Made by a program: the position numbers and the translations under genes. From Desulfosudaceae bacterium (GTDB lineage Bacteria; Desulfobacterota; Desulfobacteria; Desulfobacterales; Desulfosudaceae), in assembly GCA_963674745.2 (NCBI GenBank), contig CAXXDV010000001.1, positions 544,001 to 608,000 on the forward strand: a DNA stretch of 64,000 bases. Direction: 5' to 3'. Positions 1-64,000 of the stretch are shown in pieces; positions within the stretch are counted from its first letter, which is position 1; every line of letters begins with the position of its first letter. The notes beneath the pieces were generated by a model, which saw only the letters and a list, made by a program, of their open reading frames with translations, was not told the DNA's origin and searched no databases.

Positions 1-43
1 TATACCTAACATTCAATATGTTAAAATTTATTCAAACAATTTG

Positions 44-80
44 TGCGAAATAGGAAAATGGTTGGTTGCGAAATAGGAAA
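44..80. promoter_or_regulatory. Tandem direct repeat TGCGAAATAGGAAA (x2), candidate enhancer (UAS) for a sigma54 activator
   Basis: Exact 14-bp repeat at 44-57 and 67-80. A similar arrangement occurs at 32001-32039 beside a -24/-12 promoter. Confidence 0.5.
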
Positions 81-233
81 CATTGCTCTATTTCATAAAC
101 CTTGATTTAACCATGAATACGAACCGGATATATCTTTCCTGACCGGGGTCAATTTCCGGCGGTTTTCTGGCCCGGGAAAGATACTTTCAGGCAGAATCGT
201 ATAGATTGGATAATATCCGTGGAATGACGATAT

Positions 234-1076
234 TTACATACTTTCTTCTCCGAACTCGCGGTACAGATCGGGAAGTATTTGAGCAAGATTATTATATTCC
301 TGTGCGCAGTGAAGTGACATTTGACAGGGTGTATTTCGGGGAATGACGATCTTTCTGATGTATCCGGTGTTAGCGATCCGGTTGACAGGGGACCTGTCCG
401 AAAACATCCGGACTTTAATCCTGCGGCCGATCCAGAAACGGCTGCGCATCTCAACCCCACCCGCAACCTGCCGTACGAAATGACACATGTCCGTATGGTC
501 CGCTTTTTTGTTTTCTGAGCCGGCTCTGGTGCAGATAGCCGTTCTGACATTTGCCGCTTTAAAACGGGTTGTATCGAAACCGAATTCTTCAGGCGGCATG
601 AATGTAATGGACAGCTTTTCCTGACCGATACCCACGTCTTCGACCGGATAGTGCGTGGTGTGCCAATACCGCTCGCGGAAAGGCAACGATTTGTTTTGCA
701 AGCGATCAAGATCATTCACACCGGTTCCCGCATGAGCACCGGGATACCAGATCTTGTACCTGAGGCTCTCCTGGGCATGCCATGAAAACCACCAGTCGAT
801 CATTTCTCCGGTGACGCCCCGCATCCGGGTCAAAACCGCCACGTAACAGCTCCCGTCCGGCATGAAACAGTACCCGTTTTCCTTTGCATGGTAGCCCGGT
901 TCGAGGAGATCGTTTATTTTTTCAAAGGCAAGCGCCTGGGACGGATCAATCGGGCCGGCATCAATCGCAGATTGCACGTCCCCGGGAATTGGCGCCAGCT
1001 GCCGGTAATAATATTTGGCATATGGTTTTGTTTTTTCTTCATCGGTCAGATCCGGTAAAGGCCTGGTCTTTTTCAT
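234..1076 (-). CDS. DAPG/phloretin hydrolase (PhlG-like) family C-C hydrolase
   Basis: Motifs MIDWWFSWH, RYKIWYPGAH, VEDVG, EMRSRFWIG and HCAQEYNNLAQILP, with a His/Glu/His/Glu metal-ligand pattern like PhlG. Confidence 0.85.
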   Translation of the reverse strand: MKKTRPLPDLTDEEKTKPYAKYYYRQLAPIPGDVQSAIDAGPIDPSQALAFEKINDLLEPGYHAKENGYCFMPDGSCYVAVLTRMRGVTGEMIDWWFSWHAQESLRYKIWYPGAHAGTGVNDLDRLQNKSLPFRERYWHTTHYPVEDVGIGQEKLSITFMPPEEFGFDTTRFKAANVRTAICTRAGSENKKADHTDMCHFVRQVAGGVEMRSRFWIGRRIKVRMFSDRSPVNRIANTGYIRKIVIPRNTPCQMSLHCAQEYNNLAQILPDLYREFGEESM

Positions 1077-1177
1077 CGTGCATACCCCATATCATTGTTG
1101 TCCAAAATAATCGTGAAGAGTGATCAACCGGAGAGTCAGTTTCATGAAATTAATTCAGACAATCTTAAGAAGTGCCC

Positions 1178-2893
1178 TTATGGTTTTAATGGATACCTCT
1201 CAATAGGCACATCCTCGGTGGAAACAACCATTTCACCATTCTGATCTTCCAGGATGATCCACTTGAGCCAGTTGGCGTTGTCTGTCTCCGGATAGTCCTC
1301 CCTGATAAACCAGCCCCTTGACTCTTTTCTTGTCAGCGAAGCCCGGTAGAACATCTCCGCGCACAGGGCCATACTCTCCGCTTCGTTGCAGCGCGCCAGG
1401 TCGTGAGGATCCGCGGCCTTTAGCTCGGGCAGCTTATGCTTTACCGCCAGAACCATATCCAGTGCTTCTTTCATCCGCTGTTCACTTTTATAATTGCTGT
1501 ATTTTACCGGTGTCATGGCATCCTGGACATCGTGTACCAGGTCAAGGGCAGCAGCCCCCTTTTCCCGGAACAGGGGCGCGAAGATCCGTTCCGTAAGCAA
1601 AGAGACCTGGTCGTCATCAATCTCAGGCGGCGCGTCCAATGCGCCGGCATAATCAGTCGCCGCTAACGCGCCCCTGTGGGCGCTCCAGACAGCATTCATG
1701 AGTCCCGTGCCGCGAATTCTTCCGGGTGGTGACGGCACGGCCCCTGTCCACGCCGATCCATTGTAACTGACATCGCCCACGGCATAGAGGCCCGGCAAAC
1801 TCGTCGCCATATGATGGTCCACCCGGACCGGTGTCAGTGAACCGAGAAACCCGGGAATCACCTCTGACATGCCGTTTTTATCATCACCCGTGGCCAGCTC
1901 GCATTTTTCTCTGAGTCGCGACCAGAATGCGTTGGCAACAGGACGATCCCAGACCATGTCACTGGCAAAGAGCAGCTCAGATCCGATTTCAAGGAGATTC
2001 TCATTATTCTTCACTTTTATCGGACCGTTTTGATTGACATGTTCCCTGTACCATCCGATGGCCGTCATGGAACAAATGTCGCTTTGCGGGTCCGGCCGAT
2101 ATTTTGCGGAAATATTTTCCCCACGGGCATTATACATATAGTCCTCGGCACCAAAAATAACCTCGCGACTGGCCGGGTGAGCCATGTTAAAAAAGCTTCC
2201 AAATTCGGCGTTTCTCATTCTGGCGCCGGCCCGGTATGCCGCCGCGATGCCGTCACCGCGACCGCAGGCCCACATGGCCATGACCCGGTAATTCTGGCTG
2301 CCGTTGGCCAGGACAGTGGTTTTGGACTTCACCAGGCAGCGACTGCCGTCTTCCACGTTAAAACCAATGGCGCCGCTGACATGCCCGTCGGTCTTGAGCA
2401 GGTCAACCAGGGTTACTTTGTTTATAAATGAAACACCCAGTTTCCGGGCCCGCCTGTTCAGCCGCTGGCACATATCCAGATCAATTCCGGCCAGACCCCA
2501 GGGAAGCATTACTCCGGGATTCTTGACGTATTTATAGCGGCCGTCTTTTTCTTTGTTCAGTTTTGCGCCCCACGAATCGAGAAGATCCAGAACGTTGTTA
2601 CAGGTATGGGCGTACTCGCTTAACAGCTCCTGGTCCTCGAGGAAACAACCGATATTGTTTACATGATAAGAAATAAAATCTTCCGGCGTGTCGGCCGGAG
2701 TGATAAAAGCCAGAATCCCCCCGCCCCGGTCGGCCTGGCCGGACCACCCTGAAAAGGCCTTCTCGACGACCAGGACATCTGTTCCCGGACTCTTTTCCTT
2801 GATAGTGATGGCGGCGCTTAAGCCCGCAAGACCGCCGCCGACAATCAAAATATCAGTGGAAACAATCTCCCCGACAGATACCTTTTTTGTCAT
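1178..2893 (-). CDS. FAD-binding flavoprotein of the succinate dehydrogenase/fumarate reductase/AprA superfamily
   Basis: GGGLAG dinucleotide motif, GDGIAAAYRAGA, TSLPGLYAVGD, RKESRG..REDYP. Start moved to ATG 2893, which has an AAGGAG RBS. Confidence 0.85.
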   Translation of the reverse strand: MTKKVSVGEIVSTDILIVGGGLAGLSAAITIKEKSPGTDVLVVEKAFSGWSGQADRGGGILAFITPADTPEDFISYHVNNIGCFLEDQELLSEYAHTCNNVLDLLDSWGAKLNKEKDGRYKYVKNPGVMLPWGLAGIDLDMCQRLNRRARKLGVSFINKVTLVDLLKTDGHVSGAIGFNVEDGSRCLVKSKTTVLANGSQNYRVMAMWACGRGDGIAAAYRAGARMRNAEFGSFFNMAHPASREVIFGAEDYMYNARGENISAKYRPDPQSDICSMTAIGWYREHVNQNGPIKVKNNENLLEIGSELLFASDMVWDRPVANAFWSRLREKCELATGDDKNGMSEVIPGFLGSLTPVRVDHHMATSLPGLYAVGDVSYNGSAWTGAVPSPPGRIRGTGLMNAVWSAHRGALAATDYAGALDAPPEIDDDQVSLLTERIFAPLFREKGAAALDLVHDVQDAMTPVKYSNYKSEQRMKEALDMVLAVKHKLPELKAADPHDLARCNEAESMALCAEMFYRASLTRKESRGWFIREDYPETDNANWLKWIILEDQNGEMVVSTEDVPIERYPLKP

Positions 2894-2927
2894 GATGACT
2901 GGCTCCTTTACAATATTCCATGCTTCA

Positions 2928-3149
2928 TTACAATGCCGACCACCTGCCAACGTATTCGAAGTCCGGCGTCACCGAAATGCAGTTACCCGGGCAGGCAAGC
3001 TCACACACATTGCAATGGACACAGTCCTCCGGGTAACTGACCTTTGGCTTCTTGTTATCCATGTCCCAGGTAAGAACATTCACAAAACAGGCCTTGTAGC
3101 ATTTCCTGCACCCATTACAGTTTTCAAAATCGATGGTTATCGTATTCAT
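2928..3149 (-). CDS. 2x[4Fe-4S] ferredoxin (AprB-like small subunit)
   Basis: CNGCRKCYKAC and CVHCNVCELACP motifs; directly upstream of the flavoprotein. Confidence 0.85.
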   Translation of the reverse strand: MNTITIDFENCNGCRKCYKACFVNVLTWDMDNKKPKVSYPEDCVHCNVCELACPGNCISVTPDFEYVGRWSAL

Positions 3150-3179
3150 TTGTGCCCCCGGATCTCCTGCCCTCCACGA

Positions 3180-3665
3180 TTAGTTTATATTCGGCGCCAT
3201 TATTTTGGAAAATTTCATCATCCCTACCGGATGCCTGAGAACCCCTTTCAGCTTGAGTTCCCCGGACCGGATTCGCTGAATAAGGTCTTTCCCTTCATAT
3301 GACATGAAATATTTGATTAAGGGCCAGCCTGCCGGCATACGTGAAAGCATCATTAAAATGGCCGGCTCACCTGTAATCCTGATCTGAACGCCGGGCTTGA
3401 TACCACCTTCGATGAAGACCCGGCCGTGATTAAAACTTACGGTCAACCCTTTATCCGGAGGACCGCCGGGGTCGAAGGCCACTACCAGGCGGGTTCGCTC
3501 AATGACACGGACTTTGCCCGGTTTCTTTAAAAAGCCCAGGAGCATTGCCTGGATGAAACGCCCCAGAAGATGCAGATTTTCTCTGTCTCTGACGATCAGA
3601 CAATCTTCCGGCAAACCATTTTGCATTACCGCCGTTTCATTTTTCGCTTTTGTAATGCTGTTCAT
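3180..3665 (-). CDS. Hypothetical protein, probable SCP2 sterol/lipid-binding fold
   Basis: 161 aa. Pattern TVSFNHGRVFIEGG...IRITG...SGELKLKG is typical of SCP2 domains. Confidence 0.55.
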   Translation of the reverse strand: MNSITKAKNETAVMQNGLPEDCLIVRDRENLHLLGRFIQAMLLGFLKKPGKVRVIERTRLVVAFDPGGPPDKGLTVSFNHGRVFIEGGIKPGVQIRITGEPAILMMLSRMPAGWPLIKYFMSYEGKDLIQRIRSGELKLKGVLRHPVGMMKFSKIMAPNIN

Positions 3666-3704
3666 TCTTACACTCCATTCGTTTACCTGTTCTGGTGACT
3701 GGCA

Positions 3705-3792
3705 TTCTAACGTCTGCGGTCAGCTGTGGTAAGGCCTGCCGGAGCGAAGCGGAAAGCAAGCCGTGAAAGCAAACAACACCGGTTTATTGGGC
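3705..3792 (-). mobile_element. Degenerate integron attC-like recombination site
   Basis: Minus strand reads GCCCAAT, 5-bp spacer, GGTGTTGT, central hairpin GGCTTGC...GCAGGCC, GCTGACC, 6-bp spacer, GTTAGAA. It lies just after the stop of 3828-4295. Confidence 0.55.
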
Positions 3793-3827
3793 GACGTTTG
3801 CACATTGACCACCTGAATTTCTCGATA

Positions 3828-4295
3828 TCAAGACAGAATTTCCGCCAACCTGGTGAATTCAATTTGAGCATGCGCCTCCAGATCCTGCTCAAAACCTTTC
3901 GTAAGATAGAGTCTCAAGAACGGATCAAGCAGTCGCCCTCCCCCGGTGAATCCCGCCTTGATCGTATGCGTTATCACTACTCCTTCATCACTATCGTCGA
4001 ATTCCAGCACCAACCAGACTGGCAGTCTTACGATCTTCTTCATTTGCCAAACGATCTCCTTGCCCGGAATACTTTTCATCACTACTCCCTCGAACTTCAA
4101 TCGGCGCCTGCCCACATACTCATCGAAGTATACAAGATTGCCGAGATCGCCGGGAAAGCGTTTTATGGTATGAAATGCCAGATGGGTTCCCGGCCACCAG
4201 TTCCGGTAATCCACATCCGTGCAATTCAACATGAAGTCAGAAATATTTCTTCCTGAAACACCCCTTACGTTCACTTCTGCTCTCATTTCTATCAT
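3828..4295 (-). CDS. SRPBCC/START-like hypothetical protein, possible cassette gene
   Basis: YRNWWPGTH, beta-rich core and C-terminal helix (HAQIEFTRLAEIL). Start uncertain (4295 or 4352). Confidence 0.6.
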   Translation of the reverse strand: MIEMRAEVNVRGVSGRNISDFMLNCTDVDYRNWWPGTHLAFHTIKRFPGDLGNLVYFDEYVGRRRLKFEGVVMKSIPGKEIVWQMKKIVRLPVWLVLEFDDSDEGVVITHTIKAGFTGGGRLLDPFLRLYLTKGFEQDLEAHAQIEFTRLAEILS

Positions 4296-4409
4296 CGTAA
4301 CCTCGACTTTCAGTGACAAAACAGCAAACCGGGAAAACCGCCCGACACTCATTTATCATAAATAACCTGTCACCCCATCAATCTGGCAGCCCTAAGCATC
4401 GCACTCTAT

Positions 4410-4533
4410 ATAATACGATCGTATAGCAAAGTCAAGATGTTTCTCAAACCGCAAAAAATTTGACCGCTTTTTATTTGGGCAATTGGGGATTTTCATAATA
4501 TAGCCTTGACGAAAAGCTATACATATGTATAGC
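4410..4533. promoter_or_regulatory. Divergent promoters with twin TetR-type operators GCTATAC-N4-GTATAGC
   Basis: Perfect palindrome GCTATACATATGTATAGC at 4516-4533 after TTGACG (4506). Related ATAATACGATCGTATAGC at 4410-4427 after TTGACT on the minus strand. Confidence 0.7.
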
Positions 4534-4599
4534 ATAATAACGCGTAACATATGGAAAGATAAATTGCGAAAAATTAATGTAAAAAACGAAAGATGGATC

Positions 4600-5238
4600 A
4601 TGCCCCCGTCCAAACACACCAAAAAAATCGGCAGACAACCCCTGGTTGTTGCAGAAAAGACAAAGCTGGATATTATTCAATCCGCAGCCAAAATTTTTGC
4701 AGATAAAGGATACGATGGCGCCAGCATTCGCATCATTACGAAAAACCTTGGCATTTCCCACGGAATGATCCGGCACCATTTTGGGACCAAAGAGGATTTA
4801 TGGATAGCGGTAATTGACTATTTAATTAATCAATTTGCCATTGACCGGATTCCACCCCGGGAACAAATGGAAGATATCGATCCGGCCCAGCTTTTGAAGA
4901 GCTATATCCGGAATTTTATCAATATGTCTGCCAGGTATCCGGAACTCGGCCAAATAATCCTGAAAGAAGGGGGGAAGAAAGGAAAGCGGTTACATTATAT
5001 TCTTGCCTATGTAATGCCGCTGCACAGGCTGATTGACCCCGTTTTTTACGCTGTCCAGAAAAAAGGCCTCTTGCATAGATATAATCCGGAAAGCTTTTTT
5101 CTTTTCATTGTAGCCGCGGGAGCCGCGCCGATGGCCCTTGCGCCGCTTACGGATGCCTTTTGCGGTGGAAAAATTCTATCACCCGGGGGTATTCAGAAAC
5201 ATGCCGACCTGGTCATTGCCACATTGTTTGACGATTAA
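4600..5238 (+). CDS. TetR/AcrR family transcriptional regulator
   Basis: IIQSAAKIFADKGYDGASIR..I...LGISHGMIRHHFGTKEDLW helix-turn-helix. Confidence 0.9.
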   Translation: MPPSKHTKKIGRQPLVVAEKTKLDIIQSAAKIFADKGYDGASIRIITKNLGISHGMIRHHFGTKEDLWIAVIDYLINQFAIDRIPPREQMEDIDPAQLLKSYIRNFINMSARYPELGQIILKEGGKKGKRLHYILAYVMPLHRLIDPVFYAVQKKGLLHRYNPESFFLFIVAAGAAPMALAPLTDAFCGGKILSPGGIQKHADLVIATLFDD

Positions 5239-5282
5239 ACAGCGGAAAGAAGGAAAGACGCGGGCGCTTCATTCGCCCCTGT

Positions 5283-5735
5283 TCAGTCATACGCTCTCAT
5301 TCTCATCGCAAACTGTTTTGCGCTTTCGATATCAGCGGTGTCTGGGTGCCCTTTGCTGATGCCGATCCATCTGGTTAAGGGATGCTTCTCGTATCCGCGG
5401 CAATTCCATCTGCCGACCAGGCCAACACCAAGGCGGTCAAAACTCTTTTGAATACAATGCCAGTAGAATCGAAGTATGAATGACCGGTCCAGGCTGCTGG
5501 TGATGAACATGAAAACATTGCAATTGCCGGGTACGAATGCTGCTGCTTCATATATCTTCCGGTCAACCCTGGCATAGTAAATGCCCGAACCGAACCCGAT
5601 CAACGTCCGCCCTTTGAAATGGCCGGGCCTTACCCTGTCAACAGTCATCAGATCGGCATTTAGTATGGGTGCCATTGCATCAACCAGTATTTCGGTGTTT
5701 TCTGTCCTTGACTGATAGACAATTAACGGCTTCAT
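5283..5735 (-). CDS. Flavodoxin-like protein
   Basis: IVYQSRTENTE, LIGFGSGIY, GHPD..DIESAKQFA. Start may extend to 5813. Confidence 0.75.
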   Translation of the reverse strand: MKPLIVYQSRTENTEILVDAMAPILNADLMTVDRVRPGHFKGRTLIGFGSGIYYARVDRKIYEAAAFVPGNCNVFMFITSSLDRSFILRFYWHCIQKSFDRLGVGLVGRWNCRGYEKHPLTRWIGISKGHPDTADIESAKQFAMRMRAYD

Positions 5736-5805
5736 ACAGCTGCTCGTCAGGGCTATAGGCTCAAAAAAAGGGTCGGCGCCTGTACGTGACAGACCCGTCT
5801 CTGTT

Positions 5806-7077
5806 TTATCCAAAGAGAGCCTTGAGCTCCCCTGTCTTTGTTAACGCCTGATCCAGCCGGGCCATAATTTCGTCGACCTGTTCAAAGGTGATAATCAACG
5901 GGGGAAGAAACTGGACAACCGACTTGTAATTATTGGCGTACACCATGAAAAGCCCGCTGTCAAAAGCCGCCTTGCACATGATCTGCCCGCAGAGCTCGTC
6001 TTCCATTTCCAGGCCCATGAAAAGGCCGAGCTGCCGCAGGCCTTTGAGAATGTCGTTTTTTGCCATCAGTTCTTCCACGCCTTTGTGGATTTTTCGGGAA
6101 AGCCTGTTGACATGGTCGAGAAAATCAGGGGCGGATGACATTTCCAGCACTTTGAGGGCCACCCGGCAGCCCAGTTCGGAACCGCCGGCAGTGGAAACAT
6201 GAATATGGGGGTCTTCATGAAAAACAGAATCCAGGGGTGCTCTCATGACGGTGGCGGTAATGGGATATATGCCTCCGGACATCCCCTTGGCCAGGACAAC
6301 CATGTCCGGAATGACGCTGAAATGCTCAAATCCCCACAGTTTTCCGGTCCTTCCGAAACCGGTCTGGACTTCATCCAGTATTAGCAGAACACCGCGATCG
6401 TCACAGGTTTGACGGACAGCAGAATAATATTCCGGATCCGGAACCGGCATTCCCAGTGTGGCCGGAACGGTTTCCAGAAGCACCGCTGCCGTGTCATCAT
6501 CAACAGCCCGGCTCATGGCATCCATATCATTAAAAGGAACCTGCTGAAAACCCGGGCAGGCAGGCCCGAAGGGGTCCCGGTACTTGGCATCCCCGGCAGC
6601 CATGGCCAGCCCTGTATGACCGTGATACCCTCCCAGGGCGGATATGATTCGAGTCCGCCCCGTGTACGCACGGGCAACCTTGATTGAAAGGTCAACTGCC
6701 TCCCCTCCGCTGACGCCGAAAACAACGTAATCCAGATCTCCGGGCATCAGTTCCGACAGGCGGCGGCCCAGATCAGCTCTTGCTTTGCTGATAAGGTGGC
6801 CGTTACCCATATCCACTTCCTGCAACGCTTCTTCCAGCGCCCTGATTACTTCCGGGTTGCGATGGCCCAAATTGTAAACCCCGCCATTGCAGTGCAGGTT
6901 GAAAAAGGACCTGCTCCCGTCCAGGTCATGGAAACAAGCACCCTGCCGCTGCCCCATGACGACATCCATATCAAGCTGCTGCCAGAACCGGGCTTTGCCG
7001 GAGGAAACGTGGTTCGTAAAATCGGTAATGGCCTTTTTCTTGAGTGTTTCGGGTGATAAATAATCTTCTGAAATCAT
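5806..7077 (-). CDS. Class III PLP aminotransferase (putrescine/acetylornithine type)
   Basis: SGGEAVD, YHGHT, LILDEVQTGFGRTG, LAKGMSGG (PLP lysine). Confidence 0.9.
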   Translation of the reverse strand: MISEDYLSPETLKKKAITDFTNHVSSGKARFWQQLDMDVVMGQRQGACFHDLDGSRSFFNLHCNGGVYNLGHRNPEVIRALEEALQEVDMGNGHLISKARADLGRRLSELMPGDLDYVVFGVSGGEAVDLSIKVARAYTGRTRIISALGGYHGHTGLAMAAGDAKYRDPFGPACPGFQQVPFNDMDAMSRAVDDDTAAVLLETVPATLGMPVPDPEYYSAVRQTCDDRGVLLILDEVQTGFGRTGKLWGFEHFSVIPDMVVLAKGMSGGIYPITATVMRAPLDSVFHEDPHIHVSTAGGSELGCRVALKVLEMSSAPDFLDHVNRLSRKIHKGVEELMAKNDILKGLRQLGLFMGLEMEDELCGQIMCKAAFDSGLFMVYANNYKSVVQFLPPLIITFEQVDEIMARLDQALTKTGELKALFG

Positions 7078-7138
7078 ATCTGCGCTCCCATCTTTCCAGG
7101 AGAGAACAGCCTCTCCCTGTTAACTGAGAAATATATAT

Positions 7139-7777
7139 CTATCCCAGCAGTTCTTTAAAAGACCGCATAATCAACTCGATTTTCTGCTCCCCTTTCAGCC
7201 TGTCGACGCCATTGCCAAAGAATTGGCAGAAACGATCATCATGGTAATTGGAGACGCATGAAAAAGCGAAAAGCATCAAATGATTGTCAATAAAATAGGC
7301 TGCTGTCTCAGTTGAAATGTCCTGACGAATTTGGCCATTATTTCTTGCTTCTTCAACAATACTTTTAAAAAAACCAAACGTTGCCCGCTCAAACCCTCCA
7401 GAAGCTTCAGATGCGAATTCATCCATGGAAGGAGACCCCAGGTCCATGAAAATCACCAGATAATCCCGATATTTTTCCGAAAAGGGGATTACACTTTCCA
7501 CTACCATGCGAAGCCTGTCCCAGAGCACCATCTTTCCACCGGCAATTTTTATGGCTTCTGTCAGCATCAGTTCGCCGGCTCTATACAAAACGGCTATGAA
7601 CAACCCTTTCTTGTTTTCAAAATATTTGTACAGGGCGCCGTTTGATATTTCCGCAGCCTGACAGATTTCACTGATACCTGCCTGGAAATAGCCCTTTTGT
7701 GAGAAGATGCGCGCTGCGGCGTCGAGTATGGCATGCTGCCTTTTCTCCGGTAGTTTATTAAATGTCCGGGTTCTCAT
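7139..7777 (-). CDS. TetR/AcrR family transcriptional regulator
   Basis: AILDAAARIFSQKGY...ISNGALYKYFENKKGLF helix-turn-helix. Confidence 0.9.
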   Translation of the reverse strand: MRTRTFNKLPEKRQHAILDAAARIFSQKGYFQAGISEICQAAEISNGALYKYFENKKGLFIAVLYRAGELMLTEAIKIAGGKMVLWDRLRMVVESVIPFSEKYRDYLVIFMDLGSPSMDEFASEASGGFERATFGFFKSIVEEARNNGQIRQDISTETAAYFIDNHLMLFAFSCVSNYHDDRFCQFFGNGVDRLKGEQKIELIMRSFKELLG

Positions 7778-7791
7778 CTGTTCAACCTTAT

Positions 7792-8418
7792 TTATAATTC
7801 CAGCGCCAACCGCATCATACCCGGATTTCCAAAGGTTTTTTTAAACCATTTATGCCTGTATTCATTTTGAACTTTGAAACCTGCTTTCTCATAAGCTTTC
7901 TGTGCCGGCTTATTTCCAATAAGGCAGGCTACCTGCATTCTTGGATAGTTTTCTTTTCTGCCTTGCTGAATTGCAGCTTGAAGCAGTTCGTGGATCACCC
8001 CCTGGCGCCGGTATCGGGGGAAGGTAGCAACATTTTCGATTACCAGTGTGTTTTTTGGAATGGAGGGGTTAACCAGAAAAAAGGGAAGCAGTCGCCACAC
8101 AAGCCGGAGGGACGCCATGTCGCTGTATCCCATTTCCCGAAGCGTATTCCGCCATGCCCAGGTTCTGAAGTATTCATGATTAAAAGTGCACAACGTTCCC
8201 GCAATTTCCCCGTTCTTTTCCGCGATCAAATACCTGGTGTAGTGATTGTAAATCCGTTCCCCGTTGATAAACAGACGACCGATATTGTCAAGGCGGGTTT
8301 GTGCCTCACCAGGGAACATCAGCTCATAAACGGATATTTTTTCGGCACTACCTGACATGTCAATAAGTTGTGAAACCTCCTGCACATCATCAGGCACTGC
8401 CTGTCGGATCTGTATCAT
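7792..8418 (-). CDS. GNAT family N-acetyltransferase
   Basis: IENVATFPRYRRQG acetyl-CoA motif; NKPAQKAYEKAGF. Confidence 0.85.
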   Translation of the reverse strand: MIQIRQAVPDDVQEVSQLIDMSGSAEKISVYELMFPGEAQTRLDNIGRLFINGERIYNHYTRYLIAEKNGEIAGTLCTFNHEYFRTWAWRNTLREMGYSDMASLRLVWRLLPFFLVNPSIPKNTLVIENVATFPRYRRQGVIHELLQAAIQQGRKENYPRMQVACLIGNKPAQKAYEKAGFKVQNEYRHKWFKKTFGNPGMMRLALEL

Positions 8419-8591
8419 ATTCGTTTCCTTGTAAAATATTTGAACAGGGCGCCTTTTGATATTTCCGCGGCCTGACAGAATTCTTTGATACCTGCCTGGA
8501 AATAGCCCTTACTTACGAAAATATTCGCCGCCGCGTCGCGTATGGCATGCTGTATTTTTTCCCGAAGTTTACCAAATGCCCGGTTTCTCAT
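8415..8591 (-). pseudogene. 58-aa HTH-only copy of the TetR at 7139-7777 (truncated duplicate or mini-protein)
   Basis: MRNRAFGKLREKIQHAIRDAAANIFVSKGYFQAGIKEFCQAAEISKGALFKYFTRKRI*. Closely matches the DNA at about 7620-7777; its stop overlaps the GNAT ATG (ATGA). Confidence 0.7.
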
Positions 8592-8607
8592 TTAGCCAGC
8601 CCCGACT

Positions 8608-8629
8608 AGAGAGTGAATGATCACTCTCT
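8608..8629. promoter_or_regulatory. Perfect inverted repeat, probable TetR operator
   Basis: AGAGAGTGA-ATGA-TCACTCTCT upstream of the mini-TetR/GNAT/TetR unit; TTGACA on the minus strand at 8648-8653. Confidence 0.6.
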
Positions 8630-9048
8630 TTCATGCCTAACGTTTATTGTCAAGACAAAAATTTATACATCATAAAACATAGCTGATGAAAATGTTTGGA
8701 ACTCTTTACCTGGTTGCGCGCGCAGGGAGTTTATATTCCAGCCGACTGGGTTCTGTTACCCTCATGTGCTTTTTTCCCGTTGGCATTACACGCATCATGA
8801 CGCTTGATATCCGGCATTCGGTTTCTGAAGCAGGTATCGTCACCGTATGCATCGGCCTGGTTACCGCCAGTCCTTTCTCATCATCAGCTACAATTGAGAA
8901 TCTGTAACGGCAGGCCGATACGGCCCTGTCCGAAACCAGAAAAACAGCCGCAACCGCACTGCCGTGTTTCAGGCCGCTGATGATCTGCCGAAAGAATGCA
9001 AATCCCTGCTGTTTGATATAGATATTGTAAGGGCTCTGAGATTTCCCC

Positions 9049-9103
9049 TTGACAGCCTGGCGCCAGTTATAATATATAATACGAAACGATATAGTATTGT
9101 ATT
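9049..9103 (+). promoter_or_regulatory. Candidate sigma70 promoter plus operator shared with 12032-12087
   Basis: TTGACA at 9049, an AT-rich -10 region, then AATACGAAACGATATAGTATTGTATT. Confidence 0.5.
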
Positions 9104-9182
9104 TAAACATTACTGGCGGTGGTGTTCGATACAACGGCATCAACACACCGGCAGAACTCTAATCTCAAGGGGTCGCATATCC

Positions 9183-11480
9183 ATGGCTGAAAAAAAAATT
9201 GTCCGCTCGGCATGCCGTATGTGTCACGGGGTCTGCCAGGTCCTGGTTCATATGGAGGGTGACCGGATCGTTAAAATCACCGGTGACAAAGACAGTCCCA
9301 CCAGCAGGGGATATATTTGCGAAAAAGGCCGGGCCTCGGCGGAACTTCTTTATCACCCGGATCGTATTCTTACCCCCCTGCGCCGGAGCGGAAAAAGGGG
9401 GGGGAACAAATGGGAACGAATCTCCTGGGATGAGGCCTATGATTCTTTGGCAGAAAACCTGAACCGTATTCGCAGGGAAAACGGACCGGAATATTTCGGT
9501 ATGCTGCAGGGTACAGGCCGGCCCTATACCGGCTTCACCCAGCGGTTCTGTAATGCCTTCGGCACACCCAACATGACGGGGGTGGCCCATATCTGTTATA
9601 TACCCCGGGTGCTGGCCAGCATGATAACCACCGGTCACAATATCCCTGTCTGCGATATATACGGTTTCGGCGGCGCTTACCCGGAATGTCTCATCTTATG
9701 GGGCTGTAACGTCACTGAAACCGGGGCTTCTGACGGCATGTGCGGGGGTATGGTGCAGCGCGCCATAAATCGTGCCCGTCATGTAATCGTGATCGATCCG
9801 CGCCGTATCCGTCCGGCGGCAAAGGCGGATCACTGGCTGCAGATACGCCCGGGCACGGACGGTGCCCTGGCACTGGCATTTCTAAATGTCATTATTACCG
9901 AAAATCTGTTTGATAAGGAGTTTGTAACCCGCTACACCAAGGGTTTTGACAGGCTTGTTGACCATATCAGGCAATACACACCGGATTGGGCATCGGAAAT
10001 TACACGCATCCCGCCCGAAACCATTCGAATGGTAGCCCGGCTTTACGCCGGCGCTTCATCCTCGGCCATACAATGGGGCAACGCACTGGATATGAGTCAC
10101 TGCAACTTTCAGACTGCCCGGTCGGTTCTGATCCTTTCGGCGATCAGCGGCCATCTTGACGCTCCCGGAGGTGATGTCTTCTGGGTGCCGCCGGAAGGGG
10201 TCAGGCTGAAGTCTCCTTTTGCCAACCCGTTATTCGCGGGGAACCTCTTTCTGCCCTTGAACAAATACCGGCTTGGCTTAGACGGTACTGCTTTCCGGCC
10301 GGACAGGGCAAACTGGACCCTCTGGATTGAGGACCGGATGCTGGGTATGGCGGACCCAATCAGGCGGCTTTTCCTTTCCAGGATTGAAAGGCTGGTTGCC
10401 GACAAACCACTCGGCCCGGCGATCGAACTGATGAACCGGTTGAGACGGCCCCGTTTTCCGTTTACCCATATCATCCATCCGCCTGCATTCTGGCGTTCCA
10501 TCGTCAGCGGAAACCCCTATCGGCTCAAAGGCCTCTGGATTATGGGGTCCAACCCCCTGATTACCATGACCCATTCCGAAGATATCGAAAAAAGTCTGAA
10601 ACTGCTGAAGTACATTGTTGTTTCCGATTTTTTCATGACACCCACCGCCCAATACGCGGACCTGTTTCTGCCGTCTTCGACCTGGCTGGAACGTGAGGAT
10701 GTGGTCAATATGCATAAAAACTGGTGCGTGACCGCCCAAGTGCCGGTAACACGGGTCGGGGACACCAAAGACGATCGCGAGGTAATAATCCAGGTCGCGC
10801 GACGGCTGGGGTTGACCCGGGCTTTCCCCTGGGATAACTATCGTAGATTTCTGGATTGGATGCTGGCGGATGCCGGGATGAATTTTGAGCAGTTCAGTGA
10901 AACAGGCATCCTTACCGGGGACATGCGATACTGGAAGTATAAGGATGATGGATTCCCTACGCCTTCTGGTAAGTTTGAAATATACTCGAGAATGCTTAAA
11001 AGGCAGGGCGTTTCTCCGCTACCGGTGTATCGGGAACCGCCACACTCTCCGCAGGCATCGCCGGAGGTGGCGTCAGATTATCCCTTTATCCTGATCGGCG
11101 GTACCAAAAACCGGTATTTCTTTCACAGTGAAGGACGCCAGATAAAATCCTTGAGAAAACGCAACCCTGACCCGCTTCTGGAAATACACCCCAAGACGGC
11201 TACAAAACTCGATATAGCAGATGGCGACTGGGTCTGGGTTGAAACACCGCGCGGTCGTATTAAAATGAAGGCCCTGCTGACGGAAAAACTGGCCGAGGAT
11301 GTTGTTTGCGCGCAGTATGGATGGTGGTTTCCGGAAACCGCATCGCCGGATTACAACTGGCAACGATCAAATGTAAACCGGTTGTTCGGAGAGACACAGT
11401 TTGATCCGGACACAGGCTCTGAATGCCTGAAAAGCGCCCTGTGCAAGGTTTATCCGGCCAGCCCGGACGGTTCTGATTGA
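9183..11480 (+). CDS. Cytoplasmic Mo/W-bisPGD oxidoreductase (acetylene hydratase-like clade of the DMSO reductase family)
   Basis: CRMCHGVC...ICEKG [4Fe-4S] motif, DPRR, PGTDGALAL, ADLFLP, C-terminal EIHPKTA..LDIADGD. No Tat signal; start placed at ATG 9183. Confidence 0.85.
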   Translation: MAEKKIVRSACRMCHGVCQVLVHMEGDRIVKITGDKDSPTSRGYICEKGRASAELLYHPDRILTPLRRSGKRGGNKWERISWDEAYDSLAENLNRIRRENGPEYFGMLQGTGRPYTGFTQRFCNAFGTPNMTGVAHICYIPRVLASMITTGHNIPVCDIYGFGGAYPECLILWGCNVTETGASDGMCGGMVQRAINRARHVIVIDPRRIRPAAKADHWLQIRPGTDGALALAFLNVIITENLFDKEFVTRYTKGFDRLVDHIRQYTPDWASEITRIPPETIRMVARLYAGASSSAIQWGNALDMSHCNFQTARSVLILSAISGHLDAPGGDVFWVPPEGVRLKSPFANPLFAGNLFLPLNKYRLGLDGTAFRPDRANWTLWIEDRMLGMADPIRRLFLSRIERLVADKPLGPAIELMNRLRRPRFPFTHIIHPPAFWRSIVSGNPYRLKGLWIMGSNPLITMTHSEDIEKSLKLLKYIVVSDFFMTPTAQYADLFLPSSTWLEREDVVNMHKNWCVTAQVPVTRVGDTKDDREVIIQVARRLGLTRAFPWDNYRRFLDWMLADAGMNFEQFSETGILTGDMRYWKYKDDGFPTPSGKFEIYSRMLKRQGVSPLPVYREPPHSPQASPEVASDYPFILIGGTKNRYFFHSEGRQIKSLRKRNPDPLLEIHPKTATKLDIADGDWVWVETPRGRIKMKALLTEKLAEDVVCAQYGWWFPETASPDYNWQRSNVNRLFGETQFDPDTGSECLKSALCKVYPASPDGSD

Positions 11481-11517
11481 GTCCGAATTGTTCGATACCG
11501 ACAGAAACGGGTTAAAG

Positions 11518-11796
11518 ATGCGATTTGATTATCATAGCCACAGGCACATGCAAACAAAGTTCATTGTTTTGCATCCTGAAAAATGTGAAGCCTGCGGAGA
11601 ATGTATCAAGGCTTGCCCGAATAATGTGATTGGCATGGTGGATATAAAAGTTCATAAACACGCGCATATTGATAACCCTGATTTATGCAAGGGATGCAGG
11701 AAATGCATCAAAGCCTGTCCAGATGGCGCCTTGACTGCGAAATTACAAAAGGGAAAAAGACGAAGCCCGAAATCAAGACAGAATCTCCATCATTGA
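11518..11796 (+). CDS. 2x[4Fe-4S] ferredoxin
   Basis: CEACGECIKACP and CKGCRKCIKACP; start uncertain (11518 or 11548). Confidence 0.85.
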   Translation: MRFDYHSHRHMQTKFIVLHPEKCEACGECIKACPNNVIGMVDIKVHKHAHIDNPDLCKGCRKCIKACPDGALTAKLQKGKRRSPKSRQNLHH

Positions 11797-12031
11797 AAAA
11801 CAGGCCTTACCGTGTATATCCGGTTTTCCACAGCCCATCCTGAATGAATCGGATTTGTTTGATACAGAAATTTCATAAAAACACATGAAATAACACGTAA
11901 AGGACAATATCCGAGTCCATGATATATATCTGCTGAACATTGTTTTAGGTCCAATTATCACCCCCCCCATAATTTAAATATCTTAAATAACAATAATTTA
12001 TACAAAAATAAACCGCGCTAACATTTTTTTG

Positions 12032-12087
12032 TTGACATCTATTTCCGGCATGATACTATATAATACAAAACAGTATAGTTCAGTATT
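12032..12087 (+). promoter_or_regulatory. sigma70 promoter of the CoA-catabolic operon with downstream operator
   Basis: TTGACA, 16 bp, extended -10 TGaTACTAT, then imperfect palindrome AATACAAAACAGTATAGTTCAGTATT; AAGGAGG RBS before 12111. Confidence 0.7.
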
Positions 12088-12110
12088 AAATAAAAAATTT
12101 CAAGGAGGTA

Positions 12111-13295
12111 ATGATGAGCAGAGGCAAAATAGCAATTGTCGGAATCGGAGAGGTGCCCACCCGGATCATGCCGGAACGTACCCGGTGGGACATTCTTTAT
12201 GATGTCTGCATGCAGGCGGTACGGGACTCCGGCCTGGACAAGAATGACATCGAGGCGGTCATCAATGTTGCGCCGCAGGCGCAGCCCAAACTGGCTGCAG
12301 AACTGTCCTTCGGTAAACTGCCGGAAGAACTCGGCTTGAAGGGGTGCCGGGATACCAGTGTCTGCAATGCGGGCGGCGCCAGCACCAGCAACTGCATCCG
12401 GCTGGCCGAGCAGTATATCAATACCGGCGTGGCCAAAGCCGTATTAATTCCCCACGTAACCGTTCATTCCACCATTCCTATAGAAGATCAGATCAATTTT
12501 TTTGCCAAAGCCGGGGTGGACATGCAATGGGAGTATCCCTTCGGCACCACCTACAACATTCTCATGGGCATGATGGCCAACCGTTACATGCATGAAACCG
12601 GGGCTAAACCGGAAGACATGGCCTCTGTCGTCACCGCTTTGCGCAGCTGGGCGTCCAGGGATCCCAACTCCTTTTTTTATCAGAAAAAGGTCCCCACGCC
12701 GGAAATGGTGTTGGAATCCTCTTTATTGAATACGCCGCTTCACAAAAGAGAGAGCAACATTCTCTGCGACGGCGGCAGCGCCATGGTGATTGTTTCCGCT
12801 GAAGACGCGGCAACAATGAACAAGCCTGTGGCCTGCAAGATGGGCGAATCGGTTCGGTACTTCAGCGGCACACCGGTGCTGCGTGATTTTCACAAGGTGG
12901 CCGAGGGACTGATGATGACCGGCCTGGAAGCCCTGGAGGAAGCGGGTGTAACCAAGGATGACATTGACCTCTGGAATATCTACATGGCCTATCCCATGAA
13001 TCATCCCATCATGGCCGAGGCGCTGGGGGTGGCCCCCATAGGAGAAGGAGCCAAGTATTTCGCGGAAGGCAGAATGTCGTTCGGCGGCGATATACCCTGG
13101 TCCACCATCGGTGACGCCCCGGGGCGGGGCCACACCGGCTCCGGCGTCAGCACGGCCATGTACGTGGAAACTGCCAGGCAGCTGATGGGCAAGGCGGGAG
13201 AAAGACAGGTCAAGGACTGCCGTTACGTATTTCAGAACACCGCCGGCGGTTCAGGCTTTAACAATATCGCAACCGTTTGGGGAAAGGAGATATAA
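12111..13295 (+). CDS. Thiolase-fold protein (SCP-x/Ltp2/PhlC-like) lacking the canonical acylated Cys
   Basis: IAIVGIGE, NAGGAS in place of N(A)CAS, CDGGSAMVIVSAE, VETARQLMGKAGERQV. Confidence 0.8.
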   Translation: MMSRGKIAIVGIGEVPTRIMPERTRWDILYDVCMQAVRDSGLDKNDIEAVINVAPQAQPKLAAELSFGKLPEELGLKGCRDTSVCNAGGASTSNCIRLAEQYINTGVAKAVLIPHVTVHSTIPIEDQINFFAKAGVDMQWEYPFGTTYNILMGMMANRYMHETGAKPEDMASVVTALRSWASRDPNSFFYQKKVPTPEMVLESSLLNTPLHKRESNILCDGGSAMVIVSAEDAATMNKPVACKMGESVRYFSGTPVLRDFHKVAEGLMMTGLEALEEAGVTKDDIDLWNIYMAYPMNHPIMAEALGVAPIGEGAKYFAEGRMSFGGDIPWSTIGDAPGRGHTGSGVSTAMYVETARQLMGKAGERQVKDCRYVFQNTAGGSGFNNIATVWGKEI

Positions 13296-13297
13296 TT

Positions 13298-13720
13298 ATG
13301 GATATTCAATTTGATATGACCCGGCCGCTGCCTGAGACACAACCCTGGTCTGAAAAATTCTGGGAAGGCGCCAGAGAAGGCAAGTTGCTTGTCCAGCACT
13401 GTAAGGACTGTAACGTCAACATATTTTATCCGCGGAAAGTCTGCCCGGACTGCTGGTCGGAAAACCTGGACTGGATCGAGTCCAGCGGTAAAGCCAGGGT
13501 GTACATGTTTTCAACCGCTTACGACATGGTGGAACCCAAGTTCATGGAAGACCTGCCCTACACGGTGGCGTACGTCGACCTGGAAGAAGGGGTCCGCATG
13601 ATGACCCGCATTGTGGAATGTGACCCGGAAGACATCCATATCGACATGGATATGGAAGTGGTTTTCCACAAATTGAACGACGATTATTATCTGCCGTATT
13701 TCAAACCGGTCAATAAATAA
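13298..13720 (+). CDS. DUF35 Zn-ribbon/OB-fold protein (ChsH2/PhlB-like)
   Basis: FWEGAREGKLLVQHCKDC...YPRKVCPDC, PYTVAYVDLEEGVRM. Confidence 0.9.
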   Translation: MDIQFDMTRPLPETQPWSEKFWEGAREGKLLVQHCKDCNVNIFYPRKVCPDCWSENLDWIESSGKARVYMFSTAYDMVEPKFMEDLPYTVAYVDLEEGVRMMTRIVECDPEDIHIDMDMEVVFHKLNDDYYLPYFKPVNK

Positions 13721-13730
13721 GGAGACCGTT

Positions 13731-14555
13731 ATGGGTGCTTATAAAACCATTCTATATGAAGTCGCCGGTCCGGTCTGCAGGATCACCATGAACCGTCCGG
13801 ACAAGCGCAACGCCATTGACCGCCAGATGGCTGAAGAGCTCCTGGATGCGTTCCGCCGGGTGAGAGACATCCCGGAGGTCGGCGTTGTCGTGTTTGGCGG
13901 CGCCGGTAAATCCTTTTGTACCGGCGGCGATCTTTCCATCTTTCCCTCTCTTTCCGAACATGCCAATTCCCTGAACTGGCTGGCCCATGACGGCCTGGAC
14001 ATCCAGCGCGCCATCACCAGCTGCGAGAAAGTCGTGGTCGGTAAGATCAGCGGACATTGCCTGGCCGGCGGCCTGGAACTGGCCCTGGCCTGTGACCTGC
14101 TTTATGCCAGTGCTTCCGCAAAAATCGGCACCACGGAAATCAACATGGGCATTCTTCCCGGATGGGGCGGCACCGCCAGGATCGTCAGGAGCCTGCCCGT
14201 TTTCAGGGCCAGGGAAATTATATACAGCGGCCGGAAAGACTACACCGCCGGTGAGATGTACGAGATGGGTCTGCTGACAAGGGTTTTCCCGGATGATGAG
14301 TTTGAGGACAAGTTCGAGCAGGTCGTTGCCAACCTCAGCATGAAAAAACCCGTCGCGCTGCGCATGGCCAAAGAGGTCATGGCCAAATCCGAAGAGTGCG
14401 GCAGCCTGGAGACAGCCCTGGCCATGGAACGGAATGCCATCCAGTGGCTGATCTATTCGCCTGATATCCAGCAGATCATGGACGGTTTTCGGCAGGACCC
14501 GGATCAGTTGACAAAAATCCAGAAGCAGATGAACAAGGCCACGGATATCAAATAA
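13731..14555 (+). CDS. Enoyl-CoA hydratase/isomerase (crotonase)
   Basis: MNRPDKRNA, FCTGGDL, AGGLELALACD, TEINMGILPGWGGT; both catalytic Glu present. Confidence 0.9.
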   Translation: MGAYKTILYEVAGPVCRITMNRPDKRNAIDRQMAEELLDAFRRVRDIPEVGVVVFGGAGKSFCTGGDLSIFPSLSEHANSLNWLAHDGLDIQRAITSCEKVVVGKISGHCLAGGLELALACDLLYASASAKIGTTEINMGILPGWGGTARIVRSLPVFRAREIIYSGRKDYTAGEMYEMGLLTRVFPDDEFEDKFEQVVANLSMKKPVALRMAKEVMAKSEECGSLETALAMERNAIQWLIYSPDIQQIMDGFRQDPDQLTKIQKQMNKATDIK

Positions 14556-14568
14556 CAGGAGTAAAAAC

Positions 14569-15747
14569 ATGGATTTTGGATTTACAAAAGAGCAGGAGAT
14601 GATTCGAAAGGAAGCCACCCGGTTCTGCAAAAAAGAGCTTAACAAAGAATATGTCGGATGGATGGACGAAAATGTCGATTTCCCGCCGGACGAACTCTGG
14701 GCCAAATTCGTTGACCTGGGCGTTTTCAAAGCGAACCTGCCAAAAGAATACGGCGGAGATCAAATCGGTATGGTCGATGGCATGATCCTCTATGAGCAAT
14801 TGTGCAAGGCGTCCATGTCAGTGGCGCTGGCGCTGGGTACGACCATTGGTTTCGGCACCCGCTTTATTGCCGAACTGGGCACCAAAGCGCAGAAAGATGA
14901 GTACCTCCCGCTGATCGGCGAAGGACAGCTGAAAACCTGCATGGCTTTGACCGAACCGGCCGGCGGAACCGATATCCTGGGCGCCCTGTCAACCACCGCA
15001 GAAGAAAAAGAAGGCCGGTGGGTGTTAAACGGTGAAAAGGTCTTTATCACCGGCGCTCATGCGTCAGACTACATGATCACCATCTGCCGCACGGAAAAGG
15101 ACGCCAAACCGAGCGAATCGCTGTCCACGTTTATGGTCCCGGCCAATTCAAAAGGGATCACCATCAGCCGTATTCCCAAGATAAGCTGCCACCACTGTGA
15201 TTCCGTGGGCATTACTTTCAGTAACGTGGAAATTCCCAGGGAAAACATCCTGGGAACCCGCGGCAACGCCTGGTACGAGATGCTGGCGATTATCAACCCG
15301 GAACGTATCGGGTGCGCCATGATGGGCGTCGGCCTGATCGCGGCTGCCTATGAAGACGCGTTTGAATACGTGAAGCAGCGGCATGCTTTTGGCGGCCCCA
15401 TCGGCCGGTTTCAGATCCTCCAGCACTACCTGGCGGACATATACGTCAACCTGGAAAACTCCCGGAACCTGACCTACAAGGCCGCCTGGCTTTGCGACAG
15501 CGGCCGGGACTATCACATGGAGGCGACCATGGCCAAGCTGGTGGCTTCCGAAGGGGCGCTCCATGCCGGGCGTTACGGCGCCGAGATCCTGGGCGGCTAC
15601 GGCATCTGCAGCGAATACCCCATGCAGCGCTATTTGAGAGATGCCTATCAGCTCCAGTTTTCCCCCATCTCCAACGAGATGAGCAAGAACATGATGATGC
15701 AGTTTCAGGGATTGCCCAAGTCATGGTCGGGAAGAGGAGCATTATAA
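14569..15747 (+). CDS. Acyl-CoA dehydrogenase
   Basis: ALTEPAGGTD, LNGEKVFITGA, RHAFGGPIGRFQ, ILGGYG. Confidence 0.92.
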   Translation: MDFGFTKEQEMIRKEATRFCKKELNKEYVGWMDENVDFPPDELWAKFVDLGVFKANLPKEYGGDQIGMVDGMILYEQLCKASMSVALALGTTIGFGTRFIAELGTKAQKDEYLPLIGEGQLKTCMALTEPAGGTDILGALSTTAEEKEGRWVLNGEKVFITGAHASDYMITICRTEKDAKPSESLSTFMVPANSKGITISRIPKISCHHCDSVGITFSNVEIPRENILGTRGNAWYEMLAIINPERIGCAMMGVGLIAAAYEDAFEYVKQRHAFGGPIGRFQILQHYLADIYVNLENSRNLTYKAAWLCDSGRDYHMEATMAKLVASEGALHAGRYGAEILGGYGICSEYPMQRYLRDAYQLQFSPISNEMSKNMMMQFQGLPKSWSGRGAL

Positions 15748-15780
15748 CGGACAAACCTCGGTAATGGAGGAAACCACGAA

Positions 15781-17364
15781 ATGTATAGACTCGGTGATAT
15801 TCCTTATTATGGCGCTGTTCATTTTTCAGACCGGGAAGCACTCGTTTTTGAAGGAGCGCGGCTGACTTATAAAGAGCTGAATGCCAGGGTAAACCGGCTG
15901 GCCAATGCACTGGTTGGCCTGGGCTGCAAAAAAGGCGATCATCTGGCTGTTCTGGCCGACAACTGCACAAAATATATGGAGATATACTTTGCCGCCGCCA
16001 AAATCGGTATAGCCGTCTGTCCCCAGAACTACCGCCTGTCCGACCAGGAACTGGAATATGTCATCAATCACGGTGAAGCGACAATTTTTATTGTCGGTGA
16101 CGGGTTTGAAGAAAAAACCCTGCAGCTGAAAAACAACCTGTCCCTGATCAGCACCTGGATCTCCCTGGATAACAGGCTGGAAGGGTTCCTGGATTACGAG
16201 GATCTGCTGCAGAACGCTTCCGAAGAAGAGCCCGATCCCGAACGGCATGATGTCAGGGAAAGCGATCTGGCCGTCCTGATGTACACCGGGGGGACAACCG
16301 GCCTGCCCAAGGGCGTCATGCTTTCCCACCGGAACATGATGACGGCCGCCATCACCAATGCCATGATCATTGCCACGGAATTCCCGTCCCTGGAACCGGG
16401 CACCCCTTTTTCCACCTGTTACGTGCTGCCGGTTTTTCATGTTTCTCTGTGGCCTGTCACGGCGGCGTTGATGGTGGGCGGCAAGGTCGTCATTAATCGA
16501 AAAATGGATCTGGGTGAAATTTTACGATTAATCCAGGATGAAAAATGCGCCCATATGAACCTGGTCCCCACGATTTACGGCTGGCTGATTGATTTCGCGG
16601 ACACGGATAAATTCGACCTGTCCAGCCTGATCTCACTTTCCTACGCGGGCAGCCCGTTTCCGCCGGAAGTCCTTAAAAAATGCATCAGGAAGTTCGGCAA
16701 TATTTTCTCCCAGGGTTACGGCGCCACGGAAACCGCCGGCGCGCCGATTACCGTATTCAGTTACCAGGAGCATGCCCTTGAAGGGCCGGAATCCAGGCGC
16801 CTGACCAGCGCCGGCAGAATCGCACCCTGTTCCAGAATAAAAATCGTGAACGAAACAGATCACCAGCTTGCAAACGGTGAGTGGGGAGAAATCTGCGTCA
16901 AGGGCGAACACATCATGACCGGGTACTGGAAAAATCCCGAAGCAACCGAAAGGGCCTTGAAAGACGGATGGTACCACACCGGTGATATGGGTTTTATGGA
17001 TGACGACGGATATGTCTTCATGACCGACCGCAAGACGGACATGATTATATCGGGCGGGGAAAATGTTTACCCCAAGGAAACAGAGGATGTCCTCTATGAA
17101 CACCCGGCGGTTGCCGAGTGCGCGGTTGTTTCCGCCCCTGATCCCAAATGGGGTGAAACCGTAGCAGCCGTCATCGTTCGTAAACCCGGTGAAAATATTT
17201 CCGGAAAGGAAATTATCGATTTCTGCAAAAAGCGGCTGGCAGGATATAAGTGCCCCAGAATTGTTGAATTCCGGGATGATTTACCCAAATCCATTATCGG
17301 GAAAATATTAAAAAAGGATATCAAGAAACAATTCTGGGAAGGAAAAGAGCGGAAGATCGGATAA
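15781..17364 (+). CDS. AMP-forming acyl/aryl-CoA ligase
   Basis: YTGGTTGLPKG, QGYGATE, WYHTGD, DRKTDMIISGGENVYP, LPKSIIGKILK. Confidence 0.92.
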   Translation: MYRLGDIPYYGAVHFSDREALVFEGARLTYKELNARVNRLANALVGLGCKKGDHLAVLADNCTKYMEIYFAAAKIGIAVCPQNYRLSDQELEYVINHGEATIFIVGDGFEEKTLQLKNNLSLISTWISLDNRLEGFLDYEDLLQNASEEEPDPERHDVRESDLAVLMYTGGTTGLPKGVMLSHRNMMTAAITNAMIIATEFPSLEPGTPFSTCYVLPVFHVSLWPVTAALMVGGKVVINRKMDLGEILRLIQDEKCAHMNLVPTIYGWLIDFADTDKFDLSSLISLSYAGSPFPPEVLKKCIRKFGNIFSQGYGATETAGAPITVFSYQEHALEGPESRRLTSAGRIAPCSRIKIVNETDHQLANGEWGEICVKGEHIMTGYWKNPEATERALKDGWYHTGDMGFMDDDGYVFMTDRKTDMIISGGENVYPKETEDVLYEHPAVAECAVVSAPDPKWGETVAAVIVRKPGENISGKEIIDFCKKRLAGYKCPRIVEFRDDLPKSIIGKILKKDIKKQFWEGKERKIG

Positions 17365-17405
17365 AACGAAAGGCCATCCAACATTTTCACACAAGGAGAC
17401 AGCAC

Positions 17406-18431
17406 ATGAGTCAAGCGTTTGAAAAAGACAATTATTTCAAGATAGACCCGGAAACGCATTTGATCGGTGATATTGACGCGGTTAATCACTTTCCGGGTGT
17501 TCAAATGTGGTGGAAGGCGATAGAGAGCATCAGCCGGCCCATGTTCACGGGTTGCCCGCCGCATATGGTAGCGACCTACCTGGAGGGTATGGAGGAGTGG
17601 GAGGTCGTCAAAAGCGCCGACCCGGCAAACATTATCCGGGCAATGGATAAATACGGTGTTGATATTGCCTGTCTGCTGCCGGAATCCATGATGGATACCA
17701 CCGGTTACAGCAGCCGCTGGTGTACCAACGGTGAAATGGCGAAGGTTGTGGAAACCAACCCGGACCGGTTTATGTATCAGCCCAATTTATCCCCCATAAA
17801 ATTCAAGGGAGTAAACAACACAATCTGGGAACTGGAATACTGGGTCAAAGAGAAGGGCGCCAAAATATTCAAATTCTACGCCCCGGAAGACACCTACATC
17901 AACGACCCCGACCTCTGGCCGTTTTATAAAAAAGCCGAGGAACTGGACATTGTCCTGGATATCCATACCGGTTTTTCCTGGGTGCCGCCGGGCAAGAGCA
18001 AATATGCGCTGCCGATTCTCATTGACGATGTGGCCAGGGATTTTCCAGGGCTGAAAATCAACGCTTTTCATATGGGTTATCCCTATTGTGATGATTTGAA
18101 CATGGTCTCCATGGGCCATCCCAATGTCTACGTCTGTCTCAGTCTTCTTGTACCGTGGGCTGTGACGGCACCCCGCAAATTCGCCCGGATTCTGGGGGAA
18201 GCCATGCGCTGGGTGGGACCGGACAAGATTATCTGGGGTACGGACTACGCCGGGTTCAGCGTTCAGATAAAAGGTGCGGTCCAGGGCTTGAGAGATTTCC
18301 AGATTCCGGAGGACATGCAGGAAGGATACGGCTATCCCCCGATCACGGACGACGACCGGGCCAAAATATTCGGCGGCAACCTGGGCAGGCTGCTGGGCAT
18401 TGATACCACTAAAAGACGAATCAATAATTAA
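17406..18431 (+). CDS. Amidohydrolase_2 family metal-dependent hydrolase/decarboxylase
   Basis: MDKYGVD, DIHTG, FPGLKINAFHMG, GPDKIIWGTDY, IFGGNLGRLL. Confidence 0.85.
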   Translation: MSQAFEKDNYFKIDPETHLIGDIDAVNHFPGVQMWWKAIESISRPMFTGCPPHMVATYLEGMEEWEVVKSADPANIIRAMDKYGVDIACLLPESMMDTTGYSSRWCTNGEMAKVVETNPDRFMYQPNLSPIKFKGVNNTIWELEYWVKEKGAKIFKFYAPEDTYINDPDLWPFYKKAEELDIVLDIHTGFSWVPPGKSKYALPILIDDVARDFPGLKINAFHMGYPYCDDLNMVSMGHPNVYVCLSLLVPWAVTAPRKFARILGEAMRWVGPDKIIWGTDYAGFSVQIKGAVQGLRDFQIPEDMQEGYGYPPITDDDRAKIFGGNLGRLLGIDTTKRRINN

Positions 18432-18469
18432 GGAAACTTTATACATTATATATTTAACAGGAGGATATT

Positions 18470-19876
18470 ATGAGTTATGACGCTTTATTTGAACCGATTC
18501 AGATCGGCGATATCGAGTTAAAAAATCGGATCGCCATGGCACCCATGAATATGGGCTATACCGGTCCCAACGGTTATCACAGCGATCAGGGTACTGCCTG
18601 GTATGCCATGAGGGCGCGGGGCGGGTTCGGTCTGATTATTACCGAGTGTGTGGTCATGAACCCCCACCGGTGGGGGGGACAGGAGTGCTTAAACCCTTCT
18701 CTGCTGATCGATGAGCGGTATTACCGCTTTCACAGCGAGCTGACAGAAATACTTCACCATTTTTCCGGCTGCAAGGTCTGCATCCAGTTAAGCCCCGGGT
18801 GGGGAAGGCAAGGGCATCCTCATGCGGAATCAAGGGACTGTCCGGCAGGGGCGCCTTCAGCCATCCCCATGGAAACGGACTTGCGCAACCTGAACAAGGG
18901 CTGGGAGACCCAGATCAGGCGGTTGGCCCGGGAAGCCGGCGGTAAGGAAATGGAAGGTATTGTCCCTGACTTTACCCAGGTAAGCCAGATGAATGAAGAA
19001 GAGTACGCCGGATTCAAGACCTGGGCCCTGGAAATGATCAAAGGTATAGCCCCTGAAATGGTTCACGTTATTTGCGGCGATACCCCCCGGGAAATGACCA
19101 TAGAAGAAATCGTCGATCTTGAAGACCGATTCGCGGTGCAGGCCCAGGCCGCTTACAAGCTGGGTTACGACGCCCTGGAAATTCACGCGCCTCACGGCTA
19201 TCTGCTGCACCAGTTTCTGTCCCCGCGTTCCAACCACCGGCACGATGCCTACGGCGGAAGCATTGAGAACAGGGCCCGGTTTCTGACCAATATCATCACC
19301 AAGACACGAGAAAAAATCGGCCCGGAAAAAGCCCTTGGCGTTCGGCTTTCCGGTGACGAATTAATGCCAGGCGGCATTGAACATGAAGAAGTCAAACAGA
19401 TCGTAGCGCTGTGCAAAGACGCCGGGGGCAATTTTCTGAATGTCTCTCAGGGTTCCTATGAAAATCCGGCAGCCGCGTTTGCACCGGACGGGGAAGACGA
19501 ATTCACCCGCTGGGCACCGGGATTCAAAGAAGCTTCGGGCGGACTGCCGGTAATTACACCGAACTTTATCAATCCTGAGACCGCTGAAAAAGCGATCACT
19601 TCCGGTAAAACAGACATTGTCTCCCTGGGGCGCCAGGCCATTGCCGATCCTTTCTGGCCGGTAAAAGTAAAAGAAGGGCGTGTTGACGATATTGTGAAAT
19701 GTGCCAGGTGTCAGCGGTGCTACATGGACTTGATGACGGCCAACTGGGCCCGCTGCTCGGTCAATCCCATTGCCGGCAAAGAAAAATATTACACGGAACT
19801 GTTTCTGGATACGCCGAAACTGGCCAAGAAAGTGGACCGGTTTAAGTCCAGAATATCAGGTCTTCCCCAGATATAA
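18470..19876 (+). CDS. NADH:flavin oxidoreductase (old yellow enzyme family) with C-terminal Fe-S motif
   Basis: LKNRIAMAPM, EIHAPHGYLLHQFLSP, DAYGGSIENRARF, CARCQRC...CSVN. Confidence 0.88.
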   Translation: MSYDALFEPIQIGDIELKNRIAMAPMNMGYTGPNGYHSDQGTAWYAMRARGGFGLIITECVVMNPHRWGGQECLNPSLLIDERYYRFHSELTEILHHFSGCKVCIQLSPGWGRQGHPHAESRDCPAGAPSAIPMETDLRNLNKGWETQIRRLAREAGGKEMEGIVPDFTQVSQMNEEEYAGFKTWALEMIKGIAPEMVHVICGDTPREMTIEEIVDLEDRFAVQAQAAYKLGYDALEIHAPHGYLLHQFLSPRSNHRHDAYGGSIENRARFLTNIITKTREKIGPEKALGVRLSGDELMPGGIEHEEVKQIVALCKDAGGNFLNVSQGSYENPAAAFAPDGEDEFTRWAPGFKEASGGLPVITPNFINPETAEKAITSGKTDIVSLGRQAIADPFWPVKVKEGRVDDIVKCARCQRCYMDLMTANWARCSVNPIAGKEKYYTELFLDTPKLAKKVDRFKSRISGLPQI

Positions 19877-20075
19877 TAAACGTTTGCCGAAAGCAAAACC
19901 GGAAAATGCCCGGGCCCTGAGCGAAGTCGTCGTCAGATGGGGTTATTATTAATTCCATGATAGGGATATCACATTCCTCAGGTTCAGCGGAAGAAAAGTT
20001 ATGGAGTATCGGCGGAGAAAATCAGGTCTTGCTGTATTTAGACCGTAAGGAAGATATAAGCCGATAGGAGGTGTT

Positions 20076-21449
20076 ATGAAGAACACGCATATACTAATGA
20101 TTGGGAAATATTTTTTATTCATATCAGCCACTCTGTTTTTTTTCGCCGTAGCCGCCAGCGCCATGGAAAATGACATTGGCATGACAGCACAGGTCATCAT
20201 AGAGGAAAGCGTTGCCGCTTTGTGGCTCGGCAATTCTTTCAGCCCGCAATTGGAAAAGGAACAGCAGTCTTTGAGAAATATTCTTGAAAACCGTTCAATA
20301 ACCGGGGCTGAACTTGAGAGAATTGTCGCCAGGACAATGCTTTCCATATTAAATTCACAAAAAACCAGCAGATATAATTTACGTGAAATGTACAAAGGCG
20401 TCGAGGAACTGCTTGCGCCTTATATGAAAAGGGGGGAATTAAGAAAGATTGTCTGGCACCAGTTATCATCACAGTTCGGGGAAGGGAGACAATTTAATGT
20501 TAAGGTGGGAACTCTTGCTCCGGTTGGTACCCCATGGCTTGTTCTCCCCGAGAGACTGGTCGCTGAAATACAAGAATTAAGCGGCAATAAGGTTATCTTT
20601 AAGATTTATTCAGGCGGTGTCATGGGCGAGGATGTTGATGTCTTAAGAAAAATGGATATGGGCCAACTCGACGGCTGCGGTTGCACGGCGATGGGAATAT
20701 TAAAAGCAGCTCCCGAGGCGTACGTTTTTCTTCTGCCTGGGCTGTTCCGTAATTATGAAGAAATCGATTTTGTCCTAAATAAGTTCAGAAAAATGATAGA
20801 CAGGACTTTTGAGGAAAAAGGATATATGCTTGCCGCCCTGGTTGACACCGGCAATTTTTATCTGTTTTCAAGATTCAAAACAGACAACCTGGCCGGGATA
20901 AAAAAAAACAAAACAATAACGACGTTTGGGGTCATTGAAACCGAATTGTTTGATGAACTCGGGATCCATGCCATCCCAATTTCGATACCAGAGATAATAC
21001 CGTCCTTAAACACGGGCATTGCTGATACCGTCGTAGCCCCGGCTTCATGGATGCTGGGGATGCAAGCTTATCAATACGTAAATTGCTTCATCAAGGAACC
21101 GTTGTTTTATTCACCCGCAGCCGTCATTGTAAGTGCCAAAATTAAGGACAAGTTGCAGAGAGATATCAATTTGTCGGAGACGGTTGCACATAACATAACG
21201 GAGCTGACCATTTTTGAATTCATCTCTCTTGAAAAAGATTGGAAGGCCCAGACAAGGCATTATGAGAAAAAATGTCTTGAAGCCTTTATTTACAAGGTGG
21301 GGATGAGACCCTTGGTGCTTCCCCCGGAAGACAGGGCGGTTATTGAACAGGCCGGGAAAAAGGTCTGGGAAAAACTCGCCGGCGACGTTTGTCCCCGGGA
21401 ACTCCTGAATGATATCCTGCGGGCTCTTGAGGAATATCGACGGAATTAA
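20076..21449 (+). CDS. TRAP transporter substrate-binding protein (DctP-like) with extra N-terminal domain, copy 1
   Basis: Signal peptide, about 110-aa extension, KVGTLAPVGTPW, YSGGVMGE, GQLDG. Confidence 0.8.
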   Translation: MKNTHILMIGKYFLFISATLFFFAVAASAMENDIGMTAQVIIEESVAALWLGNSFSPQLEKEQQSLRNILENRSITGAELERIVARTMLSILNSQKTSRYNLREMYKGVEELLAPYMKRGELRKIVWHQLSSQFGEGRQFNVKVGTLAPVGTPWLVLPERLVAEIQELSGNKVIFKIYSGGVMGEDVDVLRKMDMGQLDGCGCTAMGILKAAPEAYVFLLPGLFRNYEEIDFVLNKFRKMIDRTFEEKGYMLAALVDTGNFYLFSRFKTDNLAGIKKNKTITTFGVIETELFDELGIHAIPISIPEIIPSLNTGIADTVVAPASWMLGMQAYQYVNCFIKEPLFYSPAAVIVSAKIKDKLQRDINLSETVAHNITELTIFEFISLEKDWKAQTRHYEKKCLEAFIYKVGMRPLVLPPEDRAVIEQAGKKVWEKLAGDVCPRELLNDILRALEEYRRN

Positions 21450-21506
21450 CATAAAAGGAATCAAGTGCAAAACAACCTAAGCCTTTCCCTATATAAGGAT
21501 GAAAAT

Positions 21507-21623
21507 ATGAGCGATGAAAGAACTTATAAAAGCACATGCCGGATTTGCCACCGCGGATGCGGGGTGCTGATGCATGTCGAGGACAGGGTTGTCAAAATCA
21601 AAGGCGACACAAATTCTCCCCTG
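21507..21623 (+). pseudogene. Mo-bisPGD oxidoreductase remnant, 5' part
   Basis: MSDERTYKSTCRICHRGCGVLMHVEDRVVKIKGDTNSPL, homologous to the N-terminus of 9183-11480. Confidence 0.85.
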
Positions 21624-22135
21624 TTCGACGACATTAGAAAGAGAGAGATGAGAGCACTAACCTTTGGATTTTTTTTGGTGTTTATACTCACCACATGCGC
21701 ATACGCGGATGACACCAAAGACTTAAATCAGATGGGGATTCCGGGGGGAATGGCTGGTTGTTTTGGCACCGTTCAGTCTGAGGTTCTGCAGGTCTTTTTG
21801 GCCGAAGACAATGGTGCGCGATTCAGGGCCTATCAAGTGAAATGGAAGGGCCAGGACATAATAGTCTCAGATATGTTTGGCACAACTGACTTCAAAGAGG
21901 GTGATATCATCACGTTCATGGCCCAAAACATCGAAGTCCCGGCTAACGGCAAAAAACTGAAGATGCTTCAGTTCATGATCATGGACACGAGCGCTTTTGC
22001 TCCGGAACAGTAGGGCGTCGAACAACACGTTGGTAAGGGACCGCAATGGGCGGCCGGTTTCGGCTCTTGCCAACTGCTTTTATTAACGAGTTTTTGCGGG
22101 TGGCCCGTTCCCCTTGCGCCCCCAAACCTTGAACG
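21624..22135 (+). mobile_element. Integron-type gene cassette inserted at a secondary site
   Basis: Left junction G|TTCGACG; complementary CGTCGAAC just after the ORF stop; long imperfect hairpin ending TTGAACG|. The host gene resumes in frame after 22135. Confidence 0.75.
21648..22013 (+). CDS. Hypothetical exported protein (cassette-borne)
   Basis: MRALTFGFFLVFILTTCAYA signal peptide; 121 aa beta-rich body. Confidence 0.65.
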   Translation: MRALTFGFFLVFILTTCAYADDTKDLNQMGIPGGMAGCFGTVQSEVLQVFLAEDNGARFRAYQVKWKGQDIIVSDMFGTTDFKEGDIITFMAQNIEVPANGKKLKMLQFMIMDTSAFAPEQ

Positions 22136-22234
22136 AACAAAGGCCGCCTGTGCCCCAAGGGAATGGTCAGGATTGAACACCTTTATCATCCGGACACCGC
22201 TGCGAAATATGGTATTCAAAAGGAGAACAAATGA
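22136..22234 (+). pseudogene. Mo-bisPGD oxidoreductase remnant, 3' part
   Basis: NKGRLCPKGMVRIEHLYHPDTAAKYGIQKENK*, supplying the fourth Fe-S Cys and then a C-terminal-domain-like HPDTAAKYGI. Confidence 0.8.
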
Positions 22235-23064
22235 CCCTATTCAATCTGTCCGGCAGAGTAGCCCTGGTTACGGGGGCTTCACGAGGATTGGGCCGGGCAA
22301 TATCGGTTGCCCTGGCCGAAGCCGGGGCTGATGTCGTCCTGACGGACATACTTGTTGAAGACGCCTTTGATTCACGGGAAATGTCCGGGTACAGCCCGCT
22401 GGCGGCTTTTTTTTCGCAGACGGACGGGGTGTATACGAAATCAACCGCTGAAGATATCCGGTTATCGGGACGGCGTAGCATGGCGCTGCGGATGGATGTC
22501 ACTTCGCCGGATGAAATACGGGATGTCATCGCACGCGTCAAGGATGAACTCGGCCCGGTCGACATCCTGGTAAACAACGCCGTTATCATGGACAATTTCG
22601 GCCTGATCGAAAAGCAGCGTCCCGACTTGTGGGAGCGGGATCTCAAGGTGAACCTCACCGGAGCTTTTAATTGTATTCAGGCGGTTTGGCCGGACATGAA
22701 AGAACGCCAATGGGGCCGGATAGTAAATATCTCCTCATTCGTGGCCATTATGGGGGCTTTTGCCCAGCCCAGTTACGGGGCGTCAAAGGCTGGACTTCTC
22801 GGCCTTACCAGGTCGATGGCCCTGGAGGGTGCCCGCAGTGGCATAACCGCCAACGCGATTCTGCCCGGGTTTATCCAAACCGAAGCGGTCAAACTGCATG
22901 ATCCGGGGAAACTGGAGCGGATAACGGCCCGCTGCCCTATGCAACGCCTGGGCCATCCTGAAGAAGTGGCATCCCTGGCGGTATTCCTGGCATCTGATGC
23001 GGCAGCCTATATTACCGGTGCCGCTATTCCTGTGACAGGAGGAATGGACCTGTTTCATTTTTGA
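22231..23064 (+). CDS. Classical short-chain dehydrogenase/reductase (3-oxoacyl/3-hydroxyacyl-CoA type)
   Basis: TGASRGLG, LVNNA, NISS, YGASK, PVTGG. Confidence 0.92.
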   Translation: MTLFNLSGRVALVTGASRGLGRAISVALAEAGADVVLTDILVEDAFDSREMSGYSPLAAFFSQTDGVYTKSTAEDIRLSGRRSMALRMDVTSPDEIRDVIARVKDELGPVDILVNNAVIMDNFGLIEKQRPDLWERDLKVNLTGAFNCIQAVWPDMKERQWGRIVNISSFVAIMGAFAQPSYGASKAGLLGLTRSMALEGARSGITANAILPGFIQTEAVKLHDPGKLERITARCPMQRLGHPEEVASLAVFLASDAAAYITGAAIPVTGGMDLFHF

Positions 23065-23162
23065 ACGAGAAGCATACACATATAGCGCAAAAAAGTTGCC
23101 GAGAATAATCGTCTGTCTCATCGTTATGCTGTCAGAAGACACAAAGGGTTCTGCGTTCCTCG

Positions 23163-23191
23163 TTGACACCCCATCATCGCATGGATATAGT
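23163..23191 (+). promoter_or_regulatory. sigma70 promoter for the MerR-TetR pair
   Basis: TTGACA, 17 bp, TATAGT. Confidence 0.65.
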
Positions 23192-23278
23192 GCATTGTGA
23201 TAAAACAGGAAGAAAATTCCGTATACAGATCCTCTGAACCATGAATTGAAGGCAGAACGCGTGTCGCAGAAAAAACTG

Positions 23279-24106
23279 ATGAAAATATCGGAATTAGGTG
23301 AAAAGACCGGGGCAGCAGCTTCGACCATACGGTTTTATGTCAAGCAGGGCCTCCTTCGCGAACCGATCCGAAAAGGCAGGACCGTCGCCTATTACTCTCC
23401 CCTGCATGTCGAGCAACTCAAATACATACTCGCCCTTAAAAAGAAGAACAAATTTACTTTACATGAGATAAAACAACGGGTTGCCGACAAATTCAAGGAC
23501 ACGCCGGATGATGATCCCGGAAGGCCGTTTATCGGAAAACAGGAAGAGATTATCAGGGCGTCCGTCGATCTTTTCCTCAATAAAGGTTATCATGACACAA
23601 CTATAACCGATATTGTTGATAACGCCGGTATCGGCCGGGGCACATTTTACGCTTATTTTGCCAACAAGGAGGAACTTTTCTGGGAATGCGCCGATAAACT
23701 GTTCAAGGATCTTGACACGCATTTTAATATTATAAAAAACGAAGGCGATGTGCTTTCCCGGTTGAAACGCCGGGCTTACGAGTTTCTGTTAACCTTTCCC
23801 ACCTTGATCAATCTGATCAACATTATCAGGGGGGCGGCAGTAAGCGATTCTGAAATATTTAAGGAAAAGCTTAATATAATGATGCGGCAATTGGTGGCAC
23901 CGATTGTCAATGACCTTGATATCGGTATGCGAAATAATGAAATCAGAGATACTGACAGTACCGTATTAGGACATATCTTAATGGGTGCGGCGGAATATAT
24001 CTCATATTATGCTTATGAACTCGAATTCAACCTGGACAATGACCGGTTTCTGGCCTTGTTCCAGGAAGGATGGGACATGATCTATTATGGCGCCCAAAAA
24101 GATTAA
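23279..24106 (+). CDS. MerR-HTH/TetR fusion regulator, copy 1
   Basis: MKISELGEKTG..STIRFYVKQGLL (MerR HTH) then IIRASVDLFLNKGY..IGRGTFYAYF (TetR HTH). Start may be 23246-23279. Confidence 0.85.
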   Translation: MKISELGEKTGAAASTIRFYVKQGLLREPIRKGRTVAYYSPLHVEQLKYILALKKKNKFTLHEIKQRVADKFKDTPDDDPGRPFIGKQEEIIRASVDLFLNKGYHDTTITDIVDNAGIGRGTFYAYFANKEELFWECADKLFKDLDTHFNIIKNEGDVLSRLKRRAYEFLLTFPTLINLINIIRGAAVSDSEIFKEKLNIMMRQLVAPIVNDLDIGMRNNEIRDTDSTVLGHILMGAAEYISYYAYELEFNLDNDRFLALFQEGWDMIYYGAQKD

Positions 24107-24980
24107 CACACGAAATTCAAAAACCTATTACCGGATTTCCGAGATCTCGCGTATAAGCGGGGTGCCGTCCCAGACGATTCACTATTACGTCCGGGAAGGG
24201 CTGCTGCTGCCGCCGGTCAAGACCAGCAAAACCATGGCGTATTACAGCGAAGATCACCTGGAAAGGCTGTATTTCATAAAAAAACAACAGATCGAGTCAA
24301 AACAGCGCTTAAAGGAGATCAAGCAAAGACTGGCCGATGACTTGCCGGCTGCTGCTCCGGAAGACCATAGGGACAAAGAGGGGCCGTTACCTTTCGCGCA
24401 ACAAAAAGAAACAATCCTTCAAACCGCCATTAATCTGTTCACGCAAAAGGGATACGCGGAAACCAGCATTACCGATATTGTTAATACAGCCGGTGTCGGG
24501 CGCGGAACGTATTACCAGCTTTTCAAAGACAAGGAGGATTTGCTGCTGGAATGCGCGGACCGTGTTTTCTTCGAGCTTTACAGTCATGTCTGGGAAAAAT
24601 TGCAAAATGAAACAGATATGATGAAACGGTTACAGATTCGATTTGAAGCGTATATAAAGAGTCACCCCAGGTGGCGGGACATGATGGATATTATTAAAAG
24701 CCTGGCCAGCACAAATAACCAAAAAGGCGTCCAGAAACACAGGGAAATCCTGCAGCAGATAACCCGGCCCATTGCCCGGGAAATTGACAGGGCAGCCCGA
24801 CAGCAGAAAATCCCGGGGGGCAACGACACCTTCGGCACTATGGCGGCATACATGCTTCTGGGTGCCAGCGACTATTGTGCCCGGCTGCATTTTGAACAGG
24901 GTCATGACATAAACCTGTTGTTTGATCATATCACCCAGTTGGTGTTTGAAGGGATCCGATATAGATCCCGATCTTCCTGA
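24087..24980 (+). CDS. MerR-HTH/TetR fusion regulator, copy 2
   Basis: YRISEISRISGV..QTIHYYVREGLL then ILQTAINLFTQKGY..VGRGTYYQLF. Confidence 0.85.
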   Translation: MAPKKINTRNSKTYYRISEISRISGVPSQTIHYYVREGLLLPPVKTSKTMAYYSEDHLERLYFIKKQQIESKQRLKEIKQRLADDLPAAAPEDHRDKEGPLPFAQQKETILQTAINLFTQKGYAETSITDIVNTAGVGRGTYYQLFKDKEDLLLECADRVFFELYSHVWEKLQNETDMMKRLQIRFEAYIKSHPRWRDMMDIIKSLASTNNQKGVQKHREILQQITRPIAREIDRAARQQKIPGGNDTFGTMAAYMLLGASDYCARLHFEQGHDINLLFDHITQLVFEGIRYRSRSS

Positions 24981-25227
24981 GCCGACCCCCTAAAACGGAT
25001 CCGGTTTTTATGATAAAAAAGGCTGGCAACTACCGAAAGGAGTTAGGGGATATGGCAAAGAAAACTGCCGTGGAGAAGGTCGACCGGTTGCTTCGTCAGG
25101 TCGAAATACTTCATCGATGGGTAACGCTACATGGTTTCTGTTCTGCTTTATTCGTTGTGATGCCAGCTATCTTTTTTTTATGGCCTTGTCCGGAAGGTCA
25201 CGCTCATGAATATTTCCTGTCTGTTCT

Positions 25228-26622
25228 TTATGGATGCGTTTTCCTGTATTCCTCGAGCGCTTTGGTCATGTCGCGAACCAGGTCAGCCGGGAAAACCTTG
25301 CCGGACAGCTTCTGCTGAACGGCTTTGCCTGCCGCTTCAAGCTTTTTCAGGTCTTCGGGAGGCAGCGTGATGGCCTTCATGCCGCACCTGGTCTCGAATG
25401 CCTTCAGGCTTTTTTCTTCAAAGATTCTGATCTGGCGCCTCCACCCCTTCTCCAGGGCGATAATTTCAGCAATGACAATTTCCTGAATGTTATAGGCGAA
25501 CACCGCTGATATGCCGAGCTGTTGCTGGATTCTGCCGATCGTGCTGGCTTTGGAAACCACGACTCCCGGTGAATAGACCAACGGTGGTATGATGTAATAG
25601 TTCATGAATTGATAGGCCTGCATACCCAGCACCCATGCCGGGGGCGCCAGGTTCAGGTCGGTCTTGCCGGTGTTAAGTGACGCGACAACATCGGGGACCG
25701 GAACCGGTGTGGCATTTATCCCCAGTTCCTCATAGAGGGGTGCTTCGATAATACCAAACCATGTCATTGCTTCTTGTTTGGCAATATCCGCCAGGCCGGG
25801 TGTTTTGTACTTTGAAAATAAATAGAAAAAGCCGGTGTCAAATAGTGCCCACAGGGTATAACCGTTCTTTTCAAACCCTTCATCCAGCTGCTTTCGGAAT
25901 TTTTCAAAGATATAATCGACTTCATCATAGTTATTAAACAAACCGGGCAGCAGCAGGGCCGATGCTTCCGGGCAGCTCGCCAGCACACCCAGGGCGGTGC
26001 AGCCGCAGGCGTCGAGCTGCCCGGCATCCATTTTATCGAGGATTTCCTCATCATCCCCCATAACACCGCCCCCGTAAATTTTGATCTGAATTTTTCTTTC
26101 GCTTAATTTTTCTATTTCCGGAAAGGCAATCGTTTCCGGCACACTGAGCCAGGGTGTACCCGGCGGCGCCAGGGTGCCGACTTTATATAATACGGGGTCG
26201 TCTTTGGTGATCACGGATGAAAGCGCCCGCCACAATACGGCTTTTATCGTTTTCCAGTCCAGGTGCGGGAGAAGAAGATCGTTGAAGCGGTCCGGAAAAT
26301 TCACTACGGCATACCGTGATGTTTTATGGCGCTCCAACAAAGACAGGAACATCGTCTCCAGCATGCCTTCCAGCTGAACCTCATTAACGGCACCGGTAGC
26401 CAGCATTGTTTTCAAAAACTGTTGCCGCTGCAGTAACCCCGGATCGGTTTCCCCGCCCACCCACATCGTTTCAAGACTTTCCCGCATTATGTCTTGAAAT
26501 GATTTGATGTTGTCATCAGCGCCGGTGACGCCAGGCGGCAGTCCGATGGTGATGATCATGAAAACAGAACAAAACAACCATCTCTTCATAACAATCCCGG
26601 TTCTGATATCAAGTAAGGCCAT
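25228..26622 (-). CDS. TRAP DctP-like binding protein with extra N-terminal domain, copy 2
   Basis: AGGAGG RBS, signal peptide, KVGTLAPPGTPW, YGGGVMGD, GQLDACGC. Confidence 0.8.
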   Translation of the reverse strand: MALLDIRTGIVMKRWLFCSVFMIITIGLPPGVTGADDNIKSFQDIMRESLETMWVGGETDPGLLQRQQFLKTMLATGAVNEVQLEGMLETMFLSLLERHKTSRYAVVNFPDRFNDLLLPHLDWKTIKAVLWRALSSVITKDDPVLYKVGTLAPPGTPWLSVPETIAFPEIEKLSERKIQIKIYGGGVMGDDEEILDKMDAGQLDACGCTALGVLASCPEASALLLPGLFNNYDEVDYIFEKFRKQLDEGFEKNGYTLWALFDTGFFYLFSKYKTPGLADIAKQEAMTWFGIIEAPLYEELGINATPVPVPDVVASLNTGKTDLNLAPPAWVLGMQAYQFMNYYIIPPLVYSPGVVVSKASTIGRIQQQLGISAVFAYNIQEIVIAEIIALEKGWRRQIRIFEEKSLKAFETRCGMKAITLPPEDLKKLEAAGKAVQQKLSGKVFPADLVRDMTKALEEYRKTHP

Positions 26623-26697
26623 GTTTCCCTCCTGGATGTATGATAAACTGAAAAACAGATTTTCACTGTCGTGACCGGATAGGCCAAAATAAGCCGG

Positions 26698-28095
26698 CTA
26701 ACGGGCTGCCCGGAAATCTTCCAGCGCCTTTCGAATATTGTCGATCAGGTCTTTTGGGAAGAGTTTCCCGGTCAGTTTCTGCTCGACCGCCCTTCCTGCC
26801 ATTTCAATGGCATTCTGGTCTTCGGGTGACAATGTTATGGCCTTCATGCCGCATTTTATTCCAAAGGCCTCCAGACTTTTTTCTTCGTATGTTCTGATCA
26901 GCTCCTTCCATTCAGGCTCAATAGCGTTGAATTCGGAGACGAACAGTTCCATGACATTGTTGGCGTATGTATCAGACACTCCCATCTCTTTTCGCAACCG
27001 GTCCCGAACGCTGGAGTTTACCAGCACAGCCGCCGGAGCATAAAAAACCGGGGGGGTGAGAAAAAAATTCGTGTACTGGTAGGTCTGCATGCCCAGCATC
27101 CAGGCTGGTGGGGCCATAATAACGCTTGCCTGGCCTGTGCTCAAAAGGTTAATGACATCAGCCAGAGCTACAGGCTCAACCTTACTTATGCCCAGTTCCT
27201 GATAAAAAAGGGTCTCTATGGCGCTGTTTAAGTATACAGAATTTTCTATTTTCAAGCCCGCCAGGCCGGAAACTCTGTTTACTGAAAACCAGTGCAAATT
27301 ACCGGTATCAACAAGGGTACACAGAATGTAACCGTTTTTTTCAAATGCCTGGTCCAGCGTTTTTCTGAACGTATTGAAGATGTAATCTACTTCTTCGTAA
27401 TTTTTGAACAGTCCGGGCAGCGACAATACACAAGACACAGGGGATGCTTCCAGCATGCCCAGGACGCTGCAGCCGCAACTGTCGAGTTGACCGTCTCTCA
27501 TTTTTTTTAAAACGTCCGAATCCTCTCCCATGACCCCGCCGCCGAAAATTTTGATTAAAACTTTTCCTCCGGTCAGTCTCTTAATCCTTGGAAAAAGGAT
27601 GTTTTCGGGCACATTAATCCAGGGCGTTCCCGGGGGGGCAATGGCGCCGACTTTAAATATCATAGGGTCTTTGTTCTGGAGTGGCGAAGCGGCAACACGC
27701 CATATGATGGTTTTTGCTGTTTCCCACTCCATGCGGGGGGAAAATAGGGCGTTAAATCGTTCTGAAACATTGTTTAAAATATACCGGGATGTTCGATCAC
27801 GGTCCAGTACCGGTAGGATTGCCTTTTCAAGCATGCCTTCAAGGGCCTCTTGAGTTATGATGCCGCTTGACAGCATGGCTTTCATTGCCTGCTGGCGTTG
27901 CTCGAATTCCACAGGAAATTCCCGGCCGGTCCACAATGCGGTCAAGCTGTCCTGCAGAATGCTTTGAAAGTTATCAGCGTCTTTATCCGCTGCCATGGCG
28001 GCAAGTGGCAGGCCGGCAACAGCCGTAACGGTTATAACGGCAATCATCGTCAACAGCCGTGTCTTGGCTGAAAACGAACGGCTTCTAAACATCAT
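26698..28095 (-). CDS. TRAP DctP-like binding protein with extra N-terminal domain, copy 3
   Basis: Signal peptide, KVGAIAPPGTPW, FGGGVMGE, GQLDSCGC. Start 28095 or 28125. Confidence 0.8.
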   Translation of the reverse strand: MMFRSRSFSAKTRLLTMIAVITVTAVAGLPLAAMAADKDADNFQSILQDSLTALWTGREFPVEFEQRQQAMKAMLSSGIITQEALEGMLEKAILPVLDRDRTSRYILNNVSERFNALFSPRMEWETAKTIIWRVAASPLQNKDPMIFKVGAIAPPGTPWINVPENILFPRIKRLTGGKVLIKIFGGGVMGEDSDVLKKMRDGQLDSCGCSVLGMLEASPVSCVLSLPGLFKNYEEVDYIFNTFRKTLDQAFEKNGYILCTLVDTGNLHWFSVNRVSGLAGLKIENSVYLNSAIETLFYQELGISKVEPVALADVINLLSTGQASVIMAPPAWMLGMQTYQYTNFFLTPPVFYAPAAVLVNSSVRDRLRKEMGVSDTYANNVMELFVSEFNAIEPEWKELIRTYEEKSLEAFGIKCGMKAITLSPEDQNAIEMAGRAVEQKLTGKLFPKDLIDNIRKALEDFRAAR

Positions 28096-28245
28096 CCCCC
28101 CCCTTGTTATCATTATTGCCTTCAAGCATCAGCCTGGAAAATGCTTTCTCTGCCGCCGGGGCTCAGCCAGGGCAGTTTTCCTTACGCCCTGGCTTCGGGA
28201 CAGTGCGGATCTATGTCCGGTAGGAAACATTTATTTTTCTGGTAC

Positions 28246-29217
28246 TTATATTTCCAACACGATTTTGCCAAAGGAACGTTGACTTTCCATCCAGGTATGC
28301 GCCGCCCCGATATCGTCCATTATAAATGTTTTGGTGGGAGATTCCAAGTTTTCCGTTGCCAGCCACTTGTGAAGAAATTGATACATATTAATTTGATCCT
28401 CTGTCCCAAAAACCGAGTAGGTCGTAAAAGAAGTGATGTTTAATGATTTGGTAATGATGTTCTCCCCCAGCGGATCGATGGTGCCCGCACCGCCGGAATA
28501 ACCATAGATGACCCATCTCCCCCTGTATTTGATACACAGGGGGTCGGTTTGCAGGGTCGATCCGGATACACTGTTAAAGCAAATATCAACGCCCTGACCG
28601 TTTGTCAGTTTTAATACCGCTTCCCTGTAGTCAATGGTTTTATAGTTAACCCCATGGTCTGCGCCGTTCTTTTTACAGTAAGCAAGTTTTTCGTCTGAGC
28701 TGGAAAGGGCGATCACCGTGTTCTGTCCCTTTCTTCTGGCGATTTGTGTAATCATTGTTCCCACGCCACCGGCAGCCGCATGCAGCAGAATCGTCTCGCC
28801 GGGCTGAACGTTTCCGAAAACAGCGTAGGCAAGATAGGCTACCGGCAAGTTGACCAGATATACCAGCCCTTGCCCAAAAGAGACATTGTCGGGCAGGACA
28901 ATGATGTCCCGTTCGAATGCCTTTACATATTCCGCATACCCGCCAAGTAGAACCGTCGTCATCACCCGCATCCCCGGTGCGATATCCTTTACATCGGATC
29001 CCACTTTTTCGACAACTCCGGAAACCTCTTTACCCGGGATAAACGGTAACGGCGGCTGAAACAGGTATCCTCCCTTTCGCTGCATGATATCCGCGTACAT
29101 AATTCCGGCATACTTATTTTTAATCAGAACTTCGTCTTCACCCACTTCCGGAGTTGGAACCTCCACCACTGATAAGTGCTCGACGGATCCAAGTCCGTTT
29201 AATTGAATCGCTTTCAT
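28246..29217 (-). CDS. NADPH:quinone oxidoreductase (Zn-independent MDR family)
   Basis: PFIPGKEVSG, GGYAEY, HAAAGGVG, FGKIVL. Confidence 0.88.
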   Translation of the reverse strand: MKAIQLNGLGSVEHLSVVEVPTPEVGEDEVLIKNKYAGIMYADIMQRKGGYLFQPPLPFIPGKEVSGVVEKVGSDVKDIAPGMRVMTTVLLGGYAEYVKAFERDIIVLPDNVSFGQGLVYLVNLPVAYLAYAVFGNVQPGETILLHAAAGGVGTMITQIARRKGQNTVIALSSSDEKLAYCKKNGADHGVNYKTIDYREAVLKLTNGQGVDICFNSVSGSTLQTDPLCIKYRGRWVIYGYSGGAGTIDPLGENIITKSLNITSFTTYSVFGTEDQINMYQFLHKWLATENLESPTKTFIMDDIGAAHTWMESQRSFGKIVLEI

Positions 29218-29264
29218 AATGCCTCCTGCTTAAAGGGAATTAAAAGGATAAGGATTCAAAAAAT

Positions 29265-30248
29265 TCATGGTATGTCCTTGCCTGCGGTGATGCCTAAATA
29301 AAGCGTGATAACCCGGATGTCACCATGCAGGCCCCACCATGCGTAGCCTTTCGGAGTGCCCTCATCAAATTCGGCCGTCGGCTTCAGGGCAATAATTTCC
29401 TCCAATGTATGGCCGGCTTTTATCAAGTACGCGATTTTTTCAGTCTGGGTGACCTGCACTTCATGATCCCTCAATAAATCCTCGAGAGACGAGACAACGC
29501 CAATGGAATGACCGGTGACAATTCTGGTTTTATCGTCGCACAGTGCCAGCACCATTTTCTGACCATCAATGATCCCATAGGGACTTCCATCCACGTTCAG
29601 GCAGTATCCATGATGAAAAAAAACATCCCCGGTGGCAACAACGTTGGTTTCCTGAAAATGAACAACCAGTTGAGTGGCGGTGTGGCCCGACGGTGCATGC
29701 ATGATCTTTATCGTCTGGTTGTTGAAATAAAGGGTCATCGAATTCGGGGGCGCCAGGGTGAGCACCGGCAGGCCGCTCGGAGGCTGCCCGTCACTTCGGC
29801 GATATCGCTTTCCGGGTTCAGCCGGGTTGACGATTTCATAAGGTTTTATCGTCTCCAGGCGTCCTTCATCCGCAGCGATGATGACGGCTCCCCGCTCGGC
29901 AAAGTATGAATTTCCACCAACATGATCACCATGAACCTCGGTATTGATGATATATCGAACCGGCCGGTCACCGACAAGTTCCTTAACCGCAGGAATGACC
30001 CTGTCATCAAGGTATGCGGGATGTCCGCTGTCTACCAGGAGTACGCCATCGGGCCCGCTCAGCACGGTCATATTGCCGCCTACCCCCCCGATCATCCACA
30101 TGTTCTCTGCCAATTCATGGGTTACCACCCACTCTTCCTCCGGCCATTGCATAAATCCATCTAACATCGATTCCGTTTTCATGGTGTATCCCGTTGGCGC
30201 TCCCACACCCGTCTCGGGGTTTAACGGCTTTGCGATTCCCATTTTCAC
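29265..30248 (-). CDS. MBL-fold metallo-hydrolase (cyclase-like)
   Basis: LLVDSG, NTEVHGDHVGGN, GHT, TGDVF, TGH. Confidence 0.8.
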   Translation of the reverse strand: MKMGIAKPLNPETGVGAPTGYTMKTESMLDGFMQWPEEEWVVTHELAENMWMIGGVGGNMTVLSGPDGVLLVDSGHPAYLDDRVIPAVKELVGDRPVRYIINTEVHGDHVGGNSYFAERGAVIIAADEGRLETIKPYEIVNPAEPGKRYRRSDGQPPSGLPVLTLAPPNSMTLYFNNQTIKIMHAPSGHTATQLVVHFQETNVVATGDVFFHHGYCLNVDGSPYGIIDGQKMVLALCDDKTRIVTGHSIGVVSSLEDLLRDHEVQVTQTEKIAYLIKAGHTLEEIIALKPTAEFDEGTPKGYAWWGLHGDIRVITLYLGITAGKDIP

Positions 30249-30361
30249 CTTCCAATTATTGTTAACATCGTGATGCTGTTTATTTGCTGAATTAGTTTCA
30301 AGATATAGGCAATTGTCCTGGTATGCTTACCGGGGCAATGATCTCTATCAAATCCTGTCTT

Positions 30362-30798
30362 TCAATATTTCATTTTTATCGTAATTTTCGTGCTGCGTTC
30401 CATTTTGAAGGATGCTTTTTCGAACGCGGGTGGTCCGAGGGCCCCTTTGGCGTTGTTGGAAAAGGCGTAACCCTCCCTCGGAATCCCCAGGCGGTTCTTG
30501 TCCAGCTTGAAATTGGCGTTGGCGTCGTGGAAAACAGCCACGGCGTATTCGCCCGGGTCGGGACGTTGTGGAAGGTATAGGTGAGGATCGTGCTTTTCAG
30601 GGGCACATCCTCGCTCATGTCATCCTTGTGGATGCATTTGCCCGGGGTCCTGGTCCAGCAGGAAAAGCAACCGACGAGGTTTATTACCTCCACTTTGGCC
30701 CCTGCACCGGCCATGCCCTCTATAAGAGCCTCGAGCATGATCTGGGTCTTGCTGTCGGCGCCTGTCCGGGCACTGGAATTGACCGCGAAAACCTTCAT
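30362..30798 (-). pseudogene. Chimeric remnant: Fe-S flavoprotein/flavodoxin N-terminus plus frameshifted DUF2141 C-terminus
   Basis: MKVFAVNSSAR...GCFSCW..TPGKCIHKDDM, then in a shifted frame PGEYAVAVFHDANANFKLDKNRLGIPREGYAFSNN...GPPAFEKASF...KMKY*. Confidence 0.75.
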
Positions 30799-30812
30799 TT
30801 ACCCCTCCTTAC

Positions 30813-30856
30813 TAAACGAACGGCCGCAAGTTATACACCCTGCAGCCGTTCGTTTA
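30813..30856. repeat. 16-bp inverted repeat (operator or hairpin)
   Basis: TAAACGAACGGCCGCA-N12-TGCAGCCGTTCGTTTA, 15 of 16 positions paired. Confidence 0.6.
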
Positions 30857-30909
30857 TTTGACTGTAGTTCAATCAGTTACGGTTTTTCAATTTCTGTTCC
30901 GGGCCCGCG

Positions 30910-31866
30910 TTACCTGGAAAACTGGTAGAAGAAATCCACGATTTCCCGGGCAAGGTCCACGCCATTGTCATTCCAGGCATCCCCTGCACCCGTCAGGTAG
31001 GGCGCATGACCCGCGTCGAGCTTGAGCATTTCTACTTTGACGCCCCCGTTACAATCACAATAGGTTTTACGCCAGGCATTCCAGTTCCAGGATTGGGTGA
31101 TTGACGGAAATGGCCATCCGGCACATCCGTTCATAAATGCCCAGTCATTAAAACCGTCTTCCGTCGTGCCATACAAGGTGAGCATGCCGGCAAACATCAA
31201 TGGGTCCCTGTTGCCGAGGACCTGAAGCACCGCCACCGGCTGGGAAGGCCATGACCAGACACCGTATTCGACAAGCGGGAAGGACACGGGTGCAATCGCC
31301 GCGAATATATCGGCTGCCTGCAGTCCCAGCTGGTGAGTCAGGGCAGCGCCGTTGGAGTGGCCGTGGGCATAAACACGATCCGGATCCACATCTGCCCGGG
31401 CTTTGACCCAGGAGACCATCTTCCTGATAAAACCGACATCATTTACATTGACACCCCCCATGGCCGAGGCGCCCGGGCAACAGACGACACCATTCCAGGA
31501 ATTGCCTAATCCGAGGGGGTTGGATCCCTGCGGTGAGACCCAGATAAACCCTTTTTCATCTGCCAGTGCCTTGATCCCATGATAACCCCCTATATCTGAG
31601 GTTCCGCCATGGCCATGAATATCAACCACCATCGGCGCCGGCCCGGTTAAGCCCTGGGGGATATAAACCTTGAACGTTCTTGTGTTGTTAAATCCGTCAT
31701 TAAATTTAATAGAGATATCATGGGTTACGCCGGGTGTAAGATCGCCGGGGTCGGACGGGGGCGGCGGCGGCGGAGCACTTGCGAACACAGCGGTTGATAG
31801 AAAAAGCAGGAAAAGGGTAATGATTGACATAACCGCTGTTTTTCTTAACCGGTTTTTTTTCTTCAT
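30910..31866 (-). CDS. Secreted alpha/beta-hydrolase (PHB depolymerase/LpqC/feruloyl esterase-like)
   Basis: Signal peptide and poly-Pro linker, DIHGHGG, WNGVVCC, DVGFI, GHSNG nucleophile, GNRD, AGH. Confidence 0.85.
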   Translation of the reverse strand: MKKKNRLRKTAVMSIITLFLLFLSTAVFASAPPPPPPSDPGDLTPGVTHDISIKFNDGFNNTRTFKVYIPQGLTGPAPMVVDIHGHGGTSDIGGYHGIKALADEKGFIWVSPQGSNPLGLGNSWNGVVCCPGASAMGGVNVNDVGFIRKMVSWVKARADVDPDRVYAHGHSNGAALTHQLGLQAADIFAAIAPVSFPLVEYGVWSWPSQPVAVLQVLGNRDPLMFAGMLTLYGTTEDGFNDWAFMNGCAGWPFPSITQSWNWNAWRKTYCDCNGGVKVEMLKLDAGHAPYLTGAGDAWNDNGVDLAREIVDFFYQFSR

Positions 31867-31933
31867 TGTTTCTTCCCCCTTACATTTTTATGGTGTTTGT
31901 TCAAATGCGATTATAACGAGTTACATCTTGTAG

Positions 31934-31949
31934 AGCATTATTCATGCCA
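31934..31949 (-). promoter_or_regulatory. sigma54 -24/-12 promoter of the esterase gene
   Basis: Minus strand TGGCATGAATAATGCT (GG-N10-GC), divergent from two sigma54 activator genes. Confidence 0.75.
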
Positions 31950-32072
31950 AAACAATTATGTTCAAATATTCAAATGGTTATAATTTATCAGCAGTATCTG
32001 TGCGAAATGGGGGAAAGATTTGGTTGTTAAATAGGGAAAGTTTTGCTATATAGCAGTTCGGGGAAAATAATT

Positions 32073-34142
32073 ATGAAAATCAGACCAGACACTTCTTTCC
32101 AGCAGAACAGGCAAAACCATCTTGATGAAATCAAACTCCAGGCCGCATTAAATGAACTCTTTAAAAACGTTTCAGAACAAATTCCTGCGGATAAAATGAG
32201 CTGGATCCAATTCCATTTTGACCTTAAGATGTTAGAGATAATCGCACAGTCCTCATACATGGGGGGGGAAGAAACCGGTTTCATCTACAACACCCCTGAA
32301 GCGCTTATGCGTTTTTTTAACAGCGCCGACCTGCCTGAAATTCACATGATCAATCAGCCGGAAATGGACCCTTTCGGGAAAGAGCTGAGCAGGCGCGCCA
32401 ACCTCTTTGACTGGTCATCCCTTATTATTTTTTTTAAAAATAATAAGGGTAATACATATGGATGTGTAATTATCACGGTGGATCAAAAAGAAAGGTACAC
32501 GGCAGAATATGCCCGCCTGTTTATCTCCTTTAAACCGCGCCTTAAACGAATTCTGGATGACATCATTGCGGACAAACAAAACAAAATTCCTGCCCCGGCG
32601 CAAAAAGAACCGGTAAAAGACAAAAATGAATTTTTCCGACAGGTCACCCGGCGACTATGCGGTAATCTTGATCTGCAAACCGGTGTTTACCAGTGTCTCC
32701 AATATCTAAGTCGTTTTATGCCGGCTGATGCGCTTTTTGTCAGACAGTTGGAACCGGAATTTCAATCCGAACGTGTGCTTGCGGAAAGTTACGGCTTTTT
32801 TCACCAACATACAGGGACCCTGATCCCCTGGCCTCCTGTAAACCGGGATCCTTCCGATCGCGGGAGGCTTCCGGGGATTCGCATTATCAATCGACCTGAA
32901 GAATCTTCGGTTATGAAACTCTACACCCCGATATTCGGCAATGATATATGCTGTATCAGCATGCCACTTATCGACAAAGAAACGGTAATTGGTTTTGCCA
33001 TCGTTGGCCTGGAAGGAAGGGACCGCTACCGGGAAGGGCACATGGCGCTGTTCTCCCTGCTTCATGATCCGTTTGTCATGGCCCTTTCCAACAACATCAA
33101 ACACCGGGAAACGATCCGGCTGAAGAACATTATTGAAGAAAAAAGGAAAAACCTGAAGAAGGCGCTGAATTTTTCCGCTCCGGATACCATTATCGGTGAC
33201 AGTTTCGGCTTAAAGGGCGTCATACAAAAAGCCCGCCTTGTCGCAGGACAGGACAGCCCGGTACTGCTGTCCGGAGAAACCGGCTCGGGCAAGGAGCTCA
33301 TAGCCAATTATATCCACCGGAAATCCCCTCGAAAAGACGGCCCCTTCATCAAGGTCAATTGCGGGGCCATACCCGATACGCTGTTGGACAGTGAACTTTT
33401 CGGTCATGAAAAGGGGGCTTTTACCGGTGCCGGGAGCCGGAAAATGGGCCGTTTTGAAAGAGCCGACGGCGGAACGATTTTTCTGGATGAAATCGGAGAA
33501 CTGCCCCTTCAGGCCCAGGTCCGTCTGCTGCAGGTATTGCAAAATAAAACCATTGAACGCGTGGGCGGCACTGAAACCATACCCGTTGATGTCCGTGTCA
33601 TCGCCGCCACCCACCGCAACCTGGAAGAAATGGTTGCTTCCGGCCTGTTTCGGGAAGACCTGTGGTTCCGGCTGGACGTCTTTCCCATCCGGATCCCCCC
33701 CTTACGGTCAAGGAAAATGGATATTCCGGCCCTGGTAGATTATTTTATTGAAAAGAAATCGGTTGAACTGGGGCTTCACACCAGGCCACGCCTGTCTTCT
33801 GATGCAATGGACCGGTTGATTGCCTATGAATGGCCGGGAAATGTCCGTGAACTGGAGAATGTGATTGAAAGAGAGCTGATCCTGTATAAGGGCGAAACCC
33901 TCACGTTTCATAACAGCAACCCCCGGCAAAAAGATGCCGGCAGAACTGACTATGTTGTGGAAGAGGATGTAATTCTTCCCCTGGACGAGGTCTTTACAAT
34001 TTACGTCAAACAAGTTCTGCACCTGTGTGATGGAAAAATTAACGGCCCGGATGGTGCCGCGGCAAAGTTAAAGGTGAACCCCAGCACACTCCGCAGCCGG
34101 ATGAAGAAAATGAAAATTTCTTACGGCATGAACAGCAAATAA
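32073..34142 (+). CDS. sigma54-dependent enhancer-binding protein (GAF-like x2, AAA+, HTH), copy 1
   Basis: GETGSGKE, GAFTGA, FLDEIG, REDLWFRL, WPGNVRELEN, Fis-type HTH. Confidence 0.92.
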   Translation: MKIRPDTSFQQNRQNHLDEIKLQAALNELFKNVSEQIPADKMSWIQFHFDLKMLEIIAQSSYMGGEETGFIYNTPEALMRFFNSADLPEIHMINQPEMDPFGKELSRRANLFDWSSLIIFFKNNKGNTYGCVIITVDQKERYTAEYARLFISFKPRLKRILDDIIADKQNKIPAPAQKEPVKDKNEFFRQVTRRLCGNLDLQTGVYQCLQYLSRFMPADALFVRQLEPEFQSERVLAESYGFFHQHTGTLIPWPPVNRDPSDRGRLPGIRIINRPEESSVMKLYTPIFGNDICCISMPLIDKETVIGFAIVGLEGRDRYREGHMALFSLLHDPFVMALSNNIKHRETIRLKNIIEEKRKNLKKALNFSAPDTIIGDSFGLKGVIQKARLVAGQDSPVLLSGETGSGKELIANYIHRKSPRKDGPFIKVNCGAIPDTLLDSELFGHEKGAFTGAGSRKMGRFERADGGTIFLDEIGELPLQAQVRLLQVLQNKTIERVGGTETIPVDVRVIAATHRNLEEMVASGLFREDLWFRLDVFPIRIPPLRSRKMDIPALVDYFIEKKSVELGLHTRPRLSSDAMDRLIAYEWPGNVRELENVIERELILYKGETLTFHNSNPRQKDAGRTDYVVEEDVILPLDEVFTIYVKQVLHLCDGKINGPDGAAAKLKVNPSTLRSRMKKMKISYGMNSK

Positions 34143-34163
34143 CACCATACTCGAAACGCGCTG

Positions 34164-36239
34164 ATGAAAACCGATTCGGACATTATCTTTAGCCGAGTAA
34201 AAGACTGTGTTGATTCAGACGGGGATATCTACAAGACCCTGGATACCTACTATAAATATCTTCATGAATTTGTGCCGGCTGACCGGATCAGTCTGGTCCG
34301 GTTTGATTTTGAGCAGGAATGTGCGCAAATATTCGCCCAGACAACCGGAACAGGAAGTGAAAAAACAAATTTTTCTTACGCTATCCCGAAAAAAATTCTT
34401 GAACTGTTAAAAACAGGCGCCTTGCCCGAAATATATATTATCAATGACCCGGAAAAAGACCCGCTCGGAAAAAATTTAATCGAGAGGACAGAGACCTCTG
34501 ACTGGTCCATGGCTTTCATGGCGATTAAGGAAAAGGCTGTCGTTAACAGGGCAATAATTTTTTCTGCCAACACCCGGAACAGATTCACGGAAAAGCATGC
34601 CGACACACTTAAAAACTTCTATGATGAACATAAGTGGCTGCTTGACACCATCAGTGATAAATACGGAAATGTCTTGAATGTTTCCCCTGAAAAAGAACCG
34701 GTTGAAGACGAACATGAATTTTTTCGTGAGGGCACACGGCGATTATGCGGCCATCTTGATCTAGAGACCGGGGTTTTACACTGTCTCCAGTATATCAGCC
34801 GTTTTTTACCCGCCAATGCACTTTCGGTAAGCGAGATAGCGCCGGATATAAAAGCCGATCTGGCAGTGGTTCGATGGACAGGTTTGTTTTATCACCGCGG
34901 CGGTGCGATCTTACCATGGAACCTGGAAAAGAAGAGCCTTGCCGAGATGATGGCTGTTCCCCAGGTCATCATCACCAATCAGCCCGAGCAGGATCCGCTG
35001 GTAAGAGACTATGTAGAAAGATTGGGCTCCGACTGGTCTGCGATTTCCATGCTGCTTTTTCATAACGAAAAACCGGTCGGTGTCGCTTCTCTCAGCCTGG
35101 AGGGAAGGAACCAGTATAATGAAAACCACATGGCGCTCTTTTCAATGCTGCATGATCCGTTTGCCATTGCCCTTTCAAACAACATCAAACATCGGGAAGT
35201 CATCCGGCTGAAAAATATGATCGAACAGGACACGAAAAAAATTCAGGAAGAAATAAATGTCTCCACGGAGACTACCATTGTCGGCGGCACTTCAGGTTTA
35301 AAGGGGGTCATGGGCAGTGCCAGGGTTATCGCCCGCCGGGAGAGCCCGGTTCTGCTGTCCGGTGAAACCGGCGTGGGAAAGGAAATCATCGCCGGTTTCA
35401 TACACCAGCAATCTTCGCGAAGAGACGGCCCCTTCGTCAAAGTCAATTGCGGTGCCATACCGGATACGCTCATTGACAGCGAGCTGTTCGGCCACGAAAA
35501 GGGGGCTTTTACCGGCGCGGACACACGGAAAAAGGGCCGCTTTGAAAGGGCCGACGGAGGGACGATCCTTCTGGATGAAGTCGCGGAACTGCCCCTTCCA
35601 GCCCAGGTCCGCTTGCTGCGGGTCCTGCAGAATAAAGTCATCGAACGGGTGGGCGGAACAGAACCCATACCCGTTAATATCCGCATTGTCGCCGCCACCC
35701 AATGTAACCTGGAAGAACAGGTCGCTTCCGGCAGGTTCCGGGAAGACCTTTGGTTCCGCCTGAATGTGTTTCCCATCCACATCCCCCCCCTGCGATCAAG
35801 GCGGTCGGATATTCCGGCCCTTATGGCCCATTTCATTGAAAAAAAAATTCGTGAAATGAATCTCGATATCGAGCCGGATTTGTCTCCGGATGCAATGGAA
35901 CGGCTGATCGCCTATGACTGGCCGGGGAATGTACGCGAACTGGAGAATGTGATAGAAAGGGAACTGATCTTGAAAAAGGGCGAAGCGCTTACATTTGAGA
36001 ACCTGATCCCCACAGGCTCCAAAAAGGCCTCCCTTGAAATGGTGATGACGAAAGAAGATGTCTTGCCGCTGGATGAAATCTATACCCGTCACATCGAAAA
36101 AGCTCTGGAGATGACAGGCGGCAAAATCAACGGTTCGGGCGGTGCGGCCGAAAAACTGAAAATTCATCCCAGCGCCCTCCGCAAAAGAATGGACAAACTG
36201 GGAATTTCCTACGGCTGGAAAAGAAAGAAAATCGTTTGA
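34164..36239 (+). CDS. sigma54-dependent enhancer-binding protein, copy 2
   Basis: GETGVGKE, GAFTGA, LLDEVA, WPGNVRELEN; paralog of copy 1 over its full length. Confidence 0.92.
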   Translation: MKTDSDIIFSRVKDCVDSDGDIYKTLDTYYKYLHEFVPADRISLVRFDFEQECAQIFAQTTGTGSEKTNFSYAIPKKILELLKTGALPEIYIINDPEKDPLGKNLIERTETSDWSMAFMAIKEKAVVNRAIIFSANTRNRFTEKHADTLKNFYDEHKWLLDTISDKYGNVLNVSPEKEPVEDEHEFFREGTRRLCGHLDLETGVLHCLQYISRFLPANALSVSEIAPDIKADLAVVRWTGLFYHRGGAILPWNLEKKSLAEMMAVPQVIITNQPEQDPLVRDYVERLGSDWSAISMLLFHNEKPVGVASLSLEGRNQYNENHMALFSMLHDPFAIALSNNIKHREVIRLKNMIEQDTKKIQEEINVSTETTIVGGTSGLKGVMGSARVIARRESPVLLSGETGVGKEIIAGFIHQQSSRRDGPFVKVNCGAIPDTLIDSELFGHEKGAFTGADTRKKGRFERADGGTILLDEVAELPLPAQVRLLRVLQNKVIERVGGTEPIPVNIRIVAATQCNLEEQVASGRFREDLWFRLNVFPIHIPPLRSRRSDIPALMAHFIEKKIREMNLDIEPDLSPDAMERLIAYDWPGNVRELENVIERELILKKGEALTFENLIPTGSKKASLEMVMTKEDVLPLDEIYTRHIEKALEMTGGKINGSGGAAEKLKIHPSALRKRMDKLGISYGWKRKKIV

Positions 36240-36604
36240 ACACAATAAATTGAAATACTTATAGGCTCTTTTCTACAGCATGTAAGTTCGGGGGGCTACC
36301 CCTGATTACCTGACCGCAGGGCGCCCTTTACCGCCAGGCCAGGACGCTTTAATGTGTAAAGTTTTTTAACATATGCCCCCGCTCCCATATCCAGGGTTTC
36401 TTTAACACCCTCCGTAATACGTGTCAATTTTTTCACCCCCCTGTTGCCTGACATACCTGATGAATGGATCTGGGGATTTGCAAAACTGAAAAAGCGAAAG
36501 AGGTTCCTGGAGTGGTCGAACAGTTCAAAACTAATTTGTACAGCGACTGTTTTGATGGTATTATAATAAATATTTTAATGTTTTTTTTTGAGAAAGGCAG
36601 ACTT

Positions 36605-37162
36605 ATGAGCAAAGCGAAAGTGACCCAGGTCAAAGGAAGCATGTTGGTCACGTTTGTCAAGGCGATCAAAGCGGATAAAACAGGTGCCTGCATAAAGCGT
36701 CTCACGGATGAGGACAAAAAAATTGTTTCATCGCTGATACTGGCGACCAAATGGTATCCCTTTGAAACATATAAAAACTGCTTTAAAGCGGTTTGTCAGG
36801 TTAATGCCAAAAACAATGCGGAAGTACTGCGACAATGGGGGCGATTGGCCGGCGAAGAAACAATGACCAACATTTACAAGACCGTTTTAAACAGAACAGA
36901 TGCGGATTCGGCGCTAAACGCTTTTCAGCAGGTCGTTAAAAATGTGTATGATTCCATCAAAATTGAAAAAACAATGGTGTCCGACAATGAAATCATGATC
37001 AAAATAACCGATTTTGATCCGGATTTTCAAGAGTGGTACCTTATCGGGCTGGGATGGATAGAACGGACTTTAGAACTGGTGATCAAAAAAGAAGTTAAAT
37101 CTCAAATCGTCGAACGGTCATGGTTGGGCGCCCCCGCTACTGTCTTTAAAATGCGCTGGTAG
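36605..37162 (+). CDS. Hypothetical protein (V4R/H-NOX-like ligand-binding fold suspected)
   Basis: VKGSML...ILATKWYP...GWIERTLEL...FKMRW pattern; start placed at ATG 36605. Confidence 0.55.
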   Translation: MSKAKVTQVKGSMLVTFVKAIKADKTGACIKRLTDEDKKIVSSLILATKWYPFETYKNCFKAVCQVNAKNNAEVLRQWGRLAGEETMTNIYKTVLNRTDADSALNAFQQVVKNVYDSIKIEKTMVSDNEIMIKITDFDPDFQEWYLIGLGWIERTLELVIKKEVKSQIVERSWLGAPATVFKMRW

Positions 37163-37175
37163 TGTGGTAAGCGGC

Positions 37176-38426
37176 CTATTTCTCCCGCCAGATAGCGGCA
37201 CCCAGAGCTGCAAATTTTTCTTCCAAAGATTCATACCCCCGGTCCAGGTGGTATACGCGGTTGATTTCGGTTTTACCGGTAGCCACCAATCCGGCCAGCA
37301 CCAGCGAAGCGCTGGCCCGCAGGTCCGATGCCATGACCGGCGCCCCGGACAGATGGTCCACACCGGTGATCAGGGCCGAATTGCCGGTAACGGCGACGTT
37401 TGCGCCCATACGTCGCAATTCACTGACATGGATAAACCGGTTTTCAAAAATAGTTTCCGTAATAACAGACAGCCCCGTTGCCACCGACATCAACACCATG
37501 AACTGGGCCTGCATGTCCGTGGGAAAACCCGGATAGGGCAGTGTTTTGATGTCCACGCTGGCGATGGTGCCTGTGCCGACGATTCGGATGGTATGATCCG
37601 TAACGGTCAAGTCGGCACCGGTCTGACGGAACTTGTTGATCTGGCCGGCCATGTGATCCGGGCGACAGTGCGTCAACGTCAGGTCACCACCGGTCAGGGC
37701 CGCCGCCGCCATGAAGGTGCCGGTTTCAATACGGTCCGGGATAATGGCTGTTGAAACCGGGGATAAGGCGGGCACCCCGGTAATGGTAATATCCGAGGTA
37801 CCGGCACCTTTGATATCCGCGCCCATCTGGTTAAGGACATCCGCCAGCGCTATTATTTCCGGTTCTCTGGCGGCGTTACGCAGGATGGTGACACCTTCGG
37901 CAAGAGCCGCCGCCATCATCAGGTTTTCCGTGCCGGTCACGGTGGGGATATCGAAGTATATGGTGTTGCCGGTCAGCTGATCGGCCGTCACATCGACATA
38001 ACCGTGCTCCAGGTGGATATCGGCGCCCAGTGCCTCCATTCCTTTTAAATGAAAATTAATGGGGCGGGCGCCGATGGCGCACCCCCCGGGCAGCGATACC
38101 CGCGCTTTTCCCAGCCTGGCTACCAGGGGCCCCAGAACCAGGATCGACGCCCGCATCTTGCGCACAAGTTCATAGGATGCTTCATGGTTATTAATGCCTG
38201 AGCCATCAACGCGGACGGTATGATCTGAAAAATCCGCCGTCGCACCGAGTTGAACCAGCAGGTCGATAAAGCTGTGCACATCCTTCAAGTCGGGCACATT
38301 TTCAAAAACACATTCCCCGTCGGTTAATATCGCCGCCGCCAGGATCGGCAGGGCAGCGTTTTTGGCGCCGCCGATCCGGACCTCACCGGCAAGTCGCCGT
38401 CCGCCTTCGACGATAATTTTATCCAT
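37176..38426 (-). CDS. murA: UDP-N-acetylglucosamine 1-carboxyvinyltransferase
   Basis: [38 protein letters not shown]. Confidence 0.98.
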
Positions 38427-38446
38427 CTACCACCCCGTAATCCCAT

Positions 38447-38482
38447 AAAAAAAGCGCCTTGGCACTAAAGGCAAGGCGCTCT
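38447..38482 (-). terminator. Rho-independent terminator of the qrc operon
   Basis: AGCGCCTTG/CAAGGCGCT stem followed by a T-tract on the minus strand. Confidence 0.75.
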
Positions 38483-38531
38483 TAAACGATTTTAAGAATC
38501 GTGCATCAACCCGGATTATTCTGCACCCGGC

Positions 38532-38702
38532 TTAGTGATGATCACCGTGATGGTCATCATCATCGCTTTTGAAGGTGTCATATAGCGACTTCAATATGCA
38601 GTATCCCATGCCCATGCCCAGAATCGACAGGGCATACCAGAGGCCGCCGTGAAAAACCAGATGCGCCGTATCCCAGTGCCATTCAAAAACAAACGGAAAC
38701 AT
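38532..38702 (-). CDS. 56-aa membrane protein downstream of qrcD (not in ORF track)
   Basis: MFPFVFEWHWDTAHLVFHGGLWYALSILGMGMGYCILKSLYDTFKSDDDDHHGDHH*; AAGGAG RBS; lies before the terminator. Confidence 0.75.
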   Translation of the reverse strand: MFPFVFEWHWDTAHLVFHGGLWYALSILGMGMGYCILKSLYDTFKSDDDDHHGDHH

Positions 38703-38732
38703 GTGTCACTCCTTTATCTTCAAATCCGGTGT

Positions 38733-39974
38733 TTACCGGGTAAATGTGTTCAGTTCTTTTTCCTGCGGAAAAATCGGCAGATAACGATGCGCGACCATAA
38801 TCAACAGGACGCCGTAAGCCACCGGCAGAATGGTCGTGGCCACTTCCTGCCAGCTGGGGATATACAGCACCCAGTTGTCAAAAGGCATGACCGGAACGGC
38901 CATGACCTGCAGCACCATGACCCAGCGATTAATGGATATGCCAACGCAGGCAAGTACGGCCGCAAGCACCAGCCATTTCGAGTTGCTGCGCAATTTTCCG
39001 TTGATCAGAATCAGGGCCGGGACCACACCGCCGACAACGATTTCCGCGATCAGAATCGGATACCCGTAAAAGGCGTTGTTGCTGTAAAACTCACCCAGGG
39101 CAAAACCGCCGGCCGGAGCCGTTACCTGTGCCCAGTAAATGGTATCAATAATTTTGGCGATGATATAGGTCAGGATCATCCACCCGGAAATCTTGGCCAG
39201 GGTATTGATGGCCTTATCGCCGACCAGTTTCTTGCCGGAAATCTTTTCGGTAATTTTGGTAACCAGGATGGTGAAACAAGGCCCGCAGGCGGCAGCCGAC
39301 CAGGTAAACAGGAAAAAGGTGGAGGGCCAGACCAGCAGGCTTTCCCTGAAGCCAAAGGGGCGACCGTAAAGTACACCGGCCACACCGCCCAGAGAGCCCT
39401 GATGGAAAAAGGAAAGGAACGCGCCCGTGGCCGCGAACACCGCCATGATTTCATGCATGTTGTGACTGAGGTGATGAAAAAAGGAAACTTTGTTTAACTG
39501 ACGCTGCTCCAGAATCAACGGCACGAATTCAATGGTCAGCACGGCAAAATAGCAGGACAGGCAGAAAGCCACTTCCGTCAGCATGGAATGGACATTGGCA
39601 TGCCAGAAAATAAACCAGCCCCGGAGAGGCTGGCCGATATCAATGGCCAGGATCAGCAGCGCCGAGCTGTAGCAGATGAAACCGATCACCACCGCGAAAT
39701 TGATGATGTTCTTGAGTTCATCCTTGCCGACCAGATACTTGAGAAGACCGGAAAAGAACGCACCACCGCCCAGGGCGATAACAGCCAGGTCCGCCCAGAT
39801 CCACAACGCGAACCCGTAATAATCGTTCATGTTGGTCTGGTTAAGTCCCTTGATCCAGCACAGGAACATGGCATAAACGCCCCATAACAGTACCGCTCCC
39901 ACGGCCAGCACGGCGAGAATAAACACCGGCAGGGGGCAGCGCTTCACTCCTTCGGGTATCAATGCGGAATCCAT
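38733..39974 (-). CDS. qrcD: Quinone reductase complex membrane subunit (NrfD/PsrC family)
   Basis: WIWADLAVIALGGGAF, DIGQPLR, HQGSLGG; multiple TM helices; operon order. Confidence 0.92.
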   Translation of the reverse strand: MDSALIPEGVKRCPLPVFILAVLAVGAVLLWGVYAMFLCWIKGLNQTNMNDYYGFALWIWADLAVIALGGGAFFSGLLKYLVGKDELKNIINFAVVIGFICYSSALLILAIDIGQPLRGWFIFWHANVHSMLTEVAFCLSCYFAVLTIEFVPLILEQRQLNKVSFFHHLSHNMHEIMAVFAATGAFLSFFHQGSLGGVAGVLYGRPFGFRESLLVWPSTFFLFTWSAAACGPCFTILVTKITEKISGKKLVGDKAINTLAKISGWMILTYIIAKIIDTIYWAQVTAPAGGFALGEFYSNNAFYGYPILIAEIVVGGVVPALILINGKLRSNSKWLVLAAVLACVGISINRWVMVLQVMAVPVMPFDNWVLYIPSWQEVATTILPVAYGVLLIMVAHRYLPIFPQEKELNTFTR

Positions 39975-40016
39975 AAACAAAAGCTCCCAAAAATATGATT
40001 AACTGTTTCTTATAAA

Positions 40017-40820
40017 TTAGTGTTTTCCGGGTTTGCCTTCACCGGCGACATAATTATCGCCCTTCCGGCGTACCCATTCCTTACTGGACTTGTAATAAAC
40101 CTTGGGATTGGTACCGAGTCGCTCCAGCAGCCGGAAGACCTGCGGATTTTTAGGCCTGCCGCCATGATGATGATCCGGCTGGGCGATTTTTGTTACGGCA
40201 TGGTCCTCGTTATTCAAATCCCCGAATATGATAGCGCCTGCCGGACAGGCCTGGGTGCAGGCGGTCTGATACTCTTCTTCTTCAAGCGTGTCCCTGTTTT
40301 CCACATAAGCCCGTTCCATGGCCGACTGATACCGATGGAAACAGAAAGTACATTTTTCCACCACGCCTCGCATGCGGGGTGACACATTGGGACTCAGGGA
40401 TTTTTTCATGCCTTCCGGCCAGACCGGATCCCACCAGTTGAAGTACCGGGCATGGTAGGGACAGGCCGCCATACAGTACCGGCACCCGAAGCACCGGGTC
40501 GGGATCTGGCTGACAATACCGGTGGTGTGATCGTAATCCGTGGCGACGGCCGGGCAGACCGACACACAGGGTGAATGCCCGTGTTCGCCTTCGCATTGCA
40601 TACAGGGCCTGGGCAGATAACAGATTTCCGCATCCGGAAAGGGTTTGCCGTTGGTCAACTTGTAAACACGCATCCAGGTGATGCTGTCGAGTTTATTGGA
40701 CTCGTCCACTTTAAACGGCACATTATTTTCCGACATACAGGCCACCATGCAGGAGCCGCAGCCTGTGCATTTGTCCAGGTCTATGACCATTCCGAATTTT
40801 TTACTGTGGTTCTGATTCAT
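40017..40820 (-). CDS. qrcC: Qrc 4x[4Fe-4S] subunit
   Basis: MVIDLDKCTGCGSCMVAC, PCMQC..PCVSVCP, CFGCRYCMAACP, RGVVEKCTFC. Confidence 0.92.
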   Translation of the reverse strand: MNQNHSKKFGMVIDLDKCTGCGSCMVACMSENNVPFKVDESNKLDSITWMRVYKLTNGKPFPDAEICYLPRPCMQCEGEHGHSPCVSVCPAVATDYDHTTGIVSQIPTRCFGCRYCMAACPYHARYFNWWDPVWPEGMKKSLSPNVSPRMRGVVEKCTFCFHRYQSAMERAYVENRDTLEEEEYQTACTQACPAGAIIFGDLNNEDHAVTKIAQPDHHHGGRPKNPQVFRLLERLGTNPKVYYKSSKEWVRRKGDNYVAGEGKPGKH

Positions 40821-40854
40821 CAAAAACCTCATCTATAGATTACGCTTCGGGGTT

Positions 40855-43053
40855 TTAAGCTTTGGTCAGTTGCGCTTTTATACCCCAAGCCACGTCAAAG
40901 CCGGAGACCGGATCTTCAACCGGCGCGACCAGAGTATTGATATTGACGCCCTTATCAGCCAGATAATCATCAAAGGCGGCATGGCCCAGCCCCCTCGGCA
41001 TGGCGATAACATCATTGGCAATGCCCTCGGTCTGATTGATCTTGACCTGGGCTTTACCAACCGGTGTCTCCAGTATAACCGACTGTCCGTCTTTGACCTT
41101 AAACTTTTTGGCTGTCACTTCGTTTATTTCAATAAAAACATCTGTTTTCTTATTTGCTTTTTTCAGAACGGTGTCTGCTACGGTTTTAATAACAAACGGC
41201 GGGGTCCCGATGCTACCACCGCTGATTCGCATACAGTCATAAGGAATAAGCGTTAATTCAGGCACCTGGGGTTTTGCTTCGGCCAGTTTGACCAGCGCTG
41301 AAAAATCCATTTGACCGGCCGGTGCCATCGCTTCTGCCGCCGTGGCCAGGGTGGATTGCGCCAGATACCCCTTGGATGAAATAGTACCCCAGTTATCGGC
41401 CAGGGTCTCTTTTAAGCAGTCTTTGTAGGTTCCCCAGGGGAAGGCCCCGGCCACGGCACCGCCCAGGGCATTGGCCAACGCGATCAACACATCGCCGGGG
41501 TGCTTGGTGTCAAACACCGGTTTAATTACCGGCCTGGCAAGACCGACCATCGGTTTGGCCAGCCCGGCCGTGGTGGGAAAGTCCTCGTACCGCTCAAGAT
41601 AAGAATGTAACGGCAGAATATAATCGGCCTGGGCCGCTGTATCGTCCATGTAAGCGGAAAGGCTGACAACCAGCGGGATCTTCTCAAAAGCGGTCTTTAC
41701 GTTCTGTGAATCCCGCAACGTGAACACGGGGTTGGCATCACAGACAAACAACGCCTGCACCGGTGACTGGGCTTTGCTGTTGACCTTCTGTATCAAACGG
41801 TGAGGCAAACTGGCGGCATCGCGGTATTCGGCCGTCCCGGCCCCATCCAGGCGGGGGGTGTCCAGGGATTTTTCAGCCACGGCGTCAAGCTCCGGAGCCG
41901 GCCAGTTGATGTAATCCGGCGCCGCGGCCAGACGGATACCGCCGGATCGGTTGATACTGCCCGCCAGCGCGTTCAAAGACAGGACCGCCATGGCATCCAG
42001 GCTGCTGACCGGATCCTGAGCCGAACCGTTGCCGCAGATGGCCACGGGCCTGGACGCTTTGGCAAACGCCCGGGCCAGTTTTTCCAGTTTCGGCACATCA
42101 ACCCCGGTTGCGTTGGCCACATCTTTCGGGCTGTACTTTTCATTCAACAATTTCCGGAAGGCACCGAAAGACGGGCTGTTGGTTTCTATTGCCGCGGCCT
42201 GCATACCGTCGCGGATGATGATATTGGCCAGCCCCAGGGCCAGGACCGCTTCCGTCCCCGGTTTGATCGGCACCCAGGTATCGGCCTTGGCAGCCGTGTT
42301 GGACAGTCTGGCGTCCACTTGAACCAGTTTCGCACCATTGTCTTTCCAGCTGCTGTTGGCCTGAAACATTCTCACAGGAGATCCCCACCCGTCCAGGACA
42401 CCGGCGGAAAAACTTAAAACATAGGTGCTGTTCTCAAAATCATAAGCCGGTATACCGGATTTGCCCAGCATTTTGCCGGCTGCCAGTGCCATGGCATCGT
42501 CAGATGAAGGCAGGGTAACATAATTAGGCGAACCAAAAGCGGTTAAAAACCGCTGTAAAAGCCGACCGGTCGTATTATTGCCGTTACCGGCGATCCCGGC
42601 CACGGTGGCAGCTTTATCATTGTTTCTCAAATCATTCAATTTGCCGGCAATATCCGTAAGGGCCTGGTCCCAGCTGACCGCCTTGAAGGTTCCGTTTTCT
42701 TTTTTTAACGGCTTTTTAATCCGCCAGGGGCCATACAGAAGCTGCAAACCCGCCAGGCCCAGGGTGCAGATGCCGCCGTGATTAACGGGATGGCCTTCCT
42801 GCCCCTCAATTTTAACCGCCCGATTGTCGATTTTGCGGACGGAAATACCACAGCCGCCCGGGCACAGGGTACAAACGGATTCCGCTGTGGAAACCGCCCC
42901 ATCCGGCGGAACAGGGACTTCGTTGGGCATATACCGAAAGCTCTGCGTCCAGATGGATAGATCGTCCGTCAGCTTTAACGGCAGCGGCGTCAAGGCTGTT
43001 CCCACCGCGCCGCCGGCCACCAATGCTAAAAAGCTTCGTCTGTCAATCTTCAT
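40855..43053 (-). CDS. qrcB: Qrc molybdopterin-oxidoreductase-like subunit
   Basis: Tat signal DRRSFL, CTLCPGGC..C, DMSOR-like fold; position between qrcA and qrcC. Confidence 0.9.
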   Translation of the reverse strand: MKIDRRSFLALVAGGAVGTALTPLPLKLTDDLSIWTQSFRYMPNEVPVPPDGAVSTAESVCTLCPGGCGISVRKIDNRAVKIEGQEGHPVNHGGICTLGLAGLQLLYGPWRIKKPLKKENGTFKAVSWDQALTDIAGKLNDLRNNDKAATVAGIAGNGNNTTGRLLQRFLTAFGSPNYVTLPSSDDAMALAAGKMLGKSGIPAYDFENSTYVLSFSAGVLDGWGSPVRMFQANSSWKDNGAKLVQVDARLSNTAAKADTWVPIKPGTEAVLALGLANIIIRDGMQAAAIETNSPSFGAFRKLLNEKYSPKDVANATGVDVPKLEKLARAFAKASRPVAICGNGSAQDPVSSLDAMAVLSLNALAGSINRSGGIRLAAAPDYINWPAPELDAVAEKSLDTPRLDGAGTAEYRDAASLPHRLIQKVNSKAQSPVQALFVCDANPVFTLRDSQNVKTAFEKIPLVVSLSAYMDDTAAQADYILPLHSYLERYEDFPTTAGLAKPMVGLARPVIKPVFDTKHPGDVLIALANALGGAVAGAFPWGTYKDCLKETLADNWGTISSKGYLAQSTLATAAEAMAPAGQMDFSALVKLAEAKPQVPELTLIPYDCMRISGGSIGTPPFVIKTVADTVLKKANKKTDVFIEINEVTAKKFKVKDGQSVILETPVGKAQVKINQTEGIANDVIAMPRGLGHAAFDDYLADKGVNINTLVAPVEDPVSGFDVAWGIKAQLTKA

Positions 43054-43112
43054 AAACTGTTTCCCTTATTTATATAATTACACACCTTGGCGTTGATTGT
43101 TATCAAATCCGT

Positions 43113-43778
43113 CTACTTGTGACACTGGAAACAGGCACCCTTGCTGCCGGTTTCCCGTTTATGACATCGGGCGCAATCATCCATTTTCATGCTGTCCCAG
43201 GAGTGTTTTTTGAAAACGCCGGTCAGGTCTTCGCCCCAGATGTCCCGGCTGTAACCCGTAATCCGGTTTTCCTGATACGTTTTGAGACTGGTGGATGTAC
43301 CGACCGGCCCGTGGCATTCTTCGCAGCTCATACCGGCCTTTTTGACATGGGCGGCATGGGAGAAGAACACACAATCCGGCTGTTTGGAATAAATCAGCCA
43401 GGGAACCTCTTTTTCCTGTTCCACATATTCCTCGACAAACTTCAGTTCTTCTTCGGTGTCGCCAAGGGCGGAATCATGGCAGTCCATACATTGTGCAAGC
43501 GTCGGCACACCGGCAAAAGTCCCGTCCTCACGGAAAAAATGGCAGGATTCGCAACCGTCCGACACTTCGTACATATGAAGGTCATGGTCAAATTGAACCG
43601 GCTGCTCCTGTTCGGAGTAAAGCAGTGCCGGATACACCACCCATCCGATGGCCAGGGAAATCACCAATCCTACCAGAAACGACAGGATAACAGCCAGCAG
43701 GCCCTTGTCCTCGGCTAAATTCATTGCGCCTGTCTCGCCATCAGCAACATGTTTGGATTTGTCATCAGTTGTGTTCAT
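43113..43778 (-). CDS. qrcA: Qrc membrane-anchored multiheme cytochrome c
   Basis: N-terminal TM helix and five CxxCH motifs (CESCH, CMDCH, CEECH, CARCH, CFQCH). Confidence 0.92.
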   Translation of the reverse strand: MNTTDDKSKHVADGETGAMNLAEDKGLLAVILSFLVGLVISLAIGWVVYPALLYSEQEQPVQFDHDLHMYEVSDGCESCHFFREDGTFAGVPTLAQCMDCHDSALGDTEEELKFVEEYVEQEKEVPWLIYSKQPDCVFFSHAAHVKKAGMSCEECHGPVGTSTSLKTYQENRITGYSRDIWGEDLTGVFKKHSWDSMKMDDCARCHKRETGSKGACFQCHK

Positions 43779-43902
43779 GAAAACCCCGTTATTTAATCGT
43801 TATATTAACCTTTTCGATTCATTGTTTTTACTGCTGAATCATCATACAGCATTGACCTTAAATAAAAAAATAGCTTTTTCATAATGTCCATTGTTTGTCA
43901 AG

Positions 43903-44709
43903 TCATTTTGACCGCTTTGATCGAGACGGCAGAGGGGTCAACCAGGGGCTGGATTTGCCCCAGATGACACGCTTGATCCACTCAAACCCGAACTGCAGCA
44001 GGTCCGTTTCGTCTTCTTTAATTTTGGACAGGATATCATCCGGAACCCGGAAACGATTTAAAAAGCTGCTGTTGAATAAAAAATCCTTAAACGCATCCAT
44101 ATTATAGACCGCCATAAAGGCCATTTTACCCCTGGCGCCGGCAGGGCCTTCGCCTCCCCATGGGTTGGTCGTAAAAAGCGCCTTTATTTCAGCCCATTTC
44201 CAGGTCATCCGGACATAATCGTCCGCTTCCTGATCGGCGATCCATTCCTTAACCGTCAAAAGCCGTTTTTCATCCTGCCCCCGACAGAAATCCGGCGGCC
44301 TGAAAAAATAGACCATGCGTCCGTTTTTGCCGGCATCATCATATTGCAGGCCCTGTTCGACCGGGAACATCCGGCAGGAGTATGACCGGTCAGGATAAAC
44401 ACGACACCCGTTTTCGGTCAGAAACGGGCATGTTTTTTCCCGGGTTTCCGACATGGACAGCAGTACCTCCGGGAAATAATTGCCGTCCCGCATGACCACA
44501 TCCACATATTGATCGATAAACGCGGTCGTAGAGATACCCAGATTGTTTTTCAATCGCAGCACATCATACGGATAGAGAAAAAGGTTCAGGTTGCGGCAGC
44601 ACTGATTAAAACAGCTGACACCGGCATGGCAGTCAAAACAAAAAGAATCATCCTCGTTCAGACGGGTACCGGCACCGGCATCCACTTCATCAGGGTTTAT
44701 AATTTTCAT
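43903..44709 (-). CDS. YkgJ family cysteine-cluster protein
   Basis: CHAGVSCFNQCC, CPFL..GCRVYPDR..CRMFP. Confidence 0.85.
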   Translation of the reverse strand: MKIINPDEVDAGAGTRLNEDDSFCFDCHAGVSCFNQCCRNLNLFLYPYDVLRLKNNLGISTTAFIDQYVDVVMRDGNYFPEVLLSMSETREKTCPFLTENGCRVYPDRSYSCRMFPVEQGLQYDDAGKNGRMVYFFRPPDFCRGQDEKRLLTVKEWIADQEADDYVRMTWKWAEIKALFTTNPWGGEGPAGARGKMAFMAVYNMDAFKDFLFNSSFLNRFRVPDDILSKIKEDETDLLQFGFEWIKRVIWGKSSPWLTPLPSRSKRSK

Positions 44710-44711
44710 GA

Positions 44712-45308
44712 TTAAATACCTTTAAAACCGGCGACTATCATCTGAGCGATGGTCATTTTAATTTTTCCTGTCATTCCGGATGATTGCCTGAATTCTTGTT
44801 CCACAGACGACAGCTGCCGGTAAAAGGGCGTCCGGTCGAACGGGATATAGTCCTTATCGTCAAAATGCGTGCTGAAAACCGGGCAGCCGACCCCGTATGA
44901 AACCCTTCCGTCGGGATACCGGAGTTCGTGAGGCACCCCGTGCAGACGACAGATCATCAACCGGTGGGTATGCAGCCCGCACCGGCCATCGACATTCAAA
45001 GGGCACATGTGGCGGGGCGTGCGGCCGGACGCCTCATCCGCCGCCACCAGATCAACCACCTTGCGCGCTTTTTTCACGATCTGCTGCTGCCGTTGGTCAG
45101 AAAGCTGTTCCACCCCGGCAACAAGGTAATAATATTCAAGGTAGGTCAGATTATAAAACCGGGTCAGACAGCAGTTGTCCGGGCACTGATCGCAGGTAAA
45201 GCCGTATTTCTCGGCAACGGCATTATAAGCATCGTCCATTGCGGCATATATCTCCCGCAGCCGCTCAAAATATTCGGGATAATTATCTATCATACCACTT
45301 TGCGCCAT
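44712..45308 (-). CDS. YkgJ-like cysteine-cluster protein
   Basis: CDQCPDNCC, CPLN.DGRC....R.MICRLHG. Confidence 0.75.
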   Translation of the reverse strand: MAQSGMIDNYPEYFERLREIYAAMDDAYNAVAEKYGFTCDQCPDNCCLTRFYNLTYLEYYYLVAGVEQLSDQRQQQIVKKARKVVDLVAADEASGRTPRHMCPLNVDGRCGLHTHRLMICRLHGVPHELRYPDGRVSYGVGCPVFSTHFDDKDYIPFDRTPFYRQLSSVEQEFRQSSGMTGKIKMTIAQMIVAGFKGI

Positions 45309-45603
45309 TCGTTACCTGCCCTTAACCATTATTAAAATTTTTGCTCAATCTTTAAGAAAATTCATACCGGGCCCACATTTTTTCAACTATATACCATGGA
45401 AGACAGCCAATGCTCAATCAATCTTGCGCACCTGTTCCGTTTGTTTTCTTATCCATACGCACTGGATTCAAACGACCTCTCGCACCCGGCCCAAAAGCCC
45501 ATCAACATATGGTGACCACAAAATCATTGATCCACAAGCCCGTCCTTGATATATAAACTATAAAAGCAGGTTCTTATCTATATCTTTGGTAACGGGGTAA
45601 GCT

Positions 45604-46839
45604 ATGGATGATCAAATCATTTCATTTCTTGATGGCCTTAAATCCGACAAACAAATCGCTTCAATGGATGAGGCGGCCATAAAACAGACCATTGTGATGC
45701 GTTTATTGTTTTTGCTGGGATGGGATATTTTCAATGCCGATGAAGTAAACTCGAGTTATAAGGTAAAGAATCAGCCCGTCGACTACACGTTAAGCCTCAA
45801 AAACAGCAACAAGATTTTTATTAACGTAAAAAAAAAGATGGGCAAGACCTTAGACAAAAACCAGCAGAGTTTACTTGAGTCTGCTGCTAAAGAAGGTGTC
45901 GAGTTTAGCGTTTTCACTGACGGTTTGTTGTGGTGGTTTTATTTAACGCTTGACAAAAAGAATCTGGAGCAAAAAAAATTTTGTTCGCTGGATTTCGTAA
46001 AACAGAAAGCGGATAATATCGCCGACCAATTGGGAAGCTTTCTGGCGAAAAGCCCGGTTTCTAAAGGTAAGGCGTTAGAACGTGCTAAAAGCATTCTGGA
46101 AAAAAGACATCAAAAACTTATTGAAGAAACAATACCCGCAGCATGGACAAAAGTACTTTCGGAGCCACCGGATGCACTGGTGAATTTGCTGATTGAAACG
46201 ACGGAAAAAATCTGCGGTTACCCTGCCGAAAAAGATGCGGTAGTTAAATTTCTAACCGAAGATTTAAATCGAGAGCCGGAGCCTCAAAAAGCATCGGAGC
46301 CCGAAAAAGAGCCAGAGTCTGAAAAAGAGCCGGAGTCCCCCAAAGCGGCCAAAGCAGAAAAAGAGCCCGAACCCCCAAAAGCGTCGAAGTCCGAAAAAGA
46401 ACCGGAGCCCGAAAAAGAGCAGGAGCCCGAAAAAGAGCAGGAGTCTAAAAAAGCGACCAAGACAGAAAAAACGCCGGAACCTGAAAAAGAACCGGAGCCC
46501 CCAAAAGCTTCGGCGCAGGAAAAAACCTTATCGGCATTCACGTTTAAAGAAAAGATTTACAATGTTAAAACATGGTCGGATATGATCGTGAAGCTCTGCG
46601 AGATTTTACAATCCGAACATAAAAAAGATATAAAAAGTCTCTTATGGCATTCAGTCGGCGATAGATATTATTTCAGCAAAAACATGAGTGAATTGCGTTT
46701 TCCTGAAGAAATTGGAAGCACCGGAATCTTTCTCCAGACCCATATGACGCCCAATGATGCCGTCAAGCTGGCTTATTCGATTGTATCATTTTTTGGATAT
46801 GCCAAAGACGATTTTGCGGTGTCCTCGGAAAACAAATAG
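45604..46839 (+). CDS. HsdR N-terminal-like domain + PEKE low-complexity linker + SeqA-C-like domain
   Basis: EAAIKQTIV..LL..LGWD, VDY.L, FTDG..WWFY; repeats of EPEKE; C-terminal RYYFSKN..ELRFPEEIGSTGIFLQT. Confidence 0.65.
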   Translation: MDDQIISFLDGLKSDKQIASMDEAAIKQTIVMRLLFLLGWDIFNADEVNSSYKVKNQPVDYTLSLKNSNKIFINVKKKMGKTLDKNQQSLLESAAKEGVEFSVFTDGLLWWFYLTLDKKNLEQKKFCSLDFVKQKADNIADQLGSFLAKSPVSKGKALERAKSILEKRHQKLIEETIPAAWTKVLSEPPDALVNLLIETTEKICGYPAEKDAVVKFLTEDLNREPEPQKASEPEKEPESEKEPESPKAAKAEKEPEPPKASKSEKEPEPEKEQEPEKEQESKKATKTEKTPEPEKEPEPPKASAQEKTLSAFTFKEKIYNVKTWSDMIVKLCEILQSEHKKDIKSLLWHSVGDRYYFSKNMSELRFPEEIGSTGIFLQTHMTPNDAVKLAYSIVSFFGYAKDDFAVSSENK

Positions 46840-46849
46840 ACAGCGGCAA

Positions 46850-47026
46850 TTGGGCTTTTTACGAAGCCATCAGGCAGAATGCACTCGTAAGTCAGAATTG
46901 GGATGGCAAAGTAAAAAGTTCAAGATCAAGGCGCGCAAATCTTGAGGAATGCAGCGTACATCAAGTACTTGAAATTACGAGAGATGCAGCGCAACGAAGA
47001 TCTTGGGCTTTTTACGAAGCCATCAG
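46850..47026. repeat. MITE-like short interspersed element plus a duplicated end
   Basis: TTGGGCTTTTTACGAAGCCATCAG at 46850 and 47003; inverted GATGGCAAAGTAAAAAGTTCAA at 46902. Confidence 0.7.
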
Positions 47027-48123
47027 ACATAAGGTGAGGGGAAAAACAACACCGTATAAAGATGCATGGCGTATTCATCGGTAATACTGGCGATAAAATC
47101 GCAAACCTTCCGGTGCGCATCATCTTCGGTTTCCATCAGGGCACTCATCTCCATCTTGGCCATCTCTTTATACAGGACATCCGTGTGCTTAAAGAAAAAT
47201 TCATAGAGCTCGGACAATATCCGGCTGGATTTGACGAATTCATTATGGACCTGTGGGGAGCGGTAAACCTTTTCATACAAAAACTCCCTTAGTTCCGTCA
47301 TGGCCGCGAATACCTCATCACCAATGCGCAGCACAATTTTGTCCGGATTCTCCGTGCTGGAATAAATCACATCCTGGATCATGGTTGAGGCCCGTTCAGA
47401 ATGGTTTTTTCCCAGCACCCGGTTGCAGCTTTCGGGAACCTGGGCGCGTGTGATGACTTTGCTCCGGATGGCGTCATCAAGGTCATGATTCAAGTAGGCC
47501 ATGATATCGGCCACGCGCACGAGTTGGCCCTCGAGCGTAATGGCCATTCCCTCGGGATCATCATTAATTATATTTCCATACCCTTTGGAGTGTTTCAATA
47601 TTCCGTCCCGGACTTCCACCGTCAGATTCAGGCCCAGCCCATTGTTTTCCAGCTTTTCAACCACCCGCAAGCTCTGTACATTATGCGCAAAACCGTGGGG
47701 GCAGATTTCCTGAAGAACGGTCTCACCACTATGCCCGAAGGGTGTGTGTCCCAGATCATGCCCCAGGGCCACCGCCTCGGCCAGGTCTTCGTTCAGCCGC
47801 ATGGCCCGGGCAAGGGTCCTTGATATCTGGGCCACCTCCAGCGTATGCGTCAACCGGGTGCGATACTGATCGCCCAGAGGCGATAAAAACACCTGGGTCT
47901 TGTGATTCAATCGCCTGAACGCGTTGGAAAAAACAATTCGATCCCGATCCTGCTGAAAAGCCGTACAAATCGGATTTTGCGGTTCTTCAAAATCACGTTT
48001 CCGCATACTGGCGCTTAAGCATCCATGTTGCGAAATTAAAGTCTCTTCCCTTTTTTCAAATTCCTTCCGGAGCTTCACACCATTCCCCTGATCGCTTTTT
48101 TTAATCTGACTTTTTTGTAACAT
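47023..48123 (-). CDS. dgt: dGTP triphosphohydrolase-like HD protein
   Basis: DRDRIV.S.AFRRL.HKTQVF, RTRLTHTLEV, GHDLGHTPFGH, ADIMAY..HDLDD. Start probably GTG 48078. Confidence 0.9.
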   Translation of the reverse strand: MLQKSQIKKSDQGNGVKLRKEFEKREETLISQHGCLSASMRKRDFEEPQNPICTAFQQDRDRIVFSNAFRRLNHKTQVFLSPLGDQYRTRLTHTLEVAQISRTLARAMRLNEDLAEAVALGHDLGHTPFGHSGETVLQEICPHGFAHNVQSLRVVEKLENNGLGLNLTVEVRDGILKHSKGYGNIINDDPEGMAITLEGQLVRVADIMAYLNHDLDDAIRSKVITRAQVPESCNRVLGKNHSERASTMIQDVIYSSTENPDKIVLRIGDEVFAAMTELREFLYEKVYRSPQVHNEFVKSSRILSELYEFFFKHTDVLYKEMAKMEMSALMETEDDAHRKVCDFIASITDEYAMHLYTVLFFPSPYV

Positions 48124-48223
48124 TATATTTTTGAAAGCTTATTCGATTTTTAGAGCCCAAAAACCATATTCAAATAAAAAGCGCTTTTTGACAAGAGTAA
48201 TTTAAAGGTTTAATAATAGAAAA

Positions 48224-48733
48224 ATGATACCGACACTTCACGAACAATATATGGCCATCGCCATCGAACAGGCTCAGGCGGCACTTGAAAACGGCGAGTT
48301 TCCGGTAGGATGTGTTATTACCGACGGAAAATCCGTTCTGGCGACCGGCGCCCGGGCCGGTTCCCGGAGCGAGGTCCCAAGTGAAACCGATCACGCCGAA
48401 ATGCTGGCCTTAAAGGCCCTGACGACTTTGGACAGTTCCATTGACCGACGGACATTGACAATTTACACCACCCTGGAACCCTGCCTGATGTGCTTCGGCG
48501 CCATCCTTATTCATGACATCAACACCATTGTTTATGCCTGTGAAGATGCCATGGGCGGAGGTACCGGTTGCGACCTGACCACCCTGCCCGGCTTGTATCA
48601 TCACAAAAACCCGACCATTATTCCCGGCGTATTAAGAGAAAAAAGCCTGTCGCTTCTCAAAAATTTCTTTACCAACCCCGATAACCGTTATCTGCGGACG
48701 ACCCCCCTGGCCGCTTATATTTTAGAACAATAG
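48224..48733 (+). CDS. Zn-dependent nucleoside deaminase (TadA-like)
   Basis: GEFPVG, HAE, TLEPCLMC. Confidence 0.85.
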   Translation: MIPTLHEQYMAIAIEQAQAALENGEFPVGCVITDGKSVLATGARAGSRSEVPSETDHAEMLALKALTTLDSSIDRRTLTIYTTLEPCLMCFGAILIHDINTIVYACEDAMGGGTGCDLTTLPGLYHHKNPTIIPGVLREKSLSLLKNFFTNPDNRYLRTTPLAAYILEQ

Positions 48734-48746
48734 AAGCCGGTTTTAG

Positions 48747-48770
48747 GTAGGGGCACGGCGTGCCGTGCCC
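48747..48770 (+). repeat. GTAG-type REP palindrome
   Basis: GTAG-GGGCACGGC-GT-GCCGTGCCC. Confidence 0.65.
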
Positions 48771-48973
48771 GATTGCATTCAGTGTTTATGTGGTTAAGTG
48801 ATTACGTGATTATGTGGTTATGTAATCGGGTGGCGGAAGGCCTTAGCAACAAAGAAGTGGTTTCAGGGTGTTAAAGTTTTAGGTGTTAAGGTGATGGGGA
48901 ATAATATCCATTTTCTGGATTCCGGATCTTCAGGCTGTATCGTAATTCGTTATTCGGAAATCAGAACAAAAAT

Positions 48974-49061
48974 GGGTGCCACGGGCGAAGCGACAGCTTG
49001 CCTGTGTTCCCTGTAGCGATTTGACCAATCACGGGCAACCTTCGGTTGGCCCGTGGCACCC
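48974..49061. repeat. REP-doublet (REPIN-like) inverted element
   Basis: GGGTGCCACGGGC ... GCCCGTGGCACCC perfect 13-bp ends; each arm has its own CACGGGC/GCCYGTG hairpin. Confidence 0.6.
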
Positions 49062-49088
49062 GTTAAAGAGATATCCACCTAACCCCTT

Positions 49089-50249
49089 TTACGGAATCAA
49101 AGTGGCCAGATCAGACGCAATGGTTTCATGAAACAGCATCCCCCGGGTGGACAGGCGACATTGTCCGTCCGACAGGCACAGCTTGCCGGTTTGCTCATGT
49201 TCGGACAGCACCGGCGCGAACAGCGTCTTAAAGTCAACTGAAAACTCACGGTTAAACGCATCCAGATCAACACCTTCGGCCAAACGTAAGCCCAGGTAGA
49301 CCGCCTCCATCATCTGCTGATGGCGGGACAATTTTTCACCGGACAATCGCGGTGACCGGCCGGCTGAAAGCCTGTCAATATAATCCGGCACGCTCTTAAC
49401 GTTCCAGTATCTTTCGTGGCCCCGGCAGGAATGAGCGGACGGCCCCAGTCCCATATAATCAACCCGCCGCCAGTATTTGAGATTATGCCGCGAACGGGTT
49501 TCCCGTGTCCGGGTGAAGTTGGATATTTCATAATGCATATAACCGTTACGTGCCAGGACATCGGCTACGGTCATGAACATATCACCCAGCCTGGCCCCGG
49601 AAAGAGGCCGGAACTTTTTTTGCTGTAAAGATGCGGCCAGGGGTGTCCCGTTTTCAATGGTCAACATATAACAGGAAAGATGGTCGGGTGCCAGGGCCAC
49701 GGCCTGGTTTAAATCCGCCTCAAGATCGGCCCGAGTCTGACCGGGCAGACCGTAAATAATATCCAAACCGATATTATCAAATCCGGCAAAACGGGCTGCT
49801 TCGAACGCTTTTTTTGCCTGCCGGGTATTGTGAATTCGTCCCAGAAAAGCCAGTGAATCATCATTAAATGACTGGACGCCGATGCTGACACGATTCACCC
49901 CGGCCTGCCGCAACGATTTCAGCCAGTCCGAATTTACTGATTCAGGATTTGCCTCTACTGTAATTTCACTATCAATGCAAAATCTTGCGACCTCGTTCAA
50001 CCTGCCCACGAATTTAACAATTTGTTTTTCCTCAACAATTGAAGGAGTTCCACCGCCAATATGAAGAGAATCAAAAACAGCGTCTTTTTTCGACAAGGCG
50101 AAGACGGCTTCAGCCGCCAGGGCAGCCATAAAAGGAACGACCAGTTTTTCATCGGTTAGGGAAAAGAAATCGCAGTATGCGCATTTTTTACGGCAAAAGG
50201 GTATGTGGACATAAAGCCCGAAAGGTTGTTTCGTGGGAAAATAAGGCAT
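49089..50249 (-). CDS. hemW: Radical SAM heme chaperone HemW
   Basis: LYVHIPFC..KC.YCDF, GGGTPS, EANP, YEISNF, HN.KYW. Confidence 0.9.
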   Translation of the reverse strand: MPYFPTKQPFGLYVHIPFCRKKCAYCDFFSLTDEKLVVPFMAALAAEAVFALSKKDAVFDSLHIGGGTPSIVEEKQIVKFVGRLNEVARFCIDSEITVEANPESVNSDWLKSLRQAGVNRVSIGVQSFNDDSLAFLGRIHNTRQAKKAFEAARFAGFDNIGLDIIYGLPGQTRADLEADLNQAVALAPDHLSCYMLTIENGTPLAASLQQKKFRPLSGARLGDMFMTVADVLARNGYMHYEISNFTRTRETRSRHNLKYWRRVDYMGLGPSAHSCRGHERYWNVKSVPDYIDRLSAGRSPRLSGEKLSRHQQMMEAVYLGLRLAEGVDLDAFNREFSVDFKTLFAPVLSEHEQTGKLCLSDGQCRLSTRGMLFHETIASDLATLIP

Positions 50250-50251
50250 TA

Positions 50252-50794
50252 TCAGATATACGGCTCGACCAGGTCCAAACCCAGTTGAAAAGCCTTTTTA
50301 TTGGCGGCCAGAAAATCCGGCGGAACCCGGGTCGCGATCGTTTTTAATACAGCATCCCGGTTGACGATTTCGGTCAAGCCGACGACTGCACCCAGCATAC
50401 AGATATTCATGGTCACGGGCATACCGACTTTTTCAGATGCGGTTTCAGAAAAAGGCAAGCCGATCTGACGGGCGTCGACCTTTTTGAGCAATTTGATATT
50501 ATGTGATTCCGTTATAATCAGTCCGCCGGGACGAATGGCCATGGAATACTTGTTATACGCCTGCTGGGTCAGGCAGACCAGAACATTAGCACTGTTCACC
50601 TTGGGAAAATTAATGGTCTCATCGGAAATAATCACCTCGGACCGGGCTGCTCCACCCCTGGCTTCCGGTCCGTAGGACTGGGACTGGACCGCATTAAGGC
50701 CTTCATACATTACCGCTGTCTCCCCCAGGATCACCGCCGCCGTGATAACACCCTGACCACCGGAACCGGAAAAGATAAATCTGGTCCTGGACAT
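50252..50794 (-). CDS. korC: 2-oxoacid:ferredoxin oxidoreductase gamma subunit
   Basis: GSGGQGV, SYGPEARGG. Confidence 0.88.
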   Translation of the reverse strand: MSRTRFIFSGSGGQGVITAAVILGETAVMYEGLNAVQSQSYGPEARGGAARSEVIISDETINFPKVNSANVLVCLTQQAYNKYSMAIRPGGLIITESHNIKLLKKVDARQIGLPFSETASEKVGMPVTMNICMLGAVVGLTEIVNRDAVLKTIATRVPPDFLAANKKAFQLGLDLVEPYI

Positions 50795-50797
50795 GAT

Positions 50798-51598
50798 CTA
50801 TCGCCCCGTCTTCACTTTTTTTATTATTTTTTCATATTCACTGCAATATTCTTGAAGTGACTCTTCCACAAACACCCCGCGTGGGATTTTGCCGGTATCC
50901 GAATCTTTTTCCCGACCAAGCGCAACCGTATTTTCCTTAAAAGAGAGCATCATCTCCACCGCGTCACCGGCTTTGTTGCGACGCCCGAAATTGGTCGGGC
51001 ACTGGGACATGACATCCACCACCGAAAACCCTTTGTGCCGGATGGCCCGGATAAAAATGTCCTTCATTTCCTGAACATGATAGGTGGTGGTTCGCGCCAC
51101 AAATGTGGCGCCGGAAGCCGTGGCCATCTTGACCACGTCAAAGTCATGATCAATGTTGGTGTACGGCGAAGTCGTGGCTTTGATGCCATAACCGGACAAG
51201 GGTGAAAACTGCCCGCCGGTCATGCCGTAAATCCGGTTATTCATGACAATAGCCGTCATGTCTATGTTCCGGCGGCAGGCATGGATAAAGTGATTGCCGC
51301 CGATAGCCAGTGCGTCGCCGTCCCCCATGGGCACGATACAGGTCAATTCCGGCTGGCTCATCTTCACGCCCGTGGCAAAGGCCAGGGCACGGCCATGGAG
51401 GGTGTGCAGGGTATGAAAATCAACATATCCGGTCACCCTGGCCGAACACCCAATACCGGAAACCATGACAATATCATTCTTCTCCAGCTCCATCTCGTCG
51501 ATTGCCCGCAAAAGGCTGTTTAAGACAATCCCGTGCCCGCAACCCGGGCACCAGATGTGGGGAAAAAACCGTTCTCTGATATAATCCCGCACTGCCAT
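50798..51598 (-). CDS. korB: 2-oxoacid:ferredoxin oxidoreductase beta subunit (TPP-binding)
   Basis: WCPGCG, SGIGC, HGRA, GDGD..AIGGNH, NN.IYGMTGGQ; start at ATG 51598. Confidence 0.92.
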   Translation of the reverse strand: MAVRDYIRERFFPHIWCPGCGHGIVLNSLLRAIDEMELEKNDIVMVSGIGCSARVTGYVDFHTLHTLHGRALAFATGVKMSQPELTCIVPMGDGDALAIGGNHFIHACRRNIDMTAIVMNNRIYGMTGGQFSPLSGYGIKATTSPYTNIDHDFDVVKMATASGATFVARTTTYHVQEMKDIFIRAIRHKGFSVVDVMSQCPTNFGRRNKAGDAVEMMLSFKENTVALGREKDSDTGKIPRGVFVEESLQEYCSEYEKIIKKVKTGR

Positions 51599-51600
51599 GC

Positions 51601-52749
51601 CTACACCCCCCTGCCCTGAATCAGCCGCAGCATACTTCGGATATCGGTCGGTGTGATAAACACCCCGTCGAGCCGGTTCACCAGGTAAACCCGTTCCGGA
51701 TGATCCACGGCATCTTTGACTTCCTTTAATATCTGCCCCATGTTCATTTCGACCACAGCGACATATTCCGCTTCGGCGCACAGGCGACGGACAATTTCAT
51801 GGGGAAAGGGCCACAGTGTCTGAAGTTCCAGCAAGCCGTAACGCTCCCCCCGGCGACGGCGGTTTTCCACCAGATGAAGCGCGGAACGGGCGGAAGAACC
51901 GTAAGAGACCAGGACCATGGCAGCGTCATCCATGTAATAGGTTTTATAATGGGCCATACTGGAAACATTATTGTTGATCTTATCCGCCAGATGTCGCATC
52001 AGGCCATGGACGACGGCGGGATCGCTCGAGGGGAACCCCCACATATCGTGAAACAGACCGGTAACATTGTAGCGGTGGACACTACCGAAATCGGACATGG
52101 GCAGCCGGCCGTCCTCCCTGGGCAGGTAGGGATGAAAATCCACACCCTGCTTGACGGAAGTACGCAGCCGTTCCGTCACCACCAGCTCACCTCGTTCAGG
52201 CACCGACACCCGCTCCCGGGTATGTCCGGTCACCTCATCCAGCAGCAGGATGACCGGCGTTCGGTAAGTCTCGGCGATATTAAAGGCCTCGACCGTTATG
52301 GCAAACACGTCCTGGTTATTCGAGGCGGTCAGCGCCACAATGGCATGATCACCGTGTGTCCCCCAGCGGGCCTGGTTCACATCCCCCTGCATGGCATGGG
52401 TCGGCAGACCGGTAGACGGTCCGCCGCGCTGGACATTAACGATAACACAGGGAATTTCCGCCATAACGGCATAACCAAGGGCCTCCTGCATGAGCGAAAA
52501 ACCCGGGCCACTGGTCGCGGTCATCACTTTGTGGCCTGTCAAAGAAGCGCCGATGGCGGCGCACAAAGAAGCGATCTCGTCTTCCATCTGCAGGAACTTA
52601 CCGCCGATGGTCGGCAAAACAGAGGCCATGTATTCGGCAATTTCCGTGGACGGTGTAATGGGATAACCGGCAAAAAAATCCAGGCCCGCGTACAGGGCCG
52701 CCTGGGCACAGGCCTCATTGCCCTGGATAAATTTTATGTTATCGCTCAT
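51601..52749 (-). CDS. korA: 2-oxoacid:ferredoxin oxidoreductase alpha subunit
   Basis: GNEA, YPITPS, QMEDEIA, TSGPGFSL, QRGGPSTGLPT. Confidence 0.92.
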   Translation of the reverse strand: MSDNIKFIQGNEACAQAALYAGLDFFAGYPITPSTEIAEYMASVLPTIGGKFLQMEDEIASLCAAIGASLTGHKVMTATSGPGFSLMQEALGYAVMAEIPCVIVNVQRGGPSTGLPTHAMQGDVNQARWGTHGDHAIVALTASNNQDVFAITVEAFNIAETYRTPVILLLDEVTGHTRERVSVPERGELVVTERLRTSVKQGVDFHPYLPREDGRLPMSDFGSVHRYNVTGLFHDMWGFPSSDPAVVHGLMRHLADKINNNVSSMAHYKTYYMDDAAMVLVSYGSSARSALHLVENRRRRGERYGLLELQTLWPFPHEIVRRLCAEAEYVAVVEMNMGQILKEVKDAVDHPERVYLVNRLDGVFITPTDIRSMLRLIQGRGV

Positions 52750-52752
52750 GGC

Positions 52753-52965
52753 CTACTCTGCCTCCTGAACCGTAATGGCCAGATCCGGGCACCTGAACTC
52801 ACAAAGCCGGCATCCGATACATGCTTCCGGATGTTCGGCAAACGCTTTGCCATCCTCGTCCGCCGCCAGCACCTGTTTGGGGCAGAACCGGATACAGATG
52901 CCGCACCCCTTACACCAATCCCGCTCAATAATATGTGCAAATCTCTTTTCAGATGGTTTAGCCAT
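52753..52965 (-). CDS. korD: 2-oxoacid:ferredoxin oxidoreductase delta (ferredoxin) subunit
   Basis: CKGCGICIRFCP and CIGCRLCEFRCPD. Confidence 0.88.
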   Translation of the reverse strand: MAKPSEKRFAHIIERDWCKGCGICIRFCPKQVLAADEDGKAFAEHPEACIGCRLCEFRCPDLAITVQEAE

Positions 52966-53008
52966 AGTGTGAATTCTATACTTGTCTATACCCCGGGCTT
53001 TTCACGGG

Positions 53009-54172
53009 TCATATAAATCTGTTCATAGCCTCTTCAATCACGGATTCAACATTTTCCGGGGTAATGCCCACCTTGTCACACAAGGCCCTGGCCTGGCCCA
53101 TTCGTCCCGGATCATTCATGTCGTCCAGGCTGTGAAAAAAGGACAGCCTGCGGCCGACCTGATACAACGTCTGTTGCTCGGCTGACATGTCCAGAAAACG
53201 GCGAACCGGCGTCATCATTTTCTCCTTGTCATCCGGCAGCATACCGTCGACCTCCTCAAAAAGGTTCAACACATGGTCGCTTTTAACAGCAGAATGAATA
53301 CCCTCAAGACAATCCAGGAACAGGAGCAGCTCCCGGGCCATCTGGATGTCGGTACACTTTTTAAACCGACCGGCTTTATATTCATCATGCAGATCCAATC
53401 CCGGGGGGACGGCCAGGGTCCGCAGACGGATAAAATCCGGATCAATCTGGTTTAAGGCATCGGCGGTTTGCCGCGCGTGCTCTTCAGACAAATCCTGTCC
53501 GCCCAGACCGGGCATGACATATTCTGACAACTCAAACCCGGCCGCTTTTACTTTCCGGCCGGCTTTAACATGCTCGGCTTTGGTCACCCCTTTTTTAACC
53601 ATTTCAAGGACCCGGTCCGATCCTGACTCAAGCCCGATATGGATCCTGTCCAGACCCGCCTGCCGGATCTGTTCCAGCTTATCCTGGGGAATACGGCAGA
53701 TGGTATGCGACCGGGCATAAGACGTCACCCGTTCAATATTTGGAAAGCGTCCGGTGAGGTGCCGCAGGATATCAATCATATGATCCGGTTTGATGATCAG
53801 GCTGTTGGCATCCTGAATAAAAACCGATTGCATACCGTTGCCGAGCCAGTTGACGGCCGCCTGCAACGCCGGCTGCTGCCCGGCCGGAAAGGTTTCAGCT
53901 ACGTTATAAAAAGCTTCCCGGGAAATCATACCCTGGTGATCGGCAGCTTCCGAGAGCTTCTGGACGGCGTCATAAACCGCGTCAATATCGGCCTTGACAT
54001 GTTCGGGGTCGCGAAGGGAAAAACGGGTTCCTTTGTAAACCGGGCAGAACGTGCACCTGTTCCAGGGGCAGTTCCGCGTCACCCGAATCAGCAGGCTTTG
54101 GGCCTCACTGGGCGGCCGTATGGGCCCCTGCTCAAACCCCTGGTACGTTTTATCTTTTTTCTCTCCGGCCAT
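53009..54172 (-). CDS. Radical SAM protein
   Basis: IRPPSEA.SLLIRVT..CPWNRCTFC, IGLESG. Confidence 0.88.
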   Translation of the reverse strand: MAGEKKDKTYQGFEQGPIRPPSEAQSLLIRVTRNCPWNRCTFCPVYKGTRFSLRDPEHVKADIDAVYDAVQKLSEAADHQGMISREAFYNVAETFPAGQQPALQAAVNWLGNGMQSVFIQDANSLIIKPDHMIDILRHLTGRFPNIERVTSYARSHTICRIPQDKLEQIRQAGLDRIHIGLESGSDRVLEMVKKGVTKAEHVKAGRKVKAAGFELSEYVMPGLGGQDLSEEHARQTADALNQIDPDFIRLRTLAVPPGLDLHDEYKAGRFKKCTDIQMARELLLFLDCLEGIHSAVKSDHVLNLFEEVDGMLPDDKEKMMTPVRRFLDMSAEQQTLYQVGRRLSFFHSLDDMNDPGRMGQARALCDKVGITPENVESVIEEAMNRFI

Positions 54173-54298
54173 CTCCGCTTGTCCCCGATAAAATCGATTC
54201 TTTTAAAGATTATAACACACCGACACGTAAGATCAACAACCGCTTTTCAGGGGAATGGTACGGGGATTTCATCGTCAAACAACCCTGCGGAAACCCAT

Positions 54299-54330
54299 AA
54301 AAAAAGGGTTCACGAATATCGGAACCCTTT
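54299..54330 (-). terminator. Terminator after tRNA-Leu
   Basis: AAAGGGTTC/GAACCCTTT stem with a T-tract on the minus strand. Confidence 0.6.
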
Positions 54331-54340
54331 GATTGTTTTA

Positions 54341-54427
54341 TGGTGCCGGAGGACGGAGTCGAACCGTCACGAAGTTGCCTTCGGAGGATTTTGAGTCCTC
54401 TGCGTCTACCAGTTTCACCACTCCGGC
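54341..54427 (-). tRNA. tRNA-Leu(CAA)
   Basis: GCCGGAG acceptor stem, anticodon arm GAGGA-CTCAAAA-TCCTC, long variable arm, GTTCGA, encoded CCA. Confidence 0.97.
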
Positions 54428-54538
54428 ATCAGCTTGAACTTATAAAAAATCAGGGCCGGTTTGTCAACAGAATTACCTCACAAATTGCCCGGTTAATACC
54501 ATCGTTTGCAGGGAAGCATCATTTTTCATGAGCGCCGC

Positions 54539-55183
54539 TTAATGATTCAACGCGGCAAAAATCAGGTCCGCAGAAACAGCCCCCTCCCGCAAAACCCGGG
54601 GCGGTGAAACGGTAACATCCACCACCGTCGAACCCTGTCCGCCTTTCAGGCGGCCGGCATCAAGGATAAGATCGGGCGGTTCGAGCAGGGTTTCATTCAA
54701 CCCCTCGGTGGTTTCAAAACCGGGTTGTCCGGAAAGGTTGGCGCTGGTGCCGGTTATGGGATTGTCCAGTGCGTGGACCAGTGCCCTGGCCACAGGGTGA
54801 GCCGGTACACGGAGGCCGATCTTTCCCGTACCCGACGTCAGGTGTTCGGGTACGGTTCGGACGGCATCAAATATCAGTGTCACCATTCCCGGCCAGAAGC
54901 TATCCATCAGTAAACGGGCCGGGGGAGGAATTTCTGACACAAACGAAGATATCACATCCTGATTTTGAACCAGCAGAAGAATCGGGTTTCCCGCCGCACG
55001 TCCTTTCATGCGACGGATCTTATCCACCGCCGGCCGGATAAAAGCATCCGCCGCCAGGCCATACAGGGAGGTGGCCGGGAAAGCCACCACTCCTCCGGAT
55101 TCAATTATCCCGCAAGCGGTATCAATCAAATCCGAATCAGGCTGCAGAGCGTTGATAAGCTGAGTATTATGGCCGTGCTTCAT
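54539..55183 (-). CDS. tsaC: L-threonylcarbamoyladenylate synthase (YrdC/Sua5)
   Basis: VVAFP...YGLAAD, KGR, FWPG..T, LRVP, TSANLSG, STVVD, LREGA. Confidence 0.9.
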   Translation of the reverse strand: MKHGHNTQLINALQPDSDLIDTACGIIESGGVVAFPATSLYGLAADAFIRPAVDKIRRMKGRAAGNPILLLVQNQDVISSFVSEIPPPARLLMDSFWPGMVTLIFDAVRTVPEHLTSGTGKIGLRVPAHPVARALVHALDNPITGTSANLSGQPGFETTEGLNETLLEPPDLILDAGRLKGGQGSTVVDVTVSPPRVLREGAVSADLIFAALNH

Positions 55184-56942
55184 GCAGTTGTCTGTCTTTT
55201 TGTTCCACAGCGCGGATCATTTCTTTTTTGAAATCAGCCAGCTTGTCGGACAGTTTTTTGTCAGACACCGCCAGAATCTGAACAGCCAGCAGTCCGGCGT
55301 TTCTCGCCCCCGGCTTGCCGACCGCCACCGTCGCCACCGGGACGCCCGGCGGCATCTGCACCATGGAAAGCAACGCGTCCAGCCCGTTCAAGGGTGAGGC
55401 GTCAATCGGCACGCCGATGACCGGCAGGGTGGTATGGGCGGCCAGAGACCCTGCCAGGGCGGCAGCCATACCGGCCCCGGCGATAATAACATGAATCCCT
55501 CGCTGCCGTGCCTTTTCTGCCAGGTCAGCCACCTTTTCCGGTGTTCTGTGAGCGGAAGCAATGGTCATTTCGTAAGAAACGTCAAACCGTTTGAGCATTC
55601 CGGCCGCCTCCTCCATGACCGGCAGATCACTGTCACTGCCCAGCACGATCGTTACCCTCGGCTTCACCCCCACTCTTTTCAGGGCTTTGCCGCCGATATC
55701 CTTGCGGTAGAAAACACCCTCCCAGGATATCTTGGATACACCCGCGTAGGCCCGCGAAATTGCTTTTTCCACCGTATCCCCCAGCGCGGTAATACCAAGG
55801 ACACGCCCCCCGTCTGTCAACACCTGCCGGCCTTTACTTCGGGTTCCGGAATGAAAGGTGACCACATCTTTCATGCGGCTGGCGTTTCCAAGGCCTGAAA
55901 TAGGAAGCCCTTTCTTATACTGCCCCGGATATCCGCCGGCCGTCATGACCACGCATACGGCCGCCCGCTCATCAACTTCAAGCGTACACTCGTGGAGGCT
56001 TTCGTTGCAGACCGCTTCCATTACCGGCACAATGTCGCTCTTTAACCGCATCATCAACGGCTGAGCCTCGGGGTCACCGAAACGCACATTGAATTCCAGA
56101 ACATGGATCCTGTCTTCATCGACCATCAAACCGGCATAAAGCACGCCCTTGAATCGGATACCCTCTGAAGCCATGGCCTTTACCGTGGGCAGCATGACCG
56201 TTTCCATAATTTTGCGGTGAAGGTATTCGTCCACGATCGGTGCCGGTGAATAAGCACCCATGCCCCCGGTATTCGGCCCCTGATCACCGTCAAAAACCGT
56301 CTTATGATCCTGGGAACATGGCAGCGGGAGCACGGTCTCACCGTCTGTAAAAGCGAGAAAAGAGATCTCTTCTCCGCTCAGACGCTCTTCGATGATCACC
56401 CGGCTTCCGGCATCCCCGAACACTTTTTCTTTCATGATCTGCTTTAAGGCATCCACCGCCTGTTTTTGAGAATCACAGACAAAAACCCCCTTGCCCGCGG
56501 CCAACCCGTCGGCCTTGATGACAACTTTCGGACCGGTTTCACTGACAAAGGCGCGGGCCTCCTCAAAAACATCAAAGGACCGCCCCCGGGCAGTGGGGAT
56601 ACCATATTTCAACATGATATTCTTGGCAAAGGCCTTGCTGGTTTCCAACCGTGCGGCTTGCCGGCTGGCACCAAAAATTCGCAGCCCCTGTTCCTCAAAA
56701 CGATCCACGATACCTTTTTCAAGCGGCAGCTCAGGCCCCACAACCGTCAAGTCCACGGATTCTTCAACAGCAAATTCCAGCAGGCTGTCGACATCATCCG
56801 CTTGAATAGGGACACATTCCGCAAGACCGGCGATCCCCGCATTACCTGGCGCGCAATAAATCTTTTCCACCCTCGGGCTCTGGGATATCTTCCATACCAG
56901 GCTGTGTTCCCTGCCGCCGCCGCCGATAACCAGAATTTTCAT
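55167..56942 (-). CDS. purD: Phosphoribosylamine-glycine ligase fused to N5-CAIR mutase (PurD-PurE)
   Basis: [26 protein letters not shown], then [22 protein letters not shown]. Confidence 0.95.
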
Positions 56943-57027
56943 GAGCTATCTCCTGATTTATGTTAGTATTCTTGTGTTTATTTTGCTGTCTTTGTTTGCC
57001 CTGCCGTCATATGGCTAAGGGATGATG

Positions 57028-57972
57028 TCATGATGTTTTCTCCAGGCTGAAAGCGATTAACCTGTCCAGAAGTTCGGCAAATGATATGCCGGCGGTTCCG
57101 GCGGCCAGGGGCAGAAGGCTGGTAGGCACCATACCCGGTATGGTGTTTGTCTCTAACACAAACAAATCATCCCCCCTGGCAATCATGTCGGTCCGGCTGT
57201 ATCCTTTGCAACACAAAGCCGTGTGGGCACGACAGGCATAGGCCTGAACCTTTTCCGTAAGCTTCCGGTCAATTTCGGCAGGGCAGATCTCCCTGGTGGC
57301 ACCGGGGGTATATTTGGCGGTATAATCAAAAAATCGGAACTCTTTTCCGGGGATGATTTCAACCACCGGCAATGGCTCAATTACCTCGTTGCCAAGCACG
57401 CCGCCGGTCAGTTCAATCCCCTCGATATACGCCTCGACCAGAACCGTGGCGTCATGAACCCGGGCCGCGTCAATGGCCGGCTGCAGATCTGCGGCCTCCG
57501 ATACAATGGACATCCCGATACTTGATCCGCCATTGGCGGGCTTGACCACGACGGGTTCCCCCTTCCCCGCCCACCGTCTCAGCCACTCTTCCAGACCGTC
57601 CTGCCGGCCTTTATCGATGACAAAATAGGGCGGCACCTCCAGCGCGGCCTGCTCATAAATACGCTTTGAAATCAGTTTATTGGCAGCCAAAGCACTGCCG
57701 AGCACGCCGGAACACTGATAAGGAATCCCCAAAAGGTCCAGCAAGCCCTGAATGGACCCATCTTCCCCGAAACGGCCGTGAAGGTTCACAAACGCAGTAT
57801 CAATCCGCCCCGCGTCCTGAATCAGTCGGCTGATATCGTTTTGGGGATCATATCTTAAAACAGTATATTTATTTTTATCCAGGGCGGAAAAAATCTGATC
57901 ACCGCCGGCAAGCGAGACCGCTCTTTCAGAAGATGTACCACCGGAAATCAGGGCTACGACAATTTTGGACAT
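57028..57972 (-). CDS. ddl: D-alanine--D-alanine ligase
   Basis: GG.SSER.VSL, LHGRFGEDG, VKP..GGSSIG, FFDY.AKY, LE.NTIPG. Confidence 0.95.
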   Translation of the reverse strand: MSKIVVALISGGTSSERAVSLAGGDQIFSALDKNKYTVLRYDPQNDISRLIQDAGRIDTAFVNLHGRFGEDGSIQGLLDLLGIPYQCSGVLGSALAANKLISKRIYEQAALEVPPYFVIDKGRQDGLEEWLRRWAGKGEPVVVKPANGGSSIGMSIVSEAADLQPAIDAARVHDATVLVEAYIEGIELTGGVLGNEVIEPLPVVEIIPGKEFRFFDYTAKYTPGATREICPAEIDRKLTEKVQAYACRAHTALCCKGYSRTDMIARGDDLFVLETNTIPGMVPTSLLPLAAGTAGISFAELLDRLIAFSLEKTS

Positions 57973-58008
57973 AAGTCGCTCACTGTCTGTTTTGTTGAAT
58001 CAAGCGGA

Positions 58009-58389
58009 TTATTTTATTTTTTTTGAAACCCTGTCGTTGAGCTTACCGAGGTACCGCTGTGGCACTTCCATCTCAACGCTTGTTTTGCGAGCCATGTTCA
58101 ATCGGGTAATAAGGAAGTTCAGCTTTTTTGTTATCCGGTATTGTTCTTCAACATCTTTTACACCGGAAAGGAGATCTTCAGTACGCTTGATTTCATTACG
58201 CAACTCAATCTCCGGAGGAAGACAATCGGCATTTTTCAAAATTTTATACGCCATGCGAAGATCTTCCGGGATATGACGATCATCCGACAGCACAAGGGGT
58301 TTGCCGGAACCAGGAAGGTCTTCAAAAGCGCCTTCCTTTCGGGCTTGTTCAATTCGCTGCTCGACTATTCTTGAAAATCCGGGCAACAT
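58009..58389 (-). CDS. DUF1992 family protein
   Basis: IVEQRIEQA...GAFEDLPGSGKPL, RMAYKILKNA..LPPE. Confidence 0.85.
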   Translation of the reverse strand: MLPGFSRIVEQRIEQARKEGAFEDLPGSGKPLVLSDDRHIPEDLRMAYKILKNADCLPPEIELRNEIKRTEDLLSGVKDVEEQYRITKKLNFLITRLNMARKTSVEMEVPQRYLGKLNDRVSKKIK

Positions 58390-58467
58390 AATTGCTTGCC
58401 TGTAGAGTAAAAACGACAGGCTCTTTTGAAAACAATCCAAAAGAGCCTTCACCATTTTCAAAAATTC

Positions 58468-58544
58468 TGGTGGCGATGCAGGGACTTGAACCCCGGACAC
58501 TACGGATATGAGCCGTATGCTCTAACCAGCTGAGCTACATCGCC
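58468..58544 (-). tRNA. tRNA with CAT anticodon (probably elongator Met)
   Basis: GGCGATG acceptor with G1-C72 pair (not initiator), TACGG-CTCATAT-CCGTA anticodon arm, GTTCAA, CCA. tRNA-Ile2 is not excluded. Confidence 0.93.
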
Positions 58545-58742
58545 ATTAACTTTAAAACTGATTGTTGCCGGGGGGCGCCGCAAAAAACAAGCACCACCCG
58601 TAAACAAAAAAAAGCAAATACCAGCTTATCCTCTGTTAGTCAAGTATATATATCGAAAAGAGAAAATATTATTTCCCGAAAAGGAGAATAAAACGAATAT
58701 ATCAGAGCCACATCAAACAAAATGGCCGGTGTAAGCTTTTGG

Positions 58743-60515
58743 TTAAGCAACCGGCGATGATCCCGACACCACCACCTCGTATTCAACCAGGTTTTCAGGC
58801 AATTGTGGTATCACAACCATAAAGGGGATCGTCATTCCCGGCTTGACATTGGCGTTCTTGTTGCTGTCACCGTTCTTGACCGCCAGCCTGGCGTCAATAC
58901 CCGCCAGATCTCTTGTCGCCAGGTCCTCATTGGTCAGAATGTTTCCACAATAGGCGGATGATGTCATTTCCAGCTTATGCCCTTCGGAATACAGGTTGGC
59001 CGCGACCTTGATAAACCGCTTTGGTTCCGGTGACTCATTTTTAACACTGCCCTTGATAATAAACAACTTACCATGCTTGGCATTATTGACGAAATCACTC
59101 TGCAGGGTATTTTCCATGACAATTACCTCACCGCTGCTGCGGGCGGGAACCGCTTTTTCACCACCGCCGAGCAATGAAGAAATACCACCCATCTGTGTTT
59201 CTATATACCAGTAACCACCGGCACCCAGAGCAATCAGTGTCAAAACAATAATCAGCCCAATAATCAGTCCTTTTTTGGATGATTTTTCGCCTTCTTTTTT
59301 CTTTTTCTTCTTCTCTTTTTTCTTCTTTTCTTTTTTCTTCTTTTCTTTCTTTTGCTTTTTGCCTTTTTTACCCTTGACGACGGTTTCTTCCCCTGCTTCG
59401 ACTTCTTCCTCTTCTTCCTCTTCTTCGTCTCCGTCCAGATCCAGTTCTATGGTTTCTTCATCTTCACCGACAGCCAGCATTTCTTCGATATCGGAAAAGT
59501 CTTCTTCGTCACCTAAATCCATCTCTTCGTCAAGGTCTTCGTCTTCATCATCATCCGCCAGTTCCAGCTCAACATCTTCCGGCTCTTCATCCCCTGAATC
59601 GTCATCAGGCTCAAGCAGTTCCATCTCTATGGTCTGCTCCAGATCCGCCAGATCAATCTCCTGTTGCTGGATGCTGCCGCCGGCCCCATCGTCCTCATCA
59701 AGGCCCAGGTTAAAATCCAGATCATCCTTCGAAACTTCAACGGTTTGCATAACAGAAGTGTCATCATCGGCGTCAAGCAGGCTATCTACCTCGGAGAAGT
59801 CGAGCTCTTCACTTTCATCATCATCCAGGGACAGCTCCAGGTCATCGGCGTCGACATCTTCATCCGACTCATCATCATCCAGCCCCAGTTCCATATCATC
59901 TTCATCATCTTCGTCATCATCCAGGGACAGTTCCATATCGCCGGAAGCACCTGAGGGCTCGGTTTCCAGATCAAGCTCATCATCCTCATCGTCATCCCCA
60001 TCATCATCCAGAGACAACTCCATGTCACCGGATGCACCTGAAGGCTGGATGTCGGTATCTTCCTCAATATCCAAATCCAGATCAAGTCCACCGTCATCTT
60101 CATCCATTGACAAATCCAGATCATCGGATTCCTCAGCCTCAGGGGTTTCGTCGATCTCGAGATCAAGTTCTGGCTCGGGTTCGGGCTCGGGCGCCTTGGC
60201 CGGGGGAGTCTCTCTTTTGGGTGGCGGTTCAACGGATGAGGGATAGGCTAAAAATATATGCTTGCATTTTGAACAACGGACTTTTGACCCATCCGGCTTC
60301 AAAAGGCTGCTCTTCATATTAAAACCGGCGCCGCACTGTTCACAGGTAATCAGTTCGGTTTCGGCCGGTTTTTTTACCGGCACTTTTTCCCCGGGAGGAA
60401 AGGCGCGGAAAATGTGCTTACATTTTGAGCATTGCAGCTTTGTGCCGCCGGGTTTTAACAGCTTATCGTCAAGTTTAAAGCTTTTCCCGCATTTTTCACA
60501 GGTAATGATCATCAC
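58743..60515 (-). CDS. Double MJ0042-type zinc-ribbon / acidic linker / TM / DUF3426-like protein
   Basis: Two C..C...C..C ribbons, about 270-aa D/E-rich tract, poly-Lys, TM helix, C-terminal LFIIKG.VKN...PFMVV. Confidence 0.8.
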   Translation of the reverse strand: MMIITCEKCGKSFKLDDKLLKPGGTKLQCSKCKHIFRAFPPGEKVPVKKPAETELITCEQCGAGFNMKSSLLKPDGSKVRCSKCKHIFLAYPSSVEPPPKRETPPAKAPEPEPEPELDLEIDETPEAEESDDLDLSMDEDDGGLDLDLDIEEDTDIQPSGASGDMELSLDDDGDDDEDDELDLETEPSGASGDMELSLDDDEDDEDDMELGLDDDESDEDVDADDLELSLDDDESEELDFSEVDSLLDADDDTSVMQTVEVSKDDLDFNLGLDEDDGAGGSIQQQEIDLADLEQTIEMELLEPDDDSGDEEPEDVELELADDDEDEDLDEEMDLGDEEDFSDIEEMLAVGEDEETIELDLDGDEEEEEEEEVEAGEETVVKGKKGKKQKKEKKKKEKKKKEKKKKKKEGEKSSKKGLIIGLIIVLTLIALGAGGYWYIETQMGGISSLLGGGEKAVPARSSGEVIVMENTLQSDFVNNAKHGKLFIIKGSVKNESPEPKRFIKVAANLYSEGHKLEMTSSAYCGNILTNEDLATRDLAGIDARLAVKNGDSNKNANVKPGMTIPFMVVIPQLPENLVEYEVVVSGSSPVA

Positions 60516-60905
60516 ATTCCCTCTTCAAATAATTGTTAAACGCGACAAATCCATCTCAAGCCCCGGTATGCTTCAGCCTGCAAAACTCCGCAATCGACAA
60601 AAAGATACGGGCATTAATCTATTTCAAAAGCGATGCTTTTATACAAACCATATAAGCTTCTTATATCAGAAATAATTTTCTTTGTGAACCGGATATTCAT
60701 CCAAACCCTTAACCATTATGTGCGTCAGAAATTTTTCCCGTTCTTCAAAAACGCACCATGGTTTTTTGACAAACCCCTTCCCCGAACAAACAAACGCAAA
60801 CGCTGTTTTACGATTCTTTTATTTATCGCACACAATAATTTGATTTGTCAATATTGATGGGCTGTTATTTTACCAGAAAGGCTCGAAAACAGTTCCGAAA
60901 AGGGA

Positions 60906-61838
60906 TCAAAGTCCTGTCTCAGCCAGTTCTTTTACCAGTTCTTTCTGCTTTTTCGTCAATTTTGCCGGTAAGCCAACCGCTATTTCCACGTACAGGTCTC
61001 CCCGACCGCTCCCCTTCATATGAGGGATCCCCTGTCCCGCCAGACGCAGTTTACTTTTATGTTTTGTTCCAGCCGGGACCTTCAGGTTCAACTCGCCCCC
61101 CGTTACGGACGGCACGGTGACCGTGGTTCCCAGCAGGGCATCACTGAGTTTAATCGTTTTTTTAACATAAAGGTCAACACCATCAAGCTGGTAATCAGCC
61201 GTATCGACGATTTTCGACCTTATGTAAAGATCACCGGGAGGCCCGCCATAAGCACCGGCCGCGCCTTTACCGGCCAGACGAATTTTTTTTCCGGTGATCA
61301 TTCCTTTGGGGATTTTGACATTAACCTTTTCGGCCTGCCTGCCATGCCCCAGAGAAACAGACTTGGTCGTACCGGACACAATCTCCGCCAGGGTCAACGG
61401 CAACTCATAAACCAGGTCCTCGCCTTTTAATTGTGGCTGTTGTTTGGCACCGCCAAAAGGAGAGCCGCCACCGTCAAAAGAAAATCGCATACGACCACCA
61501 CGACCGCCGCCGCCAAAGAACCCGCCACCGCTGCCACCGAAGCCGAATTCTTTTAAAATATCTGACATATCAAAGCCCTGAAAAATATCTTCCTGGGAAT
61601 ATCTCTGATGAAAGCCCTGATCACCAAAGGTGTCGTACTGCTTCCGTTTTTCTTTGTCCTTTAAAACCGCATAGGCCTCGCTGATTTTTTTAAACTTCTC
61701 CTCGGCCTCTTTCTTGTCGTCTCCCTGATAATGATCCGGGTGATATTTCATGGCCAGTTTTCGATAGGCCTTCTTTATCTCTTCGTCCGAGGCTTTTTTA
61801 TCGACTCCGAGCGTTTTATAATAATCGTTTTCTGCCAT
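60906..61838 (-). CDS. Class B J-domain co-chaperone (CbpA/DnaJ-like, no Zn finger)
   Basis: [13 protein letters not shown]-rich region, C-terminal DnaJ domain. Confidence 0.92.
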
Positions 61839-62059
61839 GGTACACCTTTTACGTCTCGTTAAACATGTTTTGACTTAAAACCAACAAACACCCTCTACTT
61901 TCAGAAACTTATCCATGTTTATATAAAATAGGCCGGAAGAGTGCCCATGTCAAGTCAACAAAACCCTTCATCCGGGTTATTTTGTTGTTATCATGCCGGT
62001 TTCCATCGGTTCTGGCCCGGTGTTAATGCCGGCGTTTTACGTCATCGACCGGGGACGAT

Positions 62060-62099
62060 AAAAAAACCGCCGACAGAATAAAGTCTGTCGGCGGTTTTT
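62060..62099 (-). terminator. Rho-independent terminator after etfA (may be bidirectional)
   Basis: AAAAACCGCCGACAGA-loop-TCTGTCGGCGGTTTTT. Confidence 0.85.
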
Positions 62100-62155
62100 G
62101 GATTAAATCATATCCGGTTTGCGTCAAACCGGATGTATCATTGAGCAACCCGCTG

Positions 62156-63115
62156 TCAACCTTCCTGGATCTTCTCGGTCAGTGCCGGCATGACTTCCAG
62201 GATATCGGCCACGACGCCGATATCAGCCACCTGAAAAATCGGGGCCTTGGGGTTCTTGTTCACGGCGATGATAAAACCGCCCTTGATACCGCCCAGGTGC
62301 TGGAAGGAACCGCTGATCCCCATGGCCATATAGACATTGGGCTTAACGGTCTGGCCGGAGGTTCCGACCTGGCGGGATTTTTCCAGCCATTTGGCGTCAA
62401 CAATCGGCCGGGAGCAGGATACGACCGCGCCCATGGCGTCAGCCAGTTCCTGTGCGACCTCAATGTTTTCTTCTTCCTCAATACCGCGACCGATGGATAC
62501 CAGCACATCCGACTTGGTAATGTCAACATCGCCGGCTTCGGCTTCGACAACTTCAAGGAATGTCCGTTTAACGCTCACATCACCGGCATCTGCCGTCTTA
62601 TCGACGACACTGCCGCCGGCGCTCTTGCTTTCGTCCGCCTCAAAGCTGCCGGGACGAACCGTAATGACAGCGCCTGAAGCGATGTCGCAATTGACATGTG
62701 TGCTGACCTGGCCGCCGAACTCCTGGCGGACCGTTTTCAATGTCGAACCGTCAACGCCATCGATACCAACGACATCGGGCACATAGGGTGAGTCCATCTT
62801 AATCGACAGGCCGGGGCCAAGGTCCATGGAAAACGTATCATGCGCCATAAGCACGATGGCGTCCTTCGGCAGGGCATTGACCAGCATGCCCCGGATAATT
62901 TCAGCGTTGGGATAAGCTACCGTGTCTTTATCAATTTTCCAGACTTCCTTGTAAGAAGCCGCCATTTCATTACAGACCGCGTCTACGCCGGATCCGACCA
63001 CAATGGCGTTGACATCGGCGCCGGCATCAATCTTTTTTGCCACGGTCGCAAGCTCCAGAGCGGCATCATCCGCTACTCCATCCTTATATGAAATATATGC
63101 AAAAATCTGCGCCAT
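62156..63115 (-). CDS. etfA: Electron transfer flavoprotein alpha subunit
   Basis: VSIGRGI, SRP.VD, QVG.SGQTV.P, GISGS.QH, VNK.PKAPIF. Confidence 0.95.
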   Translation of the reverse strand: MAQIFAYISYKDGVADDAALELATVAKKIDAGADVNAIVVGSGVDAVCNEMAASYKEVWKIDKDTVAYPNAEIIRGMLVNALPKDAIVLMAHDTFSMDLGPGLSIKMDSPYVPDVVGIDGVDGSTLKTVRQEFGGQVSTHVNCDIASGAVITVRPGSFEADESKSAGGSVVDKTADAGDVSVKRTFLEVVEAEAGDVDITKSDVLVSIGRGIEEEENIEVAQELADAMGAVVSCSRPIVDAKWLEKSRQVGTSGQTVKPNVYMAMGISGSFQHLGGIKGGFIIAVNKNPKAPIFQVADIGVVADILEVMPALTEKIQEG

Positions 63116-63906
63116 TATTTGATCCCTCCTTTGGCCTTTAAGATTTCAACCAGTTTTTCCACGATCTCTTCGGTGCTGCCTTCAATCATTTCAGCGCCCT
63201 CACCCATCTCCGGGACGAAATAATCGGCCCGCTTGACAATGGCTCCGGCAGCGCCGACAGCACCGGCATCCACACCGAGATCACCCGCGCCCATGGCGGG
63301 AATTTCAACGGAAGCGACTTTGCGGATACCACGAATACCGACATAGCGGGGTTCATTGATACCGGTCTGAATGGAAAGCACGCAAGGCAGTTCAATTTCA
63401 CTCATTTCCTGGTTACCGCCTTCGATTTCGCGCCCCACCTTCAACTTTTTATCATCTACCACCTCGATCAGGTTGACCAGAGAGGCGTAGGGTAAATCCA
63501 TCAACGCAGCCAGCATACCGCCCACCTGAGCAGCGCCGTCATCCGCCTGGGCACCGGTCATAATCAGGTCGTAATTCCCTTTTTCGGCCACGCCTTTTAA
63601 AATTGTGGCCAGCCCTTTTCCATCGGACCCTTCAAAAGCATCGTCCGTGGCCAGAATACCTTTTTCAGCACCCATGGCCATTTCCCGGCGCAGAACCTCT
63701 TCAGCGTCTTCGTCACCAACAGTAACCACGGTAACGCTGCCGCCGACCCGGTCAACGATTTGAATGGCTTCTTCCACAGCATAGTTGTCCCACTCATTGA
63801 CCGAATAAACCAGATCCTCACATTCAATGTCATTGCCGGCACCGTTGAGGCAAATCTCGTTTTCCTCGGTGTCCGGGACCCTTTTCACACAGACTAAAAT
63901 TTCCAT
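63115..63906 (-). CDS. etfB: Electron transfer flavoprotein beta subunit
   Basis: LVCVKRVPD, NEWDNYAVEEA, GAQADD, REIEGG, NEPRY. Confidence 0.95.
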   Translation of the reverse strand: MEILVCVKRVPDTEENEICLNGAGNDIECEDLVYSVNEWDNYAVEEAIQIVDRVGGSVTVVTVGDEDAEEVLRREMAMGAEKGILATDDAFEGSDGKGLATILKGVAEKGNYDLIMTGAQADDGAAQVGGMLAALMDLPYASLVNLIEVVDDKKLKVGREIEGGNQEMSEIELPCVLSIQTGINEPRYVGIRGIRKVASVEIPAMGAGDLGVDAGAVGAAGAIVKRADYFVPEMGEGAEMIEGSTEEIVEKLVEILKAKGGIK

Positions 63907-64000
63907 TTTTATCCTCCTGACTGTTATTTCCGATTACCAAACCCAAACTTACTGTTGGCTCTTTTCCGTGTTGACGATTTTATCAACAGGCGTATTATCC

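Follow-up and report, generated by a model that had tools for sequence, protein, structure and literature searches.

A lone integron gene cassette of 512 bp, cut at both ends to the base at the crossover point of an integron integrase, interrupts the [4Fe-4S]-coding remnant of a Mo-bisPGD molybdoenzyme gene. It was very probably inserted there in trans by one of three integron integrases resident in the genome, acting on a double-stranded secondary site. In laboratory work, integron integrases insert cassettes almost wherever a short motif occurs. To our knowledge, few natural cases allow the two junctions as well as the empty site to be read at single-base resolution, and such cases are rarer still outside the clinical class 1-3 integrons. 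In the present case the conserved Fe4S4 domain serves as a ruler and reveals a precise, duplication-free G|AA insertion in an environmental bacterium. The window, i.e. the whole stretch of DNA that was analysed, comprises 64 kb (G000:C1:544001-608000, corresponding to CAXXDV010000001.1 positions 544,001 to 608,000, forward strand). Positions refer to this window unless a contig (C1, C3) of the genome G000 is named. The features are collected in Table 1.

Table 1. Features of the inserted cassette and its host gene, integron integrase genes, attC junctions not followed by TT and the four isolated attC sites outside the window.
Feature	Position	Strand	Details
Host stub, left half	21507..21623	+	39 codons; PF04879 profile positions 2-36, E 2.2e-8
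Integron gene cassette, linear integrated form	21624..22135	+	512 bp; begins TTCGACG, ends ...GAACG
3' part of core site R'	21624..21630	+	First 7 cassette bases, TTCGACG; from the sequence
Cassette ORF	21648..22013	+	121 aa; N-terminal signal-peptide-like segment, predicted six-stranded beta core
attC site	22016..22135	+	120 bp; crossover base is the final G, 22135; model R1 and family alignment
Inverse core R'' GTCGAAC	22017-22023	+	From the sequence
Host stub, right half	22136..22234	+	NKGRLCPKG...LYHPD with fourth Cys; PF04879 positions 38-55 of 55
intI locus	C3:2348261-2349205		TIGR02249
intI locus	C1:2117407-2118342		TIGR02249
intI locus	C3:27977-28915		TIGR02249
Non-TT junction, AA	window		
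Non-TT junction, AT	C1:1484730		In array
Non-TT junction, AT	C3:411731		Isolated
Non-TT junction, TC	C1:1902199		Isolated
Non-TT junction, TA	C3:371086		In 4-site cluster
Other isolated attC site	C1:1704457		
Other isolated attC site	C1:1902095		
Other isolated attC site	C1:2178715		
Other isolated attC site	C3:411616		

The interrupted gene and the limits of the insert

The ATG at 21507 opens a frame reading MSDERTYKSTCRICHRGCG...GDTNSPL, in which the [4Fe-4S] motif is represented by its first three Cys and whose last codon closes on the crossover G, 21623. The same frame resumes at 22136 with NKGRLCPKGMVRIEHLYHPD, followed by 12 codons and the stop TGA at 22232-22234, which overlaps the ATG (22231) of a short-chain dehydrogenase (SDR) gene. 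Both pieces match the Pfam family PF04879 (Molybdop_Fe4S4, 55 positions), the right one with an E value of 0.038 that is weak alone because just 18 residues align. As the two matches abut in the profile, the pieces follow one another within one domain, without loss or duplication, and the 512 bp between them are an insertion. The preliminary description had proposed that removing 21624-22135 restores the uninterrupted frame ...GDTNSPL + NKGRLCPKG...LYHPD, and this proved correct. A full-length paralogue within the window (8964-11480) also aligns across the join, over stub residues 1-59 and with 50% identity (tblastn). This similarity stops at residue 59 of 71, the final 12 codons being unrelated.

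The insertion had been placed in a molybdoenzyme gene. That description holds for the Fe4S4 domain, which is split, and fails for a whole or working gene. Among the Mo-bisPGD enzyme domains the host presents PF04879 alone, in two pieces, and lacks PF00384 (Molybdopterin) and PF01568 (Molydop_binding); all three domains are present in both full-length paralogues of the window. The host being a 71-codon stub, the cassette should be said to lie in the remnant of a molybdoenzyme gene. It may have entered a full-length gene whose 3' part was lost later, or an already dead stub. An operon of the type 'Mo enzyme then SDR' was considered among the paralogues as a template for the stub and discarded, the gene after paralogue 40855-43053 encoding a ferredoxin-type protein and not an SDR.

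At the DNA level, no match to the stub was detected in 40 relatives, and at the protein level its left piece is best matched (65% over 34 residues) by a full-length enzyme located elsewhere. In the same-genus genome G001, the orthologous DctP-like gene is directly followed by the dehydrogenase gene (TAA then ATG), with neither stub nor cassette, and in G002 and G007 an amidohydrolase gene stands in front of the SDR gene. The empty site that relatives had been hoped to provide was found neither in any of these 40 genomes nor in 4 sequencing runs from 2 studies, all kept as contigs, among which no contig joined across the insert as an empty site or an excision product would. The left junction is spanned, with zero differences, by one contig of 210 nt obtained from a second sample of that study.

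Elsewhere in the window, three paralogous DctP-type solute-binding proteins are encoded at 20076-21449, 25228-26622 (-) and 26698-28125 (-), and they are similar in length. The first one, which was scanned against Pfam, has about 140 extra N-terminal residues ahead of the DctP domain, and its DNA has matches at many other places in this genome and in its relatives. Two regulator genes are adjacent at 23246-24106 and 24087-24980, the former combining a MerR-type N-terminal domain with a TetR-type domain (Pfam).

The left limit of the cassette is defined in two ways. First, the TTCGACG starting at 21624, already read as the beginning of the insert (G|TTCGACG), complements exactly the CGTCGAA within the inverse core of the same cassette (22016-22023). 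Second, four metagenome cassettes with relatives of the ORF match the window from the core onwards. Their cores read G|TTCGAC, G|TTCGGC or G|TCAGCC and are followed by a purine-rich ribosome-binding site and an ATG about 24 nt on; the sequence preceding the core is an attC arm in these cassettes and the host gene in the window. The right limit is given by ten paralogous attC copies in the genome, all alignments to which stop at window base 22135. These copies end in ...CCGTGGACG or ...GGATG, then continue with TT and cassette-specific sequence. The window copy ends in ...CCTTGAACG and is followed by AACAAAGG, the host codons N-K-G.

The junctions are thus CTG|TTCGACG and ...GAACG|AACAAA and the target is CTG|AAC, a single G being common to them. 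No target duplication appears in the sequence beyond this crossover G, in agreement with the earlier observation that an extended one is lacking, and neither terminal repeats nor a transposase were found at the insert in the sequence or the ORF list.

The attC site and the cassette gene

The insert had been described as ending in a roughly 120-bp imperfect hairpin that opens with the complement of the cassette start. Indeed, CGTCGAAC sits at 22016-22023, at the opening of a 120-bp hairpin region. Compared with the consensus RYYYAAC, the inverse core keeps AAC and has R instead of Y at the fourth position. The cassette start TTCGAC(G) exactly complements R'', so that this change is compensated, and the pairing between core and inverse core (RYYYAAC, G|TTRRRY) is restored by circularising the cassette in silico. 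The genome contains 10 other copies of the final ~115 bp (22021-22135), with 78-89% identity.

For a covariance model, R1, we aligned 17 further attC sites of the genome, which represent several sequence families, and left the window copy out; R1 is therefore a genome-specific model and not that of IntegronFinder. RNAalifold folded the 17 sites into 21 pairs forming an R box, a spacer, an L box and a long stem, with bulges on both arms in the consensus structure and in the folds. Compensatory changes are seen in 13 of the 21 pairs. Paired cells reach 95.2% in the alignment, against 78.6% in shuffles (0/500 as high) and 35-50% when the partners were slid. R1 matches the imperfect palindrome of the window at 22011-22142 over the full model length, with 76 bits and an E value of 3.7e-19, and no other match below E 0.01 was obtained in the 64-kb window with filters off. 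A search of 21000-23000 against Rfam with E values up to 10 gave five matches (E 3.2-9), far below the gathering score and none of them an integron element. The covariance-model check suggested earlier for the end of the insert, carried out here with R1, therefore identifies an attC site, and the fold of the circularised form speaks in the same direction (z -3.46 relative to mononucleotide shuffles).

This attC is among the weakest of the genome, ranking 146th among the best 150 sites listed with R1. Out of the 21 model pairs 7 are non-standard in it: 3 in the R box, owing to the host AACAAA that stands in place of TTCGAC, and 4 elsewhere. Private substitutions are also seen in it, at positions that are identical in at least 9 of the 10 paralogues. 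The calculated energy of the bottom strand is -21.4 to -22.1 kcal/mol in the integrated form and -28.6 kcal/mol, with the R box paired, in the in-silico circularised form. The integrated bottom strand folds no better than dinucleotide shuffles (z -0.66, 42/200 as good), and its z relative to mononucleotide shuffles is -1.74, the ten paralogues ranging from -2.6 to -4.2, an interval into which the circularised form (-3.46) falls. From these values we infer a once-normal site, deprived of its core partner by the insertion and slightly decayed since.

Such a degraded copy with an unremarkable integrated fold, together with the lack of an empty site or excision product among the 40 relatives and 4 runs, could also be expected if illegitimate or homologous recombination, or a transposon of which only a footprint is left, had happened to carry a cassette to this place. 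However, both ends lie exactly, to the base, at the integrase crossover, the right one set by 10 paralogous attC sites and the left one by the inverse-core complement and 4 homologous cassettes. Moreover, terminal repeats, target duplication and transposase are all lacking, and the host domain is intact in sum. We consider a route of this kind highly improbable and close to refuted.

The cassette contains one ORF, starting at the ATG 21648 after a leader of 24 bp, as first described; its putative signal peptide was read by eye from the N-terminus (a hydrophobic stretch, then AYA|DD). The ORF is present in a single copy in the genome, with no paralogue. Its predicted structure has a mean pLDDT of 77.5, with residues 40-111 mostly above 90, and shows a six-stranded beta domain behind a signal-peptide-like helix. 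No Pfam family was detected below E 0.06, and Foldseek retrieved nothing from the PDB at E <=0.001, its OB-fold-like matches having E values of 0.03 or worse. OB-fold proteins were also retrieved by VIA-align, with Z up to 5.8, within the range that the tool calls common, and the best Atlas score was 0.87 (<0.9), with DUF5666 and OB-fold as leads. We regard the cassette product as a putative small secreted beta-barrel protein.

We identified 17 relatives of this ORF (87-151 aa, 49-78% identity), all unnamed, and 11 loci were fetched (3 genomes, 8 metagenomes), which represent 8 distinct contexts. In three of them (L039, L045 and L046), the relative has an attC-like hairpin on either side, with inverse-core and core motifs and bottom-strand energies of -18.9 to -25.6 kcal/mol; L045 and L046 share the cassette core TTCGAC/GTCGAAC with the window. 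Only the upstream core is present in L042/L043, a transposase-remnant-like sequence (by eye) follows the relative in L040/L041, and L036/L044 look like an ordinary chromosomal gene context. L037 and L038 contain weak ORF matches (43% and 33%) without cassette features. Since R1 gives only weak matches on the foreign attC sites (E 0.019-0.9), these calls rest on inspection and folding. Homologs of the ORF had been predicted to occur in cassettes; this is the case in 3 of the 8 distinct contexts, and in L036/L044 the homolog looks like an ordinary gene.

The DctP-like gene, the stub, the cassette ORF and the dehydrogenase gene all point one way. Neither a sigma-70-like promoter nor a + strand terminator was found in 21200-22400, and between its two crossover limits the cassette consists of one ORF with a short leader and an attC site. 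Transcripts of the ORF would likely originate from read-through of the operon. The frame of the stub enters the cassette ORF in frame, and ORF callers therefore give a false 182-aa protein (21465-22013), which the protein database lists as P0001 and labels PF04879. The host-cassette fusion announced in the preliminary description is thus real as an annotation, and it teaches that such an insertion can yield a false fused ORF labelled as an Fe4S4 protein.

Resident integrases, attC sites and the target

Three intI loci pass the NCBIfam model TIGR02249 with 415-429 bits (cut-off 265), and they are full length, without stops. Each of them adjoins an array in the expected divergent orientation, and each of these arrays includes a member of the window-type attC family. 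At least 150 attC sites were detected in the genome by the R1 covariance search. An iterated nhmmer profile drifted to the majority families, 11 window-family members were restored by a separate profile, and the union amounts to 250 sites. These ~250 sites, obtained from iterated profile searches plus the window family, form 15 clusters, the largest with 89 sites. The genome-wide search for intI and similar attC sites recommended earlier thus returned both. A finder combining a regular expression with folding (strict RYYYAAC...GTTRRRY) had yielded 40 candidates and missed the window family, because its inverse cores often depart from RYYYAAC; it was replaced by the profile and covariance searches.

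The main clusters are located at C1:1480176-1531334, C1:2100025-2116298, C1:2266569-2289075, C3:1821287-1857797, C3:29809-38092 and C3:2330342-2347590, in addition to smaller ones. The largest spans 51 kb, and several of the large arrays lack an integrase in their vicinity. At 39-43% GC, the arrays are richer in AT than the genome (50.5% GC). The same cassette end occurs four times in three different arrays (C1:1504429-1504561, C1:2267223-2267355, C1:2269817-2269949 and C3:1834515-1834647), with identical 25 bp before the attC and a near-identical attC, which indicates cassette duplication or exchange between arrays. Near-identical tyrosine-recombinase genes split by TAA were found at four loci, L005-L008 (C1:1739981-1740487, C1:2102784-2103290, C1:2282749-2283252 and C3:2332314-2332799), each within a cassette array or bordering one; they score 86 bits with the integron-integrase model, below its cut-off.

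Five attC sites are more than 10 kb from any other. The window site is the most isolated, its nearest neighbour being 336,206 bp away and the nearest intI, on the same contig, ~1.55 Mb away. It is thus a single attC with no other attC or intI nearby, as in a SALIN.

The bases following the attC are TT in 243 of the 250 sites (237 recognized by the regular expression and 6, with a variant base before the G, by eye). Among the other 7, one is partial and has no core, one has no G and five are followed by another dinucleotide. Such non-TT junctions concern 3 of the 5 isolated sites (AA, AT, TC) versus 2 of the 245 clustered ones (by eye). These counts fit the idea that isolated sites are secondary-site insertions.

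The preprint 10.1101/2022.09.11.507474 gives 5'-GWT-3', cleaved after the G, as the attG consensus of IntI1-3. The target G|AA agrees with the G and the W of this consensus (Loot et al.), which was measured for IntI1-3 only, and departs from it at the T. As reported for IntI1 by Frumerie et al. 2010 (PMC2811028), changing TT to AA reduces recombination 700-fold only when both sites are changed, a GTT-to-GAA change in one partner site leaves it near wild type, and the first nucleotide alone must be common to both sites. Since GAA is tolerated in one partner, the combination of a GAA target with a GTT attC lies within the IntI1 tolerance described there. The target G|AA is therefore unusual, not unprecedented, and works like an attG site despite its off-consensus third base. 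Contrasting G|AAC with GWT-type sites, as was initially done, was right for the third position and overstated otherwise, given the fit of G and W and the acceptance of GAA by IntI1 in that report.

The cassette might alternatively have been inserted at an ordinary G|TT or G|AT site later mutated to AA, which would agree with the GWT consensus that the preprint 10.1101/2022.09.11.507474 gives for IntI1-3 and with the private substitutions that the attC has gained. But the AA begins the AAC codon for the Asn that starts the Fe4S4 profile match of the right half (38-55). Two independent codon-restoring changes are unlikely, and they are not needed if GAA sites are usable, as the mutants of PMC2811028 indicate. 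We give very little credence to this possibility.

Least probable of all is that the cassette is the last survivor of a decayed array (CALIN) and the flanking Fe4S4-like pieces are unrelated leftovers, as the many arrays without a nearby integrase and the same-genus relative with nothing between the two flanking genes might suggest, for the flanks are consecutive parts of a 55-position domain in one frame with neither overlap nor gap, and no second attC was detected in the 64-kb window with filters off, the nearest being 336 kb away.

Proposed origin and related systems

Insertion by a resident integrase into a secondary site would have proceeded as follows. A circular cassette made of one promoterless ORF and a ~120-nt attC of the lineage's own type would have been excised from a resident array or newly acquired. 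Its folded attC bottom strand would have recombined, between the G and the TT of the core, with a target ...CTG|AAC... within the Fe4S4-coding part of a Mo-bisPGD gene, the G alone being common to both. Recombination at this G would leave CTG|TTCGACG and ...GAACG|AACAAA, nothing being duplicated or lost. After insertion, the core site would be unpaired from the inverse core and the attC would gain further stem mismatches, so that the cassette is probably a fixed and poorly mobile fossil. The intact ORF, in the direction of the flanking operon, may be transcribed by read-through.

Classical secondary sites in plasmids are of the GNT or GWTMW type. As in cassettes at such sites, the crossover here is of the integrase type and lies outside attI and attC, with no complete core on the right side; those are resistance cassettes in plasmids, whereas the present one is chromosomal and belongs to an environmental bacterium.

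According to the preprint 10.1101/2022.09.11.507474, integrases have been shown to insert cassettes into genomic attG sites, and SALINs occur commonly. The element described here is a SALIN, very probably formed by attG-type insertion. It shares with that system the single cassette with its single attC, remote from intI and from other attC sites, as well as the interruption of a chromosomal gene, the crossover at the core G without duplication and an orientation that allows read-through. It differs by its target, GAA and not GWT, by integrases that are the organism's own and not IntI1-3, and by its long attC (~120 nt), of a type common to the genome's large arrays. Furthermore, the event is here natural and fixed, with a degraded attC, whereas theirs was experimental. 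The attI1 mutants of Frumerie et al. (PMC2811028) offer the same combination of a GAA double-stranded partner and a GTT attC with a common first-base G; as described in that work, they are engineered attI1 sites recombined by IntI1 in E. coli, whereas the target here is a coding sequence without attI features.

The window thus provides a clean natural example of a process shown in the laboratory, which will be a modest surprise to the specialist. It speaks for an origin of isolated cassettes (SALINs) through integrase action and not through array decay and, with four further isolated sites, it adds one natural data point on the target rules of a non-clinical integrase. More tentatively, and with rather less than even chances, the resident integrases may often seed cassettes off-array at G|NN sites, and the present insertion may have inactivated a full-length molybdoenzyme gene, the 3' 2 kb of which would have been lost later. 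If this were true, the integron would have acted as a natural insertional mutagen and operon remodeller in a catabolic operon, leaving the secreted protein of the cassette under operon control.

One of the other isolated cassettes lies between fmt and rsmB (C3:~411126-411731, L053 ~1027-1632). It comprises a 112-aa ORF and an attC, with a right junction G|AT, and seems to start in the last fmt codons, the stop codon being changed and the protein end remaining the same. In same-genus relatives, just 24-60 bp separate fmt and rsmB. A GTGATTAAGTG-like tandem-unit repeat flanks this cassette in inverted orientation (L053:1129-1180 and 1672-1723, i.e. G000:C3:411228-411279 and 411771-411822). This repeat is multi-copy, occurring at many places in G000, G001, G002 and G003, and looks like a REP-like or miniature element family.
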